A stretch of DNA of 64,000 bases from contig NC_045696.1 in the NCBI RefSeq assembly GCF_009834535.1, forward strand, positions 23,562,001 through 23,626,000, given 5' to 3'. Under the pieces are notes generated by a model. It ran no database searches. It was not told the DNA's origin and worked only from the letters and a program-made list of their open reading frames with translations. Below, piece by piece: positions 1 through 64,000 of the stretch. Each line of letters begins with the position of its first letter. Within the stretch, counting starts at the first letter, position 1. The stretch is from Camelus ferus (taxonomy: Eukaryota). A program made the position numbers and the translations under genes.

Positions 1-1210
1 TATCTTCCACATAAGACTTTATCCAGCCAAGCTCTGTGTTCATAATGGAAGGGCTTCGTTCACCTATTTGGCTGTTATATAAAATCTAACAACCTGGGAG
101 CACTCTGAGACTGCTCCTTTGGTCCACCTTCCTGTCTAAAGTAAGGGTCTGGAAGGGCCTTGAGAATATTCTCTGCCTATTTCCTGGTTACATCCTTCAA
201 CATTTTAAGAGAGTCAACGTGACAAACAAAGGGCTTTCTGTTAAAGCATAGGATCTGCTCTTTAATTAACTATTTAAAAAGGAGCAGTATTTCATATCTT
301 TCAGAAATATTTCATACTGTGACTTACTAATGAGTCACACTTACTATTATTACATTCACATTTAGAAGAATAAAGAGGACTGCTTCAAAGCAAATAAATC
401 CATTTGTTTCTAGAAATGTATTTAAAATCAATGATCTTCCAAAAGCAGCCTACAAGAGCCATGCTAGGCTCCTGCACAGAATTATCAGAAAAACTCTGGA
501 GACTTCAGATTCCTGGATGCCACCACAAACAAGATTGTCAGGAATGTGACAGGTAGAGGCTTTAGGAACCAATGTTAAACCTAAAATTCATCCAGGATAT
601 AGAGCTGTATCTGCACTACGTATTTTTAGTCTGCTTCCATAATGTAGTTATTTTGACTATACTTTTTAAATCGTGATACTCCCATATACTGAGGATTGCC
701 CCTAGGAACTCATGACTGCAATCTCCATAGGGAATGAAATCAAATCAGAAAACACAGAAGGGGTATCTATCATATGTAATTTATTATGCTAGATTTGGAG
801 ATTTAAATAAAAACATCACCCAGTTCCTGCTTTAAAGGAACTTGAGAGTGTTGAGGATAGTGTTCATTCTACCAGGTCTAACTTTTAGGAACCAGTTGTA
901 CATTCCTGGAGCATCAGCTGATTTTTGACTTGTAGACAGCAGAAAAGTTCCAGAGCCAATTCTGCATGCCACCTCTAAGAAAATCTATGAAATCTTTTGG
1001 AATGAATTTCATACCAGTATTAACCATTTTTTCTACTCTTACTTTTTGGTTTCAGTTTCTTTCTGTTTTTAAAAGCTGGGTATGCTATATACGTCATAAG
1101 GACATCTAGTGGTTTTTGAATAAGACAGAAGTAACACAAGTAAAACAAGAACTGTGGCAAAGCCTGTCTCTCCTTCAGAGAAACTTCTGTTCTATACATA
1201 CAGCCTAGAG

Positions 1211-1403
1211 CCATGCTGCTTAACCAGAGGTACACCTCAGAATTGTCTGCAGATCTATTTAAAAATATATATTCTGGACTCTTCCTCCACAGATTCTGAT
1301 CCCAGTAAGTCGTAGGTGGTCTTAGGTGGGGTGTCCTGTTTATACTCTGAAAAAAAGTCTTCCAGGTAATTCTGATATATACAGTAACAGTTAAGAACTA
1401 TTG
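1211..1403. mobile_element. MER5-like hAT-Charlie DNA transposon remnant
   Basis: Contains cagattctgat...cagtaagt, ccaggtaattctgat and gttaagaactattg, typical of MER5 as I recall it. Boundaries approximate. Confidence 0.55.
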
Positions 1404-4368
1404 GCTAATTTTTTAAACACAGTTTTCTTTTGGAGTAAGCAGGTTTATGAAGGTAGAGTGAGATGGACTAAAAATACTTTCCTATCATTTATTACTTAGT
1501 TTCAATAAGAAAATGAATGGTGCTGGAGAAGTAATGCCTATTGATTTCTTGGTCACGTGTTAAAGAAGATAAACACTCATTTAATTAATATTATATAAAT
1601 TAATTCTAATTTGGGGTATCACTCAGAAAAAATTAAATTTTAATGGTTTTTAGATTATAGCTCTACTGAGAAGATTTGCAAGGAGGGAAGAAAAAATTAC
1701 TCTGATGGATTTTATAAACAAGATTTCCTTACATTATGTCCACTAGTCACCCATATTAGTGCACATCTGAGAGATTTAAATACAGGTTTCACTTTGATAT
1801 TCTGAAAGCATTATGCCAAATTAAACAAATTACTTTGAAAAATGTGAAGAGACACTGGAAAATGATAGCATGGGCATCAAAGTAAAATTTCTCTACTAAT
1901 AATACGAAAGAATGGTTCTAATAAACATATTACAAAAGATTTCCTTATTTAATTGTGCTATGTTAAATTCCCCTGAAACAGAGGATGGATTTCTTAGTAT
2001 GGTATTTAAGACAATACAGTAATAGAAACCAATCTTTTAAACAATAATCTCACTCCTCAAATTTATAGACTTAGCACATTTTATTTCTACTAACTCAAAG
2101 TACGTATTTCTAGCAATTCTAGAGAGGACATAATGTTTCCTACTGAGGCAGTATTGCCATTGCTTTTTAAAACACCAGCCTAGAAGATAATTATAACAGT
2201 TAGATGTGGATTCACCTTTTCTGTCTCTTTATTTTTTAGTTATTCTGGCTTCTCTCAGAAATATACCTGCATTCGTCTTCAGGTTTGTTTTTTTAAACAC
2301 TAAAAAGAGAGGCATGCAATTGTATGACCAATGCCTACTACTGAGTTATTTTAAAACTTATAAAACAGCATATAAAGTGTATGACAGGAAGTACTGATCA
2401 AAGAAAAAAAGGCAGTGGGGCATACAGACGTGCTCTTTTCATACAGACAAATAAAAAGGATGGGGAAAAATTAGCTAGTCTTGTCAGATAGGAATATCAG
2501 TGGGAAATACACATCAATTTGACTTAGTAAAAATAAAATGTCTGTAAATTGAGTCTTGTGAGAAACAGAAAAGATGAAGAGAAGGAGACTGTAGAGAATT
2601 TAATATTTTAATGCTATAAAATATAAATGAGCCAAGAACGGAGCTTAACCAATGGATGAAGGATTCACCTTCCGCTGGGCGCTCAGGTGCCACTACCACT
2701 TTCACTAATTACGCAGCTAACTGCACAGCTCCGTCCTCCCACCAGCAAGAGGAGAACAGCTCCGTGCAAACTGGGTACTTCAAAGCTAAGAAAGAGTCAC
2801 ACAGTGGCTCCATCATGGGGCAGGTTCTGGGGAGCGGTTTGGGAGGGATACGTAAAGAATTCAAGGGGTGAAATCACCGGGAGATGGAACTGGCCCCAAA
2901 ATGAAAGGAACTGTAATATAGTTACTACACTGTGATTTGAACACAGAAACCTCCTGATATCTACTGAGCTATTTTATTCCCTACTAATGTATACGAAGTT
3001 ACTGTAATGTAACTGCACTGTTGTGAAACCACAGAGTTTCAGCTGTTCCACACGGTGGCCCTCTGATGTACAGGAAGAAACTACAGTCCTTGCAATAGTT
3101 GAGCTCACTAGAGACAACAATGGTGATATTAAGATATACTCAACTCCATTATGTATCAAAATGTGGGCATTTCTGTTGGTATAATACTATTATCTTGGTC
3201 TTTTAAAAATTCTGAACCAATGCCTCTTAGATCATCAGCTATCCAATTCTTATGAAAATAAGTCATAAGTCTGGGAAGATCTGTGAGTGCCTGCATCAAT
3301 CACCATACCACACTGTGGTATTATAAATCTCTCTCACTGAAAAGTAATTCCTTCAAAGTTCAGATGATAATGCTGAAACCTACCTAGGCAATGCTGCATG
3401 AGCACCTGTATGTCAAAACACCTAAAATGCTTCCTTAAGAAATAAAAACAAAACACACAGAACAGATTTTACAAAAAAGAGGTGATTCAAAAAGATCTAC
3501 TCAGTTATTAAAAAAAAAAAGACAAATGAGTTTAAGGAAAATATCTGTGTTTAATCTATCTCCTCTCATTTCCCCAGTGACTAAAAAGAAATAGAACCTT
3601 TTCTGCAATACAAAATATATCATTCTAAAATATATTCACAACTTGATGATGATGAAATTAATCTTTAAAAAATCAGAAGACATTCTATTTTCAATTTTGC
3701 TAGAACATATTTAATTTTTATAGTGTCCCAATATTTTATTGATTTCATCAGTTGATAACTATAGAATGATTTTTTAATGCTTATATTTTTATACATTTTT
3801 ATTCTTGTTTTAATGGGTCCATACACAATTTTACTTGGAATATGTTAAATATTTAGTTTCTGCTAGCTTTGTTTTTAACTTTAAGATTTCTAAAAAAAAA
3901 ATCAAATAAATTCTCTACATTAACAGTTTCAGTATTATATAAAATCTATATAGATATAACAATAGTATTACTTTGCTCAAATATGTAATTAATAGAGTTC
4001 ATTCTTCTGATAGCTTTAGTGAACTGATTTGAGCTACTTGATGGTTTCATAGCTTTTCCAAGCCTCTTGCCAAGAAAAGTCAAAGTAGTCAGGATAGGTA
4101 GAGGGAGCATGAGCAGAATCATCTCATTTAACCTAAGAAAGGTATATACGTATACAGTAATGTCTGACAAAGAGGTAAACTAAATTGTTGCCTTTTGTTA
4201 TCTCTGAGTAATAGAATTTCAGATGATTTTTTGCTGGTGTCTTTATACTTTAGAATAACTAAAGTTTTTTTTTTCCTTCCCCCAAGAGCATATATTATTT
4301 TTATAATAAACTATCAATTATAAACATGATATTGAAAATAAAATGCAATTTAATAAAAACGGACTAAC

Positions 4369-4569
4369 CTGTTGTCACAGAAGACTCTGACTCCCTCAAT
4401 TTCTGAGTTGCTAAAAGTTTTTCCTGCAAAGCTTTCTGGGCAACTTGTGCATCCCATTCTTCCAATTCTTTCTCAAATCGCAGGTTGTCCTCCTCAACAA
4501 AATCTCTTAAATCCGGTGGTAGTGTTTCTATTCCAACAAGGGACTGCCCAGTTTCTTTATTAAACTCCT
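4369..4569 (-). CDS. USP25: USP25 coding exon 17 equivalent, 201 nt
   Basis: ttgcag|AGGAGTTT...ACAACAG|gttagt. Translates (E)[66 protein letters not shown]; phase 1 to 1. Confidence 0.96.
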
Positions 4570-5184
4570 CTGCAAATCATATTTCAAAAACTATTATAAA
4601 ATTAAGGATTAAAGAAAAAACGCAAAACTCAAAACAGGAGGCATTTCAAATGTGATTTAAAACACAAATTGTTACCATTTAGCAAATCAATATTACCTAA
4701 AAATTAAAACTCAAATGTTCAGAAAAGCAATGATGCAAATATTTGATAATCCATTACAGGTAATGTTCTCAGCTTTTATTTTTAATCTGAAGAGTAAAAA
4801 ATGGAACAAGACATAAAGCCAGAATTGTTTGCTACTCAAACACTGACACAGTACTACTTTTTCTATTATAAAATACAAAATGTTTGATTATTCATTAAGT
4901 AAAGCTTATCACAAAATGAAAAGAAATAGCTCATAACCTATCAAGCTCAGAACAACTAAAATTCTTTTTCATCTGAAGCACTTAAGTATAGCAATATACT
5001 TGTAAGTAATTTGTAAACCAATCAATACAGCAAGATTTTTTAAAAGATCACATAAGTAGTATTTAAAAGGGTTACTCAACCTACACTACACACACAAAAT
5101 AAATTTTAGCCTTCAGTCATGAATGAACTGCCTACTTGGTTTTGCTGAATGGTTAAGTACAAAAGGAAAGTTGATTTTATCTGT

Positions 5185-5730
5185 TTCAACAAATCTTTAT
5201 TAAGTGTTTTTCGTATGCAAAGCCTATATTAGAATATGAGAAATAAAAAGATTAAGACATTGTATGACATGGCCCCTGGATTTGAGCAGATCAGAGTGAA
5301 GTGGGAAAGAAGTCAACATACAATCCCAACACACAGTAAGTGCCCAACAGAGGTATGCTGTGAGAACACAAGGAGGGATACTTTCTGGCAGGTCAAGGAA
5401 AACTTGGCAGAGCAGATGACACCTGAATTGAATCTTGACAGATGAGCAGGAATTACACAAAAGAAGAAAGAAATAAGATCATTACTGGGAAAAAATAAAA
5501 AACATAAGAACATACAGATATAACTGTGTGAAATGATTTGGTGTGAGCAGAATACAGCAAGAAGTTTAAATATCAGTAAAGTATATAAAGTGTGAGATGG
5601 ACAATGGTTACAAATGAAGCTGCAGAGACCATCAGGCCAGAAAATGGAGGCTAAGGAGCTTGAATATGAGTCAATGTAAGATGTAGTCATTAAAGGGATT
5701 TTTAACAAGGAGAAAAGAAATCAGATTTAC
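5185..5730 (-). mobile_element. L2 LINE 3' fragment
   Basis: Begins ttcaacaaatctttattaagtg (L2 3' terminus, reverse), followed by purine-rich L2 body (acctgaattgaatcttgacagatgagcaggaatt). Boundaries approximate. Confidence 0.65.
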
Positions 5731-5970
5731 ATTTTATAAGTTACCAAATAGTAAACTTTGAATACAAACTAAAAGATTCCAATTCTCAGCCCTGGCCACA
5801 TTAATTTTCAATTCTAGTTTTCTCACTAATAATAACCCAACAGCATTTCCTAATCATATCCATCATCCTCTGAGTGAATTACACTTAACAGATCACACCA
5901 GAGACCATAGTCACATAAAAGGGCTACTTATTAAAAAATATATACCACTCTCTATATTTCATATTCTTAC

Positions 5971-6199
5971 CTTGCATTAAGAATTGTGGCTTATCATTTA
6001 TGTACATTAAACAGTATGCACTGGCATTTCTATAACCACCAAAAGAGTCCCTCACTAGCTCTTCCCATGATGATTTTGTTACAGCAATATCATTGTACTT
6101 CATCCACCTGTTTTCACGATGATCAAAAATGTATGCCCAGTAGTGCCCGGCATTAGCTTGGCCTTCATGAACTAAAACAGCATGTAAGCGATAAGGAAC
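5971..6199 (-). CDS. USP25: USP25 coding exon 16 equivalent, 229 nt, His box (catalytic His codon 6143-6145, Asn codon 6092-6094)
   Basis: atttag|GTTCCT...ATGCAAG|gtaaga. Translates [76 protein letters not shown]. Confidence 0.97.
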
Positions 6200-6499
6200 C
6201 TAAATATGAAAAGAGAAGAGTTAAAGTGCAGTTGAGTATTCTGTCTGTTACACCACAGTCCATGAAATCCACAAACCATCTGATGGGCAGATTCCATAGG
6301 AGCTTATTTTTTTCCACAAGAGTAAATTTGCTGGGATTAAATTTTTGAAAAAATTAAACTATGAAATAAAAAGTGGTGTGGAGGAAAATAAGCAAACTAA
6401 AGACATGTAAAATAGAAAGGTGTGTAAATAGGATCATTTCAAAATGCTGGAAATATAACTGCTGAGCTCTGTAAGTTATGTCTTTTGAATAAAGACCTT

Positions 6500-6689
6500 T
6501 TTAAAAAAATTTTCCTATTTGCATTTCTTTTATTTTTTAATTATTTCTTTATTTCTTGTTTTTGTTTTTTGGGGGGAAGGTAATTAGATTTATTTACTTA
6601 TTTATTTTAATGGAGGTATTGGGGATTGAACCAAGGACCTCGTGCATGCTAAGCATACACTCTACCACTGAGCTATACCCTCCTCCCTC
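6500..6689 (-). mobile_element. tRNA-Ala-derived SINE (camelid Vic-1-like) with target-site duplication
   Basis: Reverse strand reads GAGGGTATAGCTCAGTGGTAGAG...CTTAGCATGCACGAGGTCCTTGGTTCAATCCCCAATACCTCCATTAAAAT, with A box, AGC anticodon, B box and A-rich tail. Flanked by tgaataaagacctt (6486-6499) and tgaataaagaactt (6690-6703). Confidence 0.85.
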
Positions 6690-7130
6690 TGAATAAAGAA
6701 CTTATGATGATCATTTTAATATACAGTACATGATTTGTCTAAATCTTCACAACTATAAGTTAATGGATGAGTTCAGCAAAATGGTTTAAATAATGTACAT
6801 AAGAAGTTAAAATGTAAATAATGTGTATCAGAGTCCTATGCTTTCTCCCATAATCTTAATATCCCTGAACAACCATATAATTTCTCCCCTGAATTTTTTT
6901 TAAATATTAAGGCCTTTTGGAAATTTGTGATAAATTTCACTATGAAAGAATAAAAAGGCAGGCAATAAATACAGTATTGAGAATACAACTGAATGAAGGA
7001 AATATTAATATGAAATCTTAAAATTAAGCAATTTTATAACAAAAAGTATAGGAAACAGATTAAGATAAATAATATAAAGATAAAATATAAATAATTTTGA
7101 TAATGCTTACTAGCTCAAAATTCAACTTAC

Positions 7131-7201
7131 TTGGATCATAGATTTGTCAGAGTACATTAGTTCAATTGTACGATGAATTCTGGATATGCTTTCCTGCAAA
7201 T
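7131..7201 (-). CDS. USP25: USP25 coding exon 15 equivalent, 71 nt
   Basis: ccttag|ATTTGCAG...ATCCAA|gtaagt. Translates (D)[23 protein letters not shown]; phase 1 to 0. Confidence 0.96.
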
Positions 7202-7599
7202 CTAAGGATAGAAGACATCATTTAATGATTAACATCAAGTATGTTTCTACTGAGACTTAAAAGGTAAGGACTAAAGGTTTTCCTACCAATATGTTAGAGG
7301 AATAAGGAAATTTCGTAAAACTGTTCTTACAAACATTACTCTTTGGAGTCTGTATAAATGAAATTTAGTTCTCTTTAATAAAAGATAAAGCACAAATGCA
7401 TAATTAAAAATAGAACAAATATGGTTCTTTTTAAAATGTTCAGAGGCAATAAAACAATTTTGTTCAAATCTATAAAGGACAGTTTCAGTGAAAATTAAAG
7501 CTAAACTCCCCTACATATTTTTATAAACACGAAAACTTCAGAATGAAATACAACTTCACCACATATTTTATATACACACACACATACATATATATTATG

Positions 7600-8500
7600 T
7601 AATTAAATAAAAAATCCACTATAATCACCAATAGAAATAAAGTTATGAGTCTTCCATTACTCATTACTACTACTTCCAGTAGAAATCTACCCTATAAGAG
7701 TTTCAGAGGCAGGGATGTTCACAGTTATATTGTCCATAATTATTAAAAAAAAAAATTGGAGAAAACCTAAGTATCTGTCAAAAGGAAATGGTTAAATTAT
7801 AGTATAACCACACTATGCTATGAAGCTGTTAAAAAGAATCAGGAAAAACACATGAAAGACTACAAAACATATTACTAACGTTAGAACAGGGAAAGACCTC
7901 TTCCAGTCCAATAGAAAATCCAACAGCCACAAATGAAAAAATAAGACTCCTTCCCAAATTTAAGAAAATCTACAAAAAACCCAAAAACCAACATGAAGTC
8001 AAATAACAAACTGGAAAAATATTATCTGCAGCCTATACCACAAGCAACAAGTTAATACCCATAACTGAAGTTCTTATTTAAGCAGGAAAAGAAAGATAAA
8101 TGGCTCAATATAAAAAAAATGGACAAGAAATTTTTAGTAAAATAGAATTTCACTCATAATTAATGAAATGCAAATCAAGACACAGAAATACCATTTTTTT
8201 TTCAACTAGCAGACTATCACAAATTAAAAAGCACTCAGGGTTAGGGCTAGGGTGGGAAACAGGCTCTCTCTAATAAAATTAGGGGGAATGTAAACTGGTT
8301 CATGTTTGTTGGGGGAAATTTTTAAGCAGGCAAAATTTAATATATATACTTTGCACCAAAAATGGCATTTTTAAGAATATATTCCACTCAAAAAGTGTGC
8401 CAATATGTATGAAGAAGCCCAGCACTATTTGTAGTACCAATATATAAACTAAATAAATTATGTCATACTCATACTGGAATACTATATAATATAGAAAATA
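7600..8500 (+). mobile_element. Old L1 (L1M/L1ME-like) 3' fragments
   Basis: Contains gaaatgcaaatcaagacacagaaataccatttt and gggaatgtaaactggt, L1 ORF2 end and 3'UTR motifs; heavily degraded. Confidence 0.6.
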
Positions 8501-10041
8501 AAGCTAACAGCAAATACAACAAGGATGAAAGTGAGGAAACAAATACTTCAAGGAAAATCTTACCTGATCCATAGTATCACAGGTCAACCTTATGGCATGA
8601 ATGTCTCTCCAGTTCCTCAAACTTAAAATGCCAAAAGTAGACTCATCATATTCCTACTTCCTCCCCCAAGGTAGGGGCCTGCCTACCCACTAGTTTCCCT
8701 TTTTTCAAAGTGCAGATAGAAATCCATTTAGTTATTCATACGAATTCATATTCACTATGAATAACTGAGGGAATCATCTCTGATCTGTCCCTCTCTCTCA
8801 CCTCTCGTCAACGACCCACGCGTGTCAGTTCCAAAGAATACACCAAATTCATTTCTTTCCTTCCTCAATGCCACTACCTTGGTGTCAAAGTTTCCTAACT
8901 TGCAGCCTTCTGAATGCAATCTTATAAAAACAAATACAATCTACCAAGTCCAGTAGAAAATTACCCAACACCTCACACAATATTCAGGAAAAGCCAAGTG
9001 CTTAATTAATGTTTACTAATGAATTCAAATGTAAAATATTCCCGTATATATGAAAAACACTAAAGGAAATCTTTACAGTTACTAATGCTAGTTGTTAGTC
9101 AACACCACACCCTATTTACTCTCTATTGAATTAGGACTGCTCTTTATTTACATACTGGCTGTAAAGAGCCACGTTGGGCATCTAAAATCTATCAATACTG
9201 TATATTTCTAGCTCTTTGGTATAAAACAGTTAACTCCTATACTTTCCTTCTTCATAGATCAATTAAATTAGGATAAAATTGGGGAGCAAAAATAGGGTAT
9301 TATATTTTGATATGCAAGAAAAATTATAATAAAACCTAGCATAAAATATTAACATCACTTCATTAAAAAGGGGCATTTTAATAACAGTAAAGTAGAAAGG
9401 AGATAATTTCAGAATAAAGGAGAGTTCCTCCCAAGAATGGGCAGATGGCAACTTCACACAAACACACACACACAAACACACACACAGCACTGTCTTTATC
9501 TTTCTTATTTTGCTACATGCCAGTTAAAACTCGTTACAGACTGGCACTGAGCTGATAGATCATATTTGGAAATCTCTGCTAAAGAAGACTGAAAACTAAA
9601 ATTCACATTTCTAATCCTTAAACCTAAAGAAAATGCTGTATCATTTGAACTCACTGTGCAAACATCAAGGGAAGTATATAAATGATAAGTACAAAATTTG
9701 ATGCTATATTATGTTTTACCAATGGAGTAGCTGTGAATACTGGTTTGATATAAATTTAGAGCGCTAAACTAGGAAATCAAATCATCTGTTATGTCATTAA
9801 TCATCTAAGTAATCCAGGGAGAATCTTTTGGTTTCTCTGAACCTAATATTAAGATCATATTATAATATAATATTACAATATTATCTTATAGAAAACATTT
9901 TCTAGGGGATAAAAAACTCTTTATAATATTTACATATGAAACCCATAATCCACAGGATCCACAGGTGATTTCCCTTCTCAATTTTAACATTAATCATATC
10001 CATCTGGGGCCAGAGTAGCTATGCTATGAGAAGCTTCTTAC

Positions 10042-10269
10042 CTCTGGTGTCATTTTCTATTTCTGTCCTCCAGCGATGTAAACAGCTTTCTAGCACAGAG
10101 AGTTCTTCTTCTGTTATGTGCCTTGGTGCTGGATGCATGGGCAAATCTGGAGGTATCCGAGACTGAGTGAACTGGCTTGTGTACTACTGATCTCGATGAA
10201 ACGGCGGTTACTGATGCAGGCGATGTGCTTGGCAGTTCTGAAGGAGGAGCTCCCTGTTGGTCTGTTGTG
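10042..10269 (-). CDS. USP25: USP25 coding exon 14 equivalent, 228 nt as assembled, with a +1 frameshift at 10172/10173
   Basis: acacag|CACAACA...ACCAGAG|gtaaga. The 5' part reads [32 protein letters not shown]. The conserved continuation [43 protein letters not shown] resumes only after one base is skipped. Flanking phases (2 in, 1 out) require 3n+2 nt (227), but 228 nt are present. Confidence 0.93.
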
Positions 10270-10864
10270 CTGTGTTTTTAAAGCACACATTATTACTAAA
10301 CTTTCCAAATTCAAACTCTGGACAAAGATTATACCAAACACACAGCATTAAATTGGCTTATAATTTCAAAAGAAAAAGGTCTTCTTAAAAAAAGATAAAA
10401 ATATGTGGATTAATCTAATATTCTATTAAGATTCTTAATATATGGAACTATATTATAGGGATAAAACTGGGGCTTTACAGTACAAATGGCTTAATCATAT
10501 TTACTTAAATCTTATGTATTCTGGAATTATAAAACCTTCCCTTGCTAATACTTACTAACTCACAGTATAGAAAAAAATTCTAGTTTAGCAGTAGTATTTT
10601 CATGGATAAAAGGTTGATATATAAAACATACCAAAACAACATAAAGTATAATTTTGAACAACAAAAATGTAATGAAAATTCCGATCCACAATAAAAGAAG
10701 AGAGCACGAAGAAGACACAGACTCTTCTAAGTAAATCTAATCTTTTTAGAGTTCACTCAAATGAGTCACAACACGCAATTTATAAAACCGTCTTTAAAGG
10801 CATCAATTACATTATTACATAATATAGCAACGTAGCTGTCTCTTCCATCAAGAAAACGTTTTAC

Positions 10865-11026
10865 CTTGGCAATGTCTGTGATGGTACAGAACCACTAGAT
10901 GGGGAACTAGCATCAAGATCATCAACAGGGGAAGTGCAAACAGGTTTACTGGAGGCAAATTCCAACGCGTACTGTAGAACATCTACCAAGGGGAATCGTT
11001 TGGGACCCGAGCCATAGCTTAAATAT
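10865..11026 (-). CDS. USP25: USP25 coding exon 13 equivalent, 162 nt
   Basis: taacag|ATATTTA...CCAAG|gtaaaa. Translates [53 protein letters not shown](S); phase 2 to 2. Confidence 0.96.
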
Positions 11027-11253
11027 CTGTTAACCATAAAATAGATAAATGTTTCATTTGTTTATAAAGCACATTTATTTTTTTCCCAACAACTGTCATA
11101 AAACATGATAAAAACATTTCAATAAACCTTCAACAATGAGATGAGTTTTGCTTTCAAATGAAGATGGTAAAACTAAATATATATTCAAGAAAAAAATGTT
11201 CTCCAAAGGAGCGAAGTCAAAGCTGATTAAGACTGAAAAAAAAAAAAGACTCG

Positions 11254-11254
<1 letters not shown>

Positions 11255-11296
<42 letters not shown>

Positions 11297-11331
11297 TATA
11301 TACACACACACACACATATATATATACACAC
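11255..11331. repeat. Compound microsatellite (TG)16-(TA)n-(CA)7-(TA)5
   Basis: Read directly from the sequence. Confidence 0.95.
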
Positions 11332-12281
11332 TGTTAGAAATTTTAAATGCTGCTCTAAGTTATGATGCAGTAGCAAAATGAAAACTGACAGTTCCATTTC
11401 CTGAGACTGTTTATTTTTAGATCTGTCATCTGGTCCCATGTTCAAAATGGTGACAAATATTATCCTATCGTTTACTTCTGATTAGTTTTCAATATTATTA
11501 CTGACATCTTTTAAGAGTTAAAATAATTGAAATATAACATACTATTTTGTATAAAAAAGTTTTAGGCTATTAATTTTCAATTAATACTAAAATAAGGGAA
11601 AACACATTAGAAGTTGCAAACTAGGATATTTCAGACCATATTTCAGCTTATAATTTCAGCCTAAAGGTTCAGACTTTTTTTTTGAACTATAGAACGTCTG
11701 ATAGTCTAGATTCCAGCTTCTTTTGGAAACAATCCAAAGCTCTAGACAATAAGGAGATGATACTCATGCATGGCACCGCTCGCTGGTGAGACGGCACCAC
11801 CCCCTCCACAGGGATGTGCTCTCTGTGTCCCTGTGCCCACCAGTTTACACTACTCGACTTGCTTCCCTTCCCTGGAAAGCCTCCATGAGGCTCTCGTAGG
11901 CATCTGAGTTTGTATCTTCTGTGCTGAGAAAAATTCAGTCACCATTCATTTTAATGGAAATTTCAAGAGTAATAATTAGTCTCATGCGAGAAGAAACTTC
12001 AACCATAGATTAGTTTAGCTTTACATTTATTTTCAGCACCATAAGCATTACCTGTTGACAGTGAGAATGCTTAATTTCAAACAATAAAATAATCTTACAA
12101 TGCCAACTATTAATTTTAGTTTAGAAGAAAACTCAAAACCTATTCAAGTAAAATATCAATCCAGAATGATTGTCTACTTCTAGAATTATAAATCATTCAA
12201 AGCCAACTTAAAATTAGAGATCTAAATAGTCACTAAAAATATGACTTCCTATAGCTAATAATTTCCTAAAAGTTAAAATAC

Positions 12282-12377
12282 CTTTCTAGTCTTTGTTGTA
12301 ATACTGTGAGGTAATCTTTTAGTCTCTTGATCTCTTCCCTCTTAATTCTTGTTATTTCTCTGTTTCTATGCATGTAT
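12282..12377 (-). CDS. USP25: USP25 coding exon 12 equivalent, 96 nt, start of the UCID coiled coil
   Basis: tgatag|ATACATG...GAAAG|gtattt. Translates [31 protein letters not shown](R); phase 2 to 2. Confidence 0.96.
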
Positions 12378-12721
12378 CTATCAGGAAAAAAAAAAAATTA
12401 TTAGTAGTGCAAAATACCACGTAAGCAGATACAATATTAAGTCTAGCCATCACCACAGAAGATCAACTCATTCAAAATTTTATAATAAAGCATCACAGAG
12501 AGAATATAAAATTATTTTTTCCATAACATTATTCCTAGTAATTATACTTTTCTAAATAAAAAGAGACCTACATTTTCCTTGACAATTGGTATCAGATGTA
12601 TTATACAAAAAGTAAAAATTAATTTTAAGAAAATTAAGCAAATTTTTCTCTAAGCACAATTACTTCTCCCTTGGATACTAAACTGTTTCAAAACTAAGTC
12701 ATACTGCATACAAAACCATAC

Positions 12722-12849
12722 CTGTCTAGATATAAAACTTGAGGAAATTCTAATTTGTTGTGAATTTTTTCTGGTCTTCCCAATGCCTGATTAAATTCAA
12801 ATCTTGACAACTCAAATGTTAACACAGGTGGTAGTTCAGTAAACCAATG
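12722..12849 (-). CDS. USP25: USP25 coding exon 11 equivalent, 128 nt
   Basis: tttcag|CATTGG...GACAG|gtatgg. Translates [42 protein letters not shown](R); seen in ORF 12694..12993. Confidence 0.96.
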
Positions 12850-15389
12850 CTGAAAGAAAATAACAAAAAAAACCCTTAATATCACCTTGCCCCTTCTCCA
12901 CTGCAATTTAAGGCACAGGATGTTAGTCAGCAGTGGCATTTTTATATGCATCATCACAATGGTAACATCAAAAATAACCAACTGGGAATGCAATTTAGTT
13001 AAAACTCAACTTCTTCCTAAGTTTTTCACACCTTTTGAAAATTCCAATTGGGTAACAAAACCAGGAAAGAGAAAACTCTTCTAATGACTTTCCTTCTTCC
13101 ATGATAATTCTTTACATTAGAATTTCTAACCCAAAGAGAAAGACACTGGATAAAATATGGCTTATGAGCTCGATTTTTATGGCTTCTTCAATATGTCACT
13201 ATTGTTACCACAAATGGTACATATACTTAATGCAATCAACCACACTGTCAAAAACCTGTGACAAAGTAACTTGTAAGACGTAGTGCACAAATGAAAAAAA
13301 AAAGAGTAAGTGATCACAATTCTCATGCTAAAACTAGAAACTGATACTTTCCTGTTTTAAATTTAATGTTCCTACTGGAATTTTGATGAATTTAAGAAAA
13401 GATCCATCATTAACAAATATGGGGTTTATACTGATAATCATACTTAAAGTCTTCTAAAATGACTAGTGTTCAAAGAATTGAATGCCTCATTGCTATGAGT
13501 CAACTCCTCCACACAGTCTGGCAACTGTTCAGTTAAGCATGAAATGCAACAAAACTTCAAAATTATTTTCATAAAACAGATTCAAGTTTTACATAAATTT
13601 CATTTATTTAAAGAAAAATGAACTTGTGAATCAACAAATACAGAAGTATAAAATAATGTAGCAAGTATTTTTAAAGTGCTTATTATAAGCCGTGTAATGT
13701 ACAACTGTAAAAAGAAAACTGGTGCATACGATACTGAATGTGATATTTTCAAGTGCCACAAAATGCCACCACACAAATGTCAATAAACTAAGGGTATGCT
13801 AATTTAAATTCAAATAAAAAAAAAAAAAGCAGGAACTATGCACATTTGGCAAGCTGAATGTGATCGTGAAAGCTGCTATCTTTCTCTAAATAAAGCCAGT
13901 AAGAAGTAGTTATTCAAAACTATTTCTCCCTCCCAAAATGCTAATGATTACCTGTTTTGAGACTACGAGCTGGATTTAGTTTATCTTTTACTGAAAGCTG
14001 AAGTAACTTGTTTTATATGGATATTACCTGAAATTGACTAGAGGAAGTTATGAAAGCTCTAATACCAGAAACATTTCTTAAGTTTTAGAATATTTTGAGC
14101 AATGTTTGCTTATTTATTCTTACATGACATTGGCAAAAGTTTTTTTAGTTAGTTCTAATTCACACCTAAAATTACTATTAAGAATGAAAACATACCCCAT
14201 ATTTATTACAAGTAAAACTTTTGATGCCTTAGGATAATATTCTCTATGCCCTTCCATAACACTCAAACAAGTTGACTTCAAGAACTATTACTTTCATATT
14301 TAGTTGCAATGATTTAAATGCCACTATTTAAAATTATATGTAATTATTAAAGTATGTGAACTATTTGAAGTTAAGTAATTCACAGGAATTTACAAAGGCC
14401 AACAGAAATGAAACGACCCAAATTGGGGGTATGCTTCTCTATAAACCATGAAAAGTCCAGGAAATGGTTCCATACCTTAGGAAAGTACATTCATAATATA
14501 TTATGTAATATGTCTCTGTGTGGATTTGTTTCCTCTACCAGCAGTGATAGTTTTTTCCTACTACAGCAGTAGAATGATTTCATGTTCTCATTCCAATGCT
14601 GATCAGGACACGAGGGGATAGCCAGACATTCCCTAAATTCATTTAAAAAATATTATGAGTATGTCTAGCTCTGTGATTTTAAAATTATACATATAGCAGT
14701 ACATAACTAGAATTTTAAGTGACATAAAACAATGGGACTTTTTTTCTTTCAAAATAGTTTTCCATTCAATAAAAACTATTTAATTCTCTAATCTAACTGG
14801 CATGCCATGCTGTGAGAGACAGGTCATTAAATGTAAAAACGATGATTATATTCTCCATATCTCTAAACACCATCATTATCATCATCATCATCATTACTAC
14901 TACCTTTTATAATGAACTGACAGGAGTAACAGATTTCTGCAGTTAGTGAGTAAAGAATTTAGATAATCAGCATTGGCAAAAACAGTGCTCCTGAATTTAA
15001 TGTGACTATAAATCTGACCCATTAACAGAATACTTTCTAGAGAGAAAGTAGTCATTTCTATATGTTAATGGCTGATGTTTCTATTACTATGTTTTAAATA
15101 CCTTGTTTTTGTGAGATTATATAAATACTGAGGGGGCAAGGAAAAACAGACCTCCCATTTCAAATTCTTCACAGAACACCAAAATCAGGACATAAACTAA
15201 CCATGAGAAGCAAAACTTTCCTATTCTGATTCAAAAATTAGTTTCAGTCATTCCATTGTCTTCACTTCTTTGCCCTTTCACTTTAAAAGATAAATTTCCT
15301 AAATAATATCTACATATATCTAATATTGTACATGTAGGTATTATTTCTCCAATTTAGTTTTTAGTTAAAGTTCTGTAAAATTTATCTCA

Positions 15390-15920
15390 GCACTTTTATA
15401 TGATTATAACTTGGTACAACTTTGTGGAGGGAAATTTGGCACTATGTACATTTTTTAATGAGTATGCCCTGTGACCCAAAGATTCCAGTTTTGAACATCC
15501 TTCATTCCAAAGAGCTCAAGGGTATTTATAAAAACATTCTTTGAAATAATTCTCTGTCCAACTACTGTCACATAGAAGAATTAAGTTAATTTAATTTTAT
15601 AAATACAGGCTATGTGATACTCTGCAGGGTTTGAAAAGAATGGTGTAAATCTATATACTGACATGGAAAGATACTCACAATATACTGATGAGTGAAAAAT
15701 ATGTCTCAGGACAGTATGAACAGATAGATATAAATATTTATATGTGCATAGCAATAGTCTAAAAGAATGCACAACACATTATTAGTACTGAATACCCACA
15801 CCAGAAGGGAGGTACTTATTCTTTGAAACTCTTTCCCTTTAATAAGCAACCAAAAAAACATCTCCAGTTTTCTTGGAGAGTCTGACTCATCTACAAATGG
15901 CATACTATTTAATTAAAATT
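15390..15920 (+). mobile_element. Old L1 (L1ME-like) 3'UTR fragment
   Basis: Contains ggtacaactttgtggagggaaatttggca, ccctgtgacccaaagattccagttt and acatggaaagatactcacaatatactg. Confidence 0.6.
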
Positions 15921-18121
15921 TAAAATTTATGATTTAGAAAGATATTTTGTAAGTAATTATCTTACTTAGAATCATTTTGAATTTATTCAGTTGTCTTGAT
16001 GCATCATTACAGAAATGAAAACTTAATAGCTCAGTGGATGTTTTAACACAAGCAATTCTGGAGACTAAAGATCTTTACGTTAGTTTGCTCAGCTATTTTA
16101 GCAAATGAGACATTTTCTGTATCAAAGTAAGATCAACAGTTTTTACTAAATAATAGTGTAAGAGATAAAAGGCATTAACATCAAGGATTATGCCAATTTA
16201 GAAAAAAGCCTAAAATGTTGTTCACTCATCTTTATTGAGAAATAAAATAATTATTCTGAAGGACATAATGAAATAAGAACATAATTTATGTATGCTATTA
16301 AAAATTTTTAATATATTCTACTCTAGTCAGGGATAGTCACTTAAACCAGGTTGCATGATTACTGAAACTACTGTGTCCAGCAAATCTAGGCAACTGGTAA
16401 CAGGAATCACAGGTAATCAAACTGCTATTATTGAGACTGCTTGGAAACTGCTGAATTCAGAGACAATGACAAACCACTGGATACTTTAGGTTAGATGGGA
16501 AAACCTAGGCAGAAAATATATACTGCAGCATGAGGCATTCAGAGTATGAAGCCAAAGGCAGAAGACAAACTTGATTTTTAAAAAATGACATTAAGAGTTA
16601 ATGTAAAAAAAATATTTTAAAAGCTGGGAATATGTGAGAAAGATTCTTAATTAATTAATTACCAATAATCCATAGTGCATTTCATTTGAGCTACTTTAAC
16701 AATGTAAGGAAAATGCCATCCTTCTTTTGCTGCCCAAACCCATCATCCTTCTACTTAATAGGAAACAGATCACACTTTATGGGGGGGGTCTGCTTTCTTG
16801 TTCCACTTAGGATCTTTGGAAAGTCCCAACCCTTACAGATCTGTTTTTCAATCAATAAAATATAGAAGTTTAATTTAAATATTCTTAATTAGAGATCTGT
16901 GTCAGAGTCACTTGTGGAGTTCTCGTGCCCATGTACCATATCCCTACCATAAATTCCAATGTGATAACTTTGAAGGGGGACCTAGGCATCTGTTGAGAAT
17001 CACTGAAGTAGATAATCAATGATGTATAGAGAAAAGCAATTTCAAATATTTTTTCTTTCTCTCTCTCTCTCCCTTAAAGAGAAGGCCAAAAATAGCAAAT
17101 ATTATTTATTTCTGTTTTGGTATGTGAAGGAAAAGAAAATGAGGATGGAGTTAGAATTACATCTTTTATAAAAAGTACACAATTCAGATAAAAGCAATTC
17201 ATTCTCAAAGATACAAGAACTCAGTCCCTTTTTAGATAGAAAGAGATATCATCACTTAATATTTATTAAGCAACAACTCAGAGATAAAAACCTCTGAAAC
17301 TTTCTTTTAATAGCACTGAGACATTTTGCTCAGTGAATATGCAGTACGTAATTCTATTCAGAGTCACCACACTATCCTAGGGGCATAGTGACTGACACAG
17401 ACGACGATCCCCACCCTCATGCACACAGCTTACATCTAGAGAGCTATCACCAATTGCTTAATGAAGACTGGTTTTGGAACACATGATCTGTCCTTTACTT
17501 TCTGTCACTCTGAATGAATACAAGAATGGAAGGATACACAGATGGAGCTAAAGAGATGAACGGAGAGACGAAGATGGGTGGCAAGGCAGAGAGACCAGTA
17601 AAGACAAACAGATTTGTAATACATTTAATATATTTTTTTCTTGAGGAAGCAAGTTCTTCCATATGCCCTTCATGCAAGTACATAGTATTTTTATGAGAAA
17701 AGGAATCTGGTGTTGCCTATTTAGGCCTGGATGTATTCCAACAATATCTGATATAAGAAATACACGTTTATATAAAATTCCACTCTAATATCCGTATTTT
17801 CCTTCCTTACTTCCAGGACTGGAATACCGTAATGGCCAGTGCCTTGACTAAAAAGTCTAAGAAGACTGAACAATGTTCTAAAGGAGGATTTTAACAGAAA
17901 AATTTGAGAAAAACTATTTAAATGAGAATTTAACACAGATTATAGACTATATTGACTGTGTAGGTTTCCCAAATATGTCTAAATTACCATAACTAAATCC
18001 AAACACATTTTCTGAGTATTCTCTTAATTATTAGGTACCTATATATATATAAGTAGAGCCTTAAATTACGCTTTGCAACAATACTTGCAGGAAAGAGGAA
18101 TAAAGAACATGTTAAACTCAC

Positions 18122-18270
18122 CTCTTGGCCAGATTTTCCTGAATTTTCTGAATGTAAAGACTCAATTTCTCCTTCAATCATAGCAGCTTCTAGGCACTCA
18201 TGTAGATCTTTGAATCCATTGACCTGAAGTGGGTACTGACCAAACATTTCAGTATTTTCAAATTTTTTAC
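18122..18270 (-). CDS. USP25: USP25 coding exon 10 equivalent, 149 nt
   Basis: taacag|GTAAAAAA...CAAGAG|gtgagt. Translates [49 protein letters not shown]; partly seen in ORF 17993..18247. Confidence 0.96.
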
Positions 18271-18699
18271 CTGTTAAGACGGGGAAAAGTTAATTAATTT
18301 GTTTCTCAATATGGCCTTTTATCTACTAAAAGTAAATGTATATACAAATTATCTCCTGAACCTGAAAACTGTAACTGTTTATGTTCCAGACTGCAGTAAG
18401 TTAGTGTAATTTTCCTGTTGGCTCATACATGTACACATGTATATTCCCATCTAGCTATTGATATTCATTATACACCCACATGTGTATATGTATATAATTA
18501 TACATACACGTGTGTGTGTGTGTGTGTGTGTTTATTTATTCTTTCAAAAAGTACTTTTTAAGGGCAAGATAGCTGTGCTAAAACAGCATATATATAGCAG
18601 TGTACAAAAGAGATATGGCTTCTGAGCCAAAGAAACTCTCAGCCTCTTTTGGAAAAAGACATTATACACATTATTTGCACATATAATTAGAACTAAATG

Positions 18700-20000
18700 A
18701 TTGTCTGTTATTATAGATGTTATAAAAGGGGTGGTGAGACAGACTGCTGTGAGAGGGTATATAAAAGGGAGCAAACCTAGCTTTTAAAGCTGGAAGGTAG
18801 GGCAGTGAAGGCTTCCATAGCAAAATGACATTTGCACTGAGACTTGAAAGGTGAGTGGGAGTTGGCCAGGCCAGAGTGTTGGGAAGCCAGTGTCCTTGGC
18901 CAAAGGACACACACAAAGACTTTCAAATAAAGGAAGTGGCATGTTTAAAGAATGAAGGGAAGGGAAGTATAGCTTGGGAGAGCAATGAGGAGATGACAAT
19001 GAAGAGTGAGGTGGGGCATAAAAGTCAAATTCTTAACAAAGTCCAGCAGCCCTGGTAAAGTGAGCCTGGTTTTTCCAGTATATTCTGAGTAAAACAGAAA
19101 GCCACTGGATAATTAAATCTAGGAATAATAGGCTCAGATTTACATCTCTGAAACATCCTTATGGCTTCTGTGTTAAGTGAATGGTATACTGTTAGGGGAC
19201 TTACAGAATCCATCTAAAAATAAAGGTAGTATGGAACAAGGTGTTAATAGTAAAAGTGCATAAAAACAGGTGAAATTGCACCCATTTATAAATATGTACA
19301 AAAGAGAGCACCAATAGGACATGAGTGACTAGCATAGACAGGACGGGGGCTAGAAGAGAAAGGAAGGTATCAAGAATGATACTCAGATATTTAGCATGAA
19401 TGACTCAATTGACTTTTATGTACTGAAAGGGGCACCAGTGAAGGAAGAACACAGAATCATTTTTCCTTTTGTTATAAGACAGCAGGGACAATCTTTAGTT
19501 TACAATGGCCTATGAGACAGCAAGTCAAGAAGAGTTGGACATATGAGTCTGTAATCAAGATTAATCTTTTGGTCTGAAGCTACAAATTGGAGAATTGCTG
19601 GCTTACTGATAGCAGGAAATCAAGGGAGTCAGTGAGACTGCCCAAGGGATTAGCAGACAGGAAGAGGAGAGGGCCTAAGTCCCAAGGATCTCCTATCTCA
19701 AGATATAAGAAGAAACTATAAATATAACTTCTAAGAAGTACTCACAGAGCCATGAAAAAAGCCAAGAGAATATACTGTGACAGAAGCCAGAGAAGCATTT
19801 CTAAGGAAAAAGGAGGAGAGAGTAAAGTCAACAGCATTCGGAGCTGACAAGAATTAGACGAGAACCAAGAGGGATCCAATGGACTAACACACATGTAGGA
19901 AATTAAAGACATCTCCAGATAGAGATACTAGAGTAAGATAAAAGAGATACTAGATAGAGTAAGGTCTGAGTGAAAGCATGAAAGGATGAGATTCTTAACA
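18700..20000 (-). mobile_element. L2 LINE fragment(s)
   Basis: Contains gacatttgcactgagacttgaaaggtgagtgggagttggccagg, gtatcaagaatgatactcagatattt and gttggacatatgagtctg. Boundaries approximate. Confidence 0.65.
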
Positions 20001-22018
20001 CATATTAAGAACAGCCATTCAAATTAGACTGAATAATTTCTTTATTACCTGGAGTGACAAATAAAAAGAATGTGGCGGAGGTAGGAATGGAATGAGAAGC
20101 CTAAAGCTCATATAGTTGAGGAGTCATTTTTAAGAACTATGATAAAAAATCATAAACACATAACTAGATTCAGGGTCTTAGACAGGACCCATGGTTAGGT
20201 TTCAGCAGCTTCAGAGTTAAATATATGAAATTTATTTAAGGTTAAGGTCTTTCTCAAAAAAAGAAGAGACAAAGAAATAAATTAGAAGTAGAAAAGCTGG
20301 AAATTGTTATTACAGAAAATGGGAAAGAAGATAGTAAATTAAACAAACCAAATATGAATGCCAAGTAGGGTTATGGGATTGGGACCAGTGAAGCTTGGAA
20401 TCACTACAACTCTGGGATCCATTATAGTTAGCCCATGTGAATGACCTTCCCCTAGCAACAGTCAGGCACTCAGCACATGCAGAGAAGAGAAATAGCTTCA
20501 CGAGGGTTAGAGCCGACCCTGAGAAGTGGTGCCAGAAGGGAATGAGAGAAGGAGTTTTAGATATGTATAGGAATGATCATAATGAGCAAGGAAGGAAGTG
20601 AAGAAAAAGGCTGAGAAGAACAAAAATAGAGGTCAATGGACTAGAAGTTCTGGAAGAGCTGAAGAATTTTTATAATGGAGTACTTTCAGTAAACAAACTG
20701 AAAATCACCCCCAATTAAGAGTCCCTAGCCTAAAAGAAATCATTAGGAAGATATCTATAAATATGATAAGTGCTCTAAAATAAATTATTTTTACTGAAGC
20801 AAACACATAGTTCACCTGGAAATGTATTAAAATCACATTTATGCAACACAATAGCTTGGAAACAACATACTAAAACCATGTACAAAGACTTCAACACTAA
20901 CTGGAAATTATTTTAATAATCACTTTTAAGAATCTAGATAATACAGGTGGAAATGCTCATGAAGAGTGTTATAAACAGTGCCCAGTCACAAAGTGATTAG
21001 AGCTCCTCTACTGCTCAGATCCAGTGCTCCACCTTCAAATAAAACTGCTATGACAGTACGGACAGCCCAACTGGAATGTAATGCATGGTATAAAACATTC
21101 TACTATTTATGTAATGAATATTTAACATCTGAGACAAACAAAATGTTAACACCCCAATATAACCTTTGGAATGTCTGACTAAATTCTGAGTTAGTGTCTG
21201 CCTCTGTCTAAATCCCAAACTACAAAACTGGTCAAACAAAGCTTCATGGGAATCCATCACTTAAGATCATGAGGAAAAATCAATTTTCTGAATTTTATAC
21301 TTTGGGTGATATGGGTAAACTTTCAAAACTTGATGTATTGGGCCATTTGGGAAACACACTTTTTTAAAAATGTATGCTTTGGGAGTCAGTAGTATTATTT
21401 GAAGTATATCTTATGAGTCAGTTCCCATCCCTTGTTAAGAAAACCAAAGAGTAATTGGTTAGGCCTGGATTTTAAGTAACATGAATAGTTATCACTCAAC
21501 TGATTTTCCAAAAGATAGAAAATAACTCTTTCTTGAAAACTGCATTTTAAAGAATTTTATAATCATCTCAATATGGAAACTCTGCAATATCCTGACTATG
21601 CTAAATTGCTAAGTACAGCTTTCAACCTGCATACACTTGAAACCCTCAATAATAGTGCCCATCACACCACGCCTAGTATTCTACCCCAATATTACTTTCA
21701 AAAGATCCACCAACTGCCCTCATAATCCCTGTATCCTCCCAACAATTCACAGTATCACAGAACCCTTCCCATGGAAAGAACATCAGGATAACATTAACTG
21801 AGTATCAATTAGCATATGATAGTATACTCTGTACCTTCCTTTACATGCACTCGATTCTTCGTTTTCTATGTAAATTATTAGTAGTAATGCAACAGAAACT
21901 ACTAGAATAAGTCAAATTAAAAGTTAAAACCGTTCCACAAAGTCAGTATCATGACAAAGAAGCTAATTGTTAATAATACCTCAATTGTAATTAAAAAAAC
22001 AAATATATGTAACTGTAC

Positions 22019-22092
22019 CTTCAAGTACTCCTACAGCTAGGAATCTTCCATAGAACAACTCTACCATGGGGTTCTTTGGCTTTTCTTCATCC
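22019..22092 (-). CDS. USP25: USP25 coding exon 9 equivalent, 74 nt
   Basis: ttttag|GGATGAA...CTTGAAG|gtacag. Translates [24 protein letters not shown](G); phase 2 to 1. Confidence 0.96.
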
Positions 22093-22189
22093 CTAAAAAT
22101 CATGTTAAAAACATAAATGTTATAATTTTTATACCTGCAAATAATAGAGAAAACATTAAAAGAACAGTACTATATGCCAGGACAATAAC

Positions 22190-22400
22190 ACTTATGTGAT
22201 TATCATGCACTTGGCTCTGCTATTTACAGTGTCGGGCCAAGGAACTTAAATTTATTCTCCATTTCTTCACCTGTCAACTGAGGATAATAATGGTTACTGA
22301 ACCACAAGGCTATTGTATGGGTTAAAAGGAGTTTCTACACGGGAACTCTTGTAAGAGGACCTTAGCACAGTCTGCGTTCATGAAGGAATATTTCCATTAT
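22190..22400 (+). mobile_element. MIR SINE
   Basis: MIR core-like atttcttcacctgtcaactgaggataataatgg...ggctattgtatgggttaaa...cacttagcacag-type sequence. Confidence 0.6.
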
Positions 22401-23001
22401 CATCATATATTTCAATTTTAGACTTTTAGTCTGTACAATATATGCTTTTTTGGACTTGCTGGGAAGGGGGAAAAGCCACTTAATCAAAGTAAGCTTCTAT
22501 AAAATTTGAATATGTCATTTCTCACATTTACCTAGAAGAGTGCACTCCAGCAGTCAACAGCGAAGGAGCAAATCAGCAGCTTTGACCCAGGTAGCTAAAA
22601 GCTACTCCAGTCTTTCTACAGTTTCATGTTGCTGATAAAATTACTCACTTGTAAATTTTCCAATTTCTTTAACATATGAATTTGTTGTTTTTCCTTTTTT
22701 GCTTGAAGTAAATAGAAACTGATAAATTTTAACCTTTTCTCTTTATGTTTTATACTCTGTGGTGCAAAAACACAAAGTTTATATTGGTCTTACTGTACAA
22801 AAGTATGTTGTATCCACAACTGTACAGAGACTTTTTCTTCATGAATTTTGTATTTAAATTAGTAAAACTAACTTAATTTAAAAAGGAGAGAAGGACACTA
22901 TCTGTCTCTTGATAAATGTACTATATGCATCATCATTTAAACCATAAAACAATTGGTGGGAAGTACGTGACTTAATCTTTGCAGTAGTCCTATGAAGTAG
23001 C

Positions 23002-24197
23002 GTGGTGGTCATTAGTGCTATTCAAAAAGATTTCTGGCCTTCTACTTTCAAGTATATACTAAAGCACTTACCCACTCACTCATTTAAATGTTAAATAGTT
23101 TTAAATTGTGATAAAATACATGTAATATAAAATTTACCATCTTAACCATTTTTAACTGTGAAGTTCGGTGGTGTTAAGTATACTCACACTGCTGTGCAAC
23201 CAATGTCCAGAACTCTCTTGATCATGTGAAACCGAATTTCCTCAGTTAAACAACTCCACATGTCTCCCTCCCGCCAGGTCCTGGGAACCACCACTCTACC
23301 TTTCTGTTTCTTTGAGCTTGACAACCCTTGACATCTCATGTAAGTGACATATGGTGCTTGTCTTTTTGACTGGCTTATTTCACTTAACAACATGTCTTCA
23401 AGGTTCATCCATGTTGCAGCATATATCAGAATTTCCTTCCTTTTTAAGGATATTCCACTGTACATTTATACCACATTTGTTTTCCCATTCATCCATGGAC
23501 ATATGAGTTGCTTCCAACCTTTTGTCTACTGTGAATAATGCTACTCTGAACTTATCTCTTTGAGATCTGTCTATCTTTCAGATATATACCCTGCAAAGGA
23601 ATTGCTGGGTCATGTTGTTAATTTTTTTTTTCATCTTTGTAGGTATAATTGACAAAGTTGTAAGATATTTAAAGTGTACAATGTGAGGTTAGTTATATGT
23701 ATAAATTGTGAGAGTATTCCTTCCATCAAATGATTATCTATTTTTAATTTTTTGAGGAACAACCATGTTTTCCACAGCAGCTGCAACATTTTACATTCCC
23801 ATCCACAAAAAGGTCCAATTTTTTTTCACACTTTCTCCAATACTTGTTATTTTCTGTTTTCTTTTTTTGATAGCAGCCACCCTAATGAGTGTGAGGTGTC
23901 CCCACTCACTTTAAAGTTAGGTAAGTCACATGACTTGCTTTGCACAGCAAAATGGGAACAGAAGTGATGCGTGTCATTTCTGAAGGACTGAAACTTTGAG
24001 AGGCAGCGTATCTTTTGTTGACATGGTGATCCCAGCAGCCTGTGATGAGGTGAAGCCTCTGTCAGCCTGAGGCACCGAGTGAATAAATGAGCAGAGCCCC
24101 TTGCTCACTCACTGGGCACTGCGAAGGCTGTGATTTAAGCCTCTAGGGTTGTGGGGATGTTGCCACAAGATTATCTAGCCCACCCTATATGGCGGCA
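23002..24197 (+). mobile_element. MLT1 (MaLR) LTR split by an L1 insertion
   Basis: 5' part 23002-23090. 3' part 23901-24197 contains gtcacatgacttgctttg...gaacagaagtgatg, gcctctgtcagcctg and ttaagcctctagggttgtgggg. Confidence 0.65.
23098..23899 (-). mobile_element. L1 (L1MB-like) 3' end containing a second, nested L1 3' fragment at about 23621-23750
   Basis: Contains aaatttaccatcttaaccattttta, ttgactggcttatttcacttaac and aggttcatccatgttgcagc. ORF 23184..23465 (KRKEILIYAATWMNLEDMLLSEISQ) is the familiar L1 3'-end translation. Confidence 0.85.
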
Positions 24198-25674
24198 GGT
24201 CGTACTGTTACCTCTATTGTACTGATAATAAAACTGTAGAGTAGGTTAAGTCACTTGTCCAAATTCACTCTACTAGTAAGTCCTCAAGCTGAAAAGTAAT
24301 CTGCCTCCAAAACCTATGCATATCCCACTACACATACTCAATCTCCCAGCATTTTAATTCCATGGAAACAGTTTATTTCATACCTTATTTTTCATACTCT
24401 TACAACAAAAAGGACTTGAGACTGATGTGGAAGAAGGAATAATCCAAAGATTGTCTTTCTTGATGTAAAAGTATACAAATTTTTAGACTTAAATATTAAT
24501 AAGTATCTCCATTTCCACAGCATCATATTTCCATGTAGAAAAGCAATATTCCTTGCTTTTCTCCTTACTGTCACATAAATACCCAACAGAAAGAGCAATT
24601 GATGACGCTGGCAGAAGAAACTGGGTATGAGTGGCTCTAATAATTCTGAATTCTCCTTACAAATATCTTTTCAAATTTTCCTTCCTGAATTTCGGCCTGC
24701 CCTCCACTGACCTGTGGTAAGCACTGACCCTTCCTAAGGAGACACACAGACCTACCTTTTAGATTGTTTACCCTTTTCTTTGCAAACTCTCAGCTTTGAA
24801 TCACAGGGATCCAGACTGTGGTTATCAACAGAAATGTAAGGAATACAAGTGAAGAGCAATTTAAAAAACATGAGACGCCTATAATAAAAATGATACACCC
24901 ACCATTTGCATAAAGACAGAAAAGCTAGGTAGACACAAATATCAAAGGCCAAAAGAAATCGCTGAAGAAAATTTGTATCAAGGACACCTTAGCCTTGGGA
25001 GTTATGTTGACACAGAAAGAGTTCAAAGATTTAGGGCAACTGACAGAGTAACCTACAATGCTTTGGGTCAGTGCTTCTTAATCTTTTTAATGTCACTAGC
25101 ACACATATACTATATGCAGAGAACTCTGGAGTAAAAACAAGTATTTTCTCATGATCAGAGACACAGGCATCAATACCTCCATGTATCTATAACCTGGTAG
25201 GCACCATGGCACACCAATCTAAATAGGCAGAGCACAGTGGTTCAGAAAGTTTTAGCTCCATAAACAGTAAAGAATAAACAGAAAATTACTAAGAAATGAA
25301 TGAGGACAGGGATATATTTCAAATAAGACTTAATCCCCAAAGACTTAAGATTTCAGATAAAATGGGGAAGTTCTAGCTTCTTTTAAAACAGTTTAACAAA
25401 AAGGGGAGAGCATTTATTAGTTACTAGATAGAAAAGGTGACTAAGACCCAAAGAAAACTTTTAAAAAGTAAATGAGTAATGAGGAAAGATTCCAAAGTGA
25501 GAGCACAATGATTCCTTCAGAAGGAACTAAGCTTTAGAAAACAGTCAAGTGGCAGTCTTCCAAGGCTACAGATAAAAAGCAATCAAGGAGTCGCAAGAAG
25601 TGCACACAGAAAATCTAGATAGATTTGACAGGAAGAACTAGGGATTTCAGAGTAATATAGTCAAAGAATCACTG

Positions 25675-27190
25675 CTGGGAAAACTGGACAGCTACATGTG
25701 AAAGAATGAAACTAAACCACTTTCTTATACCACATACAAAATAAACTCAAAATATATTAAAGACTACCTGAAACCACAGAACTTTTAGAAAAAAACATAG
25801 GCAGTATGGTCTTGGACATCAATCTTATTAGTAATATTTCTTTGATTACGTCTCCTCAGGCAGGGAAACAAAAGCAAAAATAAACAAATGGGACTACATC
25901 AAACTAAAAAGCTTCTGCAGAGAAAAGGAAACTATCAAGAAGATGAAAAGGCCACTTACTGAATGGGAAAAGATATTTGCAAATGATACGCGTGATAAGC
26001 GGTTAGTACCTAAAATATACGAAGAACTCATATAATTCAAAAAAAACCAAAACTAATTAATAAATGGTCATAGGAGCTGAATACACATCTTTCCACAGAA
26101 GACATATAGATGGCCAAGAGACACTTGAAAAGATACTCAATATCACTAACCATCAGGGAAATGCAAATCAAAAGCACAACAAGGTATCACCTCACACCTG
26201 TCAGAATGGCTATTAAAAAAATAACAAACAACAAGTGTTAAAAATGTGGAGAAAAGGAAACCTGCATGTACTGTTGATGGGAATGTAAACTGGTGAAGTC
26301 ACTATGGAAAACTCTATGAAGTTCCCTCAAAAAATCAAAAATCAAACTACCCGTAAGATCCAGCAATTCCACTTTGTACTTATCCAAAGAAAACAAAAAC
26401 ACTAATTCAAAAAAATACATGCAACCCTATGTTCACTGAAGCACTGTTTACAATAGCCAAGATATAAAAGCAACTTAAGTACCCATTTATAGATGAATGG
26501 CTAAAAATGATGTGGTATATATATACTACGTAGTGTCATTCAGCCATAAAAAAGAATAAAATCTTTCCATTTGTGACAACATGGATAGACCTAGAGGGTA
26601 ATATAAGTGACCTAAGTCAATATAATATGAGTTCACTTATATGTGGAATCTAAGAAATATAACAAAACAGAAACAGTAATATAGAAAACAAACAGGTGGT
26701 TACCAGAAGGGAAGGGGGTGGGGAATGAGTAAAACAGGTAAGGGAAATTATGAGGTATAAACGTCGTTACAAAGTAAATGAGTCATTGGGATGTACACCA
26801 TGGGGAATATACTCAAAAATAATCTAATATTGTTGTATATGACAAAGGGTAAAAACAAAAGGTACAAATTTCCAGTTACAGGATAAATAAGAACTGAGGC
26901 TGTTATGTACAGCATGATTAATATAATTAACCATACTGCTGCGTTTTATAGATGAAATTGTAAGAGAATATATTCTAAGAATTCTCATCACAGGGAAAAA
27001 TATTTTTTCTTTTTCTTATATTTTCTATCTGAGGTGATGAAAGTTCACTAAACTTACTGTGGTAATCATTTCATAATGTATGTAACTCAAGCATTTGGCT
27101 GTACACTTTAAACTTATACAATGGTGTATGTCAATTACATCTCAATAAAATTGGAAGAAAAACAAACAAATAAATATAAAAACAGAAAAA
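25675..27190 (+). mobile_element. 5'-truncated L1 (ORF2 C-terminus, 3'UTR and A-rich tail), antisense to USP25
   Basis: Contains aaatgggactacatcaaactaaaaagcttctgca, gaaatgcaaatcaaaagcacaac and cacctcacacctgtcagaatggc. Ends tcaataaaattggaagaaaaacaaacaaataaa. The ORF is disrupted. Confidence 0.92.
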
Positions 27191-27278
27191 AGAGAAGGTG
27201 GAGAATTTTCAGCCTTGGGTTTCTGCCTGTAGTCTAGGTGTTACTTTAAGTACTGCATCATGCAGAATCACATCAGAA

Positions 27279-27350
27279 CCTCTAGTGGCAAATCCTAAAT
27301 GGTCCACCAATGTTTCAAGACACACAAAGGAACCAAAGGTTGATATTAGG
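27279..27350 (+). repeat. 72-bp direct repeat, copy 1 (copy 2 at 28971-29042)
   Basis: cctctagtggcaaatcctaaatggtccaccaatgtttcaagacacacaaaggaaccaaaggttgatattagg; 68/72 identical to copy 2. Confidence 0.95.
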
Positions 27351-27897
27351 AGAGCGGCTTCATGAGAATGGGAGTAGGACTCATCCTGAAAGTGCGTGGA
27401 TTTCTTTCCTTAAGGAGGTCTGCCATGTATTTTAAATAACCAGTCTTAATGGTTCAACCTAATAGGTAGAAAATAAGAAGCAAAAGAATGTTGAAGAGAA
27501 ACTTCACACCTCTGTCTTCATGACTGATTCCATGTAAAGACTTCATCAGAATCACCACTCCTGGTTACCATTCCCTACCACTAACCCATTCATTCCTCTT
27601 CGTGGAACGTGATTGTTGTGTCTAAGGTAAAGAACTGAGCATATGTGATCAGCTTTTTCAGAGATCACTTCTTAGATCTTTCTCACTAGATTCTGATCTT
27701 ATAGTGGAAATCTAAAGCTACCTAGCATCTGTGGCCACAAATTCCAAAGAGCTAGCCAATAATATGGATAACATTTGGGTTTCTATGCATTTAACTCAGA
27801 TTCTTTCTTCTCTGTTGACACTGAACACATAAGAGGAAAAAGATGAGTGTTACTTATCACTCTCCTAACCCCATCACTAAATTTCATGGTAACTTAC

Positions 27898-27974
27898 GTC
27901 TCCTCTTCAGCTTTCATTTGGAAGGCATCTTCTAACCAATCTAATAATTTGTGTGTAAATTCGCTCACGTCTTG
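27898..27974 (-). CDS. USP25: USP25 coding exon 8 equivalent, 77 nt, QQD box
   Basis: ccacag|CAAGAC...GAGAC|gtaagt. Translates [25 protein letters not shown](T); phase 0 to 2. Confidence 0.96.
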
Positions 27975-28970
27975 CTGTGGGGGAGAAAAAAAGGGTTGAT
28001 TATGTTTGAGCCTATCAATAAAAATAATAAATACTGCAAAATAAAACTTATGGCTAGTCATTTCAAATGCATAATTAACTGATTCCTCACAAAGGTATCA
28101 TATGAAATATTTCACATCAAATACAAGAAATACTTGTAACTTCACCAGAGTATAACATCAGTATTTGAGAAAAGCGTTATATTGACAATCATGTAATTTC
28201 TCTTAAGGGGGAAATATATATAAAGTCAAACTTACTAATAAGATTTATAAAAAAAAATAACTATCCCCCAAAAGAGCTCTGTAATGAATCTGTATAAAAT
28301 GAAGGACCCATATTACCAAAGAGTTCTTCATTATATAAAGATTTATTACTGGCTTCTTTCTTGGAGGGCATACATGCTTTTCAACAATTAATTTTCTCAA
28401 TTTAACTTTTACACACAACTTTTTAAGCCATATCCAATTCTACCAAGATATCTGTTAACATGGATAGACTGAGTCCAGTCAATTACTGACTTCCTGACTA
28501 TCCAGTCCACCACCTCATGAACGTCACATTGATGCCTCGTTCAGAACCAGCACATACTTTACCTTTGCCATCCCTTCCTTTGGTCCTAGCTCACCTGATG
28601 CAGATAAACAGGAATAGGCAATGACAGTTGTTCTACCATAAAATTCTTTTTATAATCTAAACTGGAACACAGAAAATAGGTTTACACGGAATCTGTGGCC
28701 CAGGACAGGAGACGGATAAATCAATCTTGCTAAGACTGCCTAAAGACAGACAAATAAGTGTAAGCAATTTGCCTTTATTAAAATAGCCCTGAGTATAAAA
28801 TAAACTTATTATCATATATTTTTCCAGCTAGACATTTTTTGACAAGTATCTGGGCCAACATTTTCACCTTTAAAATGCTGAAACTAAGGTCTAGGAAGCT
28901 TAAGCAAATTGCTCCAAAGCCATACAGCTAAAGACAACTAAATTTAACACAAAGAGCCAGTTATAAACAT

Positions 28971-29042
28971 CCTCTAGTGCCAAATCCTAAATGGTCCACC
29001 AATGTTTCAAGACATACAAAGGAACCAAAGGTTGGTATGAGG
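28971..29042 (+). repeat. 72-bp direct repeat, copy 2
   Basis: cctctagtgccaaatcctaaatggtccaccaatgtttcaagacatacaaaggaaccaaaggttggtatgagg. Confidence 0.95.
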
Positions 29043-29049
29043 TATCACC

Positions 29050-29498
29050 TGTAGCAGGTTAAATCGAGGCTTGTGAAAACGTATGTCCACTTGGAACCTC
29101 AGAATGCGACTTATTTGGAATAAAAGTCTTTGCAGATGGAAACAAGGTAAGGCTCTCAAGATGAGATCGTCTTGGATTAAGGTAGGCCCTAAATCCAATG
29201 ATGGGTATTCTTACAAGAAAAAAAAAAAAGAAAAAGTAGCAGGCACATAGACACACAGGGGAAAGGCCATGTAAAGACGAAGAGAGAGACTAGAATCACA
29301 AGCTAAGGAACGCCAGGAGCCACCAGATGATGGAGGCAAGAAAGATTTCTCCTTTAGAGCCACTGGAGGGAGCATGGCCCTGCCAACACTTTCACTTTTG
29401 AGTTCTGGCTTCCAGAACTATAAGAGAACCATTTTCTATTGCTTTGAAATCACTAAGTTTGTGGTAATTTGTTACAGCTGTCCTAGAAAATTAATATA
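29050..29498 (+). mobile_element. MLT1B/C-like MaLR solo LTR
   Basis: Starts tgtagcaggttaaat. Contains acctcagaatgcgacttatttggaa, ggccctaaatccaatga and ggccctgccaacac...ttctggcttccagaact. Ends tttgttacagc...gaaaattaatata. Confidence 0.85.
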
Positions 29499-30518
29499 AT
29501 ACTTAAAACAACTTTCTGTACTCTTCTATAATTTTGCAAAGTTATATCTGACAAGAAACAAAAAGGTTTCCCAGTTGTCACACTACTTTTGAGAAGAAAT
29601 TGTTGGTGGGGGGGGGGGACTGAAAACACATATACGCAAATTCTGATTTGACCACCTTATTTGCTATTTATCTTTACCATAAAGGGTGAATTAAAAAAAA
29701 AAAAAGCAACAACAGGGAAGGCAGTGGCAGACATCAGACATCTTTTAAAATCCCCTAAACACCCTTTCCACACACACATCCACATTAACAGATACACATC
29801 CAAGTAGTACACAAACCACACTGTAAATGTAGTGGCTTTTTAAATCTCTTCTCAAGTAATGTCTTTTTCTTCTGCCTATTACTTCACTGTCATCTTTTCC
29901 AACACTGTTGCTATTACTATCTGCTACTTTCTTTGTATCTCTTCTGTTTTCCTTCTTAATAATTTCTCTGACTTCTCAAATTACTGTGAAAATGCTGGTT
30001 TGTTTATAGACATTTTCATTTTTACAGGAAAATTCACAATATTCTTTTTAAGAAATTAATAAAAAGCAACCAAACAGCACTACATAAAGATTGGAAAATA
30101 AAACAATAACAAAGTTAATGTCATTCAGAAACCTTTTCTGAGTAATTAAGGAAATCTACCTCCTGCCAGCAAAAACAGGCGTATCAACAGCATGTAATAC
30201 TATTACCGACACTGGATGACCACACCTTTGTGAAAATTTTTAATTACACATTTGTAAAGTCCTAATTTTACCTATTCTTTTCACTTATTAATTTTAAGTA
30301 TAATATAAATTAAAGCTTATTTATCATACTTTAAAGATTATTACTATTTTTTAATTTAAAAGTAAATCTTCCAAATAATGTTTTAAGTGGTTCCAGCTTA
30401 TTTTTATAAAGATAAACAACATCTTCAACTGTCATTTATCTTTGAAAGAACTGTTTAAGGAGAAATCAGGTTAAAAAAATACAAATAGTTAATAAACAAG
30501 TAAGCACAACAAAGCTAC

Positions 30519-30656
30519 CTGCTGGGAATCATTTGATTTGAAAGCGTCCTTAAGAATTTCAACTGCTCTTGATGGATCAACGTATTTCCTCTTAGTACCA
30601 ACAAGAAGTGCAAACAGATACCGAAGCTCACGCATAAAAGGCAAATTCCGATGCTC
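30519..30656 (-). CDS. USP25: USP25 coding exon 7 equivalent, 138 nt
   Basis: cgatag|GAGCAT...CAGCAG|gtagct. Translates [46 protein letters not shown]. Confidence 0.96.
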
Positions 30657-33600
30657 CTATCGGAAAAAAAGGAAAAAATCTTTAAGTGAAGATTAAACTG
30701 GTAAACAGATACTCATTTTAAAAGTAACCAAAAATTTAACTGACATAGATTAGGGATGAATCCAGCACTCCTATATCATAGAGTGTCAGTGTCATCTAGG
30801 AGACTGAAAGGAGGAAGAGACAAATATGAAGACAGCAGAGGATCCAGCCTAAGCTCACAACTTCAGCATAAATGCCACATATTCATAGCAAATCAAGTCA
30901 TTACCCAGCCAAAAATATTCTCATTCAAGTCTATTTATTATAATCCTTTCCATTCAGCAAAGCCCAGCTGCTGCTGAGGACAGCAATAACAAGAGCCAGC
31001 ATTCAATGAATGTTAACCACGTGCCAGGCACTGTTTAAGTACATTACCTCAATAAACCCATTTAAGCAAAAAGCCCTCCTCCTCCATGAAGCCATCGCAG
31101 GCCACTCCAAGTCAGTGAGCCTCCAAACTCCATAGCTACTGAAATCAATGTCCTTCACCCAGCAATGAATCACCAACTGCTACTGCTGCATGATAATACT
31201 AATTATCAGACTACTATTAGTCTAATAAGTAATTAGACTAGATCCTAATATTAGACTAATGTATCATCCTTCTAATTTTCCTATGAAAACTCACTTTTGT
31301 TTCTCAATAAACTGTAAGTTTCTCAAAGACAAGAACATTAATATCTCTCTCACAACTTTTCGCTATACAAAGCAGGCATTCAATTCTCACTGACTAATTA
31401 AACCGAACCTTCCAGAAGGAACAAAAACAACCTGATATTATCAATCACCAACAATTTATTTTAAAATAAGAAGAAACCTTTATATAAGAATGTAATCCAC
31501 ATACCTTAGTGAAATATGCTATAGTAACAAAACAGACAAGTAGTTCTTACTATAGTTAGTTCTTAAAGTAACAATTGAACAGATAAAGCTTATATATACT
31601 ACTTAAACATTAGAAATTTTTCCAAGTTTGTAGAGTTGTCATTCTCAATATTATAAAATTGTAAGTGTGTCTGTGTATGTACAGTTGCTGCCCAGAGTAA
31701 TATAATCAATTAATAAAGGAATAGTTGTTCCCAGTATGAATTAAAAGATATCCTAAGAAATAGGTGTAAGGGAATAAAATGGATTCCAAATAATTATTTG
31801 ATCTAAAAACTATGCACACATCACAACAATCAGAAAGTACATAAATTCTAACATAAAAATGCTAAGTTATAGAAAACATGGATTTTATATCAATATGATA
31901 AATTCCACCTATGATGATAAAGGTTAAATGTAAGTTTTAAATGAGATAAAAATTAGTCCATGATTTTTCTGTAGTATTTACTACTCCCAAACAATTGCCC
32001 CACATAAATAGGTTTAAGGAGTATAAATACTAAAAAATTTAATCCACAAAATAGTTTCAGAAATATCCTTAGTTTTCTGAGATCAATTTCTTCATTAATC
32101 ACTCTACCTAAGGCAATGCTGTTTTTTGAGACATTCCTTGCCAAGTAACAAAAATGAAATAAGTGAATTTTGAAAATTAAGTGAAATTCTTCTGAGAAGT
32201 ATACGTGAAAAGTTAAATACTTTAATATAATAAAACATTTTTGTTCTCAGCCAACCCTTATGGCTAGAAAATCTTGAATTTCAAAAGGCAAAAGAGTGAA
32301 TCCTGTTAAGACCAGCTACTGTACTTGGCTAAATTATGAAAATACCACCATAAATAGAAACTATTCAAACACAATTCTTCATCATTTTTATCAAGATGTA
32401 ACTGATGTACAACACACTGTACACTAGAAAATGCACAATTTCTGAGCTTTGCACATGTATACATCCATAAATATAGCACCATGATCAAGATAATGTACCT
32501 ATCCATCACCCCCAAGTTTCTTCATTCCCTCACTCTCCTCCCTAATCATTCCCAGGCAATCATGGTTCTGCAATTTATATAAATCAAATCATACTCTATG
32601 TAGGGAGACCTTTTTTTGTACATAAAGTCTACTTGTACTAATGTCACACTGACACCTTTTTAAAACCTGTCTTTTATCACCTCAATTGAGCTGAATTGAA
32701 TTGTAACACCAATTAGTGGCTGGTAACTATAAATCCCACGTTTGCTTCAATGATGTCAAGATACAGTATCCATTGCTATTCCCATGCCAAATTAAAGAAT
32801 AACTTCATTTATGGAATAATCTTTCATAAAACTGCGTGGCATTCTTTATTTAGTGTCTTTTTCAGAACAGAAGTAGAGATTCCTTTAATTCCTTAAACTA
32901 AAGGGATATCTAGACATGCAGACCTTTCCACTGTGAGGAATAAATTTCTCTAGAAAGATGCTAAGATTGGATTCATACATGTCTCTAGTATTCTGCTGAT
33001 CATTTTCATGACCCCCAAACCAGCTCTGGTACATAAGCATGGATATCACAATTGTTTTTTCAAGTAAGATTACAAAACTGAATGGTCTCATTCAACACTT
33101 TAAAGAATAAAAGAAATTAAAACTTTGTAAAGCACTAAAATCCAGGAACATAAAAGCAAAGGTCAAGATACATATGAATAACAAATTGGAAGCAGTAATT
33201 CTAAATAACCACATGAATTATAAATATACTTCAACTGAGACATCAGAAGAAAGAACTATAATTAACAAACTGCAACAGAGAGAGGCAGCAGTCCAAAAAG
33301 TTTCATGTAAAAATGGTAATGACTGAAAGGGATCTGCTTAATTTCTCTGTAGTATGAGAGGTTGTCAGGTGATTCTGGTTCTCTTTTAAAAATGTCTTGT
33401 TTTTCAGTTTGACACTGAGTAGACAAAAAGAGTATAGCTTGAAAAAGCCAATTACAAATCAAATTATATTATAATTTACTGAAACCTAAAACTTTAACTT
33501 CTTTGTCTTTGCAGCTAGTCCCCTCGAGGGCTACAGTTTCTTTATGACAAGATCACCAAAGCCCTGCACCTAAGCATATCATCTCTATAATTAATGTTTT

Positions 33601-33659
33601 CATTAAGTATGAATTTCTGTATGCAAATCAGTCCTACCTTTTGAAAAGCTAACATAAAC

Positions 33660-33885
33660 AGTATAATAACCAGCAACAGCTGACACTTGGTACTTACTAT
33701 GTACCAGATACTTCTAAGTCCTTTATGTGTTTTATCTCATTTAATTCACACAGCAACTCTATAAAATAATTGCTATTACTATTTACACTTTTCACATAAG
33801 GAAACCAAGCAGAAACAGATCAAGTAACTAGCTCTAGCTCCACAGCCAGAACCCAGAAGAGCTGGCCCTGCTGTCTGCGTTCTCT
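33660..33885 (-). mobile_element. MIR SINE
   Basis: Contains acttactatgtaccagatac...tctcatttaattcacacagcaactctat...cacataaggaaaccaag. Confidence 0.7.
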
Positions 33886-34330
33886 GTCACATTATATTGC
33901 CTGTATTAGAAGTTACAGATCTGCACTGCAAAGACAGCCAGTGTAGAACTAATCTTCTAAAGACTTCATCTATAGAAACAATTGAAAAAATTTTTATCTC
34001 CACATAATTTTTCAGAAGACAATTGAGGAAAAGACCTGGAATTGAAAATGGTAACCTATAAAGTTTACTGAAATTTGACATTCCTGAAAGAAAAAAGCAA
34101 TTACTAAAGTGAGACAAAAATTGGTCTATTACTGACACACAGATAAAGAAAAATTCATACTTACAATATACTGACTAAGAATAGGAAGTTACTGTAGTAG
34201 TTGAGATTAATGGGTTGACATTCAAATTTGACACTGTTTCATATTCAATTTGGTAAATGTCCCAGAATTAAGCACAGTAAATGAATAAGACCATATAAAC
34301 TCTGCTTAAAAAAATCTTTCAAAATTTTAC

Positions 34331-34417
34331 CTTTTGGTTTCGGGGTAAATCTTGAGCATTTGATGGAGGCTTATAATTCAGAACTAATCTTCTAAATTCC
34401 AAAAGATTGAATAATGA
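34331..34417 (-). CDS. USP25: USP25 coding exon 6 equivalent, 87 nt
   Basis: ttccag|TCATTA...CAAAAG|gtaaaa. Translates [29 protein letters not shown]; phase 0 to 0. Confidence 0.96.
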
Positions 34418-36189
34418 CTGGAAAAGAACAATAATTTAAGATAACCAAATGGAAAATTCTAAACAGAACTATAAAAATGAGTGGTCTGACCAATTTATTT
34501 TTGACAACTAGGCTACTTATACACAGAATTATTCCCACTAGCACAAGAAGGCTTATTTTCTCCCTAAGAAAAAGTCATATTTCTTTTATTTTGACATAAC
34601 ATTCTTGATCATTAACAATATCTACTCTACTGCAAAGCAGAAAATTATACATGAACAACTCAAAAAATAATACTGTATATATTATTAAAAGTTTTAGTTC
34701 TTTAAATTACTATCTGCCTAAGCAGTTTCCTCAAAATAAAATGTACACAAATGCAAAGTCAAGAATTTTTTCAACATGTTCAGTATGAGTTATCTAGAGG
34801 CACCAATTCTACAAAAATATAGTACAAATACATTTATTGGCCAGATGTTAGGTGATAGAGGCACAAAGAAATTACGTATTAACTCTAATGGTCAAAGAGA
34901 CACACAGACTAGAAAGGAGACAGATATTTAAATGTAACAATAATGATGTAGCTCCAAGATACAGTAATATTGATCATGTAGAATATAATGAGAGCATATG
35001 AAAGATGCCCATGGTTTCCTGGAGCTATGTTTTTAAACTATAGCTTGTAACCCAAGAATGCATCATGGTGAACACTTATTTTAAAAAATAAATAAAATAT
35101 AATGGAAAATATCAAACCATGTCATAAACAGTGTCTTTACCACAGGGAATTGTTAGTAAGATTTCCATTGGAGATATTTTACACACATATGTATGAGGAA
35201 AGTATTTTACTATGTATTCCTTTCTGAGTCAATTTATGAAGCTTGAAAATCACTCCCAAGAGGTGATAATGTATTAAATCTTAGTAAAAGATGGGTTATC
35301 CAACTTGCTAGAAATAAAGGTGGCACCACAAATCAATGAGAAAACAGGATTTTGTTTAGTAATTGGGTGTTGGGAAGACTGGTCCACTATATATAAATAG
35401 AGTTGGATATAGATATACAGATACAGATGTGGATTAAAGACCTAAATATGAAAGTTAAAACCATAAAACTAGTCATTGTAATATGAAAATACTTAATTAA
35501 ACAATGTGAACACATGAGATAATTCACTTATTCATTCATTTAACAAGTATTTATGAAGCACCCACTTACACCAGAAACACGACAGGTAGCAGAGAATAAA
35601 ATATATCAAGTCTCTGCCTCTGTACAATCTTGTGATTGCAGGTTAAAACCATAAGAGTAGATGTTATAAATCAGAAATAATCTGAATACAATAATAATAG
35701 GCCAAGAACAGAAACTTAAGAAAGATAAAACACTTAAAAGCCAGAGGAAAAAAAGAGCTAGGAGAAAGACAAGATAAGAATAGTAAAGGAAGTGAGGAGT
35801 ATGAGATCGCAGAAGAAAAAAGGAGTAGAGAAGGCTTTCAAGTAGACAGTTGAGTATCAGAATAACTGTGGAGCCTTAAAAACATACCTATGTCAGGGAC
35901 TTCTCAACAAAGATATACAGTACCACAGAAGAGTCTGAAGTACATCAAAGAATCACTGGCAAATTTCATAAGGACAAGATTACCAAAGTTTGAAGGATGC
36001 CATGTTCCAATATGGTAAGAGTAGGAAAATAATCTTTAGATTTGGCAATTGTGAAGTCACCTTTTTTTGTGTGGAATAGTAGAAGAATAGCAGCAATGAG
36101 TCCTGAAGCAATGGGATACAAAGTATGAGGGACAAAGTATGGACTCTAATGTTCTTATGAGGAATTTAAATAGAGAAGAGAATAGTGAC

Positions 36190-37560
36190 AAATCTGGAGA
36201 ATCTCAATCCCACTTGCATGCTCTGAGCTCCCATTGGAAAACATTTTCCTTCTCTGTGAACACCTATTAGAATTTTCTCTTGTGTGGGTATTCTGGTAAT
36301 GAAATACTTCAGCTTCTGCTAGACTGAAAACTGTTCTTTAAGAAATTTTTAAAAGACTTTTGCTAAAGTCCTAGATGGCCAGTTATATCTTTTTCCAGCA
36401 CTTTAAAGATAGTATTTCTGTTGAGAAGTCAACTCTTAGTCTATTTTTGCTCTTTCATAGAGGAGATATGTATTTTTTCCATCTCACTACTTCTAGAATT
36501 TTCTGTCTGTAGTTTTTCTGCTTTATTACGATGTGCCATGGCACAGCATTCTTTGTGTTCATAATACTTGGCTCCTATTTCTTCCTGAATGTATAGCATG
36601 ACCTTTTTAACCAAGTTTGGAATATTCTTTGTCATCTCTTTAAATATTGTTGTTGTCCTCTTTTCTTTTTAGACTGCCTCTGGAACCACAAATAAACTAT
36701 GTTAGTACTATTCACACCATGTCCATAATATTTCTCATATGCTTTCATCTGTATTTCATGACTTTAGTCTGAAAATGTCCTTTGGACTAACTGTCCAGTT
36801 GTCTAATACTCAACGCACTGTTAAACTCATCCACTGATTTTTTTTAACTTCATTATATTTTTCAGTTCTAAAATATTTTTTATAGTTTTTAGTTTTCTAT
36901 CAAAATTCTCAATCAGGCTTCTAATTGAGCATATTAATAGTTATATAATTAATAATTCAATTTTCAGGTTTCCCTGTAGGTGTATTTCTAATTACCTATA
37001 ATTTTCTCTTAACTTTTGGACATATTTTCTGATATGATCAATTATGACTATTTGAGCAGTAAATACCATATTAAAAAAACCGGATAAAATTCAGAGTTTG
37101 AGATAATATTATCTTCTAACAGAGTTTACATTTCCTTCTGGCAAGCAGCAAGACTGAGACCACCTGCAATCCCAGACCACCTTAATCCAACCAATTCTGA
37201 GATAATCTCAAACTAAGATTCACAAAATATAAAGCTTGGCCTATTTTTAGCTCTCAGTTAATCCTGGGTTTAAGCCCTTTAGGATTTAACTAAAAATCTC
37301 AGGTGTTTACTAGGGCTCCAAGTCTGTGAGAAACTTGCTTAGCTCTCCAGTCACTCAGCAGCCATTTCTGGAATTGCCTCAAAGATAAAATCAGCCCAAA
37401 ATATAAAGCTTACTTTAAAAATCCTGTTCTCTCAGAGCATAGCCTCAAAATTCCTCACTGCTTTAGGACTATGTGATCCCCTCAAACAGTTGGTTTTCTT
37501 TTTCTTTTATTTTGTTTTGGGCTTCAGCAAAATATGACCAGGTAGATGGCTTAAAATAAC
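36190..37560 (-). mobile_element. Ancient L1M/HAL1-like ORF1 and 5' region remnant
   Basis: ORF 36441..36635 begins MTKNIPNLVKKVMLYIQE, resembling the L1 ORF1p ENFPNL...IQE motif; T-rich on the plus strand. Confidence 0.55.
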
Positions 37561-40417
37561 AATGTGCTATTACCGAAAGAATTTGTGACCATGGATTATC
37601 ACGACAAATCACATAAATTAATTTTTTTAAGTCTCAAACACTCTGTACCTTAAATTAGTCATAGTAGTATTAGTCAACATATTCCTTCAAAGGGGTGGGA
37701 AAGGATAATTGTCACTACTGCCTAAACTGTGTTTGTGAGTCAAGTCAGACGTTTTGAAAACAAGTATCCTTTCATTCAGTCCAAAGTTCCTACTGTGAAT
37801 TTTGAAGAACACTTGTTAAAGTTTGGCTAAACTCTAGTTAATACCAGACAGCTAAATGGAAGATGAGAATTTAAACACATAATTTGTGGAAAATAAAAAG
37901 AGTGATGACAAGAGAGCAAAGGGAGAGATAAACTCTCTATGATGAAGGAGACTAAGGAAAAGCAAGATAAATTCTTCTTGGTGGATTTTTAAAAAATGGA
38001 ATGGCATCACATATGAACATGTTAAGTGATATTCTGAAATTTTTTGAAAACTTGGGGCATCTTTTGAATCCCATACTTCATTAGAGTGAGTGACAGAAGC
38101 ACCTTAATACCACCATAGATGATACATGCTCCTTTATAATTCATTCATTCACTCACTTAAAGGGCTCTTCCAACATACCAGACACTCCACTGTACACTGG
38201 CATAGAACAACAACCTAGAAGTTGTTGCTCTCTGCCCTCAAGATGCCTGTATTTTTGTCAACCTAGAGTTTCATAATTTTATGCATAAGCAATCACATAG
38301 TTTATTATCCCAACCCTTCTAAGTATCAAAGAGGGCTTTAAGACCAATTAACAGTCACTGATAGACAACGGGAGTAAACTGGGACTGTACCAGGCTAACT
38401 GAGAAGTATGAGCACCTTACTTCTGAGCATTTTAGAGGCATCCAAATGGGAATGGTGCTAAGGGTCATCATGAGAAATCCATGGATTACTTGAACTCAAC
38501 ACCGCAAACTAGAGAGGAGAATATATACCTATGAGTAACTACCTAATTTGCTGACATCCTCGTGGAAAAAGCAGCCCAATTAGTACCTTCTACACAAAAG
38601 TTCCATTTGAACAGGATAAAAATAGTCCTGACCAAGTAAGAGGTTGATGCCCAATCTAAAGACAGGCTAATACTGCTGGCGTCCAGACGATCACGTAAGC
38701 CATTTTCTGTACAATCTTCTGTTTATAGTCCCTTTCTGACATACTGTTCTCCTTTTCTCCCAAAATACTTAGGTTCTGGTACCTAAAGGAACAAGTATAA
38801 CAAAGCTAACCCTCTAATCAGTGAGCCTCTTCTACTCGCCATACTAGTACAGAGATAGAATCTACCTGTCCAAATACAGGCAACAAAGTGTATTCATGAA
38901 CACTCAGATTCACAGCCTTGAAATTGTGCTTCATATTTTAAAATGATGCCTCAACTATGAAATTTAGATTGAACAATAAAATGTAGAAGCCCTTTCTAAC
39001 AGTGCAAGTAAAGTAAACCAAGATAGCCTATTAAGAAGATCTAAGAGAATCTAAGATAACAAAGTTTGAGATGTTGTTGGCATGTAAGTGAATAATTCAT
39101 ACATACTCAAGGCCAGGAACAAAAATATTATTACAAATTTATGTTAATCTATGTATTCCTCAATATTTTAATAGCCTGGAAAACAACCAGCAATAGAATA
39201 TTATTATTATAATATAACCACAGTTATTAAAGAGTGAAGCATAAATCCAGGAAAATCAAAGGAAATCAAACTGTATAATATTATTTGCCAGAAGCAAAAA
39301 GGCAGAAAAAAGTTGGACATTTTAACATTGAGGTAGAAAAGAAGTTTAAATTACAGACTAATCGCCTAGAGAGCACAATTAGCAACCTTGTAGAAATGAA
39401 CTAAATAATCTGTTAGTTGCTTTAGTATCATACGAAAGTGGTATATTATGACAGTTTACACCATCACATAGGTTTAGAAAGTTACAAAATGAAGATATTT
39501 AAAAAGGACTCATCAGAAACACTAAATAATAAGCTACAATTCAGCTGTATTAGAAACATAAACACAAATATTAATTTTCCTAAATTATTACTTAAAATAA
39601 TTAAGAGCATGTTATTATTCATAGATTGTTTTATTTAAGGAGATTGTTTAAGGTTTTGAAATCTGATGGATATCATTTTCAATATCTGAGAGTGGTAAAG
39701 AATTACTCATAACACAAGAAAGAGTTTAAAAAATAAAAACTAGTCCACATTGAGAAGATGACAGATACCTACGTATACAAGCATTTTTCATTTTCGAATA
39801 AGGGGCTCAAGAAATATTTCATTAAGGCGTTTCCAAGTTAGGAAGAGAAATGTTATTCTTGACTTATCAGTATTTATTTTTTACATCAGTCTCACATATG
39901 CCTTAAGAATTTGTCAATCTATTCTCCTCTCAACTAAAACGTCCTCTTACGTAAAAATAGTATTTAAATGACTATAATTCTTAAATGTCATTTTCTATTA
40001 TATACAAATAAATCTGATCTGACTCACAAAAAAAAAAAAAAACCAGTTCTGGTTTCACATCTTGGTTACATCCTTCCCTAAATTTGCAGAGATTTACACA
40101 CAGTAATATTTTTCTTTCTAATCTGACAACAATTCCTAACAGTAAGGATGGAGGAGAAATTAACTGCAGATGAGAAATTAATTCCAAATAAAGCATAAGT
40201 AGTGTTCTATCATTAAAACTCCATACTGGGAGTGAGAAACCAAAGGGTGGGTGCGTGGGTGGGAATACTGCAATCCCCAAATGGTTCATTAGACAGAAAG
40301 GCATATTAAAACCTTGTCTGCAGTTTTAAAGTACACGACTAAAAAAAGAAACACAAGTCCAACCCACTTTCCACTGCTGTCACACCCACCAGGTAAGATG
40401 TGCATAAAGATCCTTAC

Positions 40418-40580
40418 CTGAATAACAGCACTAAACCAGCAAGTATTGCCAACATTCTTTAGTCCAACAGGAGCTCTGTCCTGCCTTTTTCTATCATAAG
40501 GGTTTCGAGAATCCCTCCAAACTTCAGTAGGTGTCCTCTTCAAACATGCTTTATTTTCTGCTATGCTGGCTTCAAGAACC
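40418..40580 (-). CDS. USP25: USP25 coding exon 5 equivalent, 163 nt, Cys box with the catalytic Cys codon TGC at 40439-40441
   Basis: cttaag|GGTTCTT...ATTCAG|gtaagg. Translates [54 protein letters not shown], containing the USP-family GLxNxGNTC motif. Confidence 0.97.
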
Positions 40581-43500
40581 CTTAAGCAATGGGGAGAAAA
40601 TGATGGGGAAAAAATACAGTATTAATTTAGTCTATATTCTAGGAAATAGCATACTATAAACTAAGGATTTTAATTAATTAAGCTCTGGATAATATATTTG
40701 GGGAAGTAATATTTAATGCTAAATTTACTCAAGTGGAAGTTACTTTTCTTTAAGAACACAGCAGTGGCAATGCCAACAAATCAAGAGATATGCAGCCTTT
40801 TATTCTCAGAAAAAGGCAATTTCAAACACATAAAGACAGTATTACATATTAAAAATGTTAAATTATGTTTCAACAAATTAGAGGAGAGGTTTAGTGCCAG
40901 GACTATAGCACCTAGGTAAGTTTCGCTGTATTAAATACATATTTACAATACAATGACTAGTTTTTATAACACTTACTTTGAATCATCAAGAAAACATTAA
41001 AAAACTGAAAAAACTGCACTTTTACTTCTCTAACCATTAATTTCCTTTTCTATAAAAAAGGATTAAGTTAATCTATGGTTCCTTTTAGTTCTAGAGATCT
41101 GTAATTCTATGACAGCTGAATGAAGAGAATATTTCTATGTTCACTTCTTTATCCAAAAGTCTGCCTAGGGAAAAGCCTAGCTAAATAAATATCTACATAT
41201 AAGAATAATAAAAGATTAACCTCTTAAAAATCAACTCACCTACAGAATATCTGAAAATACATCAACTAACACGGCAAGAGTGTGCTACTTTGCTTAGTGG
41301 TATTTTTCTTAATTTTAAGCATGTAACAACATGCTGGAAAAGCCTGATTCCCACAGATAGACTAACCATGCATTTTGCCTGCTCAAGATATGTGTTACTT
41401 ACTATTCTAAATAAGCATAAATAATAGCCAGGTTATCTCACTCCGTTTTGTGTTCATTATAAAAACCTGAGCAAAAGTGAGTCTTTTAACTTCTTGGCTT
41501 TTTGAGAAAACTGCATTTGTGCTACACCATCTTTATGCTAAAGATTTTGCTCTATCACATTAATATGAAAATAACATAGCTATCTTCCTTAATCATGAGG
41601 GAAAAGTAAATTATTCTTTCATCCCTAACTTTATAACATGAGATTAGATTCAATGCATTAGATTCCAAACTATTACTTAAAATAACTTATGTGAATATAA
41701 GATAAAGTCTTTCTTTGGGAATCAGTAAAACCACATGCTGAAAAAGAAAACAGGAAACGTGATACATTAAAATGTAAATATCAAAGTAAACTCACATGTA
41801 AAAATAAACAGTTTACACCTCTGTCATTTTAAGGAGTAATCCAACATCAGCAGCAGCACTCTTTGCCCAAATACCAATTTCACACATGCAACCTGAACCT
41901 CTGGCGGCTTTTTCTCTTACATCACTTACCACAAAAGATACCAGAACTCCTTGGAAGGTATCTAGATGAGTTGGGGCATAAAAAAATCAGCATTCACCTA
42001 GAACATCCCACTGTTACCAGAAACAAATTTTTAAGAACATAAAAGGGAGATAAGGCAACTTGAGAGACTTCCTACTGTTCAAGTTGTACAGAGTTCAGCA
42101 ATAATATAATAACAATAACAACAACAACAACAACAATAAACTGGGAGAAATTAAATTTGTACAAGGTGATACTTCAAAAGAGAAAAGTTAACACATAGTA
42201 TACAAAAGGTAACTATAACAAAAGGTAAATATAACACCAAAATCTGTTTTCTATAAAAAGGTATCTATTTATTGACTTTATAAATGGGAGTGTTTTCATT
42301 TGAAAAGTTTGTTCCTTTTGTAACATATGTGTATTAAGGGGTATAAATAAAGGAACCTTATTTCTACATTGGTAATCAGAAGTGAATGAACTAAAACAAG
42401 CAATGAGTTCTGGGAAAAGCAGCAACAATACCCTTAACAAGAAAGAAGAACTAGCATCAGTGGTCATGTGTAAGAGATAGAAGAGGCACCCAGCAATTGA
42501 CTAGCATTGTTGGGCATGTACAATAACCATTGAAAAAGAGGATTCTACAGTATATTCCAAAAGTATAAACTGGTCAAAAGTCAAGGAGAACTACACTCAA
42601 TCCTAAATCTCCTAGGTGGATGATCCTCTAGTATTATGTATTTTTAAGCTAATCATAATAAAATACTAATAAGAAATGAACCCTTCTTAATGTTAACACA
42701 TCAGATCACATATATCATGACCAGGCAATGGGGCACACAGACATTAGTTATGGAAAACTTAGGAATACCTGATTTCTACAAAATACACCCAGTCTGCAAA
42801 ATTTAAAATCTGTTTATGTCACATAAAGTTAATAACAAAATGAGACTCAGCCTCAAGACCACATTGAGTAAAACTAGGTCTCATGTTCCCCAAAAGTGTT
42901 AACAACCTACCCCAAATCTATGATATAGACAGCCCTGAAATGATATATATTCTTCTTATCCTAGATCTAGTTAAGATTATAAAAACCAGAAGTATTTTTC
43001 TAATGTTTCAATATAGGAAATTCTAACATCCTTCTCTTCAGATCCCTCCCACCAAGAAAGCATACCTCTTGATTTTTATGTTGTATGGAAACATTACATT
43101 AAATGTGCTGAAATAACATAAGCGTTTTAGTTCCCTTCTCTACTCTTGGGAGAACGGATGGCCTCAAATGTACCTCTAGGACCAAGCAGCTTCCCTGCAG
43201 TTTGTTATACTATTCCACAAAGGAAACTGGGAGGTAAAGAAAGTCAAGGATATAAACTAAAGACACCATCTCCCCAATACTCCTATACACCTTTCCTTAT
43301 AGAGGTAAGATTAGGTACAAATTGTTAATAACTGAGTAGGGCTCAAGACATACATACATGCTCAATGCTCCTCAAAGTGACCTAAGATAGAAAATTTTTG
43401 AAAAGTAGCCACTTCCTAAATCCTATTTATTCTTGGCATGTGTATATACATAATTAAATGTATAAAATTAAATATGCACATAACAATTCAGTCATATGGT

Positions 43501-44619
43501 AGATGTATTATAATAAAAGTATGGATTTTAAAGAAGTAGATTTATTATAATATTCTTTAACCATAATATAGTATGGTAGAACTATGGTACTAAAAAATGG
43601 TGGATGAAAGAATGCCGTGATTTTGTGAGCTCCTTGATTTAGAGCTTATAATATACTGAGATTTTTTTTTTTTATTATTATTACCAGGGACGTACAGCAT
43701 GCTTCAGTAGGTTTCCTTTTATCATCTCCTTCTTTCAATTAAAGGACTTTATAAACTCCTTTATTACATGGCACAAAATTATTAATCAGTCTCTCCCACC
43801 AGCATCTGGAGGGTAGGAACATGGACTTATTTCATCCCTAGAGCATGCACCATAACTACTAAGGACTAAACAAGTGTTTGAAACAAATGGGTGATTAAAA
43901 TATTAGATGTTACTACCGCTTTGGGGTTTTTTGTTTTGGGGGGGGGGTTTTTGGGGCAAAAGTCCAACCTCTAGCCCAAATAGGAGCCCTCCATTTCAAA
44001 GCCCTTGACCCTTTCTATATTCCAGTACTAGCATAATAAATATAAACTTTCTATAAAGCCACATCCTCATAAGGGTTCCTTCCCTGGCCTCACTAAAGTA
44101 AAGCCAATGATTCTACCCAGACTTTACAGTGTAAAGTATGCAATAGCTACATTCCAGATATTAAGGCATGCCAGTAGAGAGAGAGAGAGTTCATACTGCA
44201 AATCTCAGAGCTCAGAAATAGCTTTAACAAAATGCAGCACACCAAGAAAGGCAACCCCAACCGTCACAAATCAAAAACCAACCCCAACCACAATCACCTT
44301 ATCTTCCCAACACTAGTCATAACCATGGCATTCAACAATAAAGAAAGATGACAAAATGTTTTGCTGTCTCTCTTCCTTCCACACACTATACTGAATCTTT
44401 AAAGCACTTACGGTATATGTTCACGTTCCCAGTAAAATGTTATTGTACTGATTTAGAGGATTTTTTTTTGCTTATTTTATTTTGTTATTTAAATTGCATT
44501 ATAGCAGGGAGGGAGGGTGGATGGATGGAAGAAAGGGAGGATTTCCTTAAAAAAACAAAAATCTACTGGTATTATGACTGGGATCACACTAAACTCCTAA
44601 GTCAATATAAGGAGATCTG

Positions 44620-45520
44620 ACCAGTTTTATAAGGTTCAGTCCTCCAATTTGTGAAATACAATATATTACCAATTATTTCCATATTCATTAATGTGTCTCA
44701 ATGATGCTTACTAATTTTCTTCTTGGAAGTTTTTGCACATTTCTTATTAGATTTATTCCTGGTCTTTATAGTTTAGAGTTATAAATGGTAGTTTTTTAAA
44801 ATTTTCTCCTTATCATTCTTTCTTATACATAAAAAAATATAATTTTTGTAATGTTGATTATCAATTAACATAGCTAGATACATTTTTCCTGATAAGAGTA
44901 TTTTATTGAGATATAATATACAAATCTTAAATGTATAGTTCAGTGAAATTTTTACCATGTAACCACCATGCAAATCAAGATACAGAAAATTACTATTATT
45001 CCAGAAAATTTTCTTATATCCTTTTTCAACAGTGTCCTGTCCAGTCCTCAGATAATCAACATTCTGATACCATAAATTACTTCTGCCTGTCCTTAAATAT
45101 CACATAAATGGAATCACACAGCAGTTACTCTTTTGTGTCAAATATTTTTCACTCAACGTGTTATTCTGCGGATCCCTTCACATTTTTTAAAAAATGTTTA
45201 ATGTTTTTAGAAAATGGTTTCTATTACATTGCTTAGTATTCCACCATGTGAATATACTATTGTTTACCAACCTGCTCTTATACATATTTGGTTGCTTACA
45301 GGTTTTAGTTATTATTAATAAAGGCACTATGCACTCCTTTCTCGAAGGTCTATATCCAGGAGTGGAAATACTAAGTCATAGAATAGTATTATTAGAAATT
45401 CCCAGTTTTCCAAAATGGCTATACCAGTATACACTCTAACCAACATTATATGACACTTCCAGTTGCTCTGCATGCTTGCCAATACTTGGTACTGTCAGTC
45501 TTTTTCATTTTAGTGTTGGA
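44620..45520 (-). mobile_element. Old L1 fragments (ORF2 piece followed by an L1MC/ME-like 3' end)
   Basis: Contains cacatttcttattagatttattcct, ttttattgagatataatatacaaatcttaaatgtatagttcagtga and cagttttccaaaatggctatacca. Confidence 0.7.
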
Positions 45521-45599
45521 TAGTGGTGGCTCTTCTCTAATTAGGTGACTCAGTCAAACTTGTACCACACAGATTATCACTAGTGCTAGCAATCTATCA

Positions 45600-46200
45600 T
45601 ATCCAATAAGGCAACTTGCCCACAATTGTATACTGACTACAAATGAAGGAACTCTGTGTTTCTGACACAGAGGCTACCAGTGCATGCTAGACATGTAACA
45701 CCTGCCAAAAGCTGACCTTTTTCTTGTGGTGAGGAAGGCCGCATTGTATTGGATGTGGCTCTTGCCCACTCCTAGTAGACTGACTACACTGGACGTTCAA
45801 CCACTTCCCAATCCTCACTCTAGGATTGTCCCTTCTTAGGGACTATCAGTGGTTTCTCATCATTATCACTTTTTCCAGTTACAGTGTTGCTGTTCTACTC
45901 TGATCAGCCAATTCTGGCCACACTTCTGTGGCCCTTGAAACTAATGTTCCATTATTTTCAATTTTTCCAGACAACTTGTGATCTGACAATGATGTACCTT
46001 TTATCATAAAAGCCACTCAAAAATGGAATGATAGTCAAAGCACTGCATGGACCTCTATGCTCCCTACCATCCATGGGCATCTGATATTACTGAGCCTTAA
46101 AATTATCCTTACAAATCAACTTAAAAAGATTTGTAATTGACTCCCTCACTTATTCTGGTTCCACACATCTTAAGGCAGTTTCCCCTCATGGCTGCTTCCA
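45600..46200 (+). mobile_element. Degenerate ERVL/class-III-like retroviral integrase remnant
   Basis: Broken-frame translation gives, in integrase order: TCNTCQK (CxxC), GRIVLDVALAHS**TDYTG (cf. WQVDYIGP), ITFSSY (cf. DTYSGY), SDNDVPFIIKATQKW (cf. SDQGTHF) and APYHPWASDITE (cf. PYHPQAAGLIER). Confidence 0.7.
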
Positions 46201-46759
46201 AGATTAACAATCAGGATAAAAAGAGTGAGAGCTACAGAGACCTATTTTAAAACTTCAGAATTCTGCCCCAACCATTGCTGGACATGTTGCTTTTTTGTTT
46301 CCCTAATGGCCACTCTAGATTGTCTTGGTTAGTAAATCCCCCAGATGGCTCCCAAACTTAATTCCAATTCAGACACCTAGATTTCCTTGTAAGACTGAAT
46401 GGCCTTAGAGTGTAAAAATAATGATTACTTGGTTGAGTACACTGCTCACGCAGTTCCTCTACGGTGGCCCATGTAGGCCAAAGTGGGAGGCACAATGAGT
46501 CGAGGTAAATTTTATAAAAATGCTATTGTTTCCCTCGTACCTGCCCTTCGGAATGAAAGGTCACGTGCAAGAAGGAAATAACTGGGAAAAAAGTAAAGTG
46601 ACAACTAGTAGAATGGGACACATGGATTTTGCAGCAGTGGAGGCAGTACAACCCCGGCATATCTGTGTGTATAGGGGACGTTAGATACGGAAACATGAGG
46701 AACACTAATAATCTTCGTCTTTCGGAACTGATCGTGGAGCCTTAATGACAGAGAAAAAT

Positions 46760-47880
46760 GCCCTGGTGAGACTAAACCACACACTTTTACTGAGTATAGA
46801 ATTCTGATAGTTACTGTCCTTCCATTTGTTGAAAATCATTATTTTCATATGCCTTACTGATGCTGATGTGTCAATTTGTCACTTTCACTAATTTTAGGAT
46901 AACTCTACCTTTTTTCTTGGAGTACTTTTAAGACTGTTTCAGTCCTAAGTGTTCTGGAGTATCACTATAATGAATTACAGTGTGGGTTACTTAATTTTTC
47001 TGAAATTTGTCAGACTTAGCGAAATAAGTTTTCTTTTCACTTCTAAAAATTCTGTGATTCTCTCTTTAAATTTTGCCTCTGATCCACTTCTTCCTCTACT
47101 GTAACACCAATTAATGAATGTTAGACGTACTCATTTTATTCTCCATGTTGTTCAACCTTTCTCTGTATTTATCTTATTTGTTACAGGTTGGATAATTTCT
47201 TCTCATATATCTTACATTCTACTAATATGTTCTTTAGCTGCTTCTAATCTATTAAACCTGTGTTTTGTTTTCCTTTCTTTTCCACTTTAGTAATTCCTAT
47301 GTTCATTTCCAGAAGATATTTTCAGTTCTTTTGCAAGTTGAGATTCACTGAACCACTTTATTTGAAAGTGATACAAATTGCAGCTGCACAATCATGGTAT
47401 CACTTCTCAGGGACAGATCTCATCACCTCCAACAGCACTCCTCAGAGCCAAGGCAACTATCTCTGCAGTGTTCTAGAGGTTGGCGAGGGGAGACTTCTGA
47501 TTTACCCTTATTGTGAATGTCATCCACTGACATAATCACTTTATGAGGGAAATGATTTCCTATTAAAGCTCCCCATCTAACATAGACAATGACATTTGCC
47601 TTTTCCCCACATCCCACATTCAACAAGGACATCAAAATCAAAGTTCAAGTTTATACACAAAGGATATTTCATCATGTCAAAAAGTGAATTTCAGTGTTCC
47701 AAGCTTACTTCTTTGGGTTCCTGCTTTCACTTTGGTTTATTCTGATTATAGTCCCTATTATCTTAACAGTTCTGTAATACTTTCAAGAGATCTTACAAAA
47801 ATTTTATACCCAACAGAAACAATACATTCTGGTTGTTCCCACTACAAAATGTGTTTTCATCTACTATATTTCTTGAAATA
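46760..47880 (-). mobile_element. Ancient L1M/HAL1-like ORF1 region remnant
   Basis: T-rich, with tctctttaaattttgcctctg...acaccaattaatgaatgttagac, similar in layout to 36600-36900. Confidence 0.45.
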
Positions 47881-48436
47881 GTTGGAGGTGTGCTCCTTCT
47901 AACAATTTTATCTAGAACCTAGCCCTAGCTCTACCCAAATAATTCAAAGCTATTTCATGAGGCAAGTGATTTTCACAATATGCCAGACACAAACTGACCA
48001 ACCACAGGCAGTTTATTAACAAATTTCAAGTATCCACACTCTACCTGTTCCCTGTTTGAGCAGTGATACGTAAGAGATAATGATAAAAAAGTACATCCAA
48101 TCCTGACATTAAGGAGTAATTAATATTAAGACGTATACTTTAAATATGTTCAACTTAAAAAATTTTACCATGAAATTTACAGATGTCTAAATACAGGATT
48201 GTAAGACATGAAAAGATAGGTTTTATCTCTTCCAATTATACACAATTAACATAGTATTCCAAATGTATAAATTCAAGTTAAAAGTATGTCTACTGAAATA
48301 TAACCACAGTCAAGTGATTCTAGGATTTTACTTGGCAAGACTTTGTCATCTGAACTTAGGTAATGAGTAAATTGTTAAATTTACTTTAAGCATAAAATAA
48401 AAATGTTTTTCTTAAAAAATTCATCATTTCCCTTTT

Positions 48437-48496
48437 GAATTTAGACTCCAAACCCTTAATAAAACCGAATTTAGACTCCAAACCCTTAATAAAACC
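48437..48496 (+). repeat. Perfect 30-bp tandem duplication
   Basis: gaatttagactccaaacccttaataaaacc, two identical copies. Confidence 0.95.
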
Positions 48497-49964
48497 CACT
48501 GGAATTTTTTATTTGTCTAATGTTTAATGAGAATTCTCATATTCTCTTATTTCTAATGTGTTTATTTACTGCACATTTTGCATTTAACATTTTTGTTAAC
48601 TGTTTATTATAAAATCTACACATACCAATAAAAAAATTACATTTTCAACAGTAAATTAATATGACTTTTTACTTGTACAATGTATAATTTTATGTAAAAT
48701 CTTAAATCATATTTCAATATGTCAATCTCCATAATGTTATCTATAATAAAATCATCTATAACAAATTTACTATTTTAAGATTACATTAAAATTAAAAGAT
48801 CAAAACTAAAAAAGTGCATTATCTTAAAGAAATTTTTTTCCATTTTGGACAAAAATTACTATCTTAAAAAATATGCAACATATACTGAACGTAATCAAGA
48901 TTAGGAATAGTCTTAATTCCTCGACTTTAAAGTTCTTTTTTTACTTATTCTCTAATTAGTACATGTTGTTTTAATTAGAAAACACATGATGTAGAACTAC
49001 TAATATTATTTGGTACGTAAGCCTCCAGACTTTTTTCTATTTGTATACTAATACAAATTCATATACACAAGAACATACATACACTTTCAAAAATATTTGT
49101 ATCATAGTATATACTCTATTTTATAACTTCTTTCTCATATAATAGATCATCTTTCTCCTTAAATACAAATTCAACTAATGTATTTCATGTTTAAAATATT
49201 TCTCATCGAAGCTTAAGTATTATCAAATTTTATAATTATTCAAGACAATTATTTCATTCCAATCCATTTTTATAAGACAAAAGCTAACTTTATAATTTCT
49301 CCAAATCCTTCACAAAATAAACCTAACTAAAATGTCTAAAAAGAGTGTATGCACTTTTGGTTTTCATTTAAAATTACTGGCATTAGATAATACTAGCCAC
49401 AAATAAAGAGAACAATGGATTTTAATTAAGATACCTTAATATCTTACAAAGCAGTTTCCAAAGTAATATTTAAAGACATTAAAAAATATTGCTATGAAAA
49501 ATCATGTGCCTTTGCTAAACAGAGCATTTTGAGACATCTCCTAATATACGGTAACCTCAGATTACTTAGAAAGAAATATACTACCGATACTGCGCCAAGG
49601 GAAATTATCTGAGAAAGCTGGTACATTCTGTTACCAAACAACTCCGTTAAAGGAAAAAGAACCCTGGAGTCATAAGACTCATCTTCACTGTGTATCTCTG
49701 AAAAATCATTTAACCTCTTACAAGATAAATTTCTTATTCAGTAAGATAAAGCTACCACTGCCTCCAAAGGGTTGTTCAGAAGATTATAGTTATAGTTTAA
49801 AGGTTTTTTTAAATCAAATTTATTTGATCCTTTGGTGGATCAAATTGTTTCAAACTAAAAAGTTTTGGTTAATAAATCAAAATATGCATTTTATCACACA
49901 TCTTGGAATCTTGCCTATTTCTTAAAAAAAAAAACAACTATAAATATGCTATCATATTATAGAT

Positions 49965-50187
49965 CAGAGGTTAGCAAAAGATGGCCCATGGGCCAAATCC
50001 AGATGGCAGCCTGTTTTTGTAAATCAAGATTTATTGGAACACAGCCAAACTCATTAAATTATGTATTATCTATGGCTGCTTTCACACTGCAACACCAGAG
50101 TTAAGTGACTACAACAGAAACCATATGGCCAACAAAGCCTAAAGTATTTACTACTGGCCCCTTACAGAAAAAGTCTGCTGACCCCTG
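49965..50187. mobile_element. MER58A-like hAT-Charlie non-autonomous DNA transposon
   Basis: Terminal inverted repeats cagaggttagcaaa / tctgctgacccctg; internal atggcccatgggccaaatcc and tatttactactggccccttacagaaaaag. Confidence 0.85.
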
Positions 50188-50512
50188 CTATAAGTAACTA
50201 TAAATTGAATCGGACAATGCATCCAAAAGGGATTAGGGTGACAAAAGAAAATTAAAAAAAATTAAAATATACACCTAAATTCAATGCCCCAAGATGCCAC
50301 TCCAAAGTCCTAAAAATCTAAGGTTCAAACGCAATGGGGTCTAGAATATAAAAATTTTGGTTAAATAAAACATAAAAACAATACTGAAGTTTATTAATAG
50401 TTTATTTAGAATAGCAAAGTGTATCTTTGTGCCTCTTAAAATTAATTAAACCCAATTATTATTGCTACTGTAAATAGTACTTACATCTACTTTATACAAA
50501 TTACGTTTTTAC

Positions 50513-50636
50513 CTGCTAATGGCTTGCTCCTCATCAGTTATTCCAGTCTCCCTGAATGCCCTGTTTGATTCCGCCAAACTCAAGGCAATTGCTCTCTGAA
50601 GATCATCTTTATCATCTCCAGTGAGATCAATCACAT
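50513..50636 (-). CDS. USP25: USP25 coding exon 4 equivalent, 124 nt, SIM (VIDLT) and UIM1
   Basis: tttcag|ATGTGATT...ATTAGCAG|gtaaaa. Translates (N)[40 protein letters not shown](R); phase 1 to 2. Confidence 0.96.
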
Positions 50637-52309
50637 CTGAAAAGCAAAAACTATTTTTCTCAAAATCAAAAGTTAAACAAGATGAAAGGTAATTCTAATC
50701 ATGGAGATTTGATACCCGATATACCTTTTCAAATCAAAGTCAGCATTAACTTATTTCTGTATAAGAGCCTCTCTGAAGAGAATGCAGACACATTTTAAAT
50801 CAGTTATACTTTGAAACAATGTTCTTCTCTATAAAGCACACCTAAAGTAATAAGAGGATAAGCATTTTTCATTAAAGAGGAATCTCAATATTTACTAAGT
50901 CTCTGATTAAAAACTAGTAAGCAGAAAGACTGCTAAAAACAGGTTCTTTATCAACAAAAATTTAAATCAACATAATTAAACACTTACATTTATGCTCTCT
51001 GAACTTAACCCAAATACATACACATTACATTTCATCCATACAATGGTAGATATTACCTATCAAAGTGTAATAGTTAACTGAGCGCTCAAAAATGGTTTAT
51101 TTCTATTTATTTATTTATTTTTATTTATATACACTTTTTTTTTTAAGTCTAGAAGAATGTATAAAACTGTTAACAGTGGTTAATTTTGATGAGGAGGGTT
51201 ATGGGAGAAAGAAGTATAAGGATCTTTCAGCTTTCTATTTTCTACCATGCAGACCTTTTAACTTAAAAAAGTTTTCTTTTCACACACAAAAAAATACAAA
51301 TAACACTAGTTCCTTTTGTTAAAATAAAATTAAAGTCTTGATGCTTCAAATATTCTTTTTCCAAACATTAAAGGCTACAACTATCACCTTTAGAAAAATT
51401 CTTTTTTATTCCAGTTCCCCATTATACATCAATTTCTTTAACCCAAAAGATGTCAATAATAGCCCTATTATCATTTAAACAAGGACGGATCATAACACAT
51501 TGGTAAGAAGATTATAAAATAACAGGATAAGAAAGAGACAGGATAGCTGTCACTACCCTATCTTTGCATAGTTAGGATTACACTTGTTGGTATTTTAGCC
51601 AAGTTTTATATATATTTTGTTTATTTATATTGAGACATGTGAAAATTATTTTGTTCTTTGTAATCTTAGAATTTTCCAAGAGGGAAATAAATAAAAAGGG
51701 GTAGGGGACGGGAGATAAGGTGCCTGCATTTTACCATCTGGCTATAGGGTTATATATAACTACTTGAAAAAAGTATTTCATACTTAGTAAGATATAATGT
51801 ATATTTATAGTTTCAAAAGTCTACTTCTATTGTTATTTACACTTTTTTCCTCCAATAAAGTAGCTTCTAAGAATATATAAAACATTAAAAATAACAGTTG
51901 GCCATGGAAGATTTTTTTTTAATGCTCTCAGAGAGCATAGTAAAATCTCATAAAAATGTAATAAGCAGAGTCCAAAAATTCAATCAAGTAAAATGCAGAA
52001 CAGAGGTATACAGCAATTGAAATGATGGAGCATGCCGACATGTATCAGCAGGCCAATGGTTTCCTAAGTCTGGTTTACAAGATCCAAGTCCACCTAGATC
52101 ACAGCTGTAGATGGGTCTCACATGGGTGTAGTCATCCATTCCAGCTGAAATAATGGTAAAGAAGCTAGGACTACAGAGGCCTGAAATGGCTTCATAAAAA
52201 TGAGAACTATTTTGGTCATTAAATAATGACTAGAACTTTGGTGAGTAAAGAGACAATAATGGAATTAAAGAAAATAACTTAAAAATCACAAAGAAGCAGA
52301 AAAACAGGT

Positions 52310-52975
52310 TTTAGGGACAATATCAATTAGCCCTCAGATTCCATTCTCTCAAATGCTGAGTGTGCTTTCTTCAAATACAGAAGCTGGAAAGATTAAAACA
52401 AACAACAAACCTATTTTCCTGATTCACTTACAGTTATGGTTCTAGATAAAATTTAGGTTCCACCAATCGGATGCACTAGTATGAGATTTGGAAGGCACAA
52501 ATTAGTGGGAGCCACTATCCTGCTGTTTTTGGCTGTTTTTTCCAGCATGATAAAACAGATGCAGGCTGTTCCACAGCATCAATCCAATATCCAATTCCCA
52601 GCTTCAGGGACATCACGAGATAGACTAGAAGTGGTAACTAGACTCTGCATTCCAGTGTCCAGGCGTGGCTTAGCGGCAGTTACCTAATCCTGGCAGCGTG
52701 TTCCCCGGGCTGCAGCTACAGAGCCATGTGCTTGTGCTCTACAGTCCAACAGGCAGCCTCCTAATTCCCTAGCTTCCTGACTGGCAGAGGGAGTAGTTTC
52801 CCTGGCTGGCCTGTCATGCAAGAATATGGAAGTCATTTTAGAAGGCTGAGCTAGAGATCCCTCCTCCAGTGCTTCCAGTGGGTCTTTTTTTTTTTTTTTT
52901 AAGAACCTATTCCCCTGTATTAAATTTCTTCTTTGAAACTAGAGTGTTTACTGTTTTCATGACTGACAAGTAAAC
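52310..52975 (+). mobile_element. LTR33-like ERVL solo LTR
   Basis: Contains ttaggttccaccaatcggatgcactagtatgagatttggaaggca and, near the 3' end, ttcccctgtattaaatttcttctttgaaactagagtg. Confidence 0.65.
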
Positions 52976-53199
52976 CAAACCGGCTAGAACAGATACTCAT
53001 TTAGAAATAGCATCAAGTTATACTTAGAGCTTTTCATAATTTAGCAATTGTAACTCAAGCAACACAAAAGCAAAACACAAGGCAAAATAACTGAAACTGT
53101 GAGAAATGAAGTTTAACATCATAAGAATAAAAAATGGTGAACAGGCTTCAAATTTAAGTCTTCTAATTATTAAACCCAGTGGTCTCTCTTCCACATTAG

Positions 53200-54040
53200 C
53201 AGTTCTCCAAGTGTAGTTCATGGATCTCTGGGGGTCCCCAATGATCCTATGAGGAAAGAGGTTCCTTAAGTAAAAAATATCCTCATAATAATACAAGATG
53301 TTATTTGCCTTTCCTACTGTGGTCAGCTTTGCAGTGATGATGGAAAACAACAATGTATAAAAACCACTGCACCTTAGCACAAATCAAGTCAGTAGCACTA
53401 AGTTACGTGAGCAACTCATTATATTACTCACAACTGTGCACACCTAAATTCAAACAACAAAAAGCTAGTCTCTCCTAAATCCTTGATAAAAAGAAGTTAA
53501 TTTTATTAAATCTCAAACATGGTTTTACATGTTCTTTTAATTCTATGTACAAAACAGGAAGTATTCTGCTATGCAGCCAAAGCACACAGTTGTTAAAGGA
53601 AAAACACCAGTACCGTATTTGAGCCGCAAGCTGAACTGGATGACTTCTCATGGAGCACTATTTTTACTTGAAAGGACAACTGACAAACTACGAACTATGG
53701 TTATTTAGACTTCAGTATGTGGTAGACATCGTCTCAAAAATAAAGTGAGCCTATCATTTGAAAGACAAATGAGCATATCTGTTGCCAATGATTAGTATGG
53801 AATTTTCAAGCAAAAATCAGAACTTTGGAAAACTTGTTGCCACCGCTGAGTTTGATATCTTCCCAATACTAAAGGCTTTTCTGGTGAAATAAAGTGACAA
53901 CAACAATTTCAATCTGTTTTATAATGTCGACATTCTTCCAACATTTGAAGGGAAACCTTTTCCAAATTACCAAAGCATGGTGTTATTAAATCACACATGG
54001 GCAAACAATCCATTCAAAGAGCAAGGTAGGCCAATAAAGA
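53200..54040. mobile_element. Charlie1-like hAT DNA transposon, interrupted at about 54041 by an LTR
   Basis: Terminus cagttctccaagtgtagttcatgga...gggggtcccc; internal tttgagccgcaagctgaactgg, actatggttatttagactt and ccattcaaagagcaaggtaggccaat. Confidence 0.7.
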
Positions 54041-54840
54041 TGCTAGGAGCATCTTTTGTTCTAATATTGGTCTCTGACCCAATTCCTGACACAGAGTGCC
54101 CATTATCACTTGGCATTTCCTATATGACAGAAGCATCTTTCGTCCTAAGAAGGTGACTCTGGGGGGGTTTCTGTATAGCTTCAGGGTAGACACTGATCAA
54201 CAGAAAGACTAAATCATGATGATAAGACTGGAACTCTGAGCTCCACCTCCCATCCTACAGAGAGATATGAGACTGGAGATTAAGTTAATTATGGATCAGG
54301 CCTACCTGATGAAACCTCCATAAAAATCCCTATAGGATGAGGTTTGGCGGTATCCAGGTTAGCGAACATATCCCACATGCCGGGAGGGTGGTGCGTCCCA
54401 ACTCTACAGGACAGAAACTTCTGTGCTTGGGATCCTTCCAGACCTTGCTCTTATACCTCTTCATCTGTATCCTTTATCACAGCCTTTGTTATGGAAGAAA
54501 CCAGTATTTGTTTCTCTGAGTTCTGTGAGCCATTAAAGCAAATTACTAAACTTGAGGAGGGAGTCATGGAAACCTCTGATTTGTAAGCCAAGTCAGACAG
54601 AATGTGGGTAACTGGGGACCCATTACTTATGACTGGCATCTAAGGTGGGGGCAATCTTGTGGGACTGAGAATTAACCTGTGGGGTCTGATGCTAACTCCA
54701 GGTAGATGGTGTCAAAACTGAACTGAATTGGATACCCAGCTAGTGGCAGAGAATAAGTCCAGTGTGAGGAAAAAACTCCACATATCTGGTGTCAGAAGTA
54801 CTATGCGTATGAGTGGAGGAAGAAACAAGCAATAACAGTC
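54041..54840 (+). mobile_element. MER21-like solo LTR
   Basis: Contains gatgaaacctccataaaaatccct, gggagggtggtgcgtcccaactctacaggacagaa, ttctctgagttctgtgagcc and ctaactccaggtagatggtgtcaaaactgaactgaatt. Confidence 0.75.
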
Positions 54841-55259
54841 TTTAATGCTAGAAAAGTTAGCTGACCCACACTATCAATCCTTAACTGAATAGCTGGGACT
54901 TTTTCCTTTAAGTAATGGAGCAGGTATATTTATTATTTATAGTTTCACTACAATTACAATAATTTTCTCCATGATGCTTCCATTTCTTTATAAAGCTTCT
55001 TCTTCCCACAGGATATTTCAGAATAAAACAGCATCTTGAAAGAAGGCTATCATAACCTACTCTTACACCAAATACATATAATTTTAAGACCAAATATTAA
55101 GAAAGTAAAATGTTATTTTAATAGAATGTTTAACCCTGAATTTTTTCTTTTTCTGGAGTTTAGTGGAATAATTTCTGTAAAACGTGTAATGAGCTATCAA
55201 TTTCACAATGAAAACTAGTCCTCTACCATTTTCTTATATGCTTATTCAAAAAGGAACAG

Positions 55260-55361
55260 GAGGGAGGGTAACAGCTCAGTGGTAGAGCACGTGCTTAGCA
55301 TGTATCTGGTCCTGAGTTCAATCCCCAGTACCTCCATTAAAAAAAGATTTAAAAAAAAAAA
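55260..55361 (+). mobile_element. tRNA-Ala-derived SINE (camelid Vic-1-like), short form
   Basis: gagggagggtaacagctcagtggtagagcacgtgcttagcatgtatctggtcctgagttcaatccccagtacctccatt followed by an A tail; same family as 6500-6689. Confidence 0.85.
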
Positions 55362-56389
55362 GAGTAACAGAGAGTAAGCTTAGCAGTAAATTTCTAATTG
55401 AAAAAATTATAAAAATTCAGCTTTTGTGAAAATTCCATCCAAATACCAAAGTACTATGAATATTTTTCTATCTGTGCCAAAAGAGGACCTCGGTAAAACA
55501 CCAAACTTTGTTTTAACCAACTCTCCTTCCAGTATTAGTATTTGTGTGAACAGAACTCAAGGGCACAAGCGTGTGTGTTAGTGTCAGCCGAGTAACACTG
55601 CAGAAAATTACATGTTACAAAAACCTATAAACAGTAACCTCTAACACTCAATACTGACTAAATTAAAACCTTTTTTTCTGTAAAGTCAGAAATATCTATA
55701 CAAAAACGTAACATTCACCCTAATAAATCTGTCACTTTCTAAAAACTTACATACAAACTACCAAACATTTCTCTGCTAAATCCAAAATAGAGGAAGTCAT
55801 CAACTTAACAATAAATGAGACTTCAAACATTCATTGTTTATCACTCAAAATTCATTTCTTCATCAAAATGATAAACTGAATGACATGAGGCTTCCAAGCT
55901 AGTTCACAGTAGCCAACTCAGCCCATCATCTAACTGAACTACAATGTACGTAAAGATTCTGATTTTAGAAGGAAAAAAAAACTTATTTCACTATTTTCCT
56001 CACCTACTTAAGGCTAAACTTAGGGGAAACACTTTTTTACTTTTAATAAGCCACCCTTATATTTACCACCAGCAAAGATTTACAGGCAGGGAGTGATATG
56101 AGTAAAAAGAATTTTGTTCTGGGGAGTTAGGAGTTAAAGTGTTGAACAAGAGATTGAGAAGAGTTGTAGTAAGAGTATATACCAGGGCAAAAGCAACTGA
56201 AGGAAAAGGCATGCATTTAAAAACTGGTAAAACTGCAAACTAAACGGTTGTTCTGGGAGATGAGGAAGCGCTGGAGGAAAAAAAAAAATCACTGGGTCTC
56301 CAAAAAAGATGGGGATGCCTTTAAGAGAAAAGGGCAAACATGAAGAAAAGGATGTTCTGCAGGAGACTGAAGATGAGAAAAATACTATT

Positions 56390-56760
56390 TTCACCCTCAC
56401 TCTGCTTCAACCATGGTTGTGTCCTCACCATTCACCTCTTGAGCCAAACATACTCCTGCCTCAAGGCCCAGCCTAGGATACACCTCCCTCAGACACCTCG
56501 AGCTCCCCCCTCACTTCACTTGGGTGTCTGTATAATGAGACATTCCCCGACCAAACCTCCATCTAAGATACCGCAGTTGCATCCCTGTCACCCCCTGTCC
56601 CTCTGCCCTGCTCTATTGTTCTTCATGAACTTACCCGACATTATTTATTTATTGTTTACTGTCTCCCCACTCCCAAGTCAACTGAAACATGTTTTGCTTT
56701 TTTTAAATGGCCTAGAAGAGTACCTGATACATATCAGGCAATCAATCAATATTTGTTAAG
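56390..56760 (+). mobile_element. L2 LINE 3' fragment
   Basis: Pyrimidine-rich body ending gcctagaagagtacctgatacatatcaggcaatcaatcaatatttgttaa. Confidence 0.7.
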
Positions 56761-57054
56761 CAAATATAGGTTAATATCTAGACTCTGGAATAGAAACAAA
56801 AAGGAATGAGTCATCTCCACAGTGGCACTAGCAGAATACTTGAGAATATATACTTTATCCATCTAATTTTTTATCTGGTAAAAGGACAAATAGCATAAGG
56901 TATCATGTTAAAAGAATACTTAAAAGTAAAAAGACATAAGCAATGTAAATTGTGTTGCCCACCCCATTCTCCCATTCTCCCCAGCCTCAGTCAGCTCATT
57001 CAAGATCTTCCTACTTTCCCAATCTTCTCACTGCTGAACTCAGATTCTCTAAAA

Positions 57055-57268
57055 CAGTGACATCCAACAGAACTTCCTGTGATGATGGAAATCTATTACC
57101 CGCACTGTCCAATACAGTGGCCACTAGTCACATGTGACTAATATCGAGCACTTAAAATGTATCTACAGCAAGAGGAAAATTGAGTTTCAGTATTATTATT
57201 TAATTTTAATTTATATTTAAATTTAAGTTGCCACATGTAAATATTGGCAACTGTACTGAACAGCTCAG
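57055..57268. mobile_element. MER3-like hAT-Charlie DNA transposon
   Basis: Contains tccaacagaacttcctgtgatgatggaaat...cactgtccaatacagtggccactagtcacatgtg...gccacatgt...tgtactgaacagc. Confidence 0.8.
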
Positions 57269-59080
57269 CTCGAATTGGTCTTGCTCTGTTTTTAATAAAA
57301 GCTGCTAAATTTATTATGGCAGCACTAGTAAGGAAAGTGCTAGTAAAGGAGTCATTCCTGAGTTCTGTCATCTATTTTACTGTGTTTTCCAACTTGGATT
57401 GAGAAAAAAAATAAATAAATAAAGTTAACATCCTATGTTTGTCAACAAAAAAGTACCATGGCTATCATTCTGCCCTAAAATTAAAGAGAATTCAGTTATA
57501 CAAGTAATTCTACAGTGTACGTCTAATATAGAATGCAAATCTAATTGCACCCAATCAGTTACAGGTAACTTTCATATCATTGCAGCACCTCATTTCTAAG
57601 CTTAACACTGACTTTTGGTGCATCATTAAAATAGTTTTATGTATTAGAAGCCTCTACAGAAAGATTTAACTTCCATTTCATTATTATTTTTTCTATGTGC
57701 AGTTACTTATTTAACAAATTTGGTGAATGGGAAAAACATCAGTGTTCAATTAATAAAATCCCAAACTGCTTAACATAAGTGATTTGCTCTCAGCAGGGAT
57801 GAGAGCACTAGAACGGAATCTATTTATCAGTTGTACCTTAAATCACTTTTAAGCTAGCCAGGCAATGTAACAAAGACTTAAAGTTCTAGGACATTTTGCT
57901 CACTTTCTATGCAATCCTTACCAAGTAATTCAAGTTTTTTAGGGGGATTAAAAAATAGTTATTCTAAATTTGTGAAGGGTCAACTACTGAACATTTACTC
58001 CAAATGTGTTATACCAATTTCTCTAAAACTAAAGCCAATATGTGGCATTACTTTCTGTGTCAAAATTACCTACCCAAATCCCTCTTATCTTTTGATGCAT
58101 ACTTTGATTGCTCAATTGTAGCATATCTTGCTCTGGTGGGCATATATTGTTTTTTTCCTGTTTTAATAAAGTTTAAAAGAATTTAATGATCATGACTAAA
58201 AGAATAGTACTATTTGATTTCAAATTGGACAAAAGTCTTGTATGGTCATGTCTATAACAGTCTGCCATGACACAAAAACTTCACACAATCTCTTTTCTGA
58301 TAAAGTCCTCCTATATCTCAATATCCTGCATTGCTTCCTAATCCCCTTTGCATTTTTAACTACAAACTCCCAACGTAATAATTTTATTTTTCATTTAAGC
58401 TGGAGGTGGGAGGCATTCAACCGAGAATCCACAATATCCTGTCTAGAAGGGAGATCCAAGTAACTTTTAAAGTTGCCTCAATTTTTGCTAATAGAACTAC
58501 AAAGTGATTTGAGCCTTTTCTCAGAATTTAACAAAGTATTAAATTACACTAGGGAATGTTACCAAAGCAATACTTCCTAATTCCTTACTATGAAAAAGTA
58601 CAAGCTTTTCTTGAAATGTTTCCTTTTTTTCTCTCAAAACATGAAAGGTAAAAAATACACTAAAGCCAATAATTATCCTATCAACTATTAAAACTGTAAT
58701 TACTTCTTTCACATTAAAGTTCACAAATATGTGTTCTCCAAATCAAGTGACATAATTTGCTGTATCTTCTGATGTACTCAGGTATGCAAAGATGAAAATT
58801 TCCCCACAAACCCAAGTGTGGCTTCTGTGAGGTATCAGTTTGAAAGTTAAACTTTTCGAGTCATTAAAAAACATGTATTTCAGTACTTCTAAAAGACTTT
58901 TAGTTATAAGTTAAATTTCAGCTTATAACAACAAGGAATCGTATTTAGTTAGCATTAAAGATTTTTATTTCAAAATACAGATGTTTTGTAAGCATTACAG
59001 CCAACAGATGACACTTAAAAGTCAGCAAGGCTTTGTTTACGCTTTAGCCCTAGTTCTAACAGATTTCATACTCAAAAAAA

Positions 59081-59111
<31 letters not shown>

Positions 59112-60614
59112 AAGAATAAATTGAAAAAATAAAAAACCCTGCCATAATGAAAAAATTAAGTTCAACTATGGTCAACTTTCAAGTAAAAATGCATTTCACA
59201 CAAAATAGAGAAAATGCTCAAAAAGGGTTTTATATCTGGAACCATCCCTTGAAAACTTCCTCACATTCTGATCACTCCAATACTCTACACTCCTTCAGCA
59301 CTTACACCATTTTTTCCAAGAGGCCTGCATTTGAATATATATTCATTTCAATTATTTTCTATCCTTCCCACAATTTGTCGCTCCAAGAGTTAAAACTACA
59401 CAAAAGACTTCATTTCTCCCCAGCAATTATAGCATAGTATTTTAAGGAATCTGCTGAATGCATGATATCTACTTACTTTCCCAGTTTTACGCCATGTAAC
59501 ACAATTATGATGCTACTAAATTTAAGTGCTGAATCAAGACTATTTCCTAAGGGCAGTTGTACTTTTTAAAACTTTAGAAAATATGGTACAAATTTGTTAA
59601 ATGGAAAAGAACTATTGTTACCTCATTAGCTATTTTTCCCCAGTTTGATACTAATACTATTATAATACAATTACCTCATTATAATTTCTGCAACAGTTTT
59701 ATTTTTTCTCTCAATAATCTCAAGCCAACTTTATGGACAGACACACTAACCAAACTATTCAGTTTTAAATATGAATTAGCAACCTGGTTAGAAGGATAGC
59801 CCATTTTATCAATAAAGAAACCACAACAACAAGCAATTTGTTCTATAAGACAATCAAATGAGTCGAAACCAGAAACTCCATTTCTCTACCATTTCTTTCA
59901 AGTGCAATATAAAAGTACTCAGTGGATATTTTGCAAGAAATACACATATACACACACAACTTTTTTTTTTAATTATCAACAGATAAACAAGAATATGCCT
60001 TCAGAAACCAGGTTGCTTTCTCCCTAAGATCACCTATTAGAGCCTCTTTTTTTGTCCATAACGTTTTCACTATTCCTTGTCAAAAGTCTTGAATAGGTGT
60101 TAACATGTGGCTTAAACAATTTTCTAATTTTCACACAAGGAATAAAATACCTTCCTTCATTTATGACGGTCTGATAATCCTTATTCTCCCTGCAAATCTA
60201 TACACGTTATCTCGTGTCACAAGTCTACTATCTATATTAAGAGTTCACAGCTAGCATTCTAAAATCTTTCTATCCTTTCAACTAGAACATGGAACCATGT
60301 TTAGTTAATTTCCTGTTTCTTTCACGTTAACCAGCTGTCTTCAGTCACAATCATTCTTTTTTTTTCCTTTTTCTACCTAACTAACTTCATTTTCCTCCCA
60401 TGTCTCAGAACCTTGAAAGATCTGAGATGTTCTCTCACACACTAGTTCCTCCTCTATATTTATACCACTTTCATTATACACTTTTCTTTTACAATTCTCA
60501 ACAGAGGAATTATACACTACTCTTTTTTCCAACTTCTTGTAACAAGCTTCTCAACCCTGTTGAGACTTTTTATTGGTTTTGAAAAAGCTTTTTTACACAT
60601 ATTATCAAAAATAA

Positions 60615-61050
60615 CTCAATAAATACTTCTTGAGGAACTATCCTAGTATAACGGTAGGTCTATCGATGGTCTCTTGCCTTGTTAAGTTTCTGGTCTGATA
60701 AGCAAGAAAGGCACAAGCATATAATTTCAAAATAACACAGTATTCGCCAAGACAGAAGTATGGTCTGGGTGTTAGACAAGCACCTGGCTCAATCTAGAGG
60801 CCAGGGGTAACATTCAAGAGCTAGCATCCCCTGAGCTAAGTCTTACAACACCAGAAGAAATTAGACTGGGGATAAAGGCTAGAGGGGATTCCAGACAGAA
60901 GGAACAGCAAGTGTTAAGTCAGAAGACATTAAACAGCACTGGCTAAATAAGAACTTCCAAGCCATTCTGTAGTATCACTGTATAAAGTAAGAGGAGGAAA
61001 ACAATAGAAAATGAAGTTAGAGATGTAGATAGGGGCCAAACACAGTTTGT
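60615..61050 (-). mobile_element. L2 LINE 3' fragment
   Basis: Starts actcaataaatacttcttgag and contains ctgagctaagtctt...ggggattccagacagaaggaacagcaagtg. Confidence 0.6.
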
Positions 61051-62003
61051 CTTGAACTTGAACATAGGAATTGAGTCTGTCTGATATATTTGTAAAAGTT
61101 CTCCCACCACCTATTATCTGTGTAAGATAGAAGTACTCCAGCTGAAATTATTTGAAATTAAAATATTTTTTCAACAAACATTAAACAGTGTCTAATGCCA
61201 ATCAATAGCTATAAACATGTATGTGAATGGGTTTTTCTGGTAGTTTCCTAACTTTGAGAAAGTCTATAAACAAAATCAGAAATTTTCTTCAAATATAAAT
61301 TAGTAACCAAACTTCTCAAATCCAGAATTCATAAAAATATCTACATTTTATATAATAAAGCTATTACACCATATTGAGATAGAGATAAATGAATGTATTT
61401 TGAAAAACTGCTATATAAGCATGAAATATTCATATTACAAAGAAAAACTAGAGTCCCATGTAAAATTTTCCATATGTATGTATGTGTGTATATGTGTGTT
61501 TACTTATTTTGTTACATTGTAATAAACTTTTTTCCAAAGATATTTATTTTGGGGAGGGGTTAGAGTTGAGGAAAGGAAAATTCTATTAAACAGTAAATCT
61601 ATCAATAATCAGAAACAATACCTTCAAAAATAATACTAAGGCCTCTACTAACACTTAAAATCTATAAAACAAATGACTGTGCCCATTTAAATTTCTGTAA
61701 GTTTTTCTTTCTTTAATGAGTAACACCTTTAACTGTTCCATATTTCAAAACAACAAATACTATATGAAATGCTTTATTAAAGGATTTATAACCTAAATAT
61801 AACCTTTCACTCAATTGGAAAAAAATACATAGTAGCTAAGTTAAGTAGCATAAAAACATGTGCGCCTTTCAACCACACCAAAGAGAACCAAGGTTAAAGT
61901 AGTTCCTTTTTTGTCCTTCATCTCTGCTTAAACAAAATATATCCCCAAGAAAAAAATTTCATTACATTCTAATTAAAACATTAAAAAAGAGAAGTAAGCT
62001 TAC

Positions 62004-62148
62004 TTGTGTCTGCTTGACTTCCCACACTGATGTATCTATCATTGCCAGGAAGTGCTGTTTGGTAGTAAGCTGTCTCCTCCTGCTGAGGGGTCTTGGCGTT
62101 CTTCGCAGTAAGGAAGGCCACTGCTAGTTCCAAGTTTCCATTACTATC
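62004..62148 (-). CDS. USP25: USP25 coding exon (human exon 3 equivalent), 145 nt, end of UBA domain
   Basis: tttgaag|GATAGT...GACACAA|gtaag. Translates [48 protein letters not shown], matching USP25; phase 0 to 1. Confidence 0.96.
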
Positions 62149-62979
62149 CTTCAAATATCAAGAACAAAACATCAAATATTTTGGAATAACTCTATACATT
62201 CTCACATGACTTACGTAATTTTCTCTATAACAATGAATATTTCATAGGAAAAATCATTTTCAGATTTAAAATTATTCTGTGATTCCTAGTTTGTTTAAAT
62301 TCACTGTTAACAAAGTATACTATATCAATAACAATTCCTTTTTCTACTAATTAAAACTACTAACATAATGTAAAAATCAATTCTATGACTAATTTCTTAG
62401 GTTTCCATTACTTTTATATCTGCTTAACAATAGTCTAATCATAAACTTGGACTTCTAAACAAGTGAACAAACTAGAGTTTTCTGGAACTTGCCATATAAT
62501 AGAGTGAACACTGAATATTTAAAACAGTGCTTCAGCAAACAGGGATAATAAAGGATGCTCCCTTTAATATGGATGCTGATTGCCTACCTAGAGGCAAACT
62601 AACAAGCAAATATGAAAGACTCATAAGAAAACAGCAAAATAATCTCAAGCTTGATAGAACTAGAAATACTCAACACTGTCAAGATGACAATCCCACCCAA
62701 ATTAAATATATAAATTGTGTACTAGTTCTCATCAAAATATACCTAGACAAAATTATTCTAAAGTTAATAGAAGAAAGCAAATGCCAAAAAACTAGGAGTT
62801 TTTGAAACAGCAAAATAATGAAAAGAGACCTGCCCAGTTATTTCTATGTTCTCTGTACAGTTAACGATAAATATAACACTTGCTCTATGACCGCGAATTG
62901 AAACAGCATTAGGAAATCCAAGTATTAATAATAAAGAATCTTAGTAACAGAAGGCCGAACCCGTAACACTGTGTAGGCC

Positions 62980-63280
62980 TTCAGAACTTCAACACACACA
63001 GGAAGTGTAACAGGAAGCCAGTGGGAAGTTTTGAACAGACAGGACATGGTATGACTTACAACAGGACTACTCTGGCTGTGTGCTGAGAACAGACTACAGG
63101 AGAGAAAGGGCAGAAGCAGAGAGCCCAACATTACTTGCCTATCATATTAAATACAGGGAGTGATAGAAGGAGAAAGACCAGGATGATTCCCAAGATTTCA
63201 GGGCTGAGCAACTAGAAGAACAAAGTCCGCAACCCTAGTAGCCTTTGAGGTGAGAGAAAAATAAGAGTGCTGTTTGAAAA
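62980..63280 (-). mobile_element. L2 LINE fragment
   Basis: Contains ggaagccagtgggaagttttgaacag, actctggctgtgtgctgagaacagact and ggatgattcccaagatttcagggctgagcaact. Confidence 0.65.
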
Positions 63281-63735
63281 GCATGACTGCTTTAAATTTT
63301 GTTATCTGTTACAACCATTATGATTCTTAAATGACGCATCCAAAACACAGGTTTAACATATTCTACAGTTAGATAAGCAAACCAGTAAGAAAATAATTTG
63401 CAATAACAATGGCAAACATTTACTGAGCACTGACTACGTGCCAAGAAACGTGCTAAGTGCTTTCCCTATACTTCCTCGTATAATAATAATAAACTGAATG
63501 AAGCAGGGGTTTACACAACTTGAAGCTCAGTTACTTTGGACGTATAGAGTCTCAAAATAAAATAAAAGTGCTAAAATCAATCAATGGCATTGTGACTCTG
63601 AAAAGCAGACTCCTTGTCAATGTAACGCCGAGGTTCAACTCATTATTAAACACCTTACAAATTTATACCGAGCAACAGTGAAGGTTTAAGCACACTGTTT
63701 TATTCCCCAGATACTGGTAATTGAAACAGAAGTTT

Positions 63736-63743
63736 AAAAAAAC

Positions 63744-63774
<31 letters not shown>

Positions 63775-63776
63775 AG
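63736..63776. repeat. (AAAAC)n microsatellite
   Basis: Read directly from the sequence. Confidence 0.9.
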
Positions 63777-64000
63777 TCCCACAACTGAGCCCAAAGGAAA
63801 TGTGGACAAGAATTAATCTGATTCTTTATGTTTTCTTAACTAAGCATATTCTACATGTTTCCTAAGTTAAAAAAAAAAAAAAAAAAAAAGCAAAATGCCC
63901 AAATTTGCCCTGACAAGGTAACAGTGTAGACTTATAATGATACAGAACAGGAAAGGCCATTTCTGAAATTAACCATGGAATGATTTAGTCATATTTACCA

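Follow-up and report, generated by a model that had tools for sequence, protein, structure and literature searches.

A surplus base within the autoinhibitory motif of USP25 in a Camelus ferus assembly is probably a consensus error

The window, i.e. the whole stretch of 64,000 nucleotides of Camelus ferus DNA that was analysed, contains 15 exons of USP25 (exons 2–16) running from position 62154 to position 4367, one of which, the exon at 10269–10042, is interrupted by a single surplus base that parts two neighboring codons of the autoinhibitory motif. Judged from the assembled sequence, this base (10172/10173) was most probably inserted into the assembly consensus by error, with a probability of roughly 0.9. 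The true exon would then be 227 nt in length with HKPFTQ continuous as in alpaca (Vicugna pacos), and the animal would make normal USP25. The relevant features are as follows, with positions given within the window.

40418..40582, minus strand: exon with the Cys box (NTCWFSA, Cys178), intact and in frame; located by tblastn, boundaries approximate
10865..11026, minus strand: upstream USP25 exon, 162 nt, with the 3′ end CCA AG/gt, leaving two codon bases
10042..10269, minus strand: USP25 exon with the frame break, 228 nt as assembled; coding exon 13 when numbered on the human protein
10176..10177, minus strand: internal AG; used as an acceptor it gives an exon start at 10175, an exon of 134 nt and an open in-frame product without 32 residues
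10172..10173, minus strand: surplus base between the CCA (Pro521) and TTC (Phe522) codons, where alpaca has HKPFTQ
10050..10052, minus strand: TGA stop that ends the shifted frame, 40 foreign codons past the break
7131..7201, minus strand: downstream USP25 exon, 71 nt, with the 5′ end ag/AT TTG, needing one base from the preceding exon
about 5972..6199 (upper end also placed at 6205), minus strand: exon with the His box (GHYWAY, His607; KYNDIAV, Asn624), intact and in frame; located by tblastn, boundaries approximate

On the minus strand the broken exon lies between an AG at 10271–10270 and a GT at 10041–10040, and at the site of the break it reads CCA (10175–10173), G (10172) and TTC (10171–10169). 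Translation from 10268 gives 32 USP25 residues followed by 40 foreign ones (VHSVSD...EDRNRK) and the TGA at 10052–10050, and translation from 10171 gives 43 residues, all 43 of them identical to human USP25 (PDB 6hel, 6h4j and 5o71; E = 1.5e-24). The same 43-residue stretch matches USP28 at E = 5.5e-09, so the exon is closer to USP25 than to this paralogue, and the gene assignment made in the original prediction holds. The upstream exon ends with CCA AG/gt and the downstream exon begins with ag/AT TTG, so the exon between them must be of length 3n+2 (227 nt), yet its 228 nt are 3n. In the assembled sequence the core of the autoinhibitory motif, IHKPFTQ, is interrupted; HKP is read in one frame and FTQ in another, and the two are joined only if one base is disregarded. 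All of the coordinates originally given for the frameshift (the 228-nt exon, the base at 10172/10173, the 40 codons and the TGA) are reproduced. The exon is single-copy in the assembly (2.09 Gb in 2043 pieces), and CA/TG dinucleotide microsatellites are located in the introns flanking the exon pair at about 9400–9500 and 11200–11330 of the window.

The exons of the window were mapped by tblastn with bat and human USP25 as queries. Neither frame breaks nor stops relative to alpaca are present in the 14 other exons of the window or in nine further exons downstream on the same contig (C1), among them the two alternative exons of muscle type that an alpaca isoform contains; exon 1 is outside the window. 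There is thus a single lesion across the 24 exons examined, and because the other exons are intact, old decay of the gene is excluded, as had been argued earlier from the 14 exons of the window. A unitary pseudogene, reflecting an old gene loss, is likewise ruled out by the one lesion in 24 exons and by residues near-identical to those of alpaca. The Phe codon that follows the break corresponds to residue 522 in human isoform X8, and His607 and Asn624 are placed by offset from human numbering; on this map the His box is two exons downstream of the break and many exon junctions are situated 3′ of the stop, in agreement with the order first proposed. The paralogue USP28 itself is located at C33:15254788–15284625, where its exons matched the alpaca USP25 query at 43–79% identity.

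The closest named relative, alpaca, has no break at this position. The alpaca proteins XP_072823934.1 and XP_031531053.1 both contain an unbroken HKPFTQ with residues on both sides identical to those of the window, and the sole residue difference from alpaca seen within exons is GQSLVG against GQALVG in a later exon. Of 265 compared proteins that contain FTQSR, 263 have HKPFTQ and two have YKPFTQ. When the exon as assembled was compared with a collection of 5.8 billion proteins, there were eight matches, all restricted to the first 44% of the query and none with the shifted tail, the best two of which are alpaca USP25 predictions that are 100% identical over the matched half. No protein longer than 133 residues with the shifted tail was found in this collection, and a pattern scan of metagenomes that allowed one or two free bases at the site returned no stretches. 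In two large USP25 clusters, the 30 members listed include no camelid. A literature search for USP25 with camel found no report of USP25 loss in camelids, and the one camelid paper among the matches listed mentions only a missense variant in alpaca.

Two other segments of the alpaca predictions map to introns of the window. The extra exon of alpaca isoform X5 corresponds to window positions 28563–28790 (minus strand), where there are two stops and several changes, and it is unlikely to be a genuine coding exon. The protein XP_031531053.1 also runs past a donor into intron sequence (window about 18002–18125, minus strand), which appears to be a mistake in the annotation of that protein.

Equivalent breaks are present elsewhere in the same assembly. 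A control set of long conserved coding exons totaling about 173 kb contains eight single-base frame breaks, a rate of one per ~22 kb (Poisson 95% range, one per 11–50 kb), and about 0.15 breaks would be expected by error alone in the 3.3-kb USP25 coding sequence. Eight of the nine breaks, that in USP25 included, are net +1. The large exons of APC (2219 aa), APC2 (1659 aa), RAG1 (1056 aa) and MKI67 (1828 aa) and BRCA1 exon 11 (1214 aa) are open.

Four of the control breaks are in protocadherin-type exons (Pfam PF08266), 51 of 55 of which have open frames of 788 aa or more, with the other four (C3:98332200–98721500) being short at 320, 693, 422 and 399 aa. Each of the short exons is broken once, by net +1, with the frame open before and after, and beyond the break resumes in another frame that is strongly similar to an intact neighbor. 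When three of the four are aligned to a paralogue, the only gap is one base long and lies on the side of the paralogue; in the fourth the frames switch at or beside a run of A. These four breaks could alternatively be those of real young pseudogenes. Without the protocadherins the count falls to four breaks, confined to two genes in 32 kb, so the errors may be unevenly distributed, in patches that need not include the USP25 exon.

The first of these two genes is BRCA2, in which exon 11 (C14:17331500–17338500, minus strand; locus 572–5630) is divided among four open reading frames of 399, 657, 201 and 474 aa that alternate between frames 2, 3, 2 and 3; three of them (657, 201 and 474 aa) contain BRC repeats. 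Because the open reading frames abut or overlap by 2–83 bases, an intron cannot explain the changes of frame, and the exon therefore contains three single-base breaks in about 5 kb. Loss of BRCA2 is lethal. Three real frameshifts in this exon are implausible in one animal, so at least these breaks are to be regarded as errors, and almost certainly as errors of assembly. The second gene encodes desmoplakin, the last exon of which (C20:5042000–5047500) shifts from frame 2 to frame 3 with a net +1 break at locus 3429–3499; within this one exon, frame 2 encodes the plakin-repeat domains A and B (PDB 5dzz and 1lm7) and frame 3 encodes domain C (1lm5). The desmoplakin break, like that of USP25, is outside any run of one base. 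A GC-rich plectin-repeat array (epiplakin-like; C25:858500–877000) is also split, with open reading frames of 2065, 881, 1079 and 1221 aa, which could reflect either additional breaks of frame or a tandem repeat that was assembled wrongly.

In form the USP25 break matches the BRCA2 errors, and a consensus error is favored. From the assembly as a whole we infer that the USP25 break is probably one of its errors, and the preference for an artefact expressed in the original prediction is strongly backed by the equivalent breaks in BRCA2, desmoplakin and four of the 55 protocadherin exons. The principal alternative is a real and recent one-base insertion, constituting a private or segregating USP25 null allele in the sequenced animal. 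The extra base is present in the assembly and its site is outside any run of one base, both of which are compatible with a real insertion. However, the gene is otherwise intact and very strongly constrained, alpaca does not have the extra base, and a protein with the shifted tail is not on record among the 5.8 billion searched. Moreover, a break rate of about one per 22 kb of coding exon, extending even to BRCA2, greatly exceeds the rate at which real nulls could plausibly occur in one constrained gene. A real null allele is accordingly unlikely.

If the frameshift were nonetheless real, the product would be without His607 and Asn624. It is an established rule of nonsense-mediated decay (NMD) that a stop upstream of exon junctions marks an mRNA for decay, and as the stop at 10052–10050 is upstream of many exon junctions, the mRNA would be a predicted NMD target, with any protein that is made lacking the His box. 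USP25 is a regulator of TRAF3/TRAF6 and IL-17 signaling. The break also affects the published autoinhibitory motif (AIM, or IL-loop), which keeps USP25 in an inactive tetramer and has Pro521 and Phe522 as its buried core (Gersch et al. 2019, PMC6509359; Liu et al. 2018, PMC6255862). As first noted, the break is at this motif, and it falls exactly between these two residues. Mutations of P521 disrupt the tetramer, and the point mutants P521S and F522G/E/A/L activate the enzyme, according to the same papers (PMC6509359, PMC6255862).

These properties of Pro521 bear on a second alternative, in which the insertion is real but is bypassed by splicing to the AG at 10177–10176, yielding an in-frame mRNA without 32 residues, Pro521 included, and a USP25 unable to form the autoinhibited tetramer. 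Every AG and GT able to restore phase was enumerated for the exon. Skipping of the exon is out of frame, as originally stated, although the accompanying account of internal acceptors is incomplete, since the AG at 10177–10176 had been overlooked. Open products result only from internal acceptors giving exon starts at 10175, 10121, 10085 and 10067 and from a donor at 10097, none of which has a convincing splice-site context. The product via 10177–10176 (...DKSMIQ) is open and in frame, and the reported effect of P521 mutations on the tetramer accords with the predicted consequence, but purines predominate in the 25 bases preceding this AG, with no pyrimidine tract, the normal acceptor at 10271–10270 is intact, and the bypass also requires the insertion to be real. 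Such a bypass is highly improbable. Taken together, a young loss-of-function allele of either kind, whether an NMD-targeted null or, via 10177–10176, a form without Pro521 that could not autoinhibit, is an improbable description of this animal.

Least probable is recoding, by which a programmed +1 ribosomal frameshift or an RNA-level correction would restore the frame at CCA-G-TTC; it has nothing in its favor beyond the frame break itself, is needed by none of the 265 relatives compared (the frame break not being conserved in orthologues), has no stop or rare codon context at the site, and is less simple than the explanation provided by the assembly control. Rescue by either a cryptic acceptor or recoding is thus very unlikely.

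The preferred reading, an error of the consensus, can be compared with the word content of sequencing runs. Fourteen DNA runs contain 0.95–0.97 of 138 words sampled around the exon, and six RNA runs were also found. The fraction is 0.97 for three runs that were flagged as possible sources, with about four words absent at positions that cannot be located, and one discrepant site in 1301 bases is expected to remove about 3.4 sampled words. The agreement between the roughly four absent words in the possible source runs and the 3.4 expected gives weak support for an error.

The origin of the extra base was previously attributed, as the most economical explanation, to a heterozygous A/G SNP of which both bases were written into the consensus. 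The adjacent bases form a transition pair in USP25 (A and G) and in desmoplakin (C and T) and not in the other breaks, such that this cause may fit USP25 and, by analogy, desmoplakin, and does not fit the rest. Nor is an A/G SNP needed as a cause, since the remaining breaks resemble generic indel errors of a single base, some of them in short runs of one base. Raw long-read errors are biased towards insertions, and consensus errors are commonest in runs of one base.

Recognition of the surplus base as a probable error guards against a false claim of USP25 loss in a camelid. It also calibrates the whole genome; with frame breaks at about one per 22 kb in long conserved exons, even in BRCA2, frameshifts elsewhere in this assembly are to be treated as probable consensus errors until reads show otherwise.

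Three known systems provide points of comparison. The alpaca gene (XP_072823934.1 and XP_031531053.1) has identical residues across the exon at 10269–10042 and nearly all others, and differs in having no frame break, in the one residue of a later exon, and in the probable intronic pseudo-exon, where several residues and two stops set the window apart; the window is therefore from a camelid close to alpaca but distinct from it. The human USP25 AIM is the same motif as that encoded by the window, with HKP before the break and 43 of 43 identical residues after it, whereas one base parts the Pro and Phe codons as assembled here and the human studies are of point mutants rather than truncations. 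Single-base indel errors that create false frameshifts in long-read assemblies are described in PMC12007338, and the putative USP25 error, deduced here from the assembly, resembles the residual indel errors of draft vertebrate assemblies: it is an isolated one-base break in a gene that is otherwise conserved, with many equivalents in the same assembly, most of which are net +1.
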